A DNA stretch of 60,706 nt, filler included. It is 5 parts of 5 records of this genome, joined end to end, with 100 filler letters (N's around TTAATTAATTAA, not from the genome) between each part and the next. Parts side by side here need not be neighbours in the genome. Positions count along the whole stretch, not along the records: positions 1 to 21,799 come from SRR31156797_2337; 4 more parts are not named here. One strand, written 5' to 3'. Under the pieces are notes generated by a model. That model saw only the letters and a program-made list of their open reading frames with translations. It did not search any database and was not told where the DNA came from. Below, piece after piece: positions 1 to 60,706 of the stretch. Made by a program: the position numbers and the translations under genes. Within the stretch, counting starts at the first letter, position 1, and each line of letters opens with the position of its first letter.

Positions 1-34
1 GCCGGTCGGGAATTTCACCCTGCCCTGAAGAAAC
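1..34 (-). ncRNA. FMN riboswitch (RFN element), 5' part only, truncated by window edge
   Basis: Reverse complement reads GTTTCTTCAGGGCAGGGTGAAATTCCCGACCGGC, the conserved 5' signature of the FMN riboswitch; it is preceded on the - strand by a Bacteroidota -7 box. Confidence 0.9.
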
Positions 35-77
35 AATAAATATATTGAAACAGAGTTTTTAAGCACTGTTTCTGCTA

Positions 78-85
78 CAAATATA
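78..85 (-). promoter_or_regulatory. Bacteroidota sigma-A -7 promoter box (TATATTTG) driving the riboswitch transcript
   Basis: Matches TAnnTTTG about 45 nt upstream of the FMN riboswitch. Confidence 0.6.
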
Positions 86-185
86 AAGTTTTAGTATTTA
101 AAAACAAATGAGTAAAAACTGCTATTTAATATGTCGCCCTAAACTAATGATTTTTACACATTTTCGTAAATGATATTAATTATTC

Positions 186-193
186 TATCTTTG
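186..193 (+). promoter_or_regulatory. Bacteroidota -7 promoter box (TATCTTTG) of the era-der operon
   Basis: TATCTTTGCA matches TAnnTTTG, 33 nt before the era ATG. Confidence 0.7.
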
Positions 194-226
194 CAAAAAT
201 TTTTAAATCACTAAATTGGAGTAAGT

Positions 227-1108
227 ATGCCTCATAAGTCAGGTTTTGTAAATATCATAGGAAATCCGAACGTAGGAAAATCAACCTTAATGAATAATTT
301 GGTTGGCGAACGCATCTCGATTATCACTTCGAAATCGCAGACCACTCGTCATCGTATTAAAGGAATTGTAAATGGAGATGATTTTCAGATTGTATATTCG
401 GATACCCCTGGAGTATTGAAACCCAACTACAAACTTCAAGAGTCGATGATGAAGTTTTCTACTTCTGCATTGGTAGATGCTGACATTATATTATATGTGA
501 CCGATGTGGTTGAAACTATCGACAAGAATGAGGATTTTTTAAAGAAGGTACAAAACACAGACAAGCCTGTGATTTTAATTCTCAATAAAATTGATTTGAC
601 CAATCAGGAAAAATTGGTTGAAATGATGGATGTTTGGAAAGAGAAGCTTCCTAAAGCTGAAATTTTCCCAATGTCAGCCAAAGAGAATTTTAATGTATCC
701 AATTTATTTGATAGAATTTTAGAGCTTTTACCTGAAGGACCACCTTACTTTGCTAAGGATGAAATGACTGATCTTCCATCTCGTTTCTTCGTGAATGAAA
801 TCATTAGAGAAAAAGTTTTAACCAACTACGAGAAAGAAATTCCTTATGCTGTAGAGGTTGAAGTGGAAGAGTTTAAAGATGAGCCAAAAATTATCAACAT
901 TATGGCAGTAATTAATGTTGAAAGAACTTCTCAAAAGGGAATCATTATTGGTCATCAAGGAAAAGCACTTAAAAAAGTAGGTACTGAAGCAAGAAAAGAC
1001 ATGGAAGCATTTTTTGGAAAGAAAGTTTTCCTGAAATTGTATGTAAAAGTTGCCAAGGACTGGAGAAATAAAGAAAATAAGTTGAAAGGCTTCGGCTATC
1101 AGCAATAA
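227..1108 (+). CDS. era: GTPase Era
   Basis: GNPNVGKS, QTTR, DTPG, NKID motifs; C-terminal KH domain (IIIGHQG). Confidence 0.97.
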   Translation: MPHKSGFVNIIGNPNVGKSTLMNNLVGERISIITSKSQTTRHRIKGIVNGDDFQIVYSDTPGVLKPNYKLQESMMKFSTSALVDADIILYVTDVVETIDKNEDFLKKVQNTDKPVILILNKIDLTNQEKLVEMMDVWKEKLPKAEIFPMSAKENFNVSNLFDRILELLPEGPPYFAKDEMTDLPSRFFVNEIIREKVLTNYEKEIPYAVEVEVEEFKDEPKIINIMAVINVERTSQKGIIIGHQGKALKKVGTEARKDMEAFFGKKVFLKLYVKVAKDWRNKENKLKGFGYQQ

Positions 1109-1161
1109 TGAAATTAGCGGCTATCCTTTGATACCGTTTACAGATAACAGATAAGAATAAA

Positions 1162-2469
1162 ATGAGCAATATCGTTGCAATCGTAGGTCGTCCAAATGTT
1201 GGAAAATCTACATTATTTAACCGACTAACAGGAACAAGACAAGCTATCGTAAACGAAACTGCTGGTGTTACGCGTGACCGAAATTACGGAAAAGCGGACT
1301 GGAACGGGCAAGAATTTTCGGTAATTGATACTGGAGGATATTCCTTCAACTCTGAAGATGTATTTGATGAAGAAATCCGTAAGCAGGTAATGCTTGCAAT
1401 CGAGGAAGCAGATTCTATTCTGTTTGTTTTGGATGTACAGCACGGACTTACAGATTTGGACGAAGCCGTAGCTCGTATTCTTCGCCGTACAGATAAAAAA
1501 GTTCACCTGGTTGCCAATAAAGCTGACAACAGTGAATTAATTTTTGCTGCTAACGAATTTTACTCGGTAGGTATTGGCGAAGTAGTTTTCCCAATTTCAT
1601 CGGTTAACGGATCGGGAACCGGAGATTTACTGGATGCTGTTGTTGAAGCATTCGAAGAGAAGCCAGAAGAGGAAAATACAGATTTACCTAGAATTGCTTT
1701 TGTAGGTCGTCCTAATGTTGGTAAATCATCAACAGTTAATGCTTTAATTGGTGTTGAAAGAAATATCGTAACCGACGTTGCAGGAACAACGAGAGATTCT
1801 ATTCATACTCGATTCCAAAAATTCGGACACGATTTTATGTTGGTAGATACGGCTGGTGTTCGTAAAAAACCAAAAGTAAACGAGAATTTAGAGTTCTACT
1901 CGGTAATGCGTTCGATCAGAACCATTGAAACTGCCGACGTTTGTGTTATGATTCTGGATGCAACTCGTGGTGTTGAAGCTCAGGATTTAGCAATTTTCGA
2001 TTTGATTATTAAAAATCGTAAAGGTGCAGTAATCATGGTTAACAAATGGGATTTGATCGAAAAAGAGACCAATACCATGAAAGATTTCGAAGAACAAATT
2101 CGTAATCGAATTGCTCCTTTCAACGATGTGCCAATTATATTTACATCAGCAACTGAAAAACAACGATTGTTAAATGTACTGGAAGCTGCTCTTGAAGTAT
2201 ACGAGAATCGTGTTCGTAAAATTATTACTTCGGAATTGAACAGAGTAATGCTTGAGGCAATTGCTACATTTACACCTCCATCAGTAAAAGGAAAATTTAT
2301 TAAAATTAAGTACGTAACACAGTTACCTACTTTAGCACCAACTTTTGCTTTCTACTGTAATCTACCTCAATACATTAAAGATCCTTACAAAAGATATCTT
2401 GAAAATCAGATTAGAAAAAACTGGTCGTTTACCGGAGTACCTATTCAGATTTTTATGCGAAAAAAATAA
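1162..2469 (+). CDS. der: Ribosome biogenesis GTPase Der (EngA)
   Basis: Two tandem G domains (GRPNVGKS twice, DTGG/DTAG, NKAD/NKWD) plus KH-like C-terminus. Confidence 0.97.
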
Positions 2470-2493
2470 ATTGCTAAACATTGCAATTTCACT

Positions 2494-2526
2494 AGCCGAT
2501 TCAGAACTTCTGAGTCGGCTTTTTTT
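2494..2526 (+). terminator. Intrinsic terminator after der
   Basis: AGCCGATTCAGA-act-TCTGAGTCGGCT hairpin followed by a T run. Confidence 0.8.
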
Positions 2527-2600
2527 ATTCTCACCTAAATATTTTTTTTAAAACTAATCTTTTAGTTATATTTATATGATAATTATAACTAAAAAGCCCA

Positions 2601-3860
2601 ATGAGAAGATTAATTTTTAGCCTTACCCTGGTTAGTATATTCCTAACCTTCAATGCATATTCACAAAGAACTAATAAAGTAGATCAACTACTATTTTCGG
2701 GACAGTATGAAAGTGCAATACCTTTACTTAAGCAATTAATAGAAAAGGACAGTACAGATAGTAAATGGTATTTCCGCCTTGGTAAAGTATATCAAAATTT
2801 GAATCAAAATAAATCGGCTATCGAGAATTACCAGAAAGCACATGATTTAAACCCAAATTCAGTTGCCACTCTATACAACTACAGCAGCTGTCTCTATTCA
2901 TCTGGAAATTATCCTGCAGCCAAACAAGAGTTATTAAAACTTCAAAAAATGGATTCCATACATTATCAAGGAAATCTATTATTGGCTAAAACCTATACTA
3001 CTCTTAATGATTATAATGAAGGTCTTGCCATTTATAACAAATTGGTAGAAAGAGATTCTTTAAATCCTTACCTACACAAACAAATAGGTAATTTAAAAAA
3101 TCGAACACAAGATTATATAGGATCTTTGGCGGCATATTTAATAGCTTACGATCTCAATCCAAAAGATTTATCTGTTGTTCTGCACATTATTCAGAAGTTT
3201 TACGAAATGTCAGCCTACGACCAGGCATTAACCTATGCAAACAATGGCTTAAGTAGTTTTCCAGGTAATCACATGATTCTAAAGAAAAAAGCTCAGACAT
3301 TAATTGGTTTAGAGTGGTACGAAAATGCACTTCCGATTCTTCTAGATCTAAAAGAAAGAAAGAAACTTAAACTTCCAGATTTTAAACAATTGGGAATATG
3401 CTACATGCAAACCAGAAAATACAAATTGGCAATTAAATCTTTTAATACATGCGGAGAAACATTTGAAAAAGATCCGATGATCAATTTCTACAAAGGTGTG
3501 TGCTATTCGCGTTTACACGATGATATTAATGGAATTAAATATCTCGAAAACGCAATTGCCTATGTAACATTGCCTATTAAAGCATCAATGCATTTGCATT
3601 TGGCCAAGGCTTACAATTCAAATCGTGAGTTCGAAAAAGCAGTAGATCAATACCAAAAACACTTTAAGTTGGATGGTAGAAATATAGAAGTGCTATATGA
3701 AATCGCAACGACTTATGAAGAGTTTGGAAACAATAAAGAAGAGGCGTTAAAATACTATGCCCAATATATCCGGGAAACCGAAAATAAAGGTGATGAAAGA
3801 TATGAGTACGCAAAATCGCGAATTCTTCATATCAAAGAAAAAATACACTTCGAAAAATAA
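2601..3860 (+). CDS. Secreted tetratricopeptide-repeat protein
   Basis: Signal peptide; repeated TPR helices (WYFRLGKVY, AIENYQKA, HLAKAY). Confidence 0.85.
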   Translation: MRRLIFSLTLVSIFLTFNAYSQRTNKVDQLLFSGQYESAIPLLKQLIEKDSTDSKWYFRLGKVYQNLNQNKSAIENYQKAHDLNPNSVATLYNYSSCLYSSGNYPAAKQELLKLQKMDSIHYQGNLLLAKTYTTLNDYNEGLAIYNKLVERDSLNPYLHKQIGNLKNRTQDYIGSLAAYLIAYDLNPKDLSVVLHIIQKFYEMSAYDQALTYANNGLSSFPGNHMILKKKAQTLIGLEWYENALPILLDLKERKKLKLPDFKQLGICYMQTRKYKLAIKSFNTCGETFEKDPMINFYKGVCYSRLHDDINGIKYLENAIAYVTLPIKASMHLHLAKAYNSNREFEKAVDQYQKHFKLDGRNIEVLYEIATTYEEFGNNKEEALKYYAQYIRETENKGDERYEYAKSRILHIKEKIHFEK

Positions 3861-4106
3861 AGCAATTTGCAATTATACCTACATATTGGTATTGCAACAA
3901 GTAAGCTTACATTCTACATTTGTAATGACATAAAAAACATGCTCCCGACAACTGAGACCAATTGAAATACAAGAAATCTTTTGCCATAATATTTCTTTTT
4001 TAGTGTTAATTCTTCATTTGGTTTCGGTTTTCGATTGCTTATATGTCAAGCCCTCGAAAAATCTCTAAATTTTTATTAATTTAGATTGATTAAAAACATT
4101 TAGAGC

Positions 4107-4835
4107 ATGCGCATAAAAGAAAATATGAAATTGGCTGATGTGATTCAAATGAATTACATGCTAATTCCGGTAATTCATAGATTTGGTATTAATTTGGGTT
4201 TTGGAGACAAAACTGTAGATGATGTGTGTCAGGAGAATGAAGTTGATCTGAATTTTTTTCTTCAACTGGTAAATGCTTATCACGATCAGGATTATTTCCC
4301 AAAAGAAGAACTTCAAACAATCCCGGTTAAGGATATAGTGGCGTATCTTAAAATGACGCATGCAAGTTATTTGAATACCACCTTAAGCGAAATTGAGCAA
4401 AAAATTCTCTCATTGGCTTCGGAAGATACCGAAGACAAAAAATACATCGAATTAATTCGAAACTTCTTTGAGGGCTATAAAACAGAACTTACCGCTCACA
4501 TAATGCACGAGGAAGATGTAGTTTTCCCTTATGTATTAACTGTAGATGAGATCATTAAAAAACAAGAATTTTCGGATAAAAATCAACAAATTTTCGATTC
4601 TTTCTCAATTGAAAAATACGAAGAAGGTCATGATGATGTGGAGGAAAAATTAATGGATTTACGAACCATAATGATCAAATACCTTACTCCACCTGCAAAC
4701 GTAACTTTATATCATTCAATCATTCAGGATTTATTTAGGCTTGAGGAAGATTTGAATTATCATTCCAGAATTGAGGACAAGGTTCTGATTCCAAAAATTA
4801 TTCTGATGGAAAAATCCATTAAAAACCTATTCTAA
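4107..4835 (+). CDS. Hemerythrin HHE-domain protein (Ric/ScdA-like N-terminus)
   Basis: RFGINLGFGDKTV..VC N-terminal motif; H..YL, HIMHEEDVVFP and HSRIEDKVLIP hemerythrin motifs. Confidence 0.85.
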   Translation: MRIKENMKLADVIQMNYMLIPVIHRFGINLGFGDKTVDDVCQENEVDLNFFLQLVNAYHDQDYFPKEELQTIPVKDIVAYLKMTHASYLNTTLSEIEQKILSLASEDTEDKKYIELIRNFFEGYKTELTAHIMHEEDVVFPYVLTVDEIIKKQEFSDKNQQIFDSFSIEKYEEGHDDVEEKLMDLRTIMIKYLTPPANVTLYHSIIQDLFRLEEDLNYHSRIEDKVLIPKIILMEKSIKNLF

Positions 4836-4845
4836 CTCCTCATCT

Positions 4846-5439
4846 ATGCCTAGAATCTCTATACTCATCGCTGAAAATTCCTGCTTGATACGAAAAGGCT
4901 TGCGTTCTGTTTTGCAAAAACTAGAAAACACTGAAATCATTCAAACTATCGATAGTAAGGACGAGTTGTGCGAAATTGTAAATAAAGTCAAACCAGAAAT
5001 TTTGATTGCAAATCCTGACATGCTACAATCAGATTGTGAGGATTTAAAGCAATCATTTGTAAATGGGAATAAATTGCGATTGGTTCTAATTTCGGATTCT
5101 CCAAGCACCAGTAAAGAATATAAGGCAGACGCTCATATTTTTTATAAGGATACTGAAAATAGAATTCTGGATATTTTACAGGAAATAGTAGGTGGTATCC
5201 AAAAAAATAAAAACGATGATAAATCGAATGATACTTTAAGTACCCGGGAAAAGAATATTCTGAAGCATATTGCCTTAGGCTTAACCAACAAAGAAATTGC
5301 TGATCAATTGTTTATCAGCATTCATACTGTAGTTACTCATCGTAAAAACATCACACAGAAACTGAGTATTAAATCAGTTTCAGGATTAACGGTTTATGCT
5401 ATTTTACACAATATCATTTCAATGGATGAAGTCAAATAA
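4846..5439 (+). CDS. LuxR-family transcriptional regulator with degenerate receiver domain
   Basis: C-terminal LSTREKNILKHIALGLTNKEIADQLFISIHTVVTHRKNI LuxR HTH. Confidence 0.9.
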   Translation: MPRISILIAENSCLIRKGLRSVLQKLENTEIIQTIDSKDELCEIVNKVKPEILIANPDMLQSDCEDLKQSFVNGNKLRLVLISDSPSTSKEYKADAHIFYKDTENRILDILQEIVGGIQKNKNDDKSNDTLSTREKNILKHIALGLTNKEIADQLFISIHTVVTHRKNITQKLSIKSVSGLTVYAILHNIISMDEVK

Positions 5440-6216
5440 CTAAAATTCAATTTGATCTCCAGCATTTAAATCAATCACACTCAAGTGTTTTTTAAATTCA
5501 TCACGAACTTTAAATCCAGTACAATGAGTTGGTCCAACAAGTTCTACTTTTTGCTGGCATAAAAATTCAATGGTTTTCTGGGTCACTTGGTCTAACTTTC
5601 TCAAGTGAAATCCACCCAATACAGCATAAACTTGTTCTGTATTGCAAACTTTCTGTGCATAGGAAACTGTATTGCAAATACCTGAATGTGCACAACCACT
5701 AATTACGACTAATCCCTTATCCGATTTAATCACAATAGCTGAATCATCTAATACAAAATCGGGGGATCCATCCGACAATACAAAAGAGCTTTCTTTTGAT
5801 TCAAAATTATTATCCCGTGGAATTTCACCCAGAAAAACCATACTTTCCGAAATCCAAAATGGTTCTTTGCATTCAAGAATCTCATAATCCTTTTGAATAT
5901 CTTCTCTTGGTAAAGACAAGCCGACATTAGTCCCGTTTATTTTTCCACTACGCCTTGTAAATGAATCTGGATGTAAAATCAATTGCTTTCCATTCAAATA
6001 AGCCAAACCATCACCATGATCCCAATGTCCATGACTTAAAACTACAGTTTCTACATCAGTTAAATCCTCACCCAATTTTATGGCATTTTTTTTAAACAAT
6101 TCATTGGGTCCAAGATCAAACAAGATTTTTTTATCTGCTTCAATCAGTAAGGAAAATCCGTGAACCGATTCAAATCCCGATTTAGCTGTATTATCAAGCA
6201 ATACTTTAATATTCAT
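5440..6216 (-). CDS. MBL-fold metallo-hydrolase (COG1237-like)
   Basis: SHGHWDH motif, SGCAHSG, GGFHL, HCTG. Confidence 0.85.
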   Translation of the reverse strand: MNIKVLLDNTAKSGFESVHGFSLLIEADKKILFDLGPNELFKKNAIKLGEDLTDVETVVLSHGHWDHGDGLAYLNGKQLILHPDSFTRRSGKINGTNVGLSLPREDIQKDYEILECKEPFWISESMVFLGEIPRDNNFESKESSFVLSDGSPDFVLDDSAIVIKSDKGLVVISGCAHSGICNTVSYAQKVCNTEQVYAVLGGFHLRKLDQVTQKTIEFLCQQKVELVGPTHCTGFKVRDEFKKHLSVIDLNAGDQIEF

Positions 6217-6218
6217 GT

Positions 6219-9200
6219 TTACAATTTATATTTAGGAATTTTCACAAAAAAGCATGAACCAACATTCTCTTCAGATTCAACCCAAATTTTGCCTTTGGCG
6301 TTTTCTACAATATTTTTTACGATAGCCAAGCCAAGTCCCATTCCACCCGATTTAGTAGTGAAATTAGGGTAAAATAATTTCTCTTTAACCTCACTCTTAA
6401 TTCCAAGCCCATTATCAATAACAGAAGCCTGATAGTATTCTTTCTGCTCCTCTATTTCAATAACAATCTGCCCTTCTCTATCATCAGGAATAGATTGGAT
6501 GGCATTGTTTATTAAATTCACAAAAACACGTACAAACTGCTCTCTATCAACAAACACATCAGCATTTTCTATATCATTTAATTGCAATTTCAAATCAAAA
6601 CTATCATTTCTAAACAATGATATCACATGCTGAAGTATATCTATTAAATTCAATTGTTCGTTTTTAGCAGTCGGCATTTTCGCAAAATTAGAAAAGGCTG
6701 TTGCAATTGATGAAAGTGCATTGATTTGCTCGATTAATGTTTTGCTAACCTGTTTTAAATGCTCTTCTCTATTCTCAGATTTCTCTTCGAACCTCTTTTG
6801 CATAAATTGTATGCTAAGTTTCATTGGCGTAAGAGGATTCTTAATTTCATGAGCAATTTGTCGGGCCATTTCTCTCCATGCAGATTCCCGTTCAGAACGC
6901 GCCAAAAGCTCTGCACTTTCTTCCAATTCGGTCAACATTTGATTGTACTCATTTACCAAATTTCCAATTTCGTCATCCTTAGTATATTCAATTTTATCAC
7001 CATAGGAACCAAAACGAGTTGCTTTTAATTTATTTTGGATCATTCTTAATGGGTAAGTAATTTTATTAGATATGAATACCGATAAAAATATGGCAAATAA
7101 AATCATGAAGACATGAAGATTCACACCTGCTAAAACCAAGTTAAACATTTCCTTTTCTAGATCCTGACTTTTTAGAAAATAGGGAAGATTTACAAAAGCT
7201 ATCAATTCATTATCTTCATTTACAATGGATTCATATGCTGATAAATATGACATACTTCCAATTTCCTCGTGATGAATAAATTTAGTTTTTTCCTGAAAAA
7301 AAAGCTGGAAATAAGCAGCAAAATTCATCTTAGTATTTTGTAAATTCTTCTCAAATATTTCAGGACGAGATGAAGTTATCAACCTTCCAGAAGGATCATA
7401 AAGATGAATGTCTGCATAAATCAAAGAAGATAATCGTTGTAATCTATCTGATAAGAAATCTACATTTATATCATTATTTAAACTCAGTATAACTTCCCGC
7501 TTAACAAGCTCAAGCTTATCCTGCAATTTCTGATTATTCAGCTCCTTTGAGCGCTCGATAGTATAATATACAGTTCCACCGCCCAATAACAAGAAAAATA
7601 TCATCAACAAGCCTACTATAGAATATTGAATTCTATATTTAAAGCTCATATTAAATTTAAACCTCCAAGGATACTTCTCGAATAGCCAAATGATAAGACC
7701 AAATAAATAAAATAGTACAAAAAGATATGGAATGGTAATCGCCTTATTGTACCAGGTTATTGCCTGATAACTCACAACAACGGTGTTGTTCTCAAATTTA
7801 TATACCAAATGATCGTATCCATCCAATTCTAATCTGTAGGTATTGTCTTTTTTTCCATCGAAAACCTTACTGTTCATATAGTAAGTAAAAGCACCCGATG
7901 ATGTAATTAATTTGCCATCACTGTATTTTGCAAATGAATATTCTGTATTTCGTTTTCGAAGAGCCACTTTTTCGTCAAGCAGCAAATCTGGATATCCCAA
8001 GCCTTCGTCTCCAACTTTAGAATCCAATCGGATATAAATTTTAACAGACTCATTTCTCAATGATTTAGAAGTGATAACACCAAGGTAAGAAACCATTCCG
8101 TCGAATTCATTCAAATAATAAAAATTAGTATTTGGAATGGACTCACCAGATTTAAGAATCATTTCCTGGAAAAAATCAAAACAATTTCGAATTTCATTAT
8201 CTGGTTCTATATTCAAATCATCACTGTTGTTACAAATTGTAACTTGCAAATGATACTGTTCCCAAAATCCTGAAAAATATCTATTTTGGATATGCTTCAT
8301 GATCTGCATCTCGTTCCTAAATGGTCGATTACAAAGCATTCTTAGCTCAATGTCAAGATCCATTTTACTTTGCATATCAACCAACAGATTTTCAGAGGTA
8401 GGATCGTATTCGGTTGATAAATTCATGGCTGCAACCAACCTATTTTGCACCTCTTTTTTCTCCGAAAAAACATTAATTTGATTATTAATTGCTATGGAAA
8501 CCAACAACAATAATAAAATGAAAAACGAATATTTTCCATTTTTATCCTCCCGGTAGGCAACAAATCCGGTAAAAAGCAATAAGACAACGGGGAAAAGAAA
8601 AAAGATCACATCCTTATTCTCCGCTTCGAAAAAATAAGAGATAATACCTGCTGGAACAGATATTAAAAATAAATAGGCAAAATATTTATTTCTGCTCCAT
8701 TGGTGTTTTGCCATTTCTCCAATCAGATATGCAAAATGTCCCAATGAATACAACAGTAAAATAAGTATTACAAAGCCTGTAAAAACGTATATTCCTTTAT
8801 CCTGGAATACAAACATCTGCAAACTAAAACTGGAATCAACTACTAAACTGCCAATTTGTTCTACACTCCAACAATACAAAATCCAAAACAACAAAACATG
8901 ACATATAATATAAATGAAACACCAATGTTGTTTTAATCCTTTACTTATATTATTCTTTAACGAGTAAGCAGAATAGGTGTAAACAAAGGCATACAGAAAT
9001 AAAACATTAATCACAAAATCGCCTAATGATGGGAAGAAGAAGGAGCTGGCAAAATGAAGAGGAGAAAATAATTCAAGTTCGGAAAGCACACTTGGAAAAC
9101 TCCAAAGCAACATGAAATAGCGCGATAATAGTAACACAATACCATAAACTGCAAGAGTTGTAAATCCAAGCTTAACTTTTCGAATATCACGAATCAAAAC

Positions 9201-9881
9201 ACTTAAGAAAATTAACAATACACAGAAAAATGCAGCAAATAAAGCTCCTATTTTATTATTAACCTTTTCGGGTTCAAAACCAAAATCTCCTTTCGTTAAC
9301 GAAAACAAATACGTTCCGGAATTATCAAAAATTGGCTCACCACTTTCCTTGTCTAATGAAATGGAATACTTTGCTGGTGTTTTAAACTCCTCATCAAAAC
9401 TATTTCTTAGAAATTTATTTTGGTATGGATAGATTTTTTTAAGCAAAAGTAATCCATAAAGATCAATGGAATCCTGTTTGTTCTTTTGCACGAAGTACCA
9501 TCCATTAGGCATACGAACCACAGGTGAACTTATACTTTTGAGATCAAAATGTCGTGGAAGTATAAAGGAATTATCACTCCAAAAAACCAAACTATCTTGT
9601 TTCATTCCGAGAAGAACGAAACCATCTTTTTTAAGATCCTTCTCAAATTCCGAAAAATTCTCATATTTACTTAAACTACCTCCTCCACCTATTCCATTTT
9701 GAAGTTCACGCAGGTCTTTTTTTAACAAGCGTTCCTTCTTGTTAAATACTTGCTGTATACGCTCCGCCGATAGCTTTAGGCTATCTTGTCGATTAAATAA
9801 GTATGTTGTTGAAATGGCTAGAAATAAAAATACCAGCGCAGAGAATCCTAATAAATATTTGAGAAGTTTATTTTTTTTCAA
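6219..9881 (-). CDS. Large multi-pass membrane sensor histidine kinase (NtrY-like HAMP-HisKA-HATPase)
   Basis: AWREMARQIAHEIKNPLTP H-box, NLINNAIQ N-box, DNGLG, GMGLGL; many transmembrane segments. Confidence 0.9.
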   Translation of the reverse strand: MKKNKLLKYLLGFSALVFLFLAISTTYLFNRQDSLKLSAERIQQVFNKKERLLKKDLRELQNGIGGGGSLSKYENFSEFEKDLKKDGFVLLGMKQDSLVFWSDNSFILPRHFDLKSISSPVVRMPNGWYFVQKNKQDSIDLYGLLLLKKIYPYQNKFLRNSFDEEFKTPAKYSISLDKESGEPIFDNSGTYLFSLTKGDFGFEPEKVNNKIGALFAAFFCVLLIFLSVLIRDIRKVKLGFTTLAVYGIVLLLSRYFMLLWSFPSVLSELELFSPLHFASSFFFPSLGDFVINVLFLYAFVYTYSAYSLKNNISKGLKQHWCFIYIICHVLLFWILYCWSVEQIGSLVVDSSFSLQMFVFQDKGIYVFTGFVILILLLYSLGHFAYLIGEMAKHQWSRNKYFAYLFLISVPAGIISYFFEAENKDVIFFLFPVVLLLFTGFVAYREDKNGKYSFFILLLLLVSIAINNQINVFSEKKEVQNRLVAAMNLSTEYDPTSENLLVDMQSKMDLDIELRMLCNRPFRNEMQIMKHIQNRYFSGFWEQYHLQVTICNNSDDLNIEPDNEIRNCFDFFQEMILKSGESIPNTNFYYLNEFDGMVSYLGVITSKSLRNESVKIYIRLDSKVGDEGLGYPDLLLDEKVALRKRNTEYSFAKYSDGKLITSSGAFTYYMNSKVFDGKKDNTYRLELDGYDHLVYKFENNTVVVSYQAITWYNKAITIPYLFVLFYLFGLIIWLFEKYPWRFKFNMSFKYRIQYSIVGLLMIFFLLLGGGTVYYTIERSKELNNQKLQDKLELVKREVILSLNNDINVDFLSDRLQRLSSLIYADIHLYDPSGRLITSSRPEIFEKNLQNTKMNFAAYFQLFFQEKTKFIHHEEIGSMSYLSAYESIVNEDNELIAFVNLPYFLKSQDLEKEMFNLVLAGVNLHVFMILFAIFLSVFISNKITYPLRMIQNKLKATRFGSYGDKIEYTKDDEIGNLVNEYNQMLTELEESAELLARSERESAWREMARQIAHEIKNPLTPMKLSIQFMQKRFEEKSENREEHLKQVSKTLIEQINALSSIATAFSNFAKMPTAKNEQLNLIDILQHVISLFRNDSFDLKLQLNDIENADVFVDREQFVRVFVNLINNAIQSIPDDREGQIVIEIEEQKEYYQASVIDNGLGIKSEVKEKLFYPNFTTKSGGMGLGLAIVKNIVENAKGKIWVESEENVGSCFFVKIPKYKL

Positions 9882-9964
9882 TTGAGAGAGTTTTTGAAAT
9901 TCCTGATATGATTTACAAATTTCATGCTAAACCACTCACAAATTAGCATAATTCATTCAAATCA

Positions 9965-10438
9965 TCAAACATGATGATAAGGTTCTCCTTTTATGATTGT
10001 CATTGCACGATACAACTGTTCAATAAAAATCATTCTAATCATTTGATGAGAATAGGTCATTTTCGATAAGGAAATCTTCCCCTGAGCTTTTTTATAGACC
10101 TCATCAGAGAAACCATAAGGACCTCCAATTACAAAAACCAGATTCTTTATTCCACCTATCATTTTTTGCTCAACATACTTCGAAAAACCTACCGAAGAAA
10201 ATTCTTTTCCATTTTCGTCCAATAAAATTAAGGTATCAGAAGATTTTATTTTATCTAATATTAATTCTCCTTCCTTTTGTTTTTGCTGATTTTCAGATAA
10301 GTTTTTTGTATTCTTCAAATCAGGAATTATTTTCAATTCGAAAGGAAGATAATGCACCAATCTTTTTTGATATTCCTCTATCCCTTTCTTAACAAAATCC
10401 TTATCAGTCTTACCAATAACAAGAAGTGTAATTTTCAT
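9965..10438 (-). CDS. rlmH: 23S rRNA m3-pseudouridine1915 methyltransferase RlmH
   Basis: FVIGGPYG and EQLYRAMTIIKGEPYH SPOUT motifs, 157 aa. Confidence 0.95.
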   Translation of the reverse strand: MKITLLVIGKTDKDFVKKGIEEYQKRLVHYLPFELKIIPDLKNTKNLSENQQKQKEGELILDKIKSSDTLILLDENGKEFSSVGFSKYVEQKMIGGIKNLVFVIGGPYGFSDEVYKKAQGKISLSKMTYSHQMIRMIFIEQLYRAMTIIKGEPYHHV

Positions 10439-10666
10439 TTCTATCTAATTTTACTATTTTTCATTACAAGATCAACACAAACACTTATGATCAAATAAAA
10501 AGCCATCACCTATCCGTATTCAAATAAAAATACAATCAAAATGAGAATCATAATAATGAATAACTCTCACACATTCAGGTTGGCGATGAGATTTTTTTTA
10601 TCTTGCGATATGTTTTTCGCACAGAATTTGTGTAAAGGTAAATGATATTGGATTAAAACTATTCAG

Positions 10667-11065
10667 ATGAGAATTATTAAATACATATTTATTGGGATTC
10701 TTATATTAGGCAATTTGTCTGATGCTTTATCTCAGAATCAAAATGATTTACCAAGAGAGTTGATATCTGCATTTAAGCAGGGCAATAGCAATCAACTTGC
10801 TAATTTCTTTGGCGACAGAGTTGCATTATCTATTCAGGATAAGGAAGCGAGCTATAGTAAATCGCAGGCAAAACAGATCATGGCGAAATTCTTTAGAGAA
10901 TTTCCTCCTACAGGATTTAACAGAAAGCATACTGGTGGAAAACCTGGAGCCAGATATGTTACGGGAGATCTGCAAACCAGGAAAGGAAAATTTAGAGTTA
11001 GTTTTCTACTTAAAAATCAAAATGGAAAATTCATTGTCCATCAATTGAATATCGAAAAAGATTAA
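10667..11065 (+). CDS. DUF4783-family secreted protein
   Basis: Signal peptide; AFKQGNSNQLANFF...YSKSQA..IM..FF...P pattern typical of DUF4783. Confidence 0.75.
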   Translation: MRIIKYIFIGILILGNLSDALSQNQNDLPRELISAFKQGNSNQLANFFGDRVALSIQDKEASYSKSQAKQIMAKFFREFPPTGFNRKHTGGKPGARYVTGDLQTRKGKFRVSFLLKNQNGKFIVHQLNIEKD

Positions 11066-11071
11066 AATTAC

Positions 11072-11099
11072 AGACTCCAATTTATTGGGGTCTTTTTTT
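11072..11099 (+). terminator. Intrinsic terminator after the DUF4783 gene
   Basis: AGACTCCAAT-tt-ATTGGGGTCT plus T run. Confidence 0.7.
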
Positions 11100-11131
11100 A
11101 TACTAATTTGCTTTACCAAAATGTATTCCAT

Positions 11132-11163
11132 AAAAAAAGCCCTGTAAATAATTACAGGACCTT
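11132..11163 (-). terminator. Intrinsic terminator after glutamine synthetase
   Basis: CCTGTAA...TTACAGG hairpin with an A run on the + strand (U-tail on -). Confidence 0.65.
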
Positions 11164-11193
11164 CAAAGTATAACTAATATCTAATCTAAATTC

Positions 11194-12699
11194 TTACATA
11201 CAATGGATGTACTTGTCTACAATCTCCATTATCTTATCTACTTTTCCTAGAATACGATCGTTCAAGCCATTGTCTTCATACTTTTTAAGATTCTTCACAA
11301 TAGCATTAACTGTTCCTTCAGGGAAAATTCCATTCTTTTCAAAAATTTCACGCTTCTCTACAAGAGAATCTGCACTTTCCCAACAACAAGTCGGCAATTG
11401 CTTCAATTGATCTAACTTCTCCTTATAATCTGCAGCAAAAATATCAACATCTGCATACAATTCTTCAGCCATTTCAAGACCTCCTTGCATTTCCAAACCA
11501 TGTTGACATGAAACAATTAAACCTGCCATTAGCAAGTAAATATCTGCAGATCCATCAGGAACTCTAAATTCGAATGTTTGCTTACTTGAAAAATCTCTAG
11601 GATCAGCAGCTTGTTGTGGATTAACATCCTTTATCATATCCGATGCTCCAACCCATCCAAGAGGTACACGAACCAATACAGAACGGTTACGATCTCCCCA
11701 ACATACGTAAGTTGGTGCTTCCTGGTGAGGAACCAAACGTAAATATGAAGTAGGAATAGTATTTCCGAAAGCAGTTAATGCACCAGAAAGATCCATGATA
11801 CCTGCAATCATTTTCTTAGCAGTATCACCTAATTTTCCATTTTCAATACAGATGTTTTTACCATCTTTCTCAACCAACATGTGAATATGAAGACCACTAC
11901 CAGCCTTACCAACAGTAATTTTTGGAGCCCAACTTACCAAAGCACCTTCACGATTAGCAAGCATTCTTACGATCCACTTTGCAATAATCAATTGCTCAAC
12001 AGCCTCTTCAGGATCAACAGGCAAGAATTCAATTTCGTGCTGCTCGTAACCATCTTCTCCAGTAGTAAAACTCCCTACTTCTGAGTGACCATATTTAATT
12101 TTACCACCACATTGTGCAATTAAAACCATTGCCTCTTTTCTCAAAGCTTCCCATTTTGTAAAGGGTTGCGAGCTATGATATCCTTTCTGATCTACATCAG
12201 GATACAATGTGTGGTTTTCACTTTTAATATAGTATTCCAACTCACCCATAGCTTTGAATTTTAATCCAGTTGCTTTGGTGAAAGAGTTGTTAGCTTTCTT
12301 TAAAATATACTCTGGTGCACTTTCAAGAGGTTTTCCTTCTGCAGTGTAGAATGAACAAAGAATATCCAAACTTGGAGTTTCTGAGAATGGGTTCACAAAT
12401 GCAGTTTTAAATCTTGGAATAACATACAAGTCGCTCGATCCTGCACCAATAAATGAGAATAAACTCGATCCATCTACTCTTTCTCCAGTTGATAAAATAC
12501 TATCAAGGTGATCAGCACCTGTAATAATAAAATTCAAGGTCTTTAATTTACCATCTTCAGCTACGTATCGAAAGTTGATCATTTCAATATTGTTCTCAAC
12601 AATATACTTAATCAAATCTTCCTTTGTAAACTCGCAACTTGGCTTCTGTAAATATTTAACTAGCTTGTTCGGATCCAATAAATAATTTTCACTTGTCAT
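11194..12699 (-). CDS. glnA: Glutamine synthetase (type I-like, Bacteroidota ~500 aa form); start revised to ATG at 12699
   Basis: DGSS, HSEVG, QHEIE, GSGLHIH, NRSVLVRVP and FEFRVPDGSAD GS motifs. Confidence 0.85.
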   Translation of the reverse strand: MTSENYLLDPNKLVKYLQKPSCEFTKEDLIKYIVENNIEMINFRYVAEDGKLKTLNFIITGADHLDSILSTGERVDGSSLFSFIGAGSSDLYVIPRFKTAFVNPFSETPSLDILCSFYTAEGKPLESAPEYILKKANNSFTKATGLKFKAMGELEYYIKSENHTLYPDVDQKGYHSSQPFTKWEALRKEAMVLIAQCGGKIKYGHSEVGSFTTGEDGYEQHEIEFLPVDPEEAVEQLIIAKWIVRMLANREGALVSWAPKITVGKAGSGLHIHMLVEKDGKNICIENGKLGDTAKKMIAGIMDLSGALTAFGNTIPTSYLRLVPHQEAPTYVCWGDRNRSVLVRVPLGWVGASDMIKDVNPQQAADPRDFSSKQTFEFRVPDGSADIYLLMAGLIVSCQHGLEMQGGLEMAEELYADVDIFAADYKEKLDQLKQLPTCCWESADSLVEKREIFEKNGIFPEGTVNAIVKNLKKYEDNGLNDRILGKVDKIMEIVDKYIHCM

Positions 12700-13208
12700 G
12701 ATATCCCTATTTATAATGTTTGTTGTAATTTTTAGTTCTCTGAGGATAAAATAGCCGAGATTAAAGCGGATTTCCAAAAAGTTAGTAACATTTAGATTCA
12801 AGCCATCAAAATCGCTGAACAATCAGCAATATCAAGCACTTACACGAACAACACAGGACTTTTAGAAACTAAAAAAAGCTGTTTTGCAACAGCTTTCCGA
12901 AAACGTTTTCAATGGTAAATTTTAAAAATTTTTTAAACACCCCCAAATTAAGAATAGTATCGAAATTAAAAAGTATTGTTTTTCTAATCTTACTATCTAA
13001 AATGGAGGAGTATGATCTATAAAGGAAAAATTACTTTTCAAAACCACCCCATTTTCACTCAACCTACCCTCAAAACGTCATTTTTCTATCTTGAGGGGTG
13101 TGTTTTTGATTTTTTAAAGAGATTTTTTGCTCATTTTAGAATCACACCCCTAATTTTTTCAATCCTCCAATTATTTTCATTTTTAATACTGTTAACTTGT
13201 GTTGATTT

Positions 13209-13964
13209 TTAAAATCTAAACGATAAATGAATCCCCGAAGGTGCAGAAACCAGTCTAAATCCTTTTCTATGTCTCACAAAACACTGTTCTCCATTCGAAT
13301 AGTAAACATTCCCATGATGAGTAATTCTGTGACAGTTGTCCGGGATATTAGAAAAATAGATTGAACTAGGAGGATCAACCACTACAAATCCTATTTCTGG
13401 ATAAAATCGATAATAAAAACCATCTGAAAAATAGAAATCTCCATGTCTGTGTCGAATCACAACTGGTTCACAAGCAAATCTTACAACAACATCGCCATAT
13501 CTTGAATGATGATAACAATTGTGACCGTAATCATTGTAATAATGACGATACTTATGATGTGGATAAACATGCTTGTAATGATGCTTATGATTGTGCTTAT
13601 AATGGTACCCGTTATGATGTTTGCTATAATGCTTACTGGAATAATGTCCATTATTATAGGAACCATGGTTTTTATGATGCTTGTTATAATGCTTTGATTG
13701 AGAGTGTCTGTAATGACTAGATTTGTTCTTTTTTCCTCGGTATGAATGATCATGAGAATGTCGTTTTCTATCAGAATAATTACTCTTATTGTGCTTATCC
13801 TTCTGATTGTATTCTCTTAATCGCTTTGTTTTATTGCGCTCTTCGTATCGATATCTATTGTCATCATTCGATCTTCTTTGCGCACTAACTGTATAACTCG
13901 ATGCTATTATTGCTGATCCCAGTACTATACCGGTTATCATCTTATAAAATGCGGATTTTCTCAT
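13209..13964 (-). CDS. Exported His/Tyr/Lys-rich protein (DUF6515-like C-terminus)
   Basis: Signal peptide, long low-complexity H/K/Y/R tract, C-terminal duplicated YY..G..Y....G(F/Y)VVV..P beta-hairpin units. Confidence 0.7.
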   Translation of the reverse strand: MRKSAFYKMITGIVLGSAIIASSYTVSAQRRSNDDNRYRYEERNKTKRLREYNQKDKHNKSNYSDRKRHSHDHSYRGKKNKSSHYRHSQSKHYNKHHKNHGSYNNGHYSSKHYSKHHNGYHYKHNHKHHYKHVYPHHKYRHYYNDYGHNCYHHSRYGDVVVRFACEPVVIRHRHGDFYFSDGFYYRFYPEIGFVVVDPPSSIYFSNIPDNCHRITHHGNVYYSNGEQCFVRHRKGFRLVSAPSGIHLSFRF

Positions 13965-14116
13965 GGCGTTAACTTTTAAATGTGAAAAGCCAATGTGTTC
14001 TTGCAGAACAAGAGTAAAACAGATACAACGTAAATGTTTAAGGCTAAATTTAGTGCCATCCTCTGGTAGGGATGAATCTTGTAAAGTAATTTACCGGTTT
14101 ACTTTGTCTAAGAAGT

Positions 14117-14132
14117 TGCAAAGCTTGTGCCA
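14117..14132 (-). promoter_or_regulatory. sigma54 (-24/-12) promoter of the His-rich protein gene
   Basis: - strand reads TGGCAC-AAGCT-TTGCA, a perfect TGGCAC-N5-TTGCW consensus about 150 nt upstream of the ATG. Confidence 0.75.
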
Positions 14133-14189
14133 AAAACAAAAAAGCATCAAATCCTCTCGAATTCAATGCTTTTCACACTTGTATATTTT

Positions 14190-15527
14190 CTAATTTAAAT
14201 TGATTGTAGTTGATTTCTTATACTTTTTGCTAGCTCTATCGGTAAAACTTCTTTTTTTGGGTCGAATCAATACTCGTAATGACTGATCGGAAGTAAAATA
14301 ATTCCAAACCCAGTTGATTAAAATAAAGAATCGGTTTTTCACACCAACAATTGCCATTAAATGAACGAACAACCAAAGTACCCAAGCAATAAATCCTTGC
14401 ATTTTCATTCCAGGTAAATCGGCAACCGCAAGATTCTTTCCAATGGTTGCAAGCGATCCTCTATCCTTATAATGAAATGGTTTTGCTTTACTATTTTTAA
14501 GTTGATTTTTTAAATTCTTTGCCAGATTTCCAGCCTGCTGTAAGCCAACTTGTGCAACCTGCGGATGTCCATTTTGAAAATCACCTTCCTGTTGAAATGC
14601 CAAATCACCAATTGCATACACATTTTTCAAACCTGAGATCTTATTAAATAAGTCTACTCGAAGTCTTCCTCCTCTAGTTGCTGCAATTTCGGATATTCCT
14701 TTTATTGGGCGTGCAGATACTCCTGCTGCCCACACTAAAGTGTATGAGAAAAATTCTTCTCCATCTGCCAGGTTAATTTTTAATCCATCGTAATCGGCAA
14801 CTCTTGCTTCAGTCTTTACAATTACGCCTAATTTCTCCAAATAAGATTTTGCCTTGGTAGATGCATTCTCAGACATACCATTCAATAGTCGATCCGATGC
14901 CTCGAATAGGTACACGTTCATTAAAGAAAAATCCAATTCGGGATAATCTTTTGGTAAAATTTCGCTTTTCATTTCTGCTAAAGCTCCAGCCAATTCAACT
15001 CCTGTAGGTCCACCTCCTACCAGTACAATATTCATGTAATTTGCTGCCTTTTGAGGATCCGATTCGTTTAAAGCTTTTTCGTAGTTTCTTAAAATTGAAT
15101 TCCTCAGAAAAATTGCTTCAGAAACCGATTTCATAGGAATAGCAAATTCCTCAATATTCTTATTCCCAAAATAATTTGTATCAACACCAGTTGCCAAAAC
15201 TAAATGATCATACGTTAACTTTCCCAATGTTGTATAAATCTCCTGAGTATTGGTGTTCACTTCTAATAGATCTGCCATTCTGAAATGAACATTACTTCTC
15301 TTCTGGAATATTTTACGCAACGGGAAGGCAATTGAACTTGGCTCTAAACCTGATGTTGCCACCTGATAAAATAAGGGTTGAAACTGGTGAAAATTATTTT
15401 TATCAATCACCACCACCTGATATTTTGTTTTAGCCAATTGTCTTGCCAATTTTAATCCGGCGAAACCACCTCCAACAATTACAATTCTTGTTTTCCCATT
15501 TTCGGGTATGTGTTTTATGGTATCCAT
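14190..15527 (-). CDS. ndh: Type II NADH:quinone oxidoreductase (NDH-2)
   Basis: GGGFAG FAD motif, FQPLFYQVAT, GGGPTGVELAG, AIGD, C-terminal amphipathic helix. Confidence 0.92.
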   Translation of the reverse strand: MDTIKHIPENGKTRIVIVGGGFAGLKLARQLAKTKYQVVVIDKNNFHQFQPLFYQVATSGLEPSSIAFPLRKIFQKRSNVHFRMADLLEVNTNTQEIYTTLGKLTYDHLVLATGVDTNYFGNKNIEEFAIPMKSVSEAIFLRNSILRNYEKALNESDPQKAANYMNIVLVGGGPTGVELAGALAEMKSEILPKDYPELDFSLMNVYLFEASDRLLNGMSENASTKAKSYLEKLGVIVKTEARVADYDGLKINLADGEEFFSYTLVWAAGVSARPIKGISEIAATRGGRLRVDLFNKISGLKNVYAIGDLAFQQEGDFQNGHPQVAQVGLQQAGNLAKNLKNQLKNSKAKPFHYKDRGSLATIGKNLAVADLPGMKMQGFIAWVLWLFVHLMAIVGVKNRFFILINWVWNYFTSDQSLRVLIRPKKRSFTDRASKKYKKSTTINLN

Positions 15528-15719
15528 TTCTGTATTTGTAATAAGTAAATCATTAGATATAAGACTAAACCTTATCTATTCAGATTTAAGACTCTTTTAT
15601 CTTTTACAAATTAAAGAATTATTTCTTTAATATTCTAATACACTTGAAATTTCAACCGATTGCGAGGGAAAATTTATTCTAAGAGCAATAAAATTCCAGT
15701 TCATTTACCAAATCGGGAA

Positions 15720-16117
15720 CCAATTTTTAACCAATGGAAGGTTTAAACCAATGAATGGATAACTAATTAAAGTCAATTTTATCGTGAGACCTGGCAAGTG
15801 CACCATCACACCTCCCGGTGGAATGCTTTTACCTGTCAATGCTTCTCTCAGACCAAAAAAATGCATTATGAGATCTCCCATCTGCAATGCATTTATTAAC
15901 ATGTAGCTTGCAGATATCAACATATACCCTGCATTTACTTAGTCTTACCATGCAGATGACAGGTCTCACGGTGCGGTTATCAAGACTGACGGTGCAGATA
16001 TTAACAATGAGCATGCAGATGGCAGGTCTTACGGTGTACTTATTAACAATGAGGGCTACTTTAACAGGTCTCACAAGAACATTGGCAGGTCTCTCGAGTA
16101 CATCGATAGAAATAAAT
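15720..16117. repeat. Bidirectional array of degenerate 21-bp units diverging from ~15887
   Basis: About 10 units on + from 15887 (e.g. ATGCAGATGACAGGTCTCACG at 15950, ATGCAGATGGCAGGTCTTACG at 16013) and 5 or more inverted units on - (TTGCAGATGGGAGATCTCATA, GTGCACTTGCCAGGTCTCACG). Confidence 0.8.
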
Positions 16118-16135
16118 GGTATCTATTCAATAAAT

Positions 16136-16172
16136 AAAAAACGGGTTACAAAATGAACTTGCAACCCGCTTT
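16136..16172 (-). terminator. Intrinsic terminator after the GH20 gene (possibly bidirectional)
   Basis: CGGGTTACAA...TTGCAACCCG hairpin flanked by A and T runs. Confidence 0.7.
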
Positions 16173-16202
16173 ACTATTTTTAACCTGTATATCGATATAC
16201 CA

Positions 16203-18527
16203 TTAATGATATAAAACAGAGGGATCAATCTCTTTAAAAGTTTTATTGTTATCAAGCATTTTAAGTTGCAGAGTTCCACCTCCACCTCCTTCAATATAAT
16301 CTAAGTTCAAAAGATGAAAGCCTTTAGCCAAGGCAATTTGACCGGTTTTTAATTTAGGTGCATGCATTCCATCATTATCTATAACAAGCTCTCCTCCTAT
16401 TTTTAACACACCCGCATCATCGCATAGTAAAGAAAAAGTATATACATCATCCTTTTTTATTTTCAAGTAGGTTCTATACTTTAATGCAAAACTAGTTTTT
16501 CTCTTCGTAGCTGCCTCGGGCAAATCTATCCCAGGTAATATGTATTTGCCTTTTTCAATATCTTTTACTCCAATATCAGATACATCAACCCAACTATTTC
16601 CTTCAAAATAAACACATTCGACTCCTGGTTTAGCAGAATCTAGTTCAACCGGTACGAATGGCTTTTGCTTATTAAAATTAGCTGTAAGCACATCCCCACC
16701 AATTCCTGCTTTACTAAAAGGTCTAGCTGCAAAGCTTGTGGTTTCATTAATTGCAATTGCACCAACATACAATTGAGAATTTTTAGTTGGTTTTGTTCCA
16801 TCCAAAGTATATCTTATTTCCTGATTTTCGATCTGAGATGTTAATTGGATTGTATCGGTACTTATAAATACCTGCGAATCATAGAGCCCCCCAATATCAG
16901 GAATTCGATAATTTACACCCATAATATCCAATCGATCAAAATGAGACCCCATTCTATTAAAAAAATCATCCCAACTCTTCTCATCTTTTGGTGTCCATAA
17001 GGCTTCTGAAAGAGCAAGAATTCTAGGCATTGCCATATAATCAGCTCTTGCTTCTGAAGGAATATATTCGGTCCATATATTTCCCTGTCCTCCTAATATA
17101 TGACTTGCTTCCTCTTCAGTTAATCCTTCTGGGACTGGTTCAAAACTGTATAAATGTTCCAGAGTTCCTTTGTCTTGTTGATGATCGAAATAGCAATGAG
17201 TAGTTGGTGACATGATCACATCATTTCCTTGCTGTACTGCTTTATTTGGAACATCAGGAATCCATCCTCTCCAATACATCATTGTAGCACTTTCGCTCAT
17301 TCCTCCTTCAAGAATTTCATCCCAACCAATCATTTTCTTTCCCTTTGAGTTAATGAACTTTTCGATACGATGAACAAAATAGCTTTGCAATTCATGCTCA
17401 TCAGAGAGTTTTTCACTCCTGATCTTAGCCTGGCACTTCTTACATTTTTTCCAGTTGGTTTTCTCAACCTCATCGGCACCAATATGCACATACGGAGATG
17501 GAAACAGTTCCATAACTTCAGACAAGATATCTTCGACCAATTGGTAAGCTTTTTCGTTCCCTGCACAAAGTGGAGAAGAGAATGTATGTCCCCAATCTGG
17601 TTTTCCAAAACAGGAAACATCCGAACAATTATCAATAGCAGCTTTAAAATGTCCTGGCATATCAATTTCAGGTACAACCATGATATTGCGAGCAGAGGCA
17701 TAAGCCACAATCTCTTTTATATCCTCCTGTGTATAAAATCCGCCATAAAGCTTCTTTCCATTTACCTCTTGATACAATTCAGGAGTAATTTCAAAATCCG
17801 GATTTTCCTTCGCGCGCTTCATGCATTCCTTATCGTGATTGTTTGCTTCACGAAAGGCACCATTAGCTGTTAATTCAGGATATTTCTTAATTTCTATTCT
17901 CCATCCTTGATCATCCGTTAAATGCCAATGAAACCTATTCATCTTATACAATGCCATATAATCAAGAAAACGCTTAATGTACTCCTTCGAAAAGAAATGA
18001 CGTGATACATCGAAATGCATCCCACGCCATGCAAATCTTGGCTCATCTTTAATTAAAACATTAGGGATAATCCAATTGGTAATACTTGAATTCTTTAATT
18101 CAATCTCATTAGGCAATAACTGTCGGATGCTTTGTGTACCTATAAATAAGCCTCTTTTAGAACTTCCTGTAAGTTTTACTTTATTAGAATTTACATCAAG
18201 AATATAAGCTTCAGGGTTTTCACTTATTGTTCTATCAATCTTCAGCTCAATCACATTCCTATCTTTAACCTTATCAGTAATTTCAAGAGGAAAACCCGTT
18301 GCATTTCTTAACTGAGAAAGAAAAACCTTAGTTTGTTCGTATATCTCTTCATTGTTTTCTGACATCCAAACAGATGTGTTTGCATCAATCTGAAAACCAC
18401 CAGTATGGATTTGCAACTCAACTGGTGCAGGAATTATGGATACTGGATAAGTCTTAGATTCTTTCTGATTACAAGCTGAAATAATAAGAAAGAGAGCACA
18501 GGTAAGAATTATGAAATGGTTTTTCAT
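16203..18527 (-). CDS. GH20 beta-N-acetylhexosaminidase lipoprotein with Fn3-associated/CHB_HEX and PA14 domains
   Basis: Lipobox ISAC; DVSRHF, HLTDDQGWR, PEIDMPGH, HIGADE catalytic motif; YTLDG..P and CDDAG..IDNDG C-terminal domains. Confidence 0.93.
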   Translation of the reverse strand: MKNHFIILTCALFLIISACNQKESKTYPVSIIPAPVELQIHTGGFQIDANTSVWMSENNEEIYEQTKVFLSQLRNATGFPLEITDKVKDRNVIELKIDRTISENPEAYILDVNSNKVKLTGSSKRGLFIGTQSIRQLLPNEIELKNSSITNWIIPNVLIKDEPRFAWRGMHFDVSRHFFSKEYIKRFLDYMALYKMNRFHWHLTDDQGWRIEIKKYPELTANGAFREANNHDKECMKRAKENPDFEITPELYQEVNGKKLYGGFYTQEDIKEIVAYASARNIMVVPEIDMPGHFKAAIDNCSDVSCFGKPDWGHTFSSPLCAGNEKAYQLVEDILSEVMELFPSPYVHIGADEVEKTNWKKCKKCQAKIRSEKLSDEHELQSYFVHRIEKFINSKGKKMIGWDEILEGGMSESATMMYWRGWIPDVPNKAVQQGNDVIMSPTTHCYFDHQQDKGTLEHLYSFEPVPEGLTEEEASHILGGQGNIWTEYIPSEARADYMAMPRILALSEALWTPKDEKSWDDFFNRMGSHFDRLDIMGVNYRIPDIGGLYDSQVFISTDTIQLTSQIENQEIRYTLDGTKPTKNSQLYVGAIAINETTSFAARPFSKAGIGGDVLTANFNKQKPFVPVELDSAKPGVECVYFEGNSWVDVSDIGVKDIEKGKYILPGIDLPEAATKRKTSFALKYRTYLKIKKDDVYTFSLLCDDAGVLKIGGELVIDNDGMHAPKLKTGQIALAKGFHLLNLDYIEGGGGGTLQLKMLDNNKTFKEIDPSVLYH

Positions 18528-18642
18528 TACTTTAATTTATAGGTTTCAGGTATATAAATAAAAACTAGGAATTCATTCTTGAAGAACATAAATGTAAGTA
18601 TTTTTTGAGTTCGAAGGAATGGGAATTGATTACTTTAATTAT

Positions 18643-18688
18643 ATAAGAAACCCGAAATGCGAACTAATCACATTTCGGGTTTATCTTA
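18643..18688 (-). terminator. Intrinsic terminator after the RidA-family gene
   Basis: AAACCCGAAATG...CATTTCGGGTTT inverted repeat. Confidence 0.75.
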
Positions 18689-18704
18689 TTAATTGATATC
18701 TGAT

Positions 18705-19055
18705 TTATTTCTTAGCAGCGACAACTGACATTTCAACCAATAATTCAGGACGAGCCATGCGAGCTTCGACACAAGCACGTGCTGGTTGGTAGCCATCAAC
18801 AACCCACGCATCCCAAACTTCATTCATAGCTGCGAAATCTTTCATATCGCGAACATAGATAGTTACAGATAGGATGTGTTTTTTATCTGATCCTGCTTTT
18901 TCTAATAGTTCTTCTACTTTCTCTAAGGTGGTAACGGTTTGCTCCTTAATATCTGTGTTAGCATCTTTTGCAGTTTGCCCACATAAATAGATAGTATTCC
19001 CGTGTTCTACAATACGACTCATTCTTGGAGTCGAATCCATTCTTTTGATTGTCAT
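18705..19055 (-). CDS. RidA/YjgF family protein (YoaB-like)
   Basis: [18 protein letters not shown] and [21 protein letters not shown] motifs. Confidence 0.9.
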
Positions 19056-19113
19056 TTTGGTATGTGTTTACGTTATTTTGTTGGGCGAAGATATAAAAAA
19101 GAAATATTTCTCA

Positions 19114-19144
19114 GACCTGTCAGGTTTTAAAAACCTGGCAGGTC
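19114..19144. repeat. REP-like palindrome GACCTGTCAGGTTTTAAAAACCTGGCAGGTC
   Basis: 31-bp near-perfect inverted repeat in which each arm is itself palindromic (ACCTGnCAGGT); resembles repeats recalled from Bacteroidota intergenic DNA. Confidence 0.7.
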
Positions 19145-19153
19145 GAGTATAAC

Positions 19154-19189
19154 AAAAAAATGCCGTTCCAAATCATTGGAACGGCATTT
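19154..19189 (-). terminator. Intrinsic terminator after valS
   Basis: AAATGCCGTTCCAA...TTGGAACGGCATTT with an A7 run (U-tail on -). Confidence 0.8.
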
Positions 19190-19212
19190 ATATATTAAGA
19201 GTTATTCTCTTC

Positions 19213-21799
19213 TTACTTCATACTAGCAATGCGATCTTCCAAAACTTTAATTTTAGCTTCAGCATCAGCCATTTTCTTTTTCTCAATCTCGATTACTTTA
19301 GCTGGAGCATTGTTTACAAAACGCTCGTTGCTCATTTTCTTCTGAACTGATTTTAAGAACCCTTGAGTGTATTTCAACTCATCTTCCATCTTCTTGATCT
19401 CTTCTTCAACGTTAACCAAATCGCCAAGAGGAATGAAATACTCAATTGCATTTACAATGAACGACATTGCACCAGCCATTTCACCATTTGCAGTTGAGAT
19501 TTCTTTCAGGTTACACATTTTAGCCACAACACAATCGAAAGAAGCATCGTAATTATCTCCTTTTGCTTTATAGTTCATTTCTAAAACTTCCTTAAAGGCA
19601 ATGTTCTTCTGCTTACGGATGTTACGAACAGCTACAATCACTTCTTTTACCTGCTCAAACTTCACTAATAAATTAGCATCGTATGAATCTGGCTTAGGCA
19701 TAACTGAAACCATGATACTATCCTCATCAGAACGATCGGCAAGCAATTGCCAGATTTCCTCTGTTAAGAAAGGCATGAACGGGTGTAGCAACTGCATCAA
19801 CTTCTCGAAAAGAGCAACAGTTGAATCGAAGGTTTTCTTATCGATAGGCTGCTGATAAGCTGGCTTCACCATTTCTAAATACCATGATGAGAATTCATCG
19901 CGGAATAAAGTATAAACAGTCATTAAAGCCTCGCTGATACGATATTGCTTGAACTGCTCATCCAATTGCTCCATTGTGTTATTCAAACGAGCATGGAATA
20001 CTTCAGTTGCAATTCGTGCATATTCTGGTTGCTCGATATCGGCAACTTCCCAACCTTTCACCAAACGGAAAGCATTCCAAATCTTAGTTGTAAAGTTACG
20101 TCCCTGCTCAGGTAAGTTCTCGTTGAAAAGCAAGTCTCCACCAGCTGGCGAACACAATAACATACCTACACGAACACCATCAGCACCATATTTTGCAATT
20201 AGATCTAATGGATCTGGCGAGTTTCCTAATGACTTAGACATCTTACGTCCAATCTCATCACGAACAATACCAGTCAAATAAACGTTAGAAAATGGTTTTT
20301 CACCTCTGTATTCATATCCTGCAATTACCATACGAGCAATCCAAAAGAATAGAATATCTGGTCCTGAAACCAAATCGTTAGTTGGGTAATAGTATTTGAT
20401 CTCCTCGTTTTCAGGATTACGAATACCATCAAATACAGAAAGAGGCCACAACCATGACGAGAACCAAGTATCTAGTACATCCTCATCTTGACGTAAATCT
20501 TCTGCTTTATATGATTTTCCTGTTTTAGCAGTAGCTGCAACAAGAGCTTCTTCAATAGTTTTAGCCACTACATAACCACCTTCTGGTAAATAGTAAACAG
20601 GAATACGCTGTCCCCACCATAGCTGACGAGAAATACACCAGTCTTTTACATTTTCCATCCAGTGACGGTAAGTGTTCTTGAACTTAGCCGGGTGCAACTG
20701 AATATCGTCATTCATTACGTGCTCCAAAGCTGGCTCAGCCAATTCCTTCATATTTAGGAACCACTGCATACTTAACTTAGGCTCAATAACAGCATCCGTT
20801 CTTTCCGAGAAACCTACTTTGTTCACATAGTCTTCAATCTTAACCATGTTTCCAGCTTTCTCAAGATCTGGAAGAATCAAGTCACGAACTTCGAAACGAT
20901 CTTTACCAATATAAAGCTGTGCAGCTTCACTCATGGTTCCATTATCGTTGAAAATATCAATCGACTCAAGATTATGACGATCACCAATTTCGTAGTCATG
21001 AATATCGTGAGCAGGTGTAATTTTTAAAGCACCAGTACCAAACTCCATATCTACGTACTCATCCTCGATAATAGGAATAGAACGATTCACCAAAGGAACG
21101 ATACAACGCTTGCCTCTTAAATGTGCAAAACGCTCATCTTTTGGGTTGATACAAACTGCAGTATCACCTAAAATTGTTTCAGGACGAGTTGTTGCAATCG
21201 TAATATAATCCTCAGTACCTTCAACCTGATATCTTAGATAGTAAAGTTTTGATTGTAGTTCTTTGTGAATAACCTCCTCATCAGAAACAGCTGTTTGTGC
21301 AGATGGATCCCAGTTCACCATACGAACACCACGATAGATTTTATCTTTATTATACAGATCGATAAATACATCGATTACTGAATCGTAAAGAGATTCATCC
21401 ATTGTAAAAGCAGTACGCTCCCAATCGCAAGATGCACCTAATTTCTTTAGCTGCTCTAAAATGATACCACCGTGCTTCTCTTTCCATTCCCAGGCATGCT
21501 CCATAAACTCATCGCGAGTAATGTCATCCTTAGAAATACCTTCTTCTCTAAGTTTGTTTACAACCTTAGCTTCTGTAGCAATTGATGCATGATCGGTTCC
21601 TGGTACCCAACAGACATTCTTTCCCTGCAATCTGGCTCTGCGGACCAATACATCTTGAATTGTATTGTTTAGCATATGCCCCATGTGTAACACACCGGTG
21701 ACGTTTGGTGGCGGAATTACAATTGTATACGCCTCTCTCTCGTCTGGTACTGAGTGGAAGAATCCTTTATCCATCCAATACTTATACCACTTGTCCTCC
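19213..21799 (-). CDS. valS: Valine--tRNA ligase, 5' end cut by the contig end
   Basis: PPPNVTG.LHMGH (HIGH) and KMSKS motifs, C-terminal coiled coil; the frame is open to the gap ([10 protein letters not shown]). Confidence 0.97.
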
Positions 21800-21899
21800 N
21801 NNNNNNNNNNNNNNNNNNNNNNNNNNNNNNNNNNNNNNNNNNNTTAATTAATTAANNNNNNNNNNNNNNNNNNNNNNNNNNNNNNNNNNNNNNNNNNNN
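21800..21899. other. Artificial contig-joining spacer (N44-TTAATTAATTAA-N44)
   Basis: Identical 100-nt spacer with stops in all six frames; base composition changes abruptly across it. Confidence 0.97.
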
Positions 21900-22133
21900 C
21901 GGCGAAATTCCGCAGGCCTTCAAGGACAGATAAAGGGCATCGGAACCCGATCCGACACCAACGCAAAAGCGTGTTCCGCAATCCTCGGCCACCGCCTGTT
22001 CAAAGGCCTCGACCTCGGGGCCGAGCAGAAGCTGACCATGCGCAAGGACCCGCTCGACGGCTTCCATCAGTTCGTGCCGGACGGTTTCGTCCGACACACT
22101 CAGATCCCGAAACCTGATCCGACGGGATGACAT
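21900..22133 (-). CDS. DegT/DnrJ/EryC1/StrS sugar aminotransferase, N-terminal fragment
   Basis: LLGPEVEAFE...VGVGSGSDALYLSLKA pattern; truncated at the gap. Confidence 0.85.
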
Positions 22134-22318
22134 CTATTCAACTTTTCCCCGGCCCGGCGGAGTAATGCCGAACGCATTTTTTTGCCCGTGCGCTTCACTT
22201 GGCCGCGATGAGGATGGATTTTCCCTGGATTTGTGGCCAAGGGGCGCCGCCACGATAGCGCGAAGAACGAAGTCGCTTCAATAAGGCTGTTTGTTTGCAA
22301 TTTCCGTCGACAGTGAAA

Positions 22319-23383
22319 TCAGACGAACGAGGCATGCCCGTCATCGACCGTGAGGAACTCATTGATAACGAGATTTTTCTGATGGGCGACACAATGATGT
22401 TTGCAGTCGACCGAAGGATTGATTTCAAGCAGTCGCCGGTGATTGTCTTCGGAGAACCAAAACTCTTTGAAACTGCGATCCTTGATCGAACCGAGAATAC
22501 CCGATTTCGTGTAAGCCTTGTCCTGACAGGAGTAAACTTGGCAATCGGCGCCGATCACGGTCAGGAACTGCAAGAACGGACATCGATCATAGGATTTGTC
22601 GAACCTTTCTTCCATGCGATGGAACTGATCGACAATCGAAAAGCCGTTTCCGGTCAGCGTCTTGGCCCGCTCGATCTGACGACGGACTTCCCCGTCTATT
22701 TCGCCGTGATAGCTGTTGTTGGTCTCGGCATCGTTGCCGGTAACGACGCCGTAAAGCTTGATGTGATGGACACCGGCGTCGTGCATCATCGAGCATACGT
22801 CGTAGATATGCCGGTGGTTGTCGCGCGAGATGACGAAACTGATACCCAGAACGCAATCCGTATCGCGTGCGGTAAACTCGCGAATATTCCGGATGACCCG
22901 CGTGAATTCCCCATCCTTGATGCCGCGGGCCTTGGCGTAACTGGCGTCATCCCATCCGTCGGTTGAAATCCGAACCCATGTCCCGTATTCGGCGAACGCG
23001 TCGGCCATGTTGTTGGTCAAATTGACGCCGTTGGTAAGGGTCGCCACCTTGATGCCGGACTTCGCCAACCGTTCGACGACCCGGGGGAGAGGCCGATAAA
23101 TCAGCGGTTCGCCACCGCCCGAAAATGTTATCGCCTGAACGCCCATGTCGATGACGTCATCGACGATCTCGAACATCTTTTCTTCGGGAATTGCATCGGC
23201 CAGGTCCATGTTTTCGCCCAACACAAGGTCGCTGACGCGGTAACAGCAATACCAACAGTCGTGATTGCATCGGTTGATCGGTTTAATGCGGATGTGAACC
23301 GGCGCCACGACGCCCTGTTCCTTGAGGGCGTCAAGATGGTCGCGATACCGAAGGAATTTCAGGCTGCTGTATACGTTTCCCAT
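22319..23383 (-). CDS. Radical SAM protein with SPASM/twitch domain
   Basis: CNHDCWYC (CxxxCxxC), FSGGGEP, C-terminal CPF...VYSC...CKHHC. Confidence 0.9.
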   Translation of the reverse strand: MGNVYSSLKFLRYRDHLDALKEQGVVAPVHIRIKPINRCNHDCWYCCYRVSDLVLGENMDLADAIPEEKMFEIVDDVIDMGVQAITFSGGGEPLIYRPLPRVVERLAKSGIKVATLTNGVNLTNNMADAFAEYGTWVRISTDGWDDASYAKARGIKDGEFTRVIRNIREFTARDTDCVLGISFVISRDNHRHIYDVCSMMHDAGVHHIKLYGVVTGNDAETNNSYHGEIDGEVRRQIERAKTLTGNGFSIVDQFHRMEERFDKSYDRCPFLQFLTVIGADCQVYSCQDKAYTKSGILGSIKDRSFKEFWFSEDNHRRLLEINPSVDCKHHCVAHQKNLVINEFLTVDDGHASFV

Positions 23384-23598
23384 GCAATATCCTCGGGCGA
23401 CCCTCGATTTCTGTCATATTGGTTGCACTGGGTCAGCATGCAAACCAAGCGGCAATTGAGCGGCAAAACTTTCTATAATTTCTTAATAACGCGCCGGTTG
23501 CCAAAACTTGGCGCCATCCCTGTCCGGGTTCGGCTATTTTGATACGGTTTCGCCGGCCGAACCAACGGCAATTCGAACATGCACGGGCGGAGTTGTTC

Positions 23599-24165
23599 TT
23601 ACAACGCTTCGAATAGCGAGGTCATTTTATTCATATATTCGGCCATTCCCGCGGCGTCCGACTCAAGGGGAGCCCAGTCGGCGTAAATGTTGTCGCTCTG
23701 ACCGTTGAACGGTCCGGCCTTGTTTTCGTGAAAAATGATGAAATCGCTCAATGGAATGATGCTGTGGTATGCGCCCTCGGCTACCCTGAAGACTTCACCC
23801 GGTTTGAGCAATGAAACTGTTTCGACTCCGCCGGCGTGGTCAAAGCAAGCAATGCCCAAAAGGCCGGACATCATATGAAACGCTTCGCCTTTTCCTTCAT
23901 GGCGATGCGGCCGTACATAGGTGCCCCGGCGTTGCAGGACGATCATGTCATGGTGTGTGGCATCCGGCCCCTCGTGAAGCGATAACCGCACGTTGACGTT
24001 ACCGCGCTCGATGGATATCCGCTTTAGTTCCGCAACCAGATCCTCATCCACTCTCACGGGAAGCCGTTTGCAGAAATATGATAAGGACCGAGCGTTCGGG
24101 TCTTCGCGGAACAGCCCGCTTTCAGGGTCCGCGATCAAAGAACGACTATCAGTTCTCGTTATCAT
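23599..24165 (-). CDS. WbuC-family cupin-fold metalloprotein
   Basis: RLSLH, GTYVRPHRH..K.E, YHS, HENKAGPF and ADWAP motifs. Confidence 0.8.
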   Translation of the reverse strand: MITRTDSRSLIADPESGLFREDPNARSLSYFCKRLPVRVDEDLVAELKRISIERGNVNVRLSLHEGPDATHHDMIVLQRRGTYVRPHRHEGKGEAFHMMSGLLGIACFDHAGGVETVSLLKPGEVFRVAEGAYHSIIPLSDFIIFHENKAGPFNGQSDNIYADWAPLESDAAGMAEYMNKMTSLFEAL

Positions 24166-24263
24166 CCGATCATCATCGCCTATTCCGGTTAACTAAGTCT
24201 TGGTATTCCAAAGCCTAAAGTCCATCTTTATCAGCAACAACGGCACCGGAGCTCGGTTTTTTT

Positions 24264-25370
24264 ATGACGAAATACTCGCCGGTGACATATGACGCCGCCG
24301 TCATCCCGGAGGCCAACGATTATCCCGTCATGCTGGATGTCGAACTCAGCGCCAAGTGCAATCTGCGCTGCAGCTTTTGCCATCTCAACTGGTTTACGCT
24401 TGAAAAAATCGATCAATTCGACGTCGCGATGTTCGAAACGCACATCGTGCCGGCTTTGTCGCGAATCAAAGCCTTGACCCTGTTTCGGAATTACGAGCCT
24501 CTGACCTGCCGCGATTTTGTGCCGATCATGCGCCGCATTGCCGAATTCGAGCTGGAAGAAACCTATTTCTCGTCGAACGGCCTGCTTTTGCGCCAGGACA
24601 ACACTGACGCCATCGTCGGCAACCTGACCTATCTGACCATATCGGTGAACGGGTTCACCCGTGAAAGCTATCACGCCAACATGGGAATCGATGGACTCGA
24701 CAAGGTGAAAGAAAAAATCGCCCGTCTGAACGCTCTTAAAAAGGAACGCGGCACGCGATTTCCGATCCTTCGCTTTTCGGTCGTCGGCAAACAGGATGCC
24801 CTGACCGAACTGCGTCAGGCAATCGATTTCGCCGATGAATTCGAGGCCGAAGAGGGGATTCGTCTGATCCCGTTCCAGACCATGGACGATTCGCAGGAAG
24901 ACCAACGCCCCGTTGCCGACCGCTCGTCCTATGACTGGGCAACCGATGACGCCGCCGAATACGCCGAAAAAAAAGGCGTCAAACTGGCGCTCATGGCCGG
25001 CGATTTCGACGAAAACGAAGCCGAAACCGAACGTCTCGGCCACCGGTTTTGCCGGATTCCGTGGAATCGCCTGTCGATCGATCCGAACGGCGATGTCTTT
25101 CCCTGCAACGTCGCCAATGAAGTGATCGGCAACCTGTTCGAAGAAAACATTGAACGGATTTGGCACGGCCCCCGCATGCAGTCCTTCCGCGAAGGCGTCA
25201 ATAATCCCGATGCCATGAACAAGGATTGCCGGAATTGCCCGCACTGCCGCCTGGGATCGATGACCCAGGACGATGCCACCAACTTCAACAAATCCGACTA
25301 CTACATCGGCGGCCTGAAACGTTTTCATGAAGGCCCGGCACGCAAGGTACGCGGCAAGGCGTCGACCTGA
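24264..25370 (+). CDS. Radical SAM protein with SPASM domain
   Basis: CNLRCSFC; CRIPW...GDVFPC...IGNL..IW...CRNCPHC. Confidence 0.9.
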   Translation: MTKYSPVTYDAAVIPEANDYPVMLDVELSAKCNLRCSFCHLNWFTLEKIDQFDVAMFETHIVPALSRIKALTLFRNYEPLTCRDFVPIMRRIAEFELEETYFSSNGLLLRQDNTDAIVGNLTYLTISVNGFTRESYHANMGIDGLDKVKEKIARLNALKKERGTRFPILRFSVVGKQDALTELRQAIDFADEFEAEEGIRLIPFQTMDDSQEDQRPVADRSSYDWATDDAAEYAEKKGVKLALMAGDFDENEAETERLGHRFCRIPWNRLSIDPNGDVFPCNVANEVIGNLFEENIERIWHGPRMQSFREGVNNPDAMNKDCRNCPHCRLGSMTQDDATNFNKSDYYIGGLKRFHEGPARKVRGKAST

Positions 25371-25388
25371 TCCGGTCGTCTGTTTTCT

Positions 25389-26147
25389 TTAATTCCAGCC
25401 GCCGTGCACCGGCAGCACGCAGCCGGTGGCAAATTCAGCCTGTGCCGAAGCCAGCAACAAGACAAAAGGCGTGATGTCGTCGCTTGTTCCCAGACGGCCG
25501 ATCGGCTGCCGGGCATCGAGCACGTTCTGCACGATCTGTGGCGCCTCGCGGCTGCGAACGTCCCAGACATTGCCATAGGCCGATATAGCACCTGGCATAA
25601 CCGCCGAAGCGACAATCCCGGTTCCGGCCAGGTCACGGCCCAATGCCGTCACATAGGCGTTGAGATACGCCTTGGCTGCGGCAAAGGGCACACTACCGCG
25701 CAAATCGAGCGCCGCCGGCGACGAGATGTGAACCAGCCGCCCCGATTGCCGCTCCCGCATGCCGGGAAGCACGGCGTTGTTGATATCGACGGCAACGCCG
25801 ACGTTGAGTTGCCAAACCCGGGCCCAGTCGGCTGACGGGGAATCGAGGTCGCGGATTCCCAGCGTCCCACCCAGATTGTTGATCACGACGTCAAACGGAC
25901 CGCCGTCGGCCGACAGTTCCGCGACACAGGCGGCCGGCGCCCCTTCTTCCATCAGATCGATCACCATACGGGCGTGGCCGGCTTCTTTGCCGCCCATCTC
26001 GTCGACAAGGGATTCAAGCTCGGAAGCGCGGCGGGCGGTGACGGCGACACGGGCGCTCTCTCCTGCAAAGGCCAACGCGATGCCGCGGCCGATGCCCTGC
26101 GAGCATCCGGTCACCAGGACGCGCTTTCCGGCAAGGTCCAGATCCAT
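25389..26147 (-). CDS. SDR-family oxidoreductase (YxxxK appears as FxxxK)
   Basis: TGCSQGIG Rossmann motif, INNLGG, VPFAAAK, terminal TG..LPVHGG. Confidence 0.85.
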   Translation of the reverse strand: MDLDLAGKRVLVTGCSQGIGRGIALAFAGESARVAVTARRASELESLVDEMGGKEAGHARMVIDLMEEGAPAACVAELSADGGPFDVVINNLGGTLGIRDLDSPSADWARVWQLNVGVAVDINNAVLPGMRERQSGRLVHISSPAALDLRGSVPFAAAKAYLNAYVTALGRDLAGTGIVASAVMPGAISAYGNVWDVRSREAPQIVQNVLDARQPIGRLGTSDDITPFVLLLASAQAEFATGCVLPVHGGWN

Positions 26148-27446
26148 CTATTCCCCCCAATTCTCGGCGGTCTTCTTGAAAACCTGAACGACCGCATCGA
26201 CCACCCGATCCGCCTCGTCGAATGTCAGAATGAATGGCGGCGAAAACGAAACACGGTGCCACTTGGCACTGATCAGGATGCCGTGTTCGTTCATCATCGT
26301 CTGAAAAAGCGTTTCCCCGAACTTGGGCATGCGCGGGCATTTGTATTCCAGCGAAAACAGGCTGCCGCGCCCGCGAATTTCACGGAAAAACGGATGATCG
26401 CCCAAGCCGTCGGCAAGGCGTTTTCGCATGTGCAAACCCAGGGCGTTGACGTGATCCAGCGTTTCCGGGCGATGCACGACCTTCTGCACCGCCAACGCCG
26501 CCGCGACGCCCAGCGAAAACCCCTGGAAGGTATGGCCGATCTGTACCCGACCCTGGCCCGCCGCGATGACATCCTGGAACTTGCTTTTGGTCAGCACCGC
26601 ATTCAGCGGCACATAGCCGGCGGCCAGCGTTTTGCCGAGACAAAGAAAATCCGGCGTAACGCCGTCCCAGGAACAGCAATAGATCTTGCCGCTTCGGCCC
26701 AGCCCGCAATAGACCTCGTCCAGGATCAAATGCACGTCGTGGCGGTCACAGACCTCGCGCACGTATTTCCAGTATCCGGGTGCCGGCGGCACATCGCCGA
26801 CCAGGCCGCCCATGATGGTTTCGCCGATAAAGGCGCAAACCTTGTCGGCCCCGATCTCAAGGATCTTGTCCTCGAGTTCCTTGGCCGAGCGCCGTGCATA
26901 GTCGTCCGGGCTTTCCCCCGGACGCATTTCATGAAGCGGATGATGTTGCGAAATGCGGGCCCGGTTCGCCGGCAGCAACGGATTGAAGAATTCGAAGATG
27001 TCCTTTTCCGAAACCGCCAGGCTGTGAAGGGTGGAACCATGGAACCCCTGTTTGCGGGATATGAACCATGTTTTTTCCCTCTTGCCCGCGTCGTGGTGCG
27101 CCTGATAGCTGAGCTTGAGGGCCGCCTCGATGGACTCGCTTCCCGAACACCCCGCGAAATAAACCTTGTCCAGCCCTTTCGGCGCCTGCGAAACCAACAG
27201 TTCCGACAGTTCATCCAGCTCGTGGGTGCGCCAGGAATTGTAGTCCATATGGGTGAAGCGCTTCATTTGCGCTTCCATGGCGCTCAAGACCTCGGGGTGG
27301 GAAAAACCCAAAATCGCGTGCGAGCACGTTCCGGCCGTGACATCCAACAATTTGCGGCCGTCTTCCGTGAAGATGTAGGCGCCTTCGGCCCGCGACACAT
27401 AGGGCGGCGCCGGGTGATTCGGGAATTTTTCAAGAATGCGGCTCAT
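26148..27446 (-). CDS. Class III PLP-dependent aminotransferase; start revised to ATG at 27446
   Basis: FHGST, LILDEVYCGLGRSG, PDFLCLGKTLAAGY, GHTF motifs. Confidence 0.9.
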   Translation of the reverse strand: MSRILEKFPNHPAPPYVSRAEGAYIFTEDGRKLLDVTAGTCSHAILGFSHPEVLSAMEAQMKRFTHMDYNSWRTHELDELSELLVSQAPKGLDKVYFAGCSGSESIEAALKLSYQAHHDAGKREKTWFISRKQGFHGSTLHSLAVSEKDIFEFFNPLLPANRARISQHHPLHEMRPGESPDDYARRSAKELEDKILEIGADKVCAFIGETIMGGLVGDVPPAPGYWKYVREVCDRHDVHLILDEVYCGLGRSGKIYCCSWDGVTPDFLCLGKTLAAGYVPLNAVLTKSKFQDVIAAGQGRVQIGHTFQGFSLGVAAALAVQKVVHRPETLDHVNALGLHMRKRLADGLGDHPFFREIRGRGSLFSLEYKCPRMPKFGETLFQTMMNEHGILISAKWHRVSFSPPFILTFDEADRVVDAVVQVFKKTAENWGE

Positions 27447-27542
27447 GGGCGTTTCGTCCTTCTGGGCTTCGACAACGCAGTCATGAAAACCTTCTGGCTT
27501 CCGGCCATAACCTAGCATGCCGCTCCGCCGTGGCCAAAGCTC

Positions 27543-29087
27543 CTAAGCCGTATCGGGATCGGCCAGAAGTTCCGGATGAGCCTTCAGGAAAGCGCGCGAC
27601 ACCCGCGGCGAGAAGCCGAAACCGAAGATATCGACTCGGGAAGCAAATTTTTTCTGAAGTTGCTCGTCCTCTTCCGAATAGCAAGCCGTGCCTTCCAAAC
27701 GGTCCAGCATTTCCTCGACGGTCGCCCGAATTTCATCGGCACTGTTGTCGATGACCTCCAATCCGCGATCTTCATAGAAGGCCGAAAAAATCTGTGCAAA
27801 AACCGGCGTTTTTGCAATCTCGGCCCAGGAAAGGTTTCGATCCTCGTCTTTTTTGTACAGCAGCTTATGTGCCAGCAAGACGTCCCGCGAGTGCGGCCAG
27901 GACCACATGGGAAAGGAGTTGGTCAAGGCGATGGGCACACCAAAAGCATGGGAGACGCGTTGCGGCCCCGAAGTCGTGCCGAAATAAAACCTGGCCGCCG
28001 CCATGCAGTATATGTCGAGCCAATCGCTCTTGGCTTCGCAATGGGCATAATCGATGACGTTCGGCATATCGGGTAGACGAGTCATCGTTGGATCGCCGAT
28101 GCGAACGACCCAGCCGCCCCGGCCGGTCACTGCTTCGATGGCGGCGAAATAATCATCCACTCGACCATTGCGATGGCGGTTGTGGCTCCATTCAACGCCT
28201 TCGCTATGGAAACCTGAATCGCGCACCTGCAAACAGGCAAACCAAGCGCCATCGGGAAGCCCAAGCTTGCAAAGCGCGGCCTCGCCTTTCCTTCGATGAT
28301 CGTCTTTGAGCGTCAGCAGGGGCGGCCGCCCCTCGGCCTCCCAGCGCGGCTGCACGACCCAGCAGGCAATATCGCGATTCAAGGTCAGTCCGTCTGAAAC
28401 CGTCAGAAAATCCAGATTATAGCGGCGCTCGACGAGCCAATCCTCGGCATGCCTGATTTCCGCCGGGTCCGACAGTATTTCGATATGATCCCGCCAATAA
28501 TCCAACAGGCACGGATTGACAACATATTCGGCGGGCGCCAGAAGGATGGCGCGAAAATCCTCGATCAGCCCCAGTTTGCGCGCCTTGACGAACAAATCCA
28601 GTTTGTGAATGGCCTCGCCGATATGGGTACAGACCACCTTGTTCGGAACCAACAGCCTTGTGTCGGGTTCACCCCTTTCCGCAGCCAATTTCTTGGCTCT
28701 TACCGATGCCATATCAACCGACGAGCCGAACAGGCCGGAAGCCCGTTCGAGGTCGCCCATATAAAAACTCAAATAGCCGAGCTCGAGCGCTATTTCCTCG
28801 GGATGCCAGCCGATCAGACTGGAGAATATCTCCCAGGCCTCCTGAAATTCACCTTTCAACGTGCAAATCTGTGCCAGGCGAAACAGCAACGGCGGCCGCT
28901 CGTCTTCCCGGACGTTGAGGCTAAGCGCCTTCCTTAAATAGGGTTCCGCCAACAGGACGAAATTCTTCCGGGTCGAACAGTAAAGGCCCATATCCCGGTT
29001 CGCCACATAGCCGTCGGGATCTGCCTCGACGGCTTTCCAAAGCCGGGTGCGTGTGGCCAAACCGACAACTTCGTCATTTTCGCTCAT
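27543..29087 (-). CDS. TIGR04372-family putative glycosyltransferase with N-terminal TPR (copy 1)
   Basis: FACLQVRDSGFH...RNG..DY..AI.....GGWVVRIGDP.M..LP....VIDY...FGTTSGP...DNS.DEI. Confidence 0.8.
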   Translation of the reverse strand: MSENDEVVGLATRTRLWKAVEADPDGYVANRDMGLYCSTRKNFVLLAEPYLRKALSLNVREDERPPLLFRLAQICTLKGEFQEAWEIFSSLIGWHPEEIALELGYLSFYMGDLERASGLFGSSVDMASVRAKKLAAERGEPDTRLLVPNKVVCTHIGEAIHKLDLFVKARKLGLIEDFRAILLAPAEYVVNPCLLDYWRDHIEILSDPAEIRHAEDWLVERRYNLDFLTVSDGLTLNRDIACWVVQPRWEAEGRPPLLTLKDDHRRKGEAALCKLGLPDGAWFACLQVRDSGFHSEGVEWSHNRHRNGRVDDYFAAIEAVTGRGGWVVRIGDPTMTRLPDMPNVIDYAHCEAKSDWLDIYCMAAARFYFGTTSGPQRVSHAFGVPIALTNSFPMWSWPHSRDVLLAHKLLYKKDEDRNLSWAEIAKTPVFAQIFSAFYEDRGLEVIDNSADEIRATVEEMLDRLEGTACYSEEDEQLQKKFASRVDIFGFGFSPRVSRAFLKAHPELLADPDTA

Positions 29088-30648
29088 AGCTCAATCCCGC
29101 CAATCCGATCAGTTCCGGATGGGCATTGAGGAAGTTACGCGCAATATTGATGGATACGCCAAAATTCATTGGATCGACAACCCTGGCGAAAGCCCGCTGT
29201 CGCTCCTTGTCGCCTTCGGACAAAGAGATGGTGCCATCCAAACGGTCCAGAAGATCGGTCACGGTGCCCAGAATTTCTTCCGGCGTGTTGTCGACTACTT
29301 CGATTCCGGTGTTCTCAAACACAGTCGGGAATATCTGTGTAAACGTCGGATTATCCAATGCTTCGGCCAATGGAATCAAACGACCTGTCCGTTTCTCTCG
29401 CAACAATTTATGGGCCAGCACGACGGTGCCTGCATGTGGCCAGTTCCAAAGCGGGAAGGCGTTGCTCAGGGCGATCGGAACGTCATAGGCGCCGGCCACC
29501 ATTAGGGGACCCGAAGTCGTTCCAAAGAACAGCCTCGCTCCGGCGATACAAAAAATGTCGAGCCAATCCTCCTGGGCATCACACCGGGCATAGTCGATCA
29601 CGTTGGGCATATCCGGCAGGGCGGTCATGGTCGAATCGCCGATGCGCACGACCCAGCCGCCGCGACGGGTGATTTCCCGGACAGCCGGCATATAGTCCAC
29701 CAGTTTTCCGTTTCGGAGCCGGTTGTGGCTCCAGGCCACTTGTTCACTGTGGTACCCGCCCTCGCGGACGTGAAGGCACGCGAACCAGACATCTTCCGGC
29801 AATCCCAATTTGCTGAGAGCCTTTCGGCCGCGCCCACGCTGCGCCTCCGTCAAGACCAGAAGCGGCGGCCGCCCTTCGGCCTGCCAACGTTGTTGAACCC
29901 ACCAATAGGCCAAGTCCCGGTTGACGGTCCGTCCGTCAGGCAGGGTCATGAAGTCGAGATTGAATCGCCGCTCGGACAGGCGTTCGCTCTCGGCTCGAAC
30001 CTTGTCCGGATCGGTAACGATGTCGATATGGTCGCTCCAGGCTTCCAGCAGGAAACGATTAATGACGAATTCGGAAGGCGCCATAAGGATGGCGCGGAAG
30101 TCTTCAATCAGCCCCAATTTTTTCGCTTTGACGAACAGATCCAGCTTGTGAATGGTTTCGCCGATATGCGTGCAGACGACCTTGTTGGGCACCAGTTGCC
30201 GAACATCGGGCTCGCCCTTTTCCGCCGCCAGGGCCCTGGCCCGCACCGCCATCATATCTAGAGCCGAGCGAAACATACCCGATGCCAGATCGAAGTCGCC
30301 CTTGAAATAACTAAGGTCTCCGAGTTCGAAGGCGATTTCCTCGGGCGCCCAATTGACCAGGTCGGCAAGAATGTTCCAGGCGTCCTGGAATTCGCCTTTC
30401 ATTTTGTGGATTTGCGCCAGCCGGAATAGCAGGTGCGGCCTTTCCGGTGTGTTCAGATCGTGGGCCAGGGCTTTTTTCAGATAAGGTTCCGCCAGGAGGG
30501 CGTAGTTTTTCCGGGTCGAACAGTAAAGCCCCATGTCCCGGTTCGCTATATAGCCGTCAGGGTCTGCTTCCACGGCTTTCCAAAGCCGGGTGCGGGTGGC
30601 CAAACCGACGACTTCAACCGTTCCTTCCTTGTCGGTATGTTCGATCAT
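29074..30648 (-). CDS. TIGR04372-family putative glycosyltransferase with N-terminal TPR (copy 2); start revised to ATG at 30648
   Basis: Same motifs; N-terminus aligns with copies 1 and 3 from VVGLATRTRLW; 14-nt overlap with copy 1. Confidence 0.8.
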   Translation of the reverse strand: MIEHTDKEGTVEVVGLATRTRLWKAVEADPDGYIANRDMGLYCSTRKNYALLAEPYLKKALAHDLNTPERPHLLFRLAQIHKMKGEFQDAWNILADLVNWAPEEIAFELGDLSYFKGDFDLASGMFRSALDMMAVRARALAAEKGEPDVRQLVPNKVVCTHIGETIHKLDLFVKAKKLGLIEDFRAILMAPSEFVINRFLLEAWSDHIDIVTDPDKVRAESERLSERRFNLDFMTLPDGRTVNRDLAYWWVQQRWQAEGRPPLLVLTEAQRGRGRKALSKLGLPEDVWFACLHVREGGYHSEQVAWSHNRLRNGKLVDYMPAVREITRRGGWVVRIGDSTMTALPDMPNVIDYARCDAQEDWLDIFCIAGARLFFGTTSGPLMVAGAYDVPIALSNAFPLWNWPHAGTVVLAHKLLREKRTGRLIPLAEALDNPTFTQIFPTVFENTGIEVVDNTPEEILGTVTDLLDRLDGTISLSEGDKERQRAFARVVDPMNFGVSINIARNFLNAHPELIGLAGLSYERK

Positions 30649-30856
30649 CGATCGCCGGTCTTCCAAACTTCGTGCTCCCTCGCCGGCCCAACCAAGCGGA
30701 TTTCCCATTACGCAACAGGATCCCGGCGCTCCCGAAATTACCAGGCTGGACCACGATCTCCATTGGCCGGCCTGACCGGCACATTGATTGCTAAGTAGCG
30801 AGAGTACGGCAATAATCGCCGAAGGTGAAGAAAACTGGCTTACAGCGGAGAAACCG

Positions 30857-32026
30857 ATGGATAGCGATTCAGTTCCGGAGGCGGTTGATTTCGACAAATC
30901 CTCTGGCGTGAGCTGTCCGCTTTGCGGCAGTGACGAAATTCAATCCTATACCCTTCCGTTTCGAAGCATTCGGCACATGGATTTCGGTTGGCATTCGCGG
31001 AACAACCACATGTTAAACCAGTGTTCGACCTGCGCCATGATTTTCGGCGACCTCGCGCAGAATCTCTCCTCGTATTTTGGCGCTCCCGAATACGCCCATT
31101 CCTATCACTCGGAAGTACACGTGCATCTGAAGGACAGGGCCGAGGCCGTTTCCAATCATTTTCTGCAGGCCGGCATGGTCAGCGAACACATGCGGGCGAA
31201 TACCCCGCGAATACTCGATATCGGATGTTTCGACGGCAGGTTTCTGATCGAATTGAAGCGACAGTTCGAAACGTGCCAACTGTGCGGGCTCGATGTCTCT
31301 CCCCACATCGGACAGATGTTCCCAAAACAAACCGGTTTTGAGTTTTTTCAAGGGGATATCGACAAGACAACCGGAACCTTCGATGCCGTTACCTTCTTCG
31401 ATTCTCCGGTCTATATCCGCGACCTGCCCGGATGCTTGAAAACAATCGCCGGCAAACTGAACCCCGGCGGTTTTGTGTTTTTCATGGCACCCGATTCGTC
31501 AAGAAACCGGACGACCACCCTGCTCGGCGATCAATTCTATTATTTCACCCCCACCAACACCCTCAATCTGATGGCTGAATCGGATTTCGAAGCGCTACCG
31601 ATCGATATCGATGCCACATTTCCGAGACATCTGGCATTCCTGGCGAAACCCGCATCCAAGCCGGTTGCCTTGGCCAAGAACGTTGACCGGTCGGCCGAGG
31701 AAGCGAGCTCCTATTTGAACACCTTCCGGGACGAATTGGAGCGGTTCGTCGGTGAATGGGATGAAAAATATGTGGGTATGGGCCGACTTGGCGTTTTAGG
31801 CACCAAACACAATGCCGCCGCGGCAAAAGCCGTACTCGGCAGCCGGATTGACTTCTTTGCCGATGAAACCCCGCATACCAATGGCGCTTTGTTTCACGGC
31901 ATGCCGGTGATTCATCCATCGGAATTGGAAGCGACCGATATGCTGGTCCTCCCGTATGGCCACTCCGCTGCCGCCATAGCCGAACGATTGCAGAGCCAAT
32001 ACGCCTTTCAGGTATTTCCCGTCTAA
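30857..32026 (+). CDS. Class I SAM-dependent methyltransferase with N-terminal Zn-binding motif (sugar C-methyltransferase-like)
   Basis: CPLC...CSTC, ILDIGCFDG, LNPGGFVF; RBS GGAG before the ATG at 30857. Confidence 0.8.
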   Translation: MDSDSVPEAVDFDKSSGVSCPLCGSDEIQSYTLPFRSIRHMDFGWHSRNNHMLNQCSTCAMIFGDLAQNLSSYFGAPEYAHSYHSEVHVHLKDRAEAVSNHFLQAGMVSEHMRANTPRILDIGCFDGRFLIELKRQFETCQLCGLDVSPHIGQMFPKQTGFEFFQGDIDKTTGTFDAVTFFDSPVYIRDLPGCLKTIAGKLNPGGFVFFMAPDSSRNRTTTLLGDQFYYFTPTNTLNLMAESDFEALPIDIDATFPRHLAFLAKPASKPVALAKNVDRSAEEASSYLNTFRDELERFVGEWDEKYVGMGRLGVLGTKHNAAAAKAVLGSRIDFFADETPHTNGALFHGMPVIHPSELEATDMLVLPYGHSAAAIAERLQSQYAFQVFPV

Positions 32027-33576
32027 GACGCGATCGAGCGGAATTCGTTGCCAATCAATTCGGGGTGCTTTCGTAAAAACCGGGATGCCATGCGCACCGT
32101 AAAACCGAACCCGAAAGGATCGATGGCCGAGGCATAGGCCGCTTGCCGTTGTTCTTCTATTCGCGTGTAGGTCGCCGTTCCATCGAGACGATCCATCAGT
32201 TCCTCGACCGTCGCCAGGATTTCGTCCGGGCTGTTGTCGACCACATCAAATCCGGCGCGTTCGAAGATTTTCGGAAAAATCTGGGTGTATTCGGGCGTTT
32301 GCAAAGCTTCGGCAATGGAAACGGTCGCCCCGTCCGACCTTCGCCGTAAAAGCTTGTGGGCCATCACGACGTGGCCGCCGTGTAGCCAACTCCACAACGG
32401 GAATGCATTGCTCAGGGCGACGGGCACACCGAACGCACTGGCAACCATCAACGGCCCCGATGTCGTCCCAAAGAAAAGACGAGCCCCGGCGATACAGTAA
32501 ACATCCATCCAATCGGTTTTTTCGGATTTCGTCAGATCAATTACATGCGGGATCGCGGGCAACGCCGTCATCGAAGGATCGCCAATCCGAACCACCCATC
32601 CGCCTTTCGATGTCACATGTTCGATCGCTGCCAGATAGTCCTGAAGTTGGCCGTTGCGGTGACGGTTGTGGCTCCACGCCACATTTTCACTGTGATACCC
32701 GTCCTCGCGGACATGCAGGCATGCGAACCAGGCGTCTTCGGGCATTCCAAGCTGGCTCAGAGCATGTCTTCCGCGGTTACGGTGTTCCGGTTTAAGTGTC
32801 AGCAAGGGTGCTCTTTTTTGTTCATGCCAGCGTTGCTGGACAATCCAGTAGGCGATGTCACGGTTATAAGCGAGCCCGTCCGGCATCTGGTAATAGTCAA
32901 GATTGAACAGGCCGCCGCCATGCACATTTTGCATTTGATCGGCATATTCTCGCTCGTCGACGATTGGCAGGTAGTCGCGCCAGTAGTCCATTAGGCACGG
33001 ATTGGCGATTTTCGCGCTATCGACGATCAACAGGGGGCTGAAGGGTTCAACCCACCCCAATTCGCGCGCCTTTACGAACAGGTCCAGTTTGTGGATGGTT
33101 TCTCCGATATGCGTATAGACCACTTTGTTCGGCACAAGGGTACGAGTGTCGTATCCGTCGGTTTTTTCCCTGGCATACTGGGCTTGCAGTTCGATCGTCT
33201 TCAAGGCGGTAGCGTAAAGGGGTGAAGCCGCTTCCGGCCCCACCTTGATGGACTGGATGTCACCAAGTTCAAAGGCGCTTTCGATCAACAGGTTCTTGCT
33301 GGCTTCGGAAAACGCCTCCCACGCCTTGTCGAATTCGCCTGATGCCTTGTAAACCCCGCCAAGCTTCAATAGAAGCCAGGATCGTTCCGCCTTGTCGTCG
33401 ATATCGAAAGTGAGGGCTTTTCGCAGATAGGGTTCTGCAAGAAGAACCATGTTCTTCATTCTGGCACAATAAAGGCCCATGTCCCGATTGGCCTCGTAGT
33501 CATCGGGATTGGCTTCCACGGCATTCCAAAGCCCGGTGCGTGTGGTCAAACCGACAACATCGTCATCTTTGCTCAT
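32023..33576 (-). CDS. TIGR04372-family putative glycosyltransferase with N-terminal TPR (copy 3)
   Basis: Same motif set; LVPNKVV.THIGETIHKLDLFVKA shared with copies 1 and 2. Confidence 0.8.
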   Translation of the reverse strand: MSKDDDVVGLTTRTGLWNAVEANPDDYEANRDMGLYCARMKNMVLLAEPYLRKALTFDIDDKAERSWLLLKLGGVYKASGEFDKAWEAFSEASKNLLIESAFELGDIQSIKVGPEAASPLYATALKTIELQAQYAREKTDGYDTRTLVPNKVVYTHIGETIHKLDLFVKARELGWVEPFSPLLIVDSAKIANPCLMDYWRDYLPIVDEREYADQMQNVHGGGLFNLDYYQMPDGLAYNRDIAYWIVQQRWHEQKRAPLLTLKPEHRNRGRHALSQLGMPEDAWFACLHVREDGYHSENVAWSHNRHRNGQLQDYLAAIEHVTSKGGWVVRIGDPSMTALPAIPHVIDLTKSEKTDWMDVYCIAGARLFFGTTSGPLMVASAFGVPVALSNAFPLWSWLHGGHVVMAHKLLRRRSDGATVSIAEALQTPEYTQIFPKIFERAGFDVVDNSPDEILATVEELMDRLDGTATYTRIEEQRQAAYASAIDPFGFGFTVRMASRFLRKHPELIGNEFRSIAS

Positions 33577-33809
33577 GATCCACTTCCGTCAGACGCATCA
33601 CCCGTCTCCAGTAGCCCTGGATGGGCATCAAGGAAATTGCCCTCAAACTTGGCGGATACGCCGAAACCGGGCCAATCCACAACCATTGCGAATGCCGGCT
33701 GCCCTTCCTCGTTTTCCTCGGAGGAGGATTTGGTGCCTTCCAGACGACCCGTCAACAACGCGCCCAGGACGGAGCCGGAGGGAAACCTCGGTCGCTTCGG
33801 GAACATCAT
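33573..33809 (-). pseudogene. C-terminal remnant of a fourth TIGR04372 paralog
   Basis: GRLEGTKSSSEENEEGQPAFAMVVDWPGFGVSAKFEGNFLDAHPGLL aligns with DRLDGTISLSEGDKERQRAFARVVDPMNFGVSINIARNFLNAHPELI; its TGA overlaps the ATG of copy 3. Confidence 0.7.
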
Positions 33810-33821
33810 TCAAATCCGCTT

Positions 33822-34694
33822 CTACCCTGCAAAAGAATCACCCGATTGCAGGGGACGGTCGAACTCGAACAGATCGCATTTCCCGTCGATCGGCATAACC
33901 GTCTCGAAGACCGTGGTTGAAATTGGAAAGGAATTGGCCAGATTTCTGACCGGCCCGGAATTTCCGCCTTCCGCGTCGATTTTCTCGGCCGCCCACGAAA
34001 ATACATTCCGATAGCCCTTTCCACAGAATTCCAGCGTGCGGCGACCGTCGACGGCAAGCGCGCAGGCCACGTATCCGATTTGCAGCCCGACCTCGGGATG
34101 TGGCGCCATCACATAACCGGAAATGGGTTGGATATAGTCATTGGCGTCATCCGCCGAAGTGCCGAAATTGACGTATCGGCAGGGACAGAACAGTTCGTAG
34201 GCGACCGTTTTTCCCGCCCATGAAATCCGCATGAACAGGTTGCGTACGAACAGCGTCCGATTTCGCAACCGCTCAAGAGCTTCGGCAACCTCGACAATCC
34301 TCGCATTTCGCTGCCTGCAATGAGCTTCGGCGGTGAAACTGTCGTGCATCGCGTTGGCGAGCAACGGACTTGTTTCATCCCTTTCGGTGCTCTCCTCCTT
34401 GATCGGACGAACCGAAATGTCGCTGTTGGTAAGTTGGACCGCCCGACCATCGAAGATCGCCATCACGAATTCCAAAGACTTGCCAACCTGAAAAATGGAA
34501 GATGGGTTGCCGCCGTTTATTAGAGGCACATCTTCGCTGCGGCATTCTTTTGATAGATAGTGCCAGCGCTCATCGTCCGTGGTTTTTTCCGCCACGGCAC
34601 ACAGTATTTCCGTTGTCCAGGCATTGTCCGACGAGGCCCCAAGCACAAGAAAGCCATTGTCCAGGTCTGGTGCTTTGAAAAACGTCGATTCCAT
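33822..34694 (-). CDS. Hypothetical protein (290 aa, no recognised family)
   Basis: Long ORF co-oriented with the island genes; no motif recognised. Confidence 0.6.
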   Translation of the reverse strand: MESTFFKAPDLDNGFLVLGASSDNAWTTEILCAVAEKTTDDERWHYLSKECRSEDVPLINGGNPSSIFQVGKSLEFVMAIFDGRAVQLTNSDISVRPIKEESTERDETSPLLANAMHDSFTAEAHCRQRNARIVEVAEALERLRNRTLFVRNLFMRISWAGKTVAYELFCPCRYVNFGTSADDANDYIQPISGYVMAPHPEVGLQIGYVACALAVDGRRTLEFCGKGYRNVFSWAAEKIDAEGGNSGPVRNLANSFPISTTVFETVMPIDGKCDLFEFDRPLQSGDSFAG

Positions 34695-34863
34695 AAACCG
34701 GTAACCCCTGTCAATCGGCTGCGGTCGCCTATTCCAGCAACTGCGGATGGCGTTTCACGAATGCCGGCGAAATCGGAAGTAGGAATCCGAGTTTGTATGG
34801 GTCGGCCAGATAGCGGTAGCTCTTCTGTGAAATGGCATCCTCGTTCGACACGGAATTTCCTTC

Positions 34864-34963
34864 NNNNNNNNNNNNNNNNNNNNNNNNNNNNNNNNNNNNN
34901 NNNNNNNTTAATTAATTAANNNNNNNNNNNNNNNNNNNNNNNNNNNNNNNNNNNNNNNNNNNN
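34864..34963. other. Artificial contig-joining spacer
   Basis: N44-TTAATTAATTAA-N44. Confidence 0.97.
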
Positions 34964-35442
34964 TATAATCCATCAGCCCACCACCAATAATCAATATTTG
35001 AAGTACTTGTTTGATACTCCATTACCTCAATGGCTCTGGCTATCATTGTTTCGTCTTTTGGTTCACTTAAATTGTATAAATCAATATAAGTCTGAAAGCA
35101 GATTTGCCAGTCGCCAAATAGTACGTAATTGTCTGATTCTCCATAGGAATATCTCCAGTTTTCGGGATTATCTGACTTGGCACCCATCCATTCATTTTGA
35201 ACAGACCAGGCTGTAGAATATTGTTTATAACGATTAATACCTGTTAATTCATATGCTGCCATATTTCCGGTATGATAAGCAGCATTATCCCAAAATGCTC
35301 TGCCATGATCTGGGTTAGATATTTGCCAATGATCGTTAACTGTTTTAATTGTATTATAAATTACTTCTTTAGAAGGAAGTTCTTGAGCACTAATGAATAG
35401 TGGAATAATCGTAAAGGTTATTAGCAGACTAATATTTTTCAT
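34964..35442 (-). CDS. GH105/GH88 unsaturated glucuronyl hydrolase, N-terminal fragment
   Basis: Signal peptide; FWDNAAYHTGNM, LFGDWQICFQTYIDLY and YWWWADGL motifs; truncated at the gap. Confidence 0.8.
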
Positions 35443-35481
35443 AAACCAAAAAGGGTTTTTGACAACAATTTTTTTAAAGAA

Positions 35482-36639
35482 TTATTTGGCAAAGAATGAT
35501 AAGTCCCATTCATCATACCATTTAATGGTAGGAGTATCATTTTCGAAAGTAATAGGTAACCAAATGTAACGTCCATCAATAGGATTGCGTGGAGTCCAGC
35601 GGTCGCCCATATAAATAAAGGCGTTTTCTTTACCATCAACAGGCAAAACATAAGTACTTTGCGAATGAAATGTTAACTCAGCATCCTTTCCCTTGCAAGG
35701 ATTTTCAAGCATTTCCCATGGTCCCCAAATATTTGGAGCTACAGATAAACGTGCAGCATTAGGATCCCAACCAGTACATCCTGATGTAATCATGTAGTAT
35801 TTATCATTGTACTTAAAAAGGGCAGGAGCTTCATTATGCCCTCCCGGGAAAAGACGAATCCATTTGTCTGTAAAACCGGTATAGTCTTCGTTTAATTCAG
35901 ATATGTGAATGGTCAGATTTTCTTCAGCAGAATGCACATGGTAAGCTTTTCCATCATCATCAACAAATAAGGTCATGTCGCGCGACATTTGTCCTTTTTC
36001 AAAATCATGCCTTACAAAAAGTCCGTTTTCAACTTCTTTAAACCATTCTTTGGTCCACCAGTCTTTCTTCCATTCTTGTATACCTGTTTTGTATTCTTCC
36101 GGATAATCTAATGGCCAGGTGCCGGCATTTACGCGAAAAGATTGTTTAAAGGTATAAGGGCCGGTAACTTTTTCGCTGGTAGCCACAGCTGTTTTGGCAG
36201 CAGCATAACCTTGTCCTTTGAGCTCAAGGTGAAACCACATAACAAACTGTTTTGTTTTTTCATTGTAAATTACTTTAGGACGCTCCATAACGCATCCTTT
36301 GGTAATTTCAGAATCAGGATCTTCCACGGAACTTAAAGCAATGCCTTCATCTTTCCAGTTATATAAATCGGTAGATGAATAGCATCGAATTCCGATTAAT
36401 GAAGTATTTCCTCCTCTTCCGGAAGTTTTATGTTCTCCAAACCAATAATAGGTTCCTTCGTGAAAAAGAATTCCTCCACCGTGAGCATTAATATGAACAC
36501 TATCATTATCCAACCAAATTTCTCCGGGTTGAAAACTACTGTATTTAGATTCAGTACCTTTTTTGGGGTTGGAATTTCCATTGCATGAAAAGAAAGAAAT
36601 GCAAATGGAGAATAATAAAACACTTTTAAGCAGATTCAT
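35482..36639 (-). CDS. GH43 subfamily 24-like exo-beta-1,3-galactanase lipoprotein
   Basis: Lipobox FFSC; HINAHGGG, YYWFGE, ERPKVIYN, SRDMTLFVDDDG, EAPA, SQSTYV and MGDRW motifs. Confidence 0.85.
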   Translation of the reverse strand: MNLLKSVLLFSICISFFSCNGNSNPKKGTESKYSSFQPGEIWLDNDSVHINAHGGGILFHEGTYYWFGEHKTSGRGGNTSLIGIRCYSSTDLYNWKDEGIALSSVEDPDSEITKGCVMERPKVIYNEKTKQFVMWFHLELKGQGYAAAKTAVATSEKVTGPYTFKQSFRVNAGTWPLDYPEEYKTGIQEWKKDWWTKEWFKEVENGLFVRHDFEKGQMSRDMTLFVDDDGKAYHVHSAEENLTIHISELNEDYTGFTDKWIRLFPGGHNEAPALFKYNDKYYMITSGCTGWDPNAARLSVAPNIWGPWEMLENPCKGKDAELTFHSQSTYVLPVDGKENAFIYMGDRWTPRNPIDGRYIWLPITFENDTPTIKWYDEWDLSFFAK

Positions 36640-36665
36640 ATGGTATCAATATTTTAATTTTGAAT

Positions 36666-36673
36666 CAAAAGTA
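36666..36673 (-). promoter_or_regulatory. Bacteroidota -7 promoter box (TACTTTTG) for the GH43-GH105 operon
   Basis: TAnnTTTG match 27 nt upstream of the ATG. Confidence 0.55.
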
Positions 36674-36780
36674 TTGATAAGAAGCTGCTTAAAGTGTAAG
36701 AAATAGATTGTTTAACTATAACAAAATTGAATAATCAAATATTTAATAGTTTTTGTTGTTTTATTTCAATTGGATCAATA

Positions 36781-39700
36781 TCAATTTTTGTTGTGTTTGG
36801 CAATGTATTCTTTTGGTGTACAGTTATAAAAGTCCTTAAAACACCTGGAAAAATAAGACGGGCTTGAAAAACCAACCATATAAATTACTTCTGAAATTGA
36901 GCGCTTATTTTGCACTAACAGAGATGCGGCTGTTTTTAAGCGCTGATTTCGAATAAACTCTTTTACGGTTTGTCCGGTTAGTGCCTTAATTTTTCTGTAT
37001 GCCTGATTCGCGCTTAATCCAATTACTTCACTAAATTTTTCAACATCAAAAGTAGGATCATCAATATGTTTATTAACAGCGTCGACTGCATCTTTTAAAA
37101 CTTTTTCGTCTAACGATGACAATTCAATTTTTTCTGGCTCTAATAATATCTCCTTTTTAAGCTTATGCTGGATGTCTTTTCTACTGCTTAATACATTGAA
37201 GATTCTAAGTTTAAGTGCTTTGAGATGGAACGGTTTAAAAATATAATCAACAGCTCCTAGCTCAAGTCCTTTAATTTCATATTCTGCTAGTGTTTTTGCT
37301 GTTAAGAAAATGACTGGAATATGAGATGTGCCAATATCTTCTCTCAACAATTTGACTAAATCAAATCCATTTAATTCAGGCATCATAACATCCGTAATAA
37401 TGATATCCGGGTTAAAAGATTTTGCCTGTTCAAATCCTTCTTTTCCATTAAATACGCCAATAGTATTGTATTCTGCAGATAAGCCTGTGATGATAAAGTC
37501 ATTCAAATCAGAATCATCTTCCACAACTAAAACTTTGAACTTTTCATCTGGATTGAATTCTCCTGCTGTATTTCTTTTCGTTTTTTCAGATAGTTCTATA
37601 TTCGTTAAATTTTCGTCATCGTTACTATCTTCTTTTTGCTTCCCATCTACATTAAGAGTATTTAATTGGTTAATATTGGCTGGTATTACAACTTTAAAAA
37701 TTGTTCCTTTTCCTAGCTCACTTTGTAGTTCAATTATACCTCCATGCTGTTCTACAAAGGTTTTAGATAAATACAAGCCAATACCTCCGGTGCTGTGTGT
37801 CGATTTTTGATGCGTTTGATAAAAACGTTCGAAAACCTTTTCGTGATGTTGCTCAGCAATGCCTATTCCATCGTCTTCAACCTCAATTACCAATGCCTCA
37901 CCGTACTTTTCTGTATATTCTAATGCTGCATGAACACTTACGGTTCCGCCATCATCGGTATATTTAAATGCATTAGATACCAGGTTAAATAAAATCTTCT
38001 CAATTTTTTCTGAATCTGCGTAGATATCTATTGCAGGCTGACTTAGTTTGACTTTAAATGCAATGGAACGTGAATGTGCCATCTTAATGTATGATTCATA
38101 TAAATCGTTAAGAATAGCTGTGACATTACAATGTTGCAGAAAGATTTCCATCTTACCTTTGTCAATTTTTCTAAAGTCCATTAATTGGTTCACCAGCCTT
38201 AATAGTTTAGTGGTGTTTTTTAGGATTAACTCTGCTTGTTTCGTTATATGAGGAGAAACTTCCTTTTGACTTAACAGGTCTTCTGCAGGCCCTTGTATTA
38301 GCGTAAGAGGTGTTCTGAATTCATGTGTGATATCTGTAAAAAACAAAGTTTTAAGCTCGTTCAGTTTATGCTCTTTTTCAACTTTTAGAGATTCCAGCAT
38401 TATCTGGCCTTTTTCTTTAATGCCAATAATCGAATATCTTTTAAAGAAATACATTATAGAAACGATGATGAAGGCATATGCAATATACGCCCATATAGTT
38501 TTCCACCATGGAGACGCGATAATTATCTTTACTGAAGTGGATTGATGACTCCATACACCATCACTATTGGCTGCTTTTACATGAAAAGTATAATTGCCCG
38601 GAGGAATATTAGTATAGGTAGCGGTATTTCTCGATCCTACCTCATTCCACATTTTATCATATCCGTCTAAAAAGTATGCATATCTGTTTTTATCAGGATC
38701 TTTATAATCCATCGCTGAAAACATGATTGTTAATACTTTATCATTAAAGGATAAATGTATTTCATCTTTGTATGGCATGGTTCGGTAAGTACTGTCTTTA
38801 GGAATTCCACTTTCCAACTCATGTATACTATTATTAAAAATCATAAAGTCAGTGATACATGGTGATGGAGGTGAGGATTGTTTAAATACGCTGTCCGGAT
38901 GAAAATATATGAATCCTTTATTGCCACCTAATACTAGCGTGCCATCTTTCATAGAAACGGCACAGTTTCTTTCTATGGCTAGTTTAAGGTATTCCTTAGT
39001 TAAATAGTCTTTTATCACTCTTTCACTTTGAGGATTAAATTTCACAAGTCCTCTGTATGGTTTAATCCATAATAAGCCAAAGTTATCTTCGAGTATGTTT
39101 GTTATCACATTATTGCCAACTCTTTTTAAAGAGGAATAATTTTTAAACCTGATTTGACGTTCTCCATTTGGCAATTGTATTTCAATTTTTTTGTTTAAAC
39201 CAGAGTTGGAACCCACCCATAGGTTTCCACTGGAATCTTCAAAAATGCAGTTGATCACATTATCATTAATACTAAGGGTATCTGTAAACGAGTGAAAAAA
39301 CTTTTGTATGTTTTGAGTTTTAGGATTGTAGCAGTTTAAGCCATTTTGCGTTCCAATCCATACCAATCCGTCTTTGTCTTCAAGTAAAGCTCTAATATTA
39401 TTATCACTTAAGTCTCTGTTTGTTTCACCACGAGTGATAATTTTAGTAGAAGCTTGTTTGTCTTTATAATGTAAACTCGCTACCCCATTTTGTAAAGTCC
39501 CTAACCAAATGGTATTTGAGGTGTTTTTAGATACAACAAGAGAGGTGACTTTATTCCCGGGAATTCGAGGTGTAGTACTCGCATTAAAATAGATATAATT
39601 CGGGGTGTTTTGTTTTAAAAGATTGTTATTGGGGAATAACAATAAACCTGCATCATCTGTAGCAACCCATAAACCATCATTATTTTTAACCATAGATAGA

Positions 39701-40923
39701 ATTGAGCTCGATTGATAGCTTAGGTTCTGATGAACGTAGGATATAGGATCAATATTTTTTACTAAATTAAAATGATCTTCAGATTTTTGATAAATTTTTA
39801 ATTCGTGAGTAGTACCAACTAATAAATTATTGTCAAGCTGAGCTACTGACCTAACCGGCCTGTATTTATATGATCCATTTGTTTTTGCATCCGTTAATAC
39901 TGTATTTACGCCAGTGTTTACAATGGAAGTATAATTGATGTACTCTGTTCCAACCCATAATATCCCTGAATTGTCTATGAATAAAGCAGAAATGTTGTTT
40001 CCTGAAATGCTTTTGGGTTTGTTTGAGTCATGTTGAAAGCTTTCGTATTTTGCTTTTGAGGGAAGTTTGCTTTGTTCTTCAGAACTCAATAAACAAATTC
40101 CTGCATCCCAGGTTCCACACCATATGTTTGAATTAGAATCAATAAATAACTTGACAATGGCATTGGAGGGTAGTGATTCATGATTATAGTGTTGAATATT
40201 TAATTTGTTTAATTCTTCATCGAAATAGAATTTACTTAAGCCACCTCCCCAACTAGATAACCATAATGTACCATCTTTTGCTTTTTTTATCTGAGTAATT
40301 GTATTGTGAGGGATTGATGAATTGGGGTTGTTTGAGTTTGACCAAAATCTTTTATATTGGTTAGATGAATAATCAAACTTGATAAGGCCACTGTATGAGG
40401 CTAACCAAACGTTTTTATTATTGTCTTCGCAAATATCACTTATGGTTTCGTTACCAAAGAAGTGATCAATTTTTTTAGTAGTAGGATTTAATATGTACAA
40501 ACCTCCGTCAGTAGTTCCAACCCAGATATATCCGTTACTGTCTTCGTTTAATGCAATTATCCGAAACTGAAAGCTGAATGAAGTCATTTTACCGGTTTTC
40601 GGATTCAAACAATTTAATCCAGATGTTGTACCTATCCATATGTTTTCTTTGCTGTCTTCATATAGTGCAACAACTTCTCTGTTGGTTAAAGTTGTAGAAT
40701 CTTTAAAATTCGGAATATACTTTTTGCATTGGTACCCATCATATCGGTTTAGTCCGTTCCAAGTACCAATCCAGATGTAGCCTTTTTTATCTTGAATAAT
40801 TGCATTAGCACGATTTGATGTAAAGCCATCATCCATTGAAAGCTGCTCGAAGTCAAGATTTCGTTGTGCGTAGGAAAGGGTGGCTGTCAAAAGAACGAGT
40901 AAAAGAAGTATGAAACGATACAT
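36781..40923 (-). CDS. Hybrid two-component system (beta-propeller/Y_Y_Y sensor, HisKA, receiver, AraC HTH)
   Basis: IWIGT..GL propeller repeats, YTNIPPG.YTF.V, THEFRTPLTLI, DVMMP, VGFSSPSYFSRCFK. Confidence 0.95.
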   Translation of the reverse strand: MYRFILLLLVLLTATLSYAQRNLDFEQLSMDDGFTSNRANAIIQDKKGYIWIGTWNGLNRYDGYQCKKYIPNFKDSTTLTNREVVALYEDSKENIWIGTTSGLNCLNPKTGKMTSFSFQFRIIALNEDSNGYIWVGTTDGGLYILNPTTKKIDHFFGNETISDICEDNNKNVWLASYSGLIKFDYSSNQYKRFWSNSNNPNSSIPHNTITQIKKAKDGTLWLSSWGGGLSKFYFDEELNKLNIQHYNHESLPSNAIVKLFIDSNSNIWCGTWDAGICLLSSEEQSKLPSKAKYESFQHDSNKPKSISGNNISALFIDNSGILWVGTEYINYTSIVNTGVNTVLTDAKTNGSYKYRPVRSVAQLDNNLLVGTTHELKIYQKSEDHFNLVKNIDPISYVHQNLSYQSSSILSMVKNNDGLWVATDDAGLLLFPNNNLLKQNTPNYIYFNASTTPRIPGNKVTSLVVSKNTSNTIWLGTLQNGVASLHYKDKQASTKIITRGETNRDLSDNNIRALLEDKDGLVWIGTQNGLNCYNPKTQNIQKFFHSFTDTLSINDNVINCIFEDSSGNLWVGSNSGLNKKIEIQLPNGERQIRFKNYSSLKRVGNNVITNILEDNFGLLWIKPYRGLVKFNPQSERVIKDYLTKEYLKLAIERNCAVSMKDGTLVLGGNKGFIYFHPDSVFKQSSPPSPCITDFMIFNNSIHELESGIPKDSTYRTMPYKDEIHLSFNDKVLTIMFSAMDYKDPDKNRYAYFLDGYDKMWNEVGSRNTATYTNIPPGNYTFHVKAANSDGVWSHQSTSVKIIIASPWWKTIWAYIAYAFIIVSIMYFFKRYSIIGIKEKGQIMLESLKVEKEHKLNELKTLFFTDITHEFRTPLTLIQGPAEDLLSQKEVSPHITKQAELILKNTTKLLRLVNQLMDFRKIDKGKMEIFLQHCNVTAILNDLYESYIKMAHSRSIAFKVKLSQPAIDIYADSEKIEKILFNLVSNAFKYTDDGGTVSVHAALEYTEKYGEALVIEVEDDGIGIAEQHHEKVFERFYQTHQKSTHSTGGIGLYLSKTFVEQHGGIIELQSELGKGTIFKVVIPANINQLNTLNVDGKQKEDSNDDENLTNIELSEKTKRNTAGEFNPDEKFKVLVVEDDSDLNDFIITGLSAEYNTIGVFNGKEGFEQAKSFNPDIIITDVMMPELNGFDLVKLLREDIGTSHIPVIFLTAKTLAEYEIKGLELGAVDYIFKPFHLKALKLRIFNVLSSRKDIQHKLKKEILLEPEKIELSSLDEKVLKDAVDAVNKHIDDPTFDVEKFSEVIGLSANQAYRKIKALTGQTVKEFIRNQRLKTAASLLVQNKRSISEVIYMVGFSSPSYFSRCFKDFYNCTPKEYIAKHNKN

Positions 40924-41114
40924 ATTTGTTACGGCTAATTTTATTAATTACAATTATACGTTAACAATGGTTTTAAGTTTTAAAAAGTAGATTTTTCGAT
41001 TTTAATGGTAAAAAAACAAAATAATAAGCAAAAAATAACATCTTTTTAAAAATTAAAATAGCTCTATTAGCAATAAAGCTTATAGAGCTATGAAATTTTA
41101 TTTATGAAAAAACT

Positions 41115-44100
41115 CTATTTCTTTATAATTTTAATTGTAGAGGTTATTGAATTGCTAATAATATTTAAAATATAAATACCTTGTTCAAGTTGGGTACCAA
41201 TAAGTTTGTTATTATTTGCTATTCCTTCTTCAATAATTTTTCCTTCTATGCTAACGATTTTGTATGAGAATTCATCAGTACAGTTTACCTGAAAAGATGA
41301 TGAGAAAGGATTTGGGAAAGTAGAAATAACTTTACTTTCAAAAGGATTTTGTTCTACTGTATTAGGAATATCAATATCCACTGTATAATGAGGAACAATT
41401 ATTTTTCCACTAAGATCGCTATGAGCTAAGGCAAAAGAAAGTATGTTTTCTTCAAGTAGCATTTCCTTATCAAGAATACCTTCAGCAACAGCTTTACCAT
41501 CTTGAGAAATGTCAAACTCATACCAAGTTGCCCAATCTTCATTAGCTTTAGCTGTATATACTCTATAATCAGGACCAAGAACATAAAGGTTATCTGCAGC
41601 ATCTATGGCAATATCCCCGCGATCAATTCTGGATTCAGCAATAATATCATTTTGCCATACACCATCATCATCCTGGTAAATATGTCTCATATAAGCGTTT
41701 ACTCTTCTGTTATACCAATCACTTTGGGTAACGCCATCTTTTAGATAAGACTGTAAAATATGGATTTTACCATTACTATCAACTGTTTGACCTTCCTGAT
41801 TGATCAAACCTCTGTTTTGAGCAACACTTAGAATTTGAAAGCCTTCAGAATATAAATTAAGTAGTTGGCTAACATCACTACTTCCGGTAGTTCCAATTAA
41901 TGTACCAGCTGTGTTATACCACGTTCTACCGTCATCATCACTGTAGGCATAACAAATATCATGATTAGTATTGGCATCTGGAGAATCCCTCCAAACCAAT
42001 GAAACGTGAAGTCTGGTTCCTCCTGGTGTATAATGCAATCCATTGATGTATCCGCAATTATCAACATATCCGGTTGGCATACCATCTGCTCTTCCATGCA
42101 AATATTCACCAATATAAGTCCATGTACCGTTAGATCCGATATACTCCCATAAGTGTGAGTTTCCATCACCACTCCAGCCTGTTCTGCACTCGAATAACAT
42201 ATCGCCATTTGGTTTGGTGATAAAACGCGGATAAGTAACTGCTCCTGCAAAATTAGTTTCTGTCATAGCCTGACCTGAAACTAAATAATCTTGAGTGTCT
42301 GAAAAAGACGCTGAAGACCAATTCGCATTATCAGGATCATTAGTCAAATCTACTGTAGAATATCGATAATGGAAAGGATCATTATGATGATCGAAAGCAA
42401 TATGAATCGTACCATTTGATTTACAAATTCCAAAAGAAATGTTGTAGTGATTATCACTTAAATCATAAGGTGATGTATAACCTTCCAACGCAATTGTTTC
42501 CCATTTGCCATCAGGCAATTTTTTACGGGATAAACATACTTTTTTTGCCTTATTCCAGAAGGTAATATATTGATATCCATTGTAGGTAGTTATAGCATTT
42601 TGTTGGAATGAAACAAAGTTGGTTCCACTCTCAGATACAAACCCATCACCTGTTACAATATCAAAAATGCCTTCTCCTTCTATTTCATCATCACATGTAT
42701 CACCAATTCCGTCAAAGTCTGCATCTTCTTGCTCTGGATTATAGCTTTCTATACAATTATCAATCATGTCGATAATACCGTCTTCATCAGAGTCGCTTAA
42801 AGAATAAGATGTAACGTATGTGCCACCTGTAATTGTACCATTGTGTCCGCTAACTAAGTCTGTTGCCGTTGCTGACTGATCATCAAAGTTGTAGTATGCT
42901 AGCAAGTTTTCTTCAGTTCCACTTGCCTCAATATACATATAAGATGTAATTTCCTCTTCAGTGCGCGCAGCATTCCAAATTCTAACTTCATCCATTAGTC
43001 CTTTAAATGCACGATCGCTTCCTTGATCATCCCATCCTAAATAAAGAGAACCAGAAGCCCAATTAATAGCATTAAATGTTTCGGTTTCTGATAATGGATT
43101 TCCGTTTAAATAAACGGTGCGGGAAGTACTTGTCATTACTACAGCGAGATGATTCCATTTACCAGGAGTGACTACACCAACGGTAGTAGGTTGCGCATAC
43201 TGATCACCTCCATTAGCCATAAAACGAATGTAGTTTGCTCCACCGGAATACCAGTATGAAGCATATTCTAATCCTGTATTTGTAGTGCCGTTATAAAATA
43301 AACCGGAATTCCAGGTTTGAGTTCCATCTGGTTTTATCCACATTTCTATGGTAAAAGGTAAAGTAGTTAAATCCAAACCAGAAATATCTATGTTACTATT
43401 ATTTCCATCGGATCCAGGGAAGGATATGGCATAGTTATCATTTTCAATTACAAAGTCATCGCATACATCGCCAATACCATCGTTATCAATATCAGCTTGA
43501 TCTGGATTGGCCATGGTAGGACAATTATCAATGATATAAGGAACGCCATCAGCATCATCATCAGAAATATCAAATGAAGCAACATAAGTTCCGCCATTAA
43601 TAGTTCCATGATATGCATTAGCTGTTAAATCAGTTGCGGTTTCTGCCTGGTCATCGAAATTCCAATAGCCAACTAATCCACTTTCATCTCCATTTAATGT
43701 CTGGTATTTGTAATCATTTATTTCTTCAGCAGTACGTGCGGTATTCCAAATTCTAATTTCATCAAATAAACCAGAGATAGTTCGGTCTGCAACAGCGGCG
43801 TCCCATCCAATGTATACACCGTCATCAAACGTAAAAGGGGAACTACTTATGTTGGATGTAGTTGCAACACCATTAATATATAGTGTCATCGAGGTTGAAG
43901 TAACTACATATGCAATATGGTTCCATTCGTTTAACGTAGGTTCATTACTGGCAACGATTTGACTTGCATCCGGATTTATTCCTCTTAAAGTTTTGTCGTT
44001 GGTCCATTTGTCATACTGAATTCCTCCATTCGTTGTCCCTCGATAATACAGGACAGCTCCATATGCGTTATAAGCAGTTGGTTTGTACCATGCCTCAATG

Positions 44101-44264
44101 GTTATAGGTAGTTCAGATAAGTTTAAGGCAGGTAAAGAAATATTGCTAACACTTCCATCCGATCCTCCGGGAAGACTAATGGCATAGTTCTGAGCATTTA
44201 ATAAAGTAGGCAATGTTATTCCTAAAAAGAATACCCATATACCTATGAATGTTTTTTTGATCAT
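41115..44264 (-). CDS. T9SS-secreted protein: 2x(LamG + thrombospondin type-3 repeat) + BNR_4 beta-propeller (PL42/GH145-like) + CTD
   Basis: WNH.A.V...LY.NG and DE.RIWN.AR LamG motifs twice; DNC...NPDQ.D.D.DGIGD.CD twice; SFQQNAITT..GYQY, DNHYNIS.GI..GTIH.AFDHH, TYPRF; FPNPF..GIY C-terminus. Confidence 0.8.
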   Translation of the reverse strand: MIKKTFIGIWVFFLGITLPTLLNAQNYAISLPGGSDGSVSNISLPALNLSELPITIEAWYKPTAYNAYGAVLYYRGTTNGGIQYDKWTNDKTLRGINPDASQIVASNEPTLNEWNHIAYVVTSTSMTLYINGVATTSNISSSPFTFDDGVYIGWDAAVADRTISGLFDEIRIWNTARTAEEINDYKYQTLNGDESGLVGYWNFDDQAETATDLTANAYHGTINGGTYVASFDISDDDADGVPYIIDNCPTMANPDQADIDNDGIGDVCDDFVIENDNYAISFPGSDGNNSNIDISGLDLTTLPFTIEMWIKPDGTQTWNSGLFYNGTTNTGLEYASYWYSGGANYIRFMANGGDQYAQPTTVGVVTPGKWNHLAVVMTSTSRTVYLNGNPLSETETFNAINWASGSLYLGWDDQGSDRAFKGLMDEVRIWNAARTEEEITSYMYIEASGTEENLLAYYNFDDQSATATDLVSGHNGTITGGTYVTSYSLSDSDEDGIIDMIDNCIESYNPEQEDADFDGIGDTCDDEIEGEGIFDIVTGDGFVSESGTNFVSFQQNAITTYNGYQYITFWNKAKKVCLSRKKLPDGKWETIALEGYTSPYDLSDNHYNISFGICKSNGTIHIAFDHHNDPFHYRYSTVDLTNDPDNANWSSASFSDTQDYLVSGQAMTETNFAGAVTYPRFITKPNGDMLFECRTGWSGDGNSHLWEYIGSNGTWTYIGEYLHGRADGMPTGYVDNCGYINGLHYTPGGTRLHVSLVWRDSPDANTNHDICYAYSDDDGRTWYNTAGTLIGTTGSSDVSQLLNLYSEGFQILSVAQNRGLINQEGQTVDSNGKIHILQSYLKDGVTQSDWYNRRVNAYMRHIYQDDDGVWQNDIIAESRIDRGDIAIDAADNLYVLGPDYRVYTAKANEDWATWYEFDISQDGKAVAEGILDKEMLLEENILSFALAHSDLSGKIIVPHYTVDIDIPNTVEQNPFESKVISTFPNPFSSSFQVNCTDEFSYKIVSIEGKIIEEGIANNNKLIGTQLEQGIYILNIISNSITSTIKIIKK

Positions 44265-44665
44265 GTTGTAAAATTTAGTTCTTTAGCCAATCTGTTTTTT
44301 AATCAAACAAATTTAAAATATGTAAGAGCTTGATTAGGTCAATATTTAAAGAATTTGTATTAACTTTTCGATTGACCTTGATAATACGAGAAGTAAGTTG
44401 AGGCATTAAAATTGTTGTTTGAAATAGGAGAAATTTAATTTGTTTGCTTTAGTTTTGCACGATTTTTAATGTTTTAAGGTACTTTATCAATGTATAATTA
44501 GTATCTGCTAAGTACATTGCATTTGTTAATAAATCGACAATTAGTATTAATTTTTTAAAGAGATTTTGGAATAGCGAATATTTTGAGAGTTCTAAGATAT
44601 AGAAGTTATAATTTAGGGCTTTCGTTTAAAAAGAAATATAATTTTATAAATAAAATAAGAGTAAA

Positions 44666-45532
44666 ATGAAAAGATTGTTTTTCACATTTTTATTATTGAG
44701 CGGATTTGTAATGGTGAGTTTTGCTCAGGATTTAGGACCGGAATTAACGAAAGTTAAAAGGTTAATTATGGACAAGAATTTTGAAGGAGCCTTGATTGAA
44801 AGTAAAGGTTTAATTGAGGCAGAGGGTACAGATTCTTTAAATCTTTCGATGGCATTTAGTTATGCTGGAATTGCCAGTCAGGAGTTGGGTAAATCTGCTG
44901 AAGCTATTTCGTTTTATAAAAATGCTTTGTTATATAAGGTACCTAGATTGGATATCTATGATATGATGATTAGTTTAACAAGTAGTGTTAGTGATAATGA
45001 GGGATATGAATTTGCATTACTTCAGAAGTTGGATGCGTTCCCTGAGTTTGAAGCTGAAGTGCAGCAAAGGTTGGCATCGCACTATCTGAAAACTAAAAAA
45101 TATGATAGTTTATTAGAAACAAGTACGCGTTTAACAGAGTTGAACGCTGGAGATTATACTGGCTTTTATTATAAGGCAGTGGCGTATCAAAAGCTTAAGA
45201 AAATTAAAGAAGCGCAAGTAGAGTTTAAAAAAGTATTAGAGTTAGATCCTGATCACTTAAACTCAAATCTTGGTTTAGGAATGATTTTGTATAAAACTGC
45301 CAGTGCTACATATAATGCTAAAAAGAAAAAGTATGAGGCGTTAAAATCACCATCAAGATTGGACTACGATAATTATAGAAAATCTCTTGAAAGCAGTAAA
45401 GTAGTATATTCTGAGGCATTAAAATATATATTAAAGGCTTATGAATTAAAGCCAAAGGATAACCTGAAACCTGTTATTGCAAATATTTATACACGTTTAG
45501 GTGAAAAGGAAAAAGCGGCAAAATATATGTAG
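44666..45532 (+). CDS. Secreted TPR protein
   Basis: Signal peptide; YYKAVAY..L....EA...FKKVLELDP TPR units. Confidence 0.8.
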   Translation: MKRLFFTFLLLSGFVMVSFAQDLGPELTKVKRLIMDKNFEGALIESKGLIEAEGTDSLNLSMAFSYAGIASQELGKSAEAISFYKNALLYKVPRLDIYDMMISLTSSVSDNEGYEFALLQKLDAFPEFEAEVQQRLASHYLKTKKYDSLLETSTRLTELNAGDYTGFYYKAVAYQKLKKIKEAQVEFKKVLELDPDHLNSNLGLGMILYKTASATYNAKKKKYEALKSPSRLDYDNYRKSLESSKVVYSEALKYILKAYELKPKDNLKPVIANIYTRLGEKEKAAKYM

Positions 45533-45551
45533 TTTTTAATACGTAATTTAT

Positions 45552-45593
45552 TTAAAGAAAGGGGTTATTAATTATAATAACCCCTTTCTTTAA
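45552..45593 (+). terminator. Intrinsic terminator after the TPR gene
   Basis: AAAGAAAGGGGTTATTA...TAATAACCCCTTTCTTT long perfect hairpin. Confidence 0.8.
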
Positions 45594-45824
45594 TTTTAAG
45601 TAATTGAGTGAAATAATGTATTTAGTTTTTAAATAGTGTTTACTGCGAAATAATGATTAAAGGTGGTTGAAATGAGGATGTTGTGCATTTTTTTGGTTGT
45701 AAGGAGTTTTTGTAGAAGTAGGATTTGTGATAGAATAAGTATGATTTGTTAAAAATATAAAATAAAGCTTTAAGTACTTTTAAAGCGTAAATTTCAGGGG
45801 AGTATTAATTGTTTAAAAAATCTA

Positions 45825-48551
45825 ATGATGAATAAATTTTTACGCAAGTTTGATTTTAAAGTAAAGACATTTAAAATGGTGATGTCTTTATTTATTGTGA
45901 TGTTGGTGTTTCCTTCTTTTATGATAGGAGCAGAGCAGGAGTTTGTAACAAGCCTAACAGACGAAACCAGAGAATTAAATGCAGCCTATGAATTGCATAT
46001 TACAGCAGAATCAGATCCAATTACGAATAGTACTGTTTCTTTAAATCATGAAGATGCATGGTTGTTTTTCGATAATATTAAACCTTCAGAAGTAGTTGCT
46101 AATTACCTTAGTAATGTATTAGTGAATGGAGAAGCGTTCGTTAAAGGTACGAACGGTAGGGTGGCTATATATGCACATGGTACAGTTTTAATGCCACATT
46201 CTTCCAGTTTTAAACCATTAACAGTTTATACTGAGGAAGATTTTGGTGGAGAATCTGCGCAATATGGTTTGCATACTTATTATACAAGTTTAGGGACTAA
46301 AGATAATGCGATTAAATCTTTTAAACTGAAAAGAGGTTATATGGCAACGTTAGCTAACAATTCGGATGGATCAGGTTATAGTCGTGTTTTTATTGCTGAT
46401 GAAAATGATCTTGAGTTTTCTGTTGCACCAGATAAATTATATGGTAATGTTTCTTTTATTCGTGTTTTTAAGCATCAATGGGTTACCAAAAAAGGAAAAG
46501 CAGGTTGGGATCCAAATATTTTAAATTGTACAACTTATTATGACTGGAATGTTGGAGGAAGTTCAAGTGATGATATAGAATATGCTGTAATACGTCAGAA
46601 TGGAGGATGGCCTTCTTGGACGGATATTAACAATAAACAAAATGTAACACACTTATTAGGTTTTAATGAACCAGATAGACCTGATCAATCAGACATGACT
46701 TATGATGAAGTATTGAGTCAATGGCCTTCTTATATGAATTCAGGATTAAGAATTGGTTCTCCTGCATGGTCAAGTGCTTGGACTCAGATTGGAGATGGAG
46801 AAGGAAATTTATTTGATTTTGTTAATAAGTGTGATGAGCTAAATTATCGTCTTGATTTTGTGGCATTACATTGTTATTGGGAAGCAAAGTCTCCTGCCAG
46901 TTGGTATAGTGATTTAAAGTATATTCATGAACAAACAGGCCGACCAATATGGATTACAGAGTGGAATAACGGAGCAAACTGGACAACTGAAACATGGCCA
47001 GGAGGAGATCGAAGCTATAACGATGCGAATGCACAAGAACAGCTAAATGATATAATGGGGATTCTTGAAGTATTTGATACGGCTCATTTTATTGAGCGTT
47101 ATTTTATCTATGATTGGGTAGAGGATTGTAGAGCAATGGTATTAAATGATGAACTTACATTAGCTGGGGAATACTATGCAGCGAATAAATCAGAGATTGC
47201 TTATAGTAGTATCAATGAAGTAATTCCGCATTGGAATTATACAGAGCCAAGTTTAGCATATAGATATTTAACTGCATCAAAAACTATTAGGCTTGCCATG
47301 ACAGATGAAAATGGTGAATTGAGCAAGAGTCATAGAATAGAAAAAAAGGTTAATGATGGAGATTACGAAATTATTTACGAAAGTGCAGATTTAAGTAATG
47401 CTGTTTATCTAGACCAATTGGATGCAAGTATTAGCGGTGCTGTAACCTACAGATTTAGTATTGAAACAAGTGATGGGACATTTCTAAAATCAGATGAGGT
47501 AACATATTTTCAATCAGGAGGAGAAGATGTGCAGTTGGCTAATTTAAAAGTAAATGAACCTGAATGGTATACTTGTTTATTCTCTAAAAAATATGATGCA
47601 GCGCCTTTAGCTTTAATAGGAATGCCATCATTTAGTAATGTAGTTGCTTTGTCTAAAAGGGCAAATACTGTTTCAACAACCAGTTTTAAATTCATTCTTG
47701 ATCCATGGGATTATATAAGTAATCCAACATTTAGTACTACTGATGATTTATCAATTATGGCATTGCCAGCCGGTGTTTACGATTTTGAAGGACTTAAGGG
47801 GATTGCAGCACAGGTTACTTCAATAGCTCGTGATTGGGTTGCTGTATCTTTTGAAGAAACTTTTGAAGAAATTCCTGCTGTATTCTGTACACAAGCTAGT
47901 AATAGTAATTCCTATCCTACAAATGTGGCCATTAGAAATGTGACTACATCCGGATTCGAAGTTAGTATAAGAAGTGAGGAAGCTATAACTACTAGTATGA
48001 TTGGAGAGAAAGTGAATTATTTAGCTATTGAAATTGGTCAAGGTGCTATTGAAGGAAAAAGAGTTACTGTAGGTAAAACAGCTGAAGGTAGCGGGCTTAC
48101 CTCTTCGCCTCTGGTAGTTGAGTATGATGAAACGTATTCGGCACCTGCTTTTTTTGGAAGTTTGCAAACTGTTGCGAATGATTTTGCAAGTACTGTAAGG
48201 TATTATAAATATAGTGATAGTTCAATTAAAGTATTAAAGCAAAGAGAGATGTCTGGAGCTTTGGCTTCTATAGGTGAAGATGAATTAGCCTGGATGATTA
48301 TAGATACAGCAGCAGATCAGCCAACCGCAATTAGTAAAGCAACACTATATGATTTTGACTTTTGGCCTAATCCGACTGAGAGCGTACTAAATTTTGATTT
48401 TGATAAAATTACTTTAGTTAGTATTTATGATTTAACAGGAGCTAAAGTTTTAGAAAAAGAGGTGTCTAATAGGCTAAGTGTGGATAAAATTCCAACAGGT
48501 GTATATGTTATTAAAATTGGAAATACAATTAAAAAATTTATTAAAAAATAG
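45825..48551 (+). CDS. T9SS-secreted GH128-like (Glyco_hydro_cc) beta-1,3-glucanase with lectin-like repeats
   Basis: LLGFNEPD and PIWITEWN catalytic Glu motifs, FVALHCY; three V.F...Y...P.VF repeats; WPNPT..GVY CTD. Confidence 0.8.
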   Translation: MMNKFLRKFDFKVKTFKMVMSLFIVMLVFPSFMIGAEQEFVTSLTDETRELNAAYELHITAESDPITNSTVSLNHEDAWLFFDNIKPSEVVANYLSNVLVNGEAFVKGTNGRVAIYAHGTVLMPHSSSFKPLTVYTEEDFGGESAQYGLHTYYTSLGTKDNAIKSFKLKRGYMATLANNSDGSGYSRVFIADENDLEFSVAPDKLYGNVSFIRVFKHQWVTKKGKAGWDPNILNCTTYYDWNVGGSSSDDIEYAVIRQNGGWPSWTDINNKQNVTHLLGFNEPDRPDQSDMTYDEVLSQWPSYMNSGLRIGSPAWSSAWTQIGDGEGNLFDFVNKCDELNYRLDFVALHCYWEAKSPASWYSDLKYIHEQTGRPIWITEWNNGANWTTETWPGGDRSYNDANAQEQLNDIMGILEVFDTAHFIERYFIYDWVEDCRAMVLNDELTLAGEYYAANKSEIAYSSINEVIPHWNYTEPSLAYRYLTASKTIRLAMTDENGELSKSHRIEKKVNDGDYEIIYESADLSNAVYLDQLDASISGAVTYRFSIETSDGTFLKSDEVTYFQSGGEDVQLANLKVNEPEWYTCLFSKKYDAAPLALIGMPSFSNVVALSKRANTVSTTSFKFILDPWDYISNPTFSTTDDLSIMALPAGVYDFEGLKGIAAQVTSIARDWVAVSFEETFEEIPAVFCTQASNSNSYPTNVAIRNVTTSGFEVSIRSEEAITTSMIGEKVNYLAIEIGQGAIEGKRVTVGKTAEGSGLTSSPLVVEYDETYSAPAFFGSLQTVANDFASTVRYYKYSDSSIKVLKQREMSGALASIGEDELAWMIIDTAADQPTAISKATLYDFDFWPNPTESVLNFDFDKITLVSIYDLTGAKVLEKEVSNRLSVDKIPTGVYVIKIGNTIKKFIKK

Positions 48552-48597
48552 ATAATTATATATCTAATTTCACTAGCCTCCGGAAGTCGTAATTTTT

Positions 48598-48697
48598 NNN
48601 NNNNNNNNNNNNNNNNNNNNNNNNNNNNNNNNNNNNNNNNNTTAATTAATTAANNNNNNNNNNNNNNNNNNNNNNNNNNNNNNNNNNNNNNNNNNNN
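48598..48697. other. Artificial contig-joining spacer
   Basis: N44-TTAATTAATTAA-N44. Confidence 0.97.
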
Positions 48698-49464
48698 CCC
48701 AGGAACTCAAACTCCTGTCTGGATTCCTCATCCAGATATCCGTCGGTCACAAGGGTCGTGATTCTGTTGATCGGCGAGGTGACGAAGTCGGAAACGAGGC
48801 CTATCTTTCTGTAGTCAGCCACAACGATGATCTCTCCCCTGGTTCGCTCTATCATCAGTTTGGTCGTCTCGGCCGCCTCCTGCCGGGGGGTCGTCAATCC
48901 GCATTTGAAGCTGATGCCATGGACCCCCAGTATGGATTTGCTGGCGTTCACCTGGCTGAGAATGCCGTTGGTGAAGGTACCGGAGAAGGTGTTGTACTGG
49001 GAATCGTAGAGTCCTCCCGCCAACGTGAGCTCCACATCCGGATTCTGAACCTGACCGATGGCACCGGCGTTGGTGGTTATGACCTTCACATTCTTCTGCT
49101 CGATATACCTGAAGACGTGAAAGGTCGTTGAGCCCCCGTTGATAAAGACCGTATCCCCGTCCTCTATCAGGCGGGCCGCCTCTTTACCGATGGCGTCCTT
49201 GCTCTCCAGCTCCAGATCTGATCTGTGCTGATAGTTGATCTCTTTGTGGATCCTCCTGACCGTTATCGCTCCCCCGTGGGTTCTCTCCAGCAGGTTCTTG
49301 CTTTCCAGCAAGGCCAGGTCCCGGCGGATGGTGATCTCCGAAACATCGAACAGCCTGCCCAGGTCGGAGACCCTGACGTGGCCGTCTCTCTGGAGAAGCT
49401 CCATTGTTCTCTTTTGCCGATCCGCAAGGGATCTCACTTCCGCTGAATGATCTTTGCCGCTCAT
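48698..49464 (-). CDS. DeoR/GlpR-family transcriptional regulator (last residues cut by the gap)
   Basis: VSEITIRRDL..LE....L.RTHGGA HTH; K..IG..AA..I.DGDTVFINGGST sugar-phosphate domain. Confidence 0.93.
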
Positions 49465-49519
49465 AGGACCATTATATTTTCAATAACTCAGGAACGCAAC
49501 TGGAATAATTATAAAATGG

Positions 49520-49549
49520 TTGATAACGATCTAAAAAGGGGTATATAAT
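49520..49549 (+). promoter_or_regulatory. sigma70 promoter of the DHH-kinase operon
   Basis: TTGATA-N18-TATAAT followed by RBS GAGGAGG and a GTG start at 49579. Confidence 0.65.
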
Positions 49550-49578
49550 GATCAAAAACATTCATTGAGGAGGGAGTT

Positions 49579-50865
49579 GTGGGGAATCGTAAGCCTGTGA
49601 ATGATCATAATCAATCAAGACTTGGCAGGCTGAAGGAGAATCTGCTTTCCTCTGTGGATGTCGCCGTTGGGGCGATGGAAGACTACGATTCCAGGGATGT
49701 GGTTCTCCTGCATCACAATGACACAGACGGCCTGAGCTCCGCAGCCGTATTGCTCAGCGCTTTCGCTGAGTGCGGCTATGCTACGGAGTCCTATTCTCTG
49801 GAAAAGCCCTATCCCCAGGTTCTTGAGAAAATCTTCCAAAGCCAAGGGCGCATCATTGTTTTTTCTGATTTCGCCGGAAAGATAGCGCCTCTGATAGCAA
49901 AGCTCAACAGAAAGAGGAATCTCGTGCTGATCATCGATCACCATCCCGCAGAAGAGTCGGGGGACGAGTGGGTGCTGGTTCTGGACGGCATGCTTTTCGG
50001 CTTGAAGGGAGACCTGGATATCTCCGCTTCGGCCACGGCATATCTGTTTGCAGGAGCTTTGCTGGAGTACCACGGTCTGGAAGGGAGTTCCCTGTCTCAT
50101 CTGGGCGTTCTGGGTGCCGTGGGAGACGGTTTTCTGCTGGACGGCTCGTTGACAGGGGTGAACAGGGATCTTCTTACGGAGGCTCTGAGCCTTGGACTGA
50201 TGAGGGTTGAAGAGTCGGAGCAGGGGGAACGGTACTTTATAACAATTTCAGGCCGGGAATATCCCGCGCTGGAGCTCTGCGGAATACTGGACACTCTGGG
50301 GGGGGTGGGCTACTACGAAAACGGTCCGGAAATGGGAATCGATCTCTGCCTGAAGGGCATGGACGAACGGGTCAGAGAGTATGCCGAATCCCTTCGGGAA
50401 AAACAGGAGAGCCTCTTCTCTGAGGAGATCGGACGGCTGAGAAAGCAAATTAACAGGACCGAACACATTCAGTGGTTTGATGTGGAAGACCGGTTCCAGC
50501 CCATGGGCGTCAAGATGATCGGTGTTTTCTGTACCATAATCAAGGATATGGATTTTGTGGATAAGGAAAAGTACATAGCGGGGTTTCAGCGCGTGCCGGA
50601 CCGCGTTCCGGGATTCGGTACTCTTGATTTTCATTCATCCAAGATCTCTATGCGGGTTTCCCGGGAGATGACCGACAGGATCAGGGTAGGGGAAGCTCCC
50701 GGACTCAATTCCATTCTCCCCGAGGCGACCGAAGCCCTGGGGGGATTCTCCGATGCCTGTCACAGCCTGTCGGCGGCCACTACCATTGAGTCCGGCAGAG
50801 AAGATGAGCTGATACAAGAAGTTGAACGTGTTTTGATGCGACTAGGAGGAAAAGGAAGACAATGA
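49579..50865 (+). CDS. DHH-family phosphoesterase (RecJ/NrnA superfamily)
   Basis: HHNDTDG (motif I), FSDF (II), IIDHHP (III), LGAVGD (IV); DHHA1-like ACHSLSAA. Confidence 0.85.
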   Translation: MGNRKPVNDHNQSRLGRLKENLLSSVDVAVGAMEDYDSRDVVLLHHNDTDGLSSAAVLLSAFAECGYATESYSLEKPYPQVLEKIFQSQGRIIVFSDFAGKIAPLIAKLNRKRNLVLIIDHHPAEESGDEWVLVLDGMLFGLKGDLDISASATAYLFAGALLEYHGLEGSSLSHLGVLGAVGDGFLLDGSLTGVNRDLLTEALSLGLMRVEESEQGERYFITISGREYPALELCGILDTLGGVGYYENGPEMGIDLCLKGMDERVREYAESLREKQESLFSEEIGRLRKQINRTEHIQWFDVEDRFQPMGVKMIGVFCTIIKDMDFVDKEKYIAGFQRVPDRVPGFGTLDFHSSKISMRVSREMTDRIRVGEAPGLNSILPEATEALGGFSDACHSLSAATTIESGREDELIQEVERVLMRLGGKGRQ

Positions 50866-51836
50866 GCAGTTCGGGAAAAGGATTCGGGAAAACCATCCTG
50901 ATCGGAGATCAATTTGTACTGTGGGAGATCCCGGCTATATTGGCGGCCATACCCTTTGAAACCGTATGTACGGTAGAGCGGCTTGATGAGGGATCTGGCT
51001 GGATCCTCGATGACCGGCGGATCGAGGTGCCCGGTTACAAGAAGGCCAAAGAAGAGGACTGCAGGGTCTCCTTTGACAGGATGGTGGAGGTCATGAAGCT
51101 CGATCTGTCCGCAAACCCTATCAGGATCACCGTTTCGGGAGACCTGCTGGCGGGGAGCGGCGTCGGGGCCAGTGCGGCGATCTGCGTCTCCTTCGCCCGG
51201 GCCTGTAACGAGGAATTCCAGCTGGGAATGGATATCCTGGACATCAATCATGTGGCCTGGGAAGGGGAGTTCGGTTATCACGGACTGCCCAGCGGACTCG
51301 ACAATACGGTTTCCACCTTCGGCGGGGTTATCAAATACCGCATCAGGGAAGGTGTGAAGCAGTTCGAACGGATCAATCTGGCCGAGCCGATTGAGATCGT
51401 CCTTGGCAATTCGGGAGTGACCGCCAATACGGCCTCCCTGAAGGGATTCCTGGAAGAGCAGGAGGAGGCCGATCCCCCTCTCTTCCAAGAGAGGCTCGAG
51501 AGAATCCGTGGCCAGGTTGAGGAGCTGGGGAGCGCCCTGTCCGCAGGAGACCTGAAGGCCACGGGCCGGGTCATGAACGAAAACCATAACATCCTGATCC
51601 AGATGGGGCTCTCCCATGAAAAGCTCATTCATCTGTGCGACCTCGCCAATTCCCTGGGAGCCTGCGGCGCCAAGGTAACCGGAGGAGGCCGGGGAGGGTA
51701 TATGGTGGCTCTCACCCCCGGCAGGGATCTTCAGGAGAAGGTCGCAGAGGCCTTCGAGGCCGAGGGATTCGCCACGATCCGGGCGACCATAGGAGGAGTG
51801 CCTACGGATGACCGGGCAGAGCAGATTCTGAGCTGA
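50862..51836 (+). CDS. GHMP kinase, mevalonate-kinase-like (GEH motif replaced by GDQ)
   Basis: GKTILIGDQFV, AGSGVGASAA, YHGLPSGLDN, GAKVTGGGRGG; ATGA overlap with the DHH gene. Confidence 0.85.
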   Translation: MSSSGKGFGKTILIGDQFVLWEIPAILAAIPFETVCTVERLDEGSGWILDDRRIEVPGYKKAKEEDCRVSFDRMVEVMKLDLSANPIRITVSGDLLAGSGVGASAAICVSFARACNEEFQLGMDILDINHVAWEGEFGYHGLPSGLDNTVSTFGGVIKYRIREGVKQFERINLAEPIEIVLGNSGVTANTASLKGFLEEQEEADPPLFQERLERIRGQVEELGSALSAGDLKATGRVMNENHNILIQMGLSHEKLIHLCDLANSLGACGAKVTGGGRGGYMVALTPGRDLQEKVAEAFEAEGFATIRATIGGVPTDDRAEQILS

Positions 51837-51897
51837 TGCCCTTTTGGCAGGGCAGGTCCGGTCGATGTTAATAATCCGTTTAATCGTGATCTTTTTG

Positions 51898-51926
51898 TTG
51901 ACTAATCAACATAAGAGGCGGAGAAT
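51898..51926 (+). promoter_or_regulatory. Putative sigma70 promoter of the ABC transporter genes
   Basis: TTGACT-N17-GAGAAT, followed by palindromes TAATGATCATTA and ATGAACG-N4-CGTTCAT. Confidence 0.5.
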
Positions 51927-52055
51927 GGATATGATTGGTAATGATCATTATCGTTTGATATATGAACGATACCGTTCATTGTAAGAAGGTATTGCAAATG
52001 GAATCATAAGGAAATGTTCCCTGTGGTTTTATGAATATGGAAAAGGAGAAAGAAA

Positions 52056-53393
52056 ATGAGAAGAGTAAAGTTTGCAGCCGTTTTGATCGCAGTCGCTATG
52101 CTGCTGCCGGTTTCTCTGTTTGCCGCCGGAGGAGCCGATGTGGATGAATCGGCTGAGGTGTCCATCGAGTTCTGGCACGCCATGTCGGGGGCCAGGATAG
52201 AGTTGATCCAGGGCATCGTTGATGATTTTATGAAAGAGAACCCCAATATCAAGGTAGATGTACAGTATTCGGGTTCCTACAACGATACGCTGAACAAAGT
52301 GAAATCGGCTTACAAAGCGGGCAATGCCCCCGATATTTTTCATTCCTATGAGATCGGAACCCTCGGCCTGATCAACAGCGGGATCATTTCTCCTCTCGAC
52401 GAGATGGCCGCCAAGTACAAAAGAGAGATTCCATGGGATGACTTCTTCACACCCGTTCAGAGCTACTACAAGTACAAAGGGGATCACTATTCCATGCCCT
52501 TCAACTCATCGACCCCCCTTATCTACTACAACAAGACCTTCTTTGAGGAAGCCGGCCTTGATCCCGAGAATCCTCCGAAAACATATGAGGATATCCGGGA
52601 AGCCGCTATGAAGCTGAAGGCCGCCGGACACGATACCCCTGTCACCTGGAACCTCCACTCCTGGTACTTCGAGCAGATGATCTGCCTTCAGGACGAGCCC
52701 TTCGTAAACGACAAGAACGGCCGGAGCGGTAAGCTTCCCACCGAGGTCGTATTCAACGGCCCCGCCGGTCAGAAAGTGCTCGAATGGTGGGTCGGCATGG
52801 AAAAAGACGGTCTCTTCCTCGATGTCGGTCCCGGATGGTCCAATCACAGAGCCGCCTTCGGCTCCGGCGAGGTGGCCATGGTGATGTCCTCTTCTTCCGA
52901 CGTGAACAGACTGACAGCGGCTCTTGCCGAAAAGGGATGGGAAATGGGCACCGGCTACATCCCCAGACCCGAAGGCGCCAAGGGCGGAGTCGCCATCGGC
53001 GGCGGTTCCCTGTGGATGACCAACAACCATACTCCCGAAGAGGAGCTGGCCGCTCTGAAGCTGATCACCTACATCTCCGAGGACGCCGCACAGATCGCCT
53101 GGCACAAGGGAACCGGTTACTTCCCCGTACGGAAGACCGCCATGGATCAGCTGAAGTCCGAGGGCTGGTTCGATGAGAACCCCAACTACCTGACGGCTTT
53201 CAACCAGCTGCTGGACAGCCCCGAGACCCTGAATACCGCCGGCGGACTCCTCGGTATCTTCCCCGAAGTACGCGATATGGTTCAGTCGGCCATTCAGGAA
53301 ATGTACGCCGGAAAACCCGTTAAGCAGGGACTGGATGAAGTCGCTGCCAAGGCCAATGCTTCAATTGAAGAGTGGAACGAAGTCATTCAGTAA
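52056..53393 (+). CDS. ABC transporter substrate-binding protein, UgpB-like
   Basis: Spirochaete-type LFAAGG signal; FWHAMSG, SMPFNSSTP..YYNK, IGGGSLW, WHKGTGYFP UgpB-family motifs. Confidence 0.88.
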   Translation: MRRVKFAAVLIAVAMLLPVSLFAAGGADVDESAEVSIEFWHAMSGARIELIQGIVDDFMKENPNIKVDVQYSGSYNDTLNKVKSAYKAGNAPDIFHSYEIGTLGLINSGIISPLDEMAAKYKREIPWDDFFTPVQSYYKYKGDHYSMPFNSSTPLIYYNKTFFEEAGLDPENPPKTYEDIREAAMKLKAAGHDTPVTWNLHSWYFEQMICLQDEPFVNDKNGRSGKLPTEVVFNGPAGQKVLEWWVGMEKDGLFLDVGPGWSNHRAAFGSGEVAMVMSSSSDVNRLTAALAEKGWEMGTGYIPRPEGAKGGVAIGGGSLWMTNNHTPEEELAALKLITYISEDAAQIAWHKGTGYFPVRKTAMDQLKSEGWFDENPNYLTAFNQLLDSPETLNTAGGLLGIFPEVRDMVQSAIQEMYAGKPVKQGLDEVAAKANASIEEWNEVIQ

Positions 53394-53417
53394 TGAACAC
53401 CTGACTTACCAAAAATG

Positions 53418-53448
53418 AGCCGCCTCTTCTTGTGGAGGCGGCTTTTTT
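53418..53448 (+). terminator. Intra-operon stem-loop/terminator after the binding-protein gene
   Basis: AGCCGCCTC-N8-GAGGCGGCT plus T run. Confidence 0.7.
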
Positions 53449-53462
53449 AACACGAGGAAAAA

Positions 53463-54332
53463 ATGAAGCAATCGACATTTAATAACAGGCTGCTGCCGTA
53501 CGCGCTCCTGACGCCCACCTTTCTTATTCTTATTGTATTTCTTTTCTATCCGGCCTTTGAGACCTTCAGGCTGAGTCTCTTCAAGGTTCACCCCTGGACG
53601 GGGGCCGAGAAATTTGCCGGATTTTACAATTTTGTCAAGATATTTAAAAATCCCGATTATATGGACAGCTTCATTCTCTCAGCCCTGTTCGCCGTGGCTG
53701 TTATTTTCGTGGGTCTGTTTTTCAGCCTGATGATAGCGCTGCTGCTCAATCAGAAGATCGGGGGGATCCGCTTTTACCGCAGCTTCCTTATCTGGCCCTA
53801 CGCCCTTTCTCCCGCCATCGCGGGGGCGCTGTTTAATTTTCTGTTCAATCCGGCCAACGGGGTCCTCTGCTACTTCACCGGAATGAGAACCTGGCTGACC
53901 AGCGAGAAAACCGCCATCGTCGTCGTCATCATGGCCGCCGTATGGAAGAACCTGGGATACAATATCATTTTCTACCTCACGGCCCTGAGGAATGTGCCGG
54001 GCTCCTGCCTGGAGTCGGCGTCCATAGACGGCGCCGGAGCGGTGAAAAAGTTCATCTACATCACCTTCGCGTTCCTGTCGCCCACCACCTTCTTCCTGTT
54101 CGTCATGAATACGATTTACGCCTATTTCGCCAGCTTCGGATTGATCGACGTTCTGACAGAGGGCGGGCCCGCCGGATCTACGCGGGTCCTGATCTATCAC
54201 CTCTACAAAGACTTCTTCGTCCATTCGAAGATCGGTTACGCCGCGGCGGAAAGCCTCGTTCTGTTTACCCTGGTCGTGGGCGTCACCATCCTCCAGTTCA
54301 GGACCACCGGGAAAAAAGTTCACTACCAATAG
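53463..54332 (+). CDS. ABC transporter permease, UgpA-like
   Basis: WPYALSPAIAG, WKNLGYN, ESASIDGA (EAA motif), LSPTTFFL, KKVHYQ end. Confidence 0.9.
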   Translation: MKQSTFNNRLLPYALLTPTFLILIVFLFYPAFETFRLSLFKVHPWTGAEKFAGFYNFVKIFKNPDYMDSFILSALFAVAVIFVGLFFSLMIALLLNQKIGGIRFYRSFLIWPYALSPAIAGALFNFLFNPANGVLCYFTGMRTWLTSEKTAIVVVIMAAVWKNLGYNIIFYLTALRNVPGSCLESASIDGAGAVKKFIYITFAFLSPTTFFLFVMNTIYAYFASFGLIDVLTEGGPAGSTRVLIYHLYKDFFVHSKIGYAAAESLVLFTLVVGVTILQFRTTGKKVHYQ

Positions 54333-54344
54333 GAGATAAGCAGC

Positions 54345-55169
54345 ATGATAAGAACCAGAAACCAAGCCATAGGATTGCATTTTCTCCTGATTATGAGCGT
54401 ACTGATCGTCAGTCTGCCGGTGATCCTCGCCCTGATCATCAGCACCCAGACCGAGGCCCAGGTCCTCTCCTATCCTCCCGGCCTTATTCCGGGAACCAAT
54501 GCCGTTCACAACTATGCGACCGCCTGGAAAACGGTCAATCTGGGCAGGATGATCTTCAACTCCACCTTTATCGCCTTCGGGGTCATCATCGGCAAGGTGT
54601 CCATGAGCCTCCTGGCGGCTTTCGCCTTCACTCACTTCGAATTCAAAGGGAAGGATCTCCTGTTCGGCCTGATCCTCGTCACCCTTCTGCTTCCCGTGCC
54701 CGTCAGAATCGTGGCCCTCTTCGATGTTATCAGGGGCATGGGCTGGATCGATACCTACGCGGGGCTGATCATCCCCTTCTGGGCGAGCGCGACCAGTATC
54801 TTTATCCTCATCCAGAGGTTCCGGGTCGTGCCCTCAGAGCTTATCGACGCCTCGAAGATGGATGGCTGCCGTCCCATGCAGTACTTTTTCAAGGTCCTTC
54901 TGCCTCTGACGAAGAGCACCATAGGCGCCCTGGTGGTCATCAACTTCATCTATATCTGGAACCAGTATCTCTGGCCCCTTATGGCGACCAACTCGGATGA
55001 GATGCGGGTCGTCCAGATCGGGATCAAGATGCTTATGAGCACCGAGTCGACCAATAACTGGGGCGTTATCATGGCCGGGGTTATCATCACCATGATCCCG
55101 CCGCTGCTGGTCTTTATCGTAATGCAGGAAAGCTTTATGAAGGGCTTCGCTCTCCAAAGTGAAAAATGA
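54345..55169 (+). CDS. ABC transporter permease, UgpE-like
   Basis: DTYAGLIIP..ASAT, DASKMDG (EAA motif), FIYIWNQYLWPL, QIGIK. Confidence 0.9.
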   Translation: MIRTRNQAIGLHFLLIMSVLIVSLPVILALIISTQTEAQVLSYPPGLIPGTNAVHNYATAWKTVNLGRMIFNSTFIAFGVIIGKVSMSLLAAFAFTHFEFKGKDLLFGLILVTLLLPVPVRIVALFDVIRGMGWIDTYAGLIIPFWASATSIFILIQRFRVVPSELIDASKMDGCRPMQYFFKVLLPLTKSTIGALVVINFIYIWNQYLWPLMATNSDEMRVVQIGIKMLMSTESTNNWGVIMAGVIITMIPPLLVFIVMQESFMKGFALQSEK

Positions 55170-55172
55170 AAA

Positions 55173-55272
55173 NNNNNNNNNNNNNNNNNNNNNNNNNNNN
55201 NNNNNNNNNNNNNNNNTTAATTAATTAANNNNNNNNNNNNNNNNNNNNNNNNNNNNNNNNNNNNNNNNNNNN
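55173..55272. other. Artificial contig-joining spacer
   Basis: N44-TTAATTAATTAA-N44. Confidence 0.97.
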
Positions 55273-56127
55273 TTTCAGAACTACGCCCTCTGGCCCCATA
55301 TGACGGTCTACAAGAACATCGCCTTCGGCCTGGAGAATCTGAAATGGGAGAGGAAGCGCATTGACGACAGGGTCAGGGAGCTTCTGGCTACCCTGAGGAT
55401 TGAGGAGTTCAGTGACCGTTATCCCTCTGAGCTGTCAGGAGGACAGCAGCAGCGCGTCGCCATCGCCAGGACACTGGCCACGGGGCCGAAGATCCTGTTT
55501 ATGGACGAGCCCCTGAGTAACCTGGATGCCAAGCTCCGGATGGAGATGAGGACGGAGTTGAAGAGGCTTCACGTGGATACGGACTCCACCTTCGTTTATG
55601 TGACCCATGACCAGCTGGAGGCCATGACCCTCTCCACGAAGATCTGCCTTCTGAAAGAGGGACTGCTGCAGCAGTTCGATCCTCCCATGGATGTGTACCG
55701 CAGCCCCTCCAACTACTTTGTGGCTGACTTCGTCGGATCACCCAATATCAATGTGATCGAGGTGGCGGGAAGCTCTGTGAATCTGGATGAGATAAAGCTG
55801 GCCAGCCGGGATCTCGAGTTCCTCTTCGTGCCCTCTTCATCCAGCATCAGCATCGAAGAGGGGCAGGAGCTGCTGCTGGGGATCAGGCCCGAGGATATAG
55901 CCATCTCCGGGGACGGCGATGTGGAGGCCTCTATCTATTCCACCCTGCCTTCGGGAATGGAAACCATCGTCAAGCTGGAGATCGGGGATCTCATGCTGAC
56001 CTGCGTGGTCTTCGGATCTGTGGATTTCGAGATGGGAGAGAAGGTCAGGATTTCGTTCCATGGCGTCCAGAACGTGGTCTTTGATAAAAAGAGCGAAAAG
56101 AAACTTGCCCTGGGAAAGCTCATGTGA
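55273..56127 (+). CDS. ABC transporter ATP-binding protein (MalK/PotA-like with TOBE), 5' truncated
   Basis: Frame open from the gap: FQNYALWPHM, LSGGQQQRVA, MDEPLSNLD, VTHDQ, LGIRPED. Confidence 0.9.
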   Translation, partial: FQNYALWPHMTVYKNIAFGLENLKWERKRIDDRVRELLATLRIEEFSDRYPSELSGGQQQRVAIARTLATGPKILFMDEPLSNLDAKLRMEMRTELKRLHVDTDSTFVYVTHDQLEAMTLSTKICLLKEGLLQQFDPPMDVYRSPSNYFVADFVGSPNINVIEVAGSSVNLDEIKLASRDLEFLFVPSSSSISIEEGQELLLGIRPEDIAISGDGDVEASIYSTLPSGMETIVKLEIGDLMLTCVVFGSVDFEMGEKVRISFHGVQNVVFDKKSEKKLALGKLM

Positions 56128-56140
56128 TAAAGAGGAGGAT

Positions 56141-56848
56141 ATGGCCGAATTACAGAAGATACTAATCGTCGATGATGAAGATCATATCCTCCAGATGCTG
56201 AGAATGAATATGAAGAAGCAGGGCTTCCTTTCCGTCTGCGCTGAATCGGGAGAGGAGGCCCTGGAGCTATGCGAATCGGAGAAGCCCGATCTGATCCTGC
56301 TGGACGTTATGCTCCCCGGCATAGACGGCGTGGAAACCTGCCGAAGGCTCAAAGAGAATCCTGAGAGCCGGAGCATTCCCGTGATCATGCTCAGCGCCAA
56401 GAGCCAGGGACAGGACAAAATAGAGGGGCTTCAGGGAGGGGCGGACGACTATGTCACCAAACCCTTCAGCCTGGAGGAACTTTTCTTGAGGATCCGCGCC
56501 GCCCTGAGACAGGTGGCTCTGCTGCGAGGGGAAAAGGCGAACCTTTTCCAATGCGGCTCTCTGAGGCTTGACGCCGAAAAGTATCAGGTCTCCGCGGGAG
56601 ACGGGAGAATTGACTTCACCATGACCGAGTTCAGAATCCTTCATCTGCTGATGAAGAGTCCCGACCGGACCGTGCCCAGAGAGACGCTCTGCCGGGACAT
56701 CTTCGAAAAGGAACCGGATGAAATCGGACGGACCATGGATGTGCATCTCCGCAATATCAGGAAGAAACTGAGTGATAACAAGGTCGATAACTGTGAGATT
56801 CAGACCCTCAGGGGAGAAGGATTCCGGATGTCCGGACCCGATGAATAA
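56141..56848 (+). CDS. OmpR/PhoB-family response regulator; start revised to ATG at 56141
   Basis: RBS GAGGAGG; IVDDE, LLDVMLP, GADDYVTKPF; winged helix RTMDVHLRNIRKKL, TLRGEGF. Confidence 0.9.
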   Translation: MAELQKILIVDDEDHILQMLRMNMKKQGFLSVCAESGEEALELCESEKPDLILLDVMLPGIDGVETCRRLKENPESRSIPVIMLSAKSQGQDKIEGLQGGADDYVTKPFSLEELFLRIRAALRQVALLRGEKANLFQCGSLRLDAEKYQVSAGDGRIDFTMTEFRILHLLMKSPDRTVPRETLCRDIFEKEPDEIGRTMDVHLRNIRKKLSDNKVDNCEIQTLRGEGFRMSGPDE

Positions 56849-58631
56849 ACAGAAGCATTACGCTCTCATCCTGGTTTTTCTGGCAGTGCTGGGATTGAGC
56901 GGACTTGTTTTCTACCTCTATATAACGAATCTTTTCATCTCTTCTGTGGAGACCAGGGGAAGGGCCGATATCAGGCAGATGAGCACCCTGCTGGAAGAGA
57001 ATCATCCTCCCTGGCAGACCGTGGTTATTCGTCAGTCGAATCTTATGGCGGCGGATATCATCATCATCGACCGGGACTCAAACCTTCTGGCCGATTCTAG
57101 AAAGGGGCGCTCCGAACTGAAGGGGCAGTATATCGATGCCGACGTTTCGGAGGCCAAGAAGAAGGGGCATACCCTCAGCCTGAGGCGGGATCGCAGGGCC
57201 GCAGGCTTTCTGGTCACCGTTGCGGAACGGGTGACCCTTTCGGGTGGGGATGTGGTGATCTCGGTCATCTATGGCTGCAGAGAGATCGGGCTGCTCTTCA
57301 GGGCGCTCCTCCTTTTCCTGGTGATCCTCGGCGTTGTGATGCTGACTCTCATCTTCGCCTATGCCAGGATTTCGGTCCTCCGGTACAGGGATCCGCTGAA
57401 GGAGTTTCTGAGACTGACCGAGTCGAACCGGGGGGGGATGAACAGAATAAGCCCTTCTTCGGACAATCCGGAATTCCTCCTGCTGGCTGAGCAGTTCAAC
57501 AGCCTTGTGGACCGCTACAATCATCTGATCCTCTCGGATAACAAGAAGTACAGCCGGATCAATACCATGCTGGCCCATCTCAAGACGGGCATGCTCATGG
57601 TGGATACGGATGATAGGATCGTAATGGTCAACGATGCCGCCGAGAGGATGCTCGATCTCAACAAGGTGCGTTTATTTAAGATCCGGGAGAAGGAGCGCTA
57701 CGACAACGAGATCCTGGATCTGATCCTGGATAAATGCAGGATCGTCAACAGGAGCCATGAATCTCAGCTTCTGTCTGTGGAAACCCCTGATAAGCTGCTT
57801 CTGGAGCTCACTATTGACGCGGTTTTCAGCAAGTACGGACAGAACGAGCACAGCGGGACTCTCGTCATCCTTCAGGATGTGACGGAGATAAGGAGGCTGG
57901 AAGGCCTGAAGGATGACTTTGTCGCCAATGTCTCCCATGAGCTCAAGACGCCGCTGACCATCATCAACGGTTTTGTGGAGACCCTGAAGTCCTGGGATAA
58001 CCTGGAGGCGGAGGACAGGGATACGGCTCTGAATATCATTGATATCGAGTCCCAGCGCCTGAAGAAACTGATCAATGAGCTGCTTCAGCTTTCCAGGATC
58101 GGCGGCGAAATGGGAGCGGTCCGCAGAAAGAGTGTGGATCCCGCGGCCATCCTCCTCGACGTCGTCCGCTCGATGGAAAACCAGAGTCTGGAAAAAGAGA
58201 TCCGAACGGATTGTGAGATCGATGAGAATCTGCGGGGTTTTTATACCGTATCGGGCTGGTTCCGTCAGATCATCATCAATCTCTATAGCAACGCTTTGAA
58301 GTATTCATCCCGGGGAGGGGAGGTCAGGCTCTCCCTGTTCGATGAGGTCTCCGACGAGGGCGAGGCTAACCTTGTCCTGAAGGTTCTGGACAGGGGGATG
58401 GGAATCTCTCCGGGAGATCTGGAGAAGGTGTTCGACCGTTTTTACAGGGGTGAGAAAAGGAAGAACAGGAATATAAGCGGAAGCGGCCTGGGCCTCACCA
58501 TCGCCAGGCATATGGCCGAGGAGCTGGGCGGTTCCATAAATGTAACAAGCGAAGAAGGAGAGGGCAGCTGCTTTACCGTAAGACTGCCCCGCGTCAGGGA
58601 GAAAGGTAAACATGAATATGATAGGACATAG
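56841..58631 (+). CDS. PhoR-like sensor histidine kinase (TM, PAS, HisKA, HATPase); start revised to ATG at 56841
   Basis: DVTEIRRLE...DFVANVSHELKTPLT.I.GFVETL, NLYSNALKY, FDRFYR, GSGLGL. Confidence 0.88.
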   Translation: MNKQKHYALILVFLAVLGLSGLVFYLYITNLFISSVETRGRADIRQMSTLLEENHPPWQTVVIRQSNLMAADIIIIDRDSNLLADSRKGRSELKGQYIDADVSEAKKKGHTLSLRRDRRAAGFLVTVAERVTLSGGDVVISVIYGCREIGLLFRALLLFLVILGVVMLTLIFAYARISVLRYRDPLKEFLRLTESNRGGMNRISPSSDNPEFLLLAEQFNSLVDRYNHLILSDNKKYSRINTMLAHLKTGMLMVDTDDRIVMVNDAAERMLDLNKVRLFKIREKERYDNEILDLILDKCRIVNRSHESQLLSVETPDKLLLELTIDAVFSKYGQNEHSGTLVILQDVTEIRRLEGLKDDFVANVSHELKTPLTIINGFVETLKSWDNLEAEDRDTALNIIDIESQRLKKLINELLQLSRIGGEMGAVRRKSVDPAAILLDVVRSMENQSLEKEIRTDCEIDENLRGFYTVSGWFRQIIINLYSNALKYSSRGGEVRLSLFDEVSDEGEANLVLKVLDRGMGISPGDLEKVFDRFYRGEKRKNRNISGSGLGLTIARHMAEELGGSINVTSEEGEGSCFTVRLPRVREKGKHEYDRT

Positions 58632-59997
58632 ATTATCAGAAAAAATAATAAAAGCCTGTGACATCAGGGGCATCGTCGGCAAGGATCTTGACGAACGGGA
58701 CGCCTATTTCATCGGCCGCTCTTTCGGGAGCTATCTGCTTGAGAACGATCAGGACGCCTGTTCGGTCGGCCGGGACGGCAGGATCAGTTCATCCGAATAT
58801 TCACGGCAGCTCATCAAAGGGCTGAACGAATCGGGCGTCCATGTCATAGACATAGGGCTTGTTCCCGTCGGCGCCGTCTATTTCTCATTGGGCTATCTGA
58901 AGCTCTCCGCCTCGGTCATGGTCACCGCCAGTCATAATCCCTCAGATTACAACGGTTTCAAGTTCATCAGCGGCAACAGATCCTTTCACGGAGAACAGCT
59001 GCAGCGTCTGGAAGAGATCTGCAGGTCGGGGGAGTTCTCGACCGGGCAGGGGCGAAGTGCCTGTCAGGACATTCGCGAAGAGTACCTGGCTTATCTCCAC
59101 ACCTTTCTTGATACTGTCAGCCCTGGCGCTCCCACTGTCGTCTGGGATCCGGGCAACGGGGCGGTGGCTTCCGTACTGTCGGGGTTTACGGAGAAGCTCC
59201 CCGGAAAGCATGTCCTTCTTTGCGATGAAGTGGACGGCCTATTCCCTTTTCACCACCCCGACCCCAGTGTGGAAAAAAACGTGGAGATGCTGAAAGACCG
59301 CGTTCTGGAGGAAGGCGCCGATCTGGGAATCGCCTTTGACGGCGACGGCGACCGCATGGCCGTCGTTGACGGGGAGGGCTGTCTGTTCTACGGAGACCAG
59401 CTGCTGACCCTCCTGGCCCGGAGTGTTCTGGAGCGGCATCCTTCGTCCGTGATAATGAGCGAGGTAAAGGCCAGCCGTTTCTTCAGCGACGAGATCCGGA
59501 GGCTGGGCGGACGGCCCCTTCTGTGGAAGGTGGGGCATACCAATCAAAAGGACAAGATGATAGAACAGGGCATCCCCCTGGCGGGAGAAACCAGCGGTCA
59601 TTTCTACTTCAGGGAGAACGGAAACTTCGACGACGCTCTTTTCACCGCCGTAAAGCTCTTGCAGCAGCTCGGCGCTCATCCCGACGCCCTTGTGGACCTG
59701 AAGAGTCGGTTCCCCCTCTATCATGACAGCGGTGAGATTCGCATAGATCTGAAAGACAGGACGCCCGAAGCGGTTCTGGAGGACATCCAATCCTCACTAA
59801 AGGACATGGGAGCCGACTATTCCGATATTGACGGAATCAGAAGGGAGACGGAAAGCGGATTCTGGATTATCCGGAAATCCAATACCGAACCCCATCTGAC
59901 ATTCCGTTGCGAGGACAGCAGCCCGGAGAGCTATCAGCGCTCTCTCGGGTGGATACAGACTCAGCTGGAGCAATCGGGCCTATCCCTTCCCCAGTGA
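58612..59997 (+). CDS. Phosphomannomutase/phosphoglucomutase
   Basis: DIRG, TASHNP phosphoserine loop, FDGDGDR metal loop, GETSGH, RKSNTEP. Confidence 0.93.
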   Translation: MNMIGHRLSEKIIKACDIRGIVGKDLDERDAYFIGRSFGSYLLENDQDACSVGRDGRISSSEYSRQLIKGLNESGVHVIDIGLVPVGAVYFSLGYLKLSASVMVTASHNPSDYNGFKFISGNRSFHGEQLQRLEEICRSGEFSTGQGRSACQDIREEYLAYLHTFLDTVSPGAPTVVWDPGNGAVASVLSGFTEKLPGKHVLLCDEVDGLFPFHHPDPSVEKNVEMLKDRVLEEGADLGIAFDGDGDRMAVVDGEGCLFYGDQLLTLLARSVLERHPSSVIMSEVKASRFFSDEIRRLGGRPLLWKVGHTNQKDKMIEQGIPLAGETSGHFYFRENGNFDDALFTAVKLLQQLGAHPDALVDLKSRFPLYHDSGEIRIDLKDRTPEAVLEDIQSSLKDMGADYSDIDGIRRETESGFWIIRKSNTEPHLTFRCEDSSPESYQRSLGWIQTQLEQSGLSLPQ

Positions 59998-60036
59998 TAC
60001 GGAGGGACGGGAGACTTTCAGAACCCTCTTCAGCAT

Positions 60037-60690
60037 TCAGTCCAGGTCGCTGGCTTCTATGGATACGTACTGCTGCTCCAGCTCTGGATCCAGGCTCAGA
60101 GAGAAGGAGTAGCTGTTATCATCCTCATCCAGCCCCATGACGTCGTACTCGATTTCCACATCCCCTCTGAAGAGGAAAACGTTCAATGAGTCCCCGTCAG
60201 CCAGGGTGGTATAGCTGTCCATAAAGTCTATGCCGTACATCTCGGAATCCGAAGGGGAGATGAAGAGGAAGGTCAGCTCCACCCCTGTTTCATTCAGTAT
60301 CTCCAGACCGATCAGCTCTTCTTCCAGACCGTCCAGGTCCACCGTATCGGTCCTGGACTTCTTGTTGATGACGATCTGAGCCTCTTCGCCGTCGGTAATG
60401 GCTTCTTCGTAGATCTCGTACACATTGCCCTTCTCATCGATAGCCATAAAATCGAAGGAGTCTGTCTCGTTGGGATAGGATATAAAGAACTCCAGCTCAT
60501 CCCCGGAATCCAGGGTGCCCGAGCCCCCCAGGACATCGGGGCCCCAGTACTCGCTGTCGGCGGGGGAGAAGAAAAGGTACCAGATCTCAGCGTTTGTGTT
60601 GTTCCTGAAGCTGACGGTATTGAAAAACTCGGACTGGGCCCAGAGGGAAGACGAAATAAAAATAAAGAGAAGAAGTAGGTTTTTTTTCAT
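60037..60690 (-). CDS. Secreted acidic hypothetical protein with an internal tandem domain duplication
   Basis: Signal peptide; N.T...(I/L).(Y/F)LF.SP.DSE.(W/Y)G.D.....TL..GD.L occurs twice; RBS AAGGAG. Confidence 0.75.
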   Translation of the reverse strand: MKKNLLLLFIFISSSLWAQSEFFNTVSFRNNTNAEIWYLFFSPADSEYWGPDVLGGSGTLDSGDELEFFISYPNETDSFDFMAIDEKGNVYEIYEEAITDGEEAQIVINKKSRTDTVDLDGLEEELIGLEILNETGVELTFLFISPSDSEMYGIDFMDSYTTLADGDSLNVFLFRGDVEIEYDVMGLDEDDNSYSFSLSLDPELEQQYVSIEASDLD

Positions 60691-60706
60691 GGTTTGCTCC
60701 TTATGA

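Follow-up and report, generated by a model that had tools for sequence, protein, structure and literature searches.

What is the head-to-head array of 21-bp units that lies between ndh and a GH20 hexosaminidase gene, and why is it there? The window, by which we mean the whole stretch of 60,706 nucleotides that was analysed, consists of five unrelated fragments (GC content 0.34–0.56) joined by N spacers at 21800-21899, 34864-34963, 48598-48697 and 55173-55272. The organism studied is the source of positions 1-21799 only, and the array sits in that first fragment. Its ndh protein is 95% identical to the counterpart in a Marinifilum record (L001), and family comparisons for the array were based on the genomes of relatives. 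The array is an orphan member of an apparently undescribed class of gene-linked arrays. The features of the locus are as follows:

14190..15527, minus strand: ndh, type II NADH dehydrogenase (Pfam PF07992 and PF22366), a flanking gene outside the element
15580..15700, minus strand: conserved block upstream of ndh, seen as invariant alignment columns; putative promoter region
15783..15887, minus strand: diverged "weak" left arm, five A-subtype 21-bp units reading outward from the centre
15883..15891, no strand: central dyad TGCA-A-TGCA, seen in the sequence
15887..16096, plus strand: conserved "strong" right arm, ten head-to-tail 21-bp units, from profile and alignment
16138..16172, minus strand: intrinsic terminator of the GH20 gene, from a terminator scan (minus strand only)
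16203..18527, minus strand: GH20 hexosaminidase gene (Pfam PF00728), variable cargo of the interval, outside the element

The head-to-head 21-bp repeat is confirmed. All ten units of the right arm fall at 15887+21n exactly as first listed, and autocorrelation within 15887-16096 reaches 0.54–0.57 at lags 21, 42 and 63, against a maximum of 0.40 at any lag among 2000 shuffles. Leftwards, the minus strand carries five units from 15887 down to 15783, scoring 10.6, 10.1, 8.3, 4.7 and 22.8 bits with a profile derived from 30 other copies only; their sum of 56.6 bits compares with -17.7 bits for the best five-unit background in the rest of the fragment. The first units of both arms have base 15887 in common. 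The array had originally been drawn at 15720..16117, where it is indeed present, but its true span is narrower (15783-16096), the profile scoring -8.6 to 0.6 over 15720-15782 and -6 over 16097-16117. Tandem Repeats Finder, proposed as a check, recovered part of it (15894-15933 only). Contigs of three sequencing runs over the array show neither joint nor inversion, and one contig of run X3 has a whole-unit insertion behind 16012.

The two interleaving unit subtypes described in the earlier note are real, and they are unequally divided between the arms, with the TTAAC subtype making up 17/250 left-arm vs 128/282 right-arm units across the family. In the window the right arm reads B B hybrid A B B A B A A, and the family order, BBAA-BBAA-B-AA, amounts to an 84-bp higher-order repeat. 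The weak arm has five units here, compared with eight or more in most other copies. Just outside this shortened arm lies a two-copy 17-nt direct repeat (15725-15758), which among the loci viewed is common to L001 only.

Both arms are open in the unit frame, as had been claimed:

15887..16156, plus strand: heptad ORF of 89 codons, regarded as a side effect of the repeat
15705..15923, minus strand: heptad ORF of 72 codons, regarded as a side effect of the repeat

We nevertheless judge the array to be non-coding, with the heptad ORFs as probable by-products of the repeat. In six frames and nine close pairs, pN/pS was 0.73–1.15 in the right arm and 0.71–0.96 in the left, compared with 0.02–0.13 (five pairs) in the P0002 gene described below; the proposed check of codon-position bias thus yields a synonymous bias in no frame (0.71–1.15). 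The suggestion of a pair of divergent heptad-repeat mini-proteins could draw on the openness of right-arm frame +1, where 32 copies have 2 stops among 1974 codons, and on P0001, a single gene-caller prediction that is the sole protein match for the heptad ORF (1 match among 122 candidates). However, pN/pS is near 1 in every frame and other copies contain stops, the left-arm frame having 21 in 1750 codons; base 12 of the unit, a third codon position, is 96% invariant while first positions vary; other arrays of the family are open on either strand or on neither; and the parallel arrays upstream of DUF6261 genes have periods of 41 bp, which cannot be codon repeats. Right-arm stops do fall below column shuffles (2 vs 11–12 in frame +1, 5 vs 14–22 in frame -2), probably because the shuffles mix unit subtypes and so inflate the null. 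We find mini-proteins hardly credible, and annotators should note that a heptad ORF predicted on an array of this kind is probably spurious.

Nor is the array a CRISPR locus, as was stated at the outset: it has regular short repeats in common with CRISPR arrays, but its 21-bp units are contiguous, unique spacers being found in CRISPR alone; there is no Rfam CRISPR match, and no cas-like gene among the flanking ORFs. It is placed upstream of the conserved ndh block at 15580..15700, which is also present in relatives lacking the array. The GH20 gene on its other side is found within the RidA-ndh interval at 2 of 18 close loci. The terminator at 16138..16172 has T runs on both sides and could, from its sequence, also end a plus-strand transcript. 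The ValS-RidA-ndh interval as a whole (window 15528-19213; L002-L017 and L047) is an insertion hot spot, its cargo differing between relatives (GH20, array, short ORF, other inserts), and the GH20 gene is found on one side of the array in the window and on the other in L014.

The array region has a 93% match in L001 and matches of about 70% in L007, L009, L011 and L014, and belongs to a dispersed Marinifilaceae family present in 11/97 genomes, most Marinifilaceae being without it. Copies are always intergenic and occupy 1–10 loci per genome (two to ten in the best-covered genomes). A phylum-wide scan with the unit pattern matched 4/401 genomes, namely G001 and three chance matches to single 7-bp repeats, and found no array elsewhere among the 401; in viral contigs neither the unit pattern nor P0002 relatives were found. 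Six of 21 matches in a metagenome pattern scan were real arrays, all Marinifilum-like, and the other 15 were chance. We oriented 33 copies, 32 of which entered the statistics, G003j being left out for want of a centre. In all copies one arm is conserved and starts with a nearly invariant B-type unit, while the other is diverged and consists almost wholly of A-type units; no part of the family varies less than the first right-arm unit (per-unit consensus, 32 copies), and the conserved unit skeleton is A5, T8, A12, A19. Thirteen copies align across 400 columns with gaps of whole units only, and the orthologous copy L081 carries one extra unit relative to the window. Four orthologous sites account for most copies, namely ndh/RidA, gdh, folD and a position upstream of an orphan gene; G003 has additional ones. 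On the complete chromosome G003:C1, whose GC-skew minimum is near 2.08 Mb, all ten array loci, several of them not independent, are in the origin-proximal half (0.93–3.05 Mb). A separate repeated element of ~270 bp, 94–99% identical among the G003 flanks L092, L095, L090, L093 and L101, is probably an IS end; it abuts several arrays and splits the RidA-ndh locus.

Eight of the 33 copies point to a home for the family. Their centres lie about 490–499 bp (about 497 bp) before P0002, a solitary gene for an uncharacterised 235-aa helical-bundle protein; in the comparison of genomes the centre is 489–562 bp before the ATG. The P0002 subfamily occurs in 13/97 genomes, the array in 11/97 and both in 10, a count which is not independent evidence of association since the genomes are related. 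In the three P0002 genomes without this array, its place before the gene is taken by arrays of another sequence; in G053 the array is present and the family gene was not found. From its close relative G001, the organism of the window presumably has a P0002 gene as well. Beyond this subfamily, a 21/42-bp periodic tract (≥0.50) precedes 32 of 45 scorable P0002-family loci (47 given minus 2 too short), compared with 1/43 downstream controls; these comprise 17/18 Marinifilaceae loci, which are not independent, and 15/27 elsewhere in the order, leaving 13/45 without a clear upstream array. The arrays of the family are mutually unrelated in sequence and often have inverted arms.

The predicted structure of P0002 is a confident long helical bundle (pLDDT 86.7), with no Pfam match and no recognisable DNA-binding domain. 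Foldseek with this model returned no match at E 0.001, and the best VIA match, LemA (Z 10.4), is within the range common for helical bundles; PADLOC gave no matches and PHROGs weak unknowns only. NCBIfam PQLLE (NF052641) matches 10/14 proteins weakly, the best score of 37.7 bits, over most of the length, staying below the curated cut-off of 80, so that P0002 is a distant relative at most. The family forms 1210 clusters at 50% identity and is mostly acidic (74% of 187 members have a pI under 6); C-terminal Ig-like domains occur in 5 of 21 members scanned, three of them over the cut-off. Genes neighbouring the family loci differ from genome to genome, and no conserved partner gene was seen near them by eye.

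A parallel case is provided by DUF6261 (PF19775). P0002 has an ESM feature score of 0.87 to a cluster in which 32% are DUF6261, and hhalign of DUF6261 against the P0002 family gives a probability of 25% (E 7.6e-4, 60 columns). Among 25 DUF6261 loci examined, drawn from 31 matches after partial ones were dropped, 17 have locus-specific upstream arrays of 40–42 bp, nine with a period of 41 and one of 40 (10/17 not divisible by three). In both classes a phased array specific to its locus precedes a solitary gene for a helical protein, and both occur in G001; the DUF6261 arrays differ in their period of 40–42 and in their internal palindromes. Three DUF6261-linked arrays of G001 are seen in the upstream regions L268-L296. 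A literature search, mostly of papers outside subscription journals, found no published description of either the 21-bp or the DUF6261 arrays.

Away from its home, the array is kept under constraint. Twenty-five of the 33 copies, the window's included, have no P0002-family gene, and three profiles detected no remnant of one near any of the 25. Between the window and L081 the right arm differs at 5/210 positions (0.024), against pS values of 0.073 for GH20 and 0.377 for ndh. In other orphan pairs right-arm divergence was 0.095 vs neighbouring pS of 0.34–0.38, 0.079 vs 0.16–0.39 and 0.124 vs 0.52, with a further pair at 0.058; pS across these pairs was 0.16–0.52, two CPBP-gene values being left out because of indels. 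The exception is G002b/G065d, where a right-arm divergence of 0.228 exceeds the neighbouring pS (0.13–0.19); this excess indicates that arrays can be replaced wholesale, and the pair looks replaced. Orthologous orphans are 93–95% identical, compared with 71–89% to the gene-linked copy of their own genome, so that conversion from a master copy is no explanation. Gene-less second copies of two other array types are also found in genomes with their gene, and orphaning is therefore a general trait of the class. In the left arm, the window and L081 differ at 18 of 104 nt. A diversity-generating retroelement was considered for this variable arm and rejected, as in most pairs the arm diverges no faster than synonymous sites nearby and the window/L081 changes are, by eye, not confined to adenines.

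The orphans might instead be a non-autonomous mobile minisatellite, BrickBuilt- or REPIN-like, which split off from the gene cassette and is functionless at orphan sites, a REP-associated tyrosine transposase or recombination having copied it and gene conversion keeping the copies similar. The earlier note had offered a mobile element among its readings, and that proposal is partly supported: the copies are dispersed and always intergenic; L005, L006 and L047 have a short RidA-ndh interval with nothing in it (L008 and L003 have other cargo there); and a REP-type palindrome lies 181–227 bp from the centre, on the weak side, in 12/33 copies at three unrelated loci, 10 of the 12 having at most 4 mismatches. 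In G003, moreover, four copies at different loci are 89–98% identical in both arms, which shows recent copying or conversion. Other results speak against it. The similarity of these four copies fades gradually at both ends, with neither terminal inverted repeats nor a sharp boundary or target duplication, and at the ndh-GH20 interval, where relatives were to be compared, empty sites were found with no evident duplication, the comparison being with distant relatives only. No REP lies beside the window's copy or 20 others. Orphan right arms are more conserved than synonymous sites, orthologues are closer than paralogues outside G003, Y1 transposases occur in 48/97 genomes including non-carriers, and a fixed period across unrelated array sequences is left unexplained. 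A functionless mobile minisatellite therefore seems to us unlikely, while REP/RAYT-assisted copying of some orphans is plausible. REPs of the array-adjacent type number 15 in G002, and 15 or fewer per genome in five genomes. A Y1-transposase-like gene, below the Pfam cut-off, is flanked by related REPs in G002:C2 (L298 1608-2265) and is interrupted at the DNA level by REP palindromes.

The closest published system is BrickBuilt of Porphyromonas gingivalis, which with MITE464/PgRS represents the minisatellite MITEs of that species (PMC4596501). These too are intergenic multi-locus tandem repeats of Bacteroidales (23 nt; 41 nt) without spacers, which expand and contract by whole units at loci common to relatives (PMC4596501). 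BrickBuilt repeats all run in one direction, leader and tail segments accompany them, and the terminal inverted repeats are of IS5 type (PMC4596501); the 21-bp array, by contrast, is head-to-head, lacks terminal repeats and target duplication, and has its home upstream of one protein family. The array is thus multi-copy, intergenic and without a transposase, as a MITE is, but without IS-matching terminal inverted repeats, sharp ends or target-site duplication. With REP, BIME and REPIN elements and their RAYTs, in the features outlined in two accounts (PMC6006769, PMC3733652), it has in common a dispersed, extragenic, mosaic and inverted arrangement, and a GTAG-type REP abuts 12/33 copies. It differs in that its units are not palindromic GTAG-footed hairpins, in having at most about 10 copies, and in its strict 21-bp phase and gene linkage. 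The unit consensus contains no GTAG/CGTC-footed palindrome in inverted doublets, and the repeats on either side of the Y1-like gene belong to the neighbouring REP type and are not 21-bp units.

Three features together point to an array on which protein assembles at the DNA level: unrelated sequences keep a fixed period of two or four helical turns, the arms read outwards from a dyad, and the arrays lie upstream of promoters. We suggest, giving it roughly an even chance, that the array is a helically phased multi-site protein-binding element and that its orphan copies are extra sites for a trans-acting factor, possibly P0002. A pitch of 21 bp, two helical turns, would display the repeated sites on one face of the helix, and a protein would load at the central dyad and assemble cooperatively outwards along both arms. 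The home position is about 270–500 bp upstream of a solitary P0002-family gene, each P0002 subfamily having its own array sequence, and the copy in the window is a gene-less version of the P0002-cognate array, placed upstream of the putative ndh promoter. Since the orphans are kept under sequence constraint, they would most likely be additional sites for the same trans factor, with a role in regulating the next promoter or in chromosome organisation. Both protein binding and an effect on neighbouring genes are inferred. By linkage P0002 would be the first candidate for the binder, against which stand the acidity of the family, its lack of a known DNA-binding fold and its unusual Ig-like domains.

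Phased repeats that bind proteins are familiar from partition and operator arrays and from iterons, such as parC-ParR of R1, sopC-SopB of F and the omega heptads of pSM19035. Like the array, these have helically phased repeats in front of a possible binder's gene, in two blocks around a centre, with extra copies elsewhere. The 21-bp array differs in being chromosomal, with no Par, Rep or ribbon-helix-helix gene, and in its link to an acidic long helical bundle. Phased repeats beside the gene of a possible binder are present at the P0002 locus and not at the window locus, where the neighbours are unrelated chromosomal genes, with no adjacent Par or Rep gene and no plasmid or phage location.

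A more specific binder was also considered. B-type units contain TTAT(T/C)AACA, a DnaA-box-like 9-mer, and the arrays could titrate or recycle DnaA in the manner of datA or DARS. Several such 9-mers are found in the candidate origin of G003 near the GC-skew minimum, and all ten G003 loci lie within about 1.15 Mb of it. A C-to-A change at box position 6 is tolerated by the DnaA of another phylum, according to one study (PMC5043019). Yet 39 occurrences in 440 kb show that the 9-mer is not rare, A units are equally conserved without it, most arrays of the family have no such motif and the array is absent from most Marinifilaceae, so that we rate DnaA titration as very improbable. The candidate replication origin itself (L258 4216-5052; G003:C1 about 2,064,200-2,065,050) lies between rpiB and a response regulator/ruvB; it is rich in TTATCAACA-type 9-mers and far from dnaA (4.17 Mb). 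The recognition helix of G003 DnaA reads DHATVLHA.

The constraint on one arm only would also suit a single-stranded product. The right arm could be a small non-coding RNA of about 250–290 nt that starts at the centre and ends with the terminator (16138-16172); its 21-nt units would act as scaffold or guide for the cognate helical protein, and the orphans would be extra RNA genes. In most orphans the right arm faces the 3' end of a convergent gene, and the region forms a better fold than shuffled sequence does (z -4.5 and -4.4), although good folding of single copies is expected of any inverted array. The conserved folded RNA suggested earlier finds no support as a long hairpin, nor any covariation: pairing of weak with strong arm is 0.487 within a copy vs 0.476 with other copies, weak arms swapped between copies give similar energies in most cases, and the consensus fold reaches just -10.2 kcal/mol with a covariation term of -0.15. 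Rfam returned 7 weak matches, none near its gathering score, and no terminator was found between array and gene at the gene-linked locus L089. An unstructured or protein-bound RNA would be compatible with these results. We hold an RNA gene to be improbable, and prefer the phased protein-binding element.

Conserved arrays away from the gene, before housekeeping promoters, are unlikely to be merely the operator of an adjacent gene, and what this locus adds is that a cognate array also has conserved orphan copies. A large unannotated protein family is tied to arrays that keep a constant period of two helical turns through complete changes of sequence. A bolder possibility, which we regard as rather doubtful, is an undescribed and widespread two-part system in which rod-like helical proteins each read a cognate array of fixed 21-bp pitch and freely changing sequence, as DNA or RNA, with cognate arrays seeded elsewhere as docking sites for each paralogue; if true, such a nucleic-acid scaffold or reader, adaptable in sequence, would be of a new type. 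Binding could be tested directly and on a small scale in cultured Marinifilum strains, which carry a single gene alongside three or four orphan arrays cognate to it.

Two further observations concern other parts of the window. Downstream of ndh, 13209-13964 encodes a histidine-rich DUF6515 protein of 251 aa, with a low-complexity middle part that is variable among relatives. In the second fragment, 26151-33576 holds three similar ORFs of 514–544 aa that have an N-terminal motif in common and are surrounded by radical-SAM and sugar-modifying-like genes.
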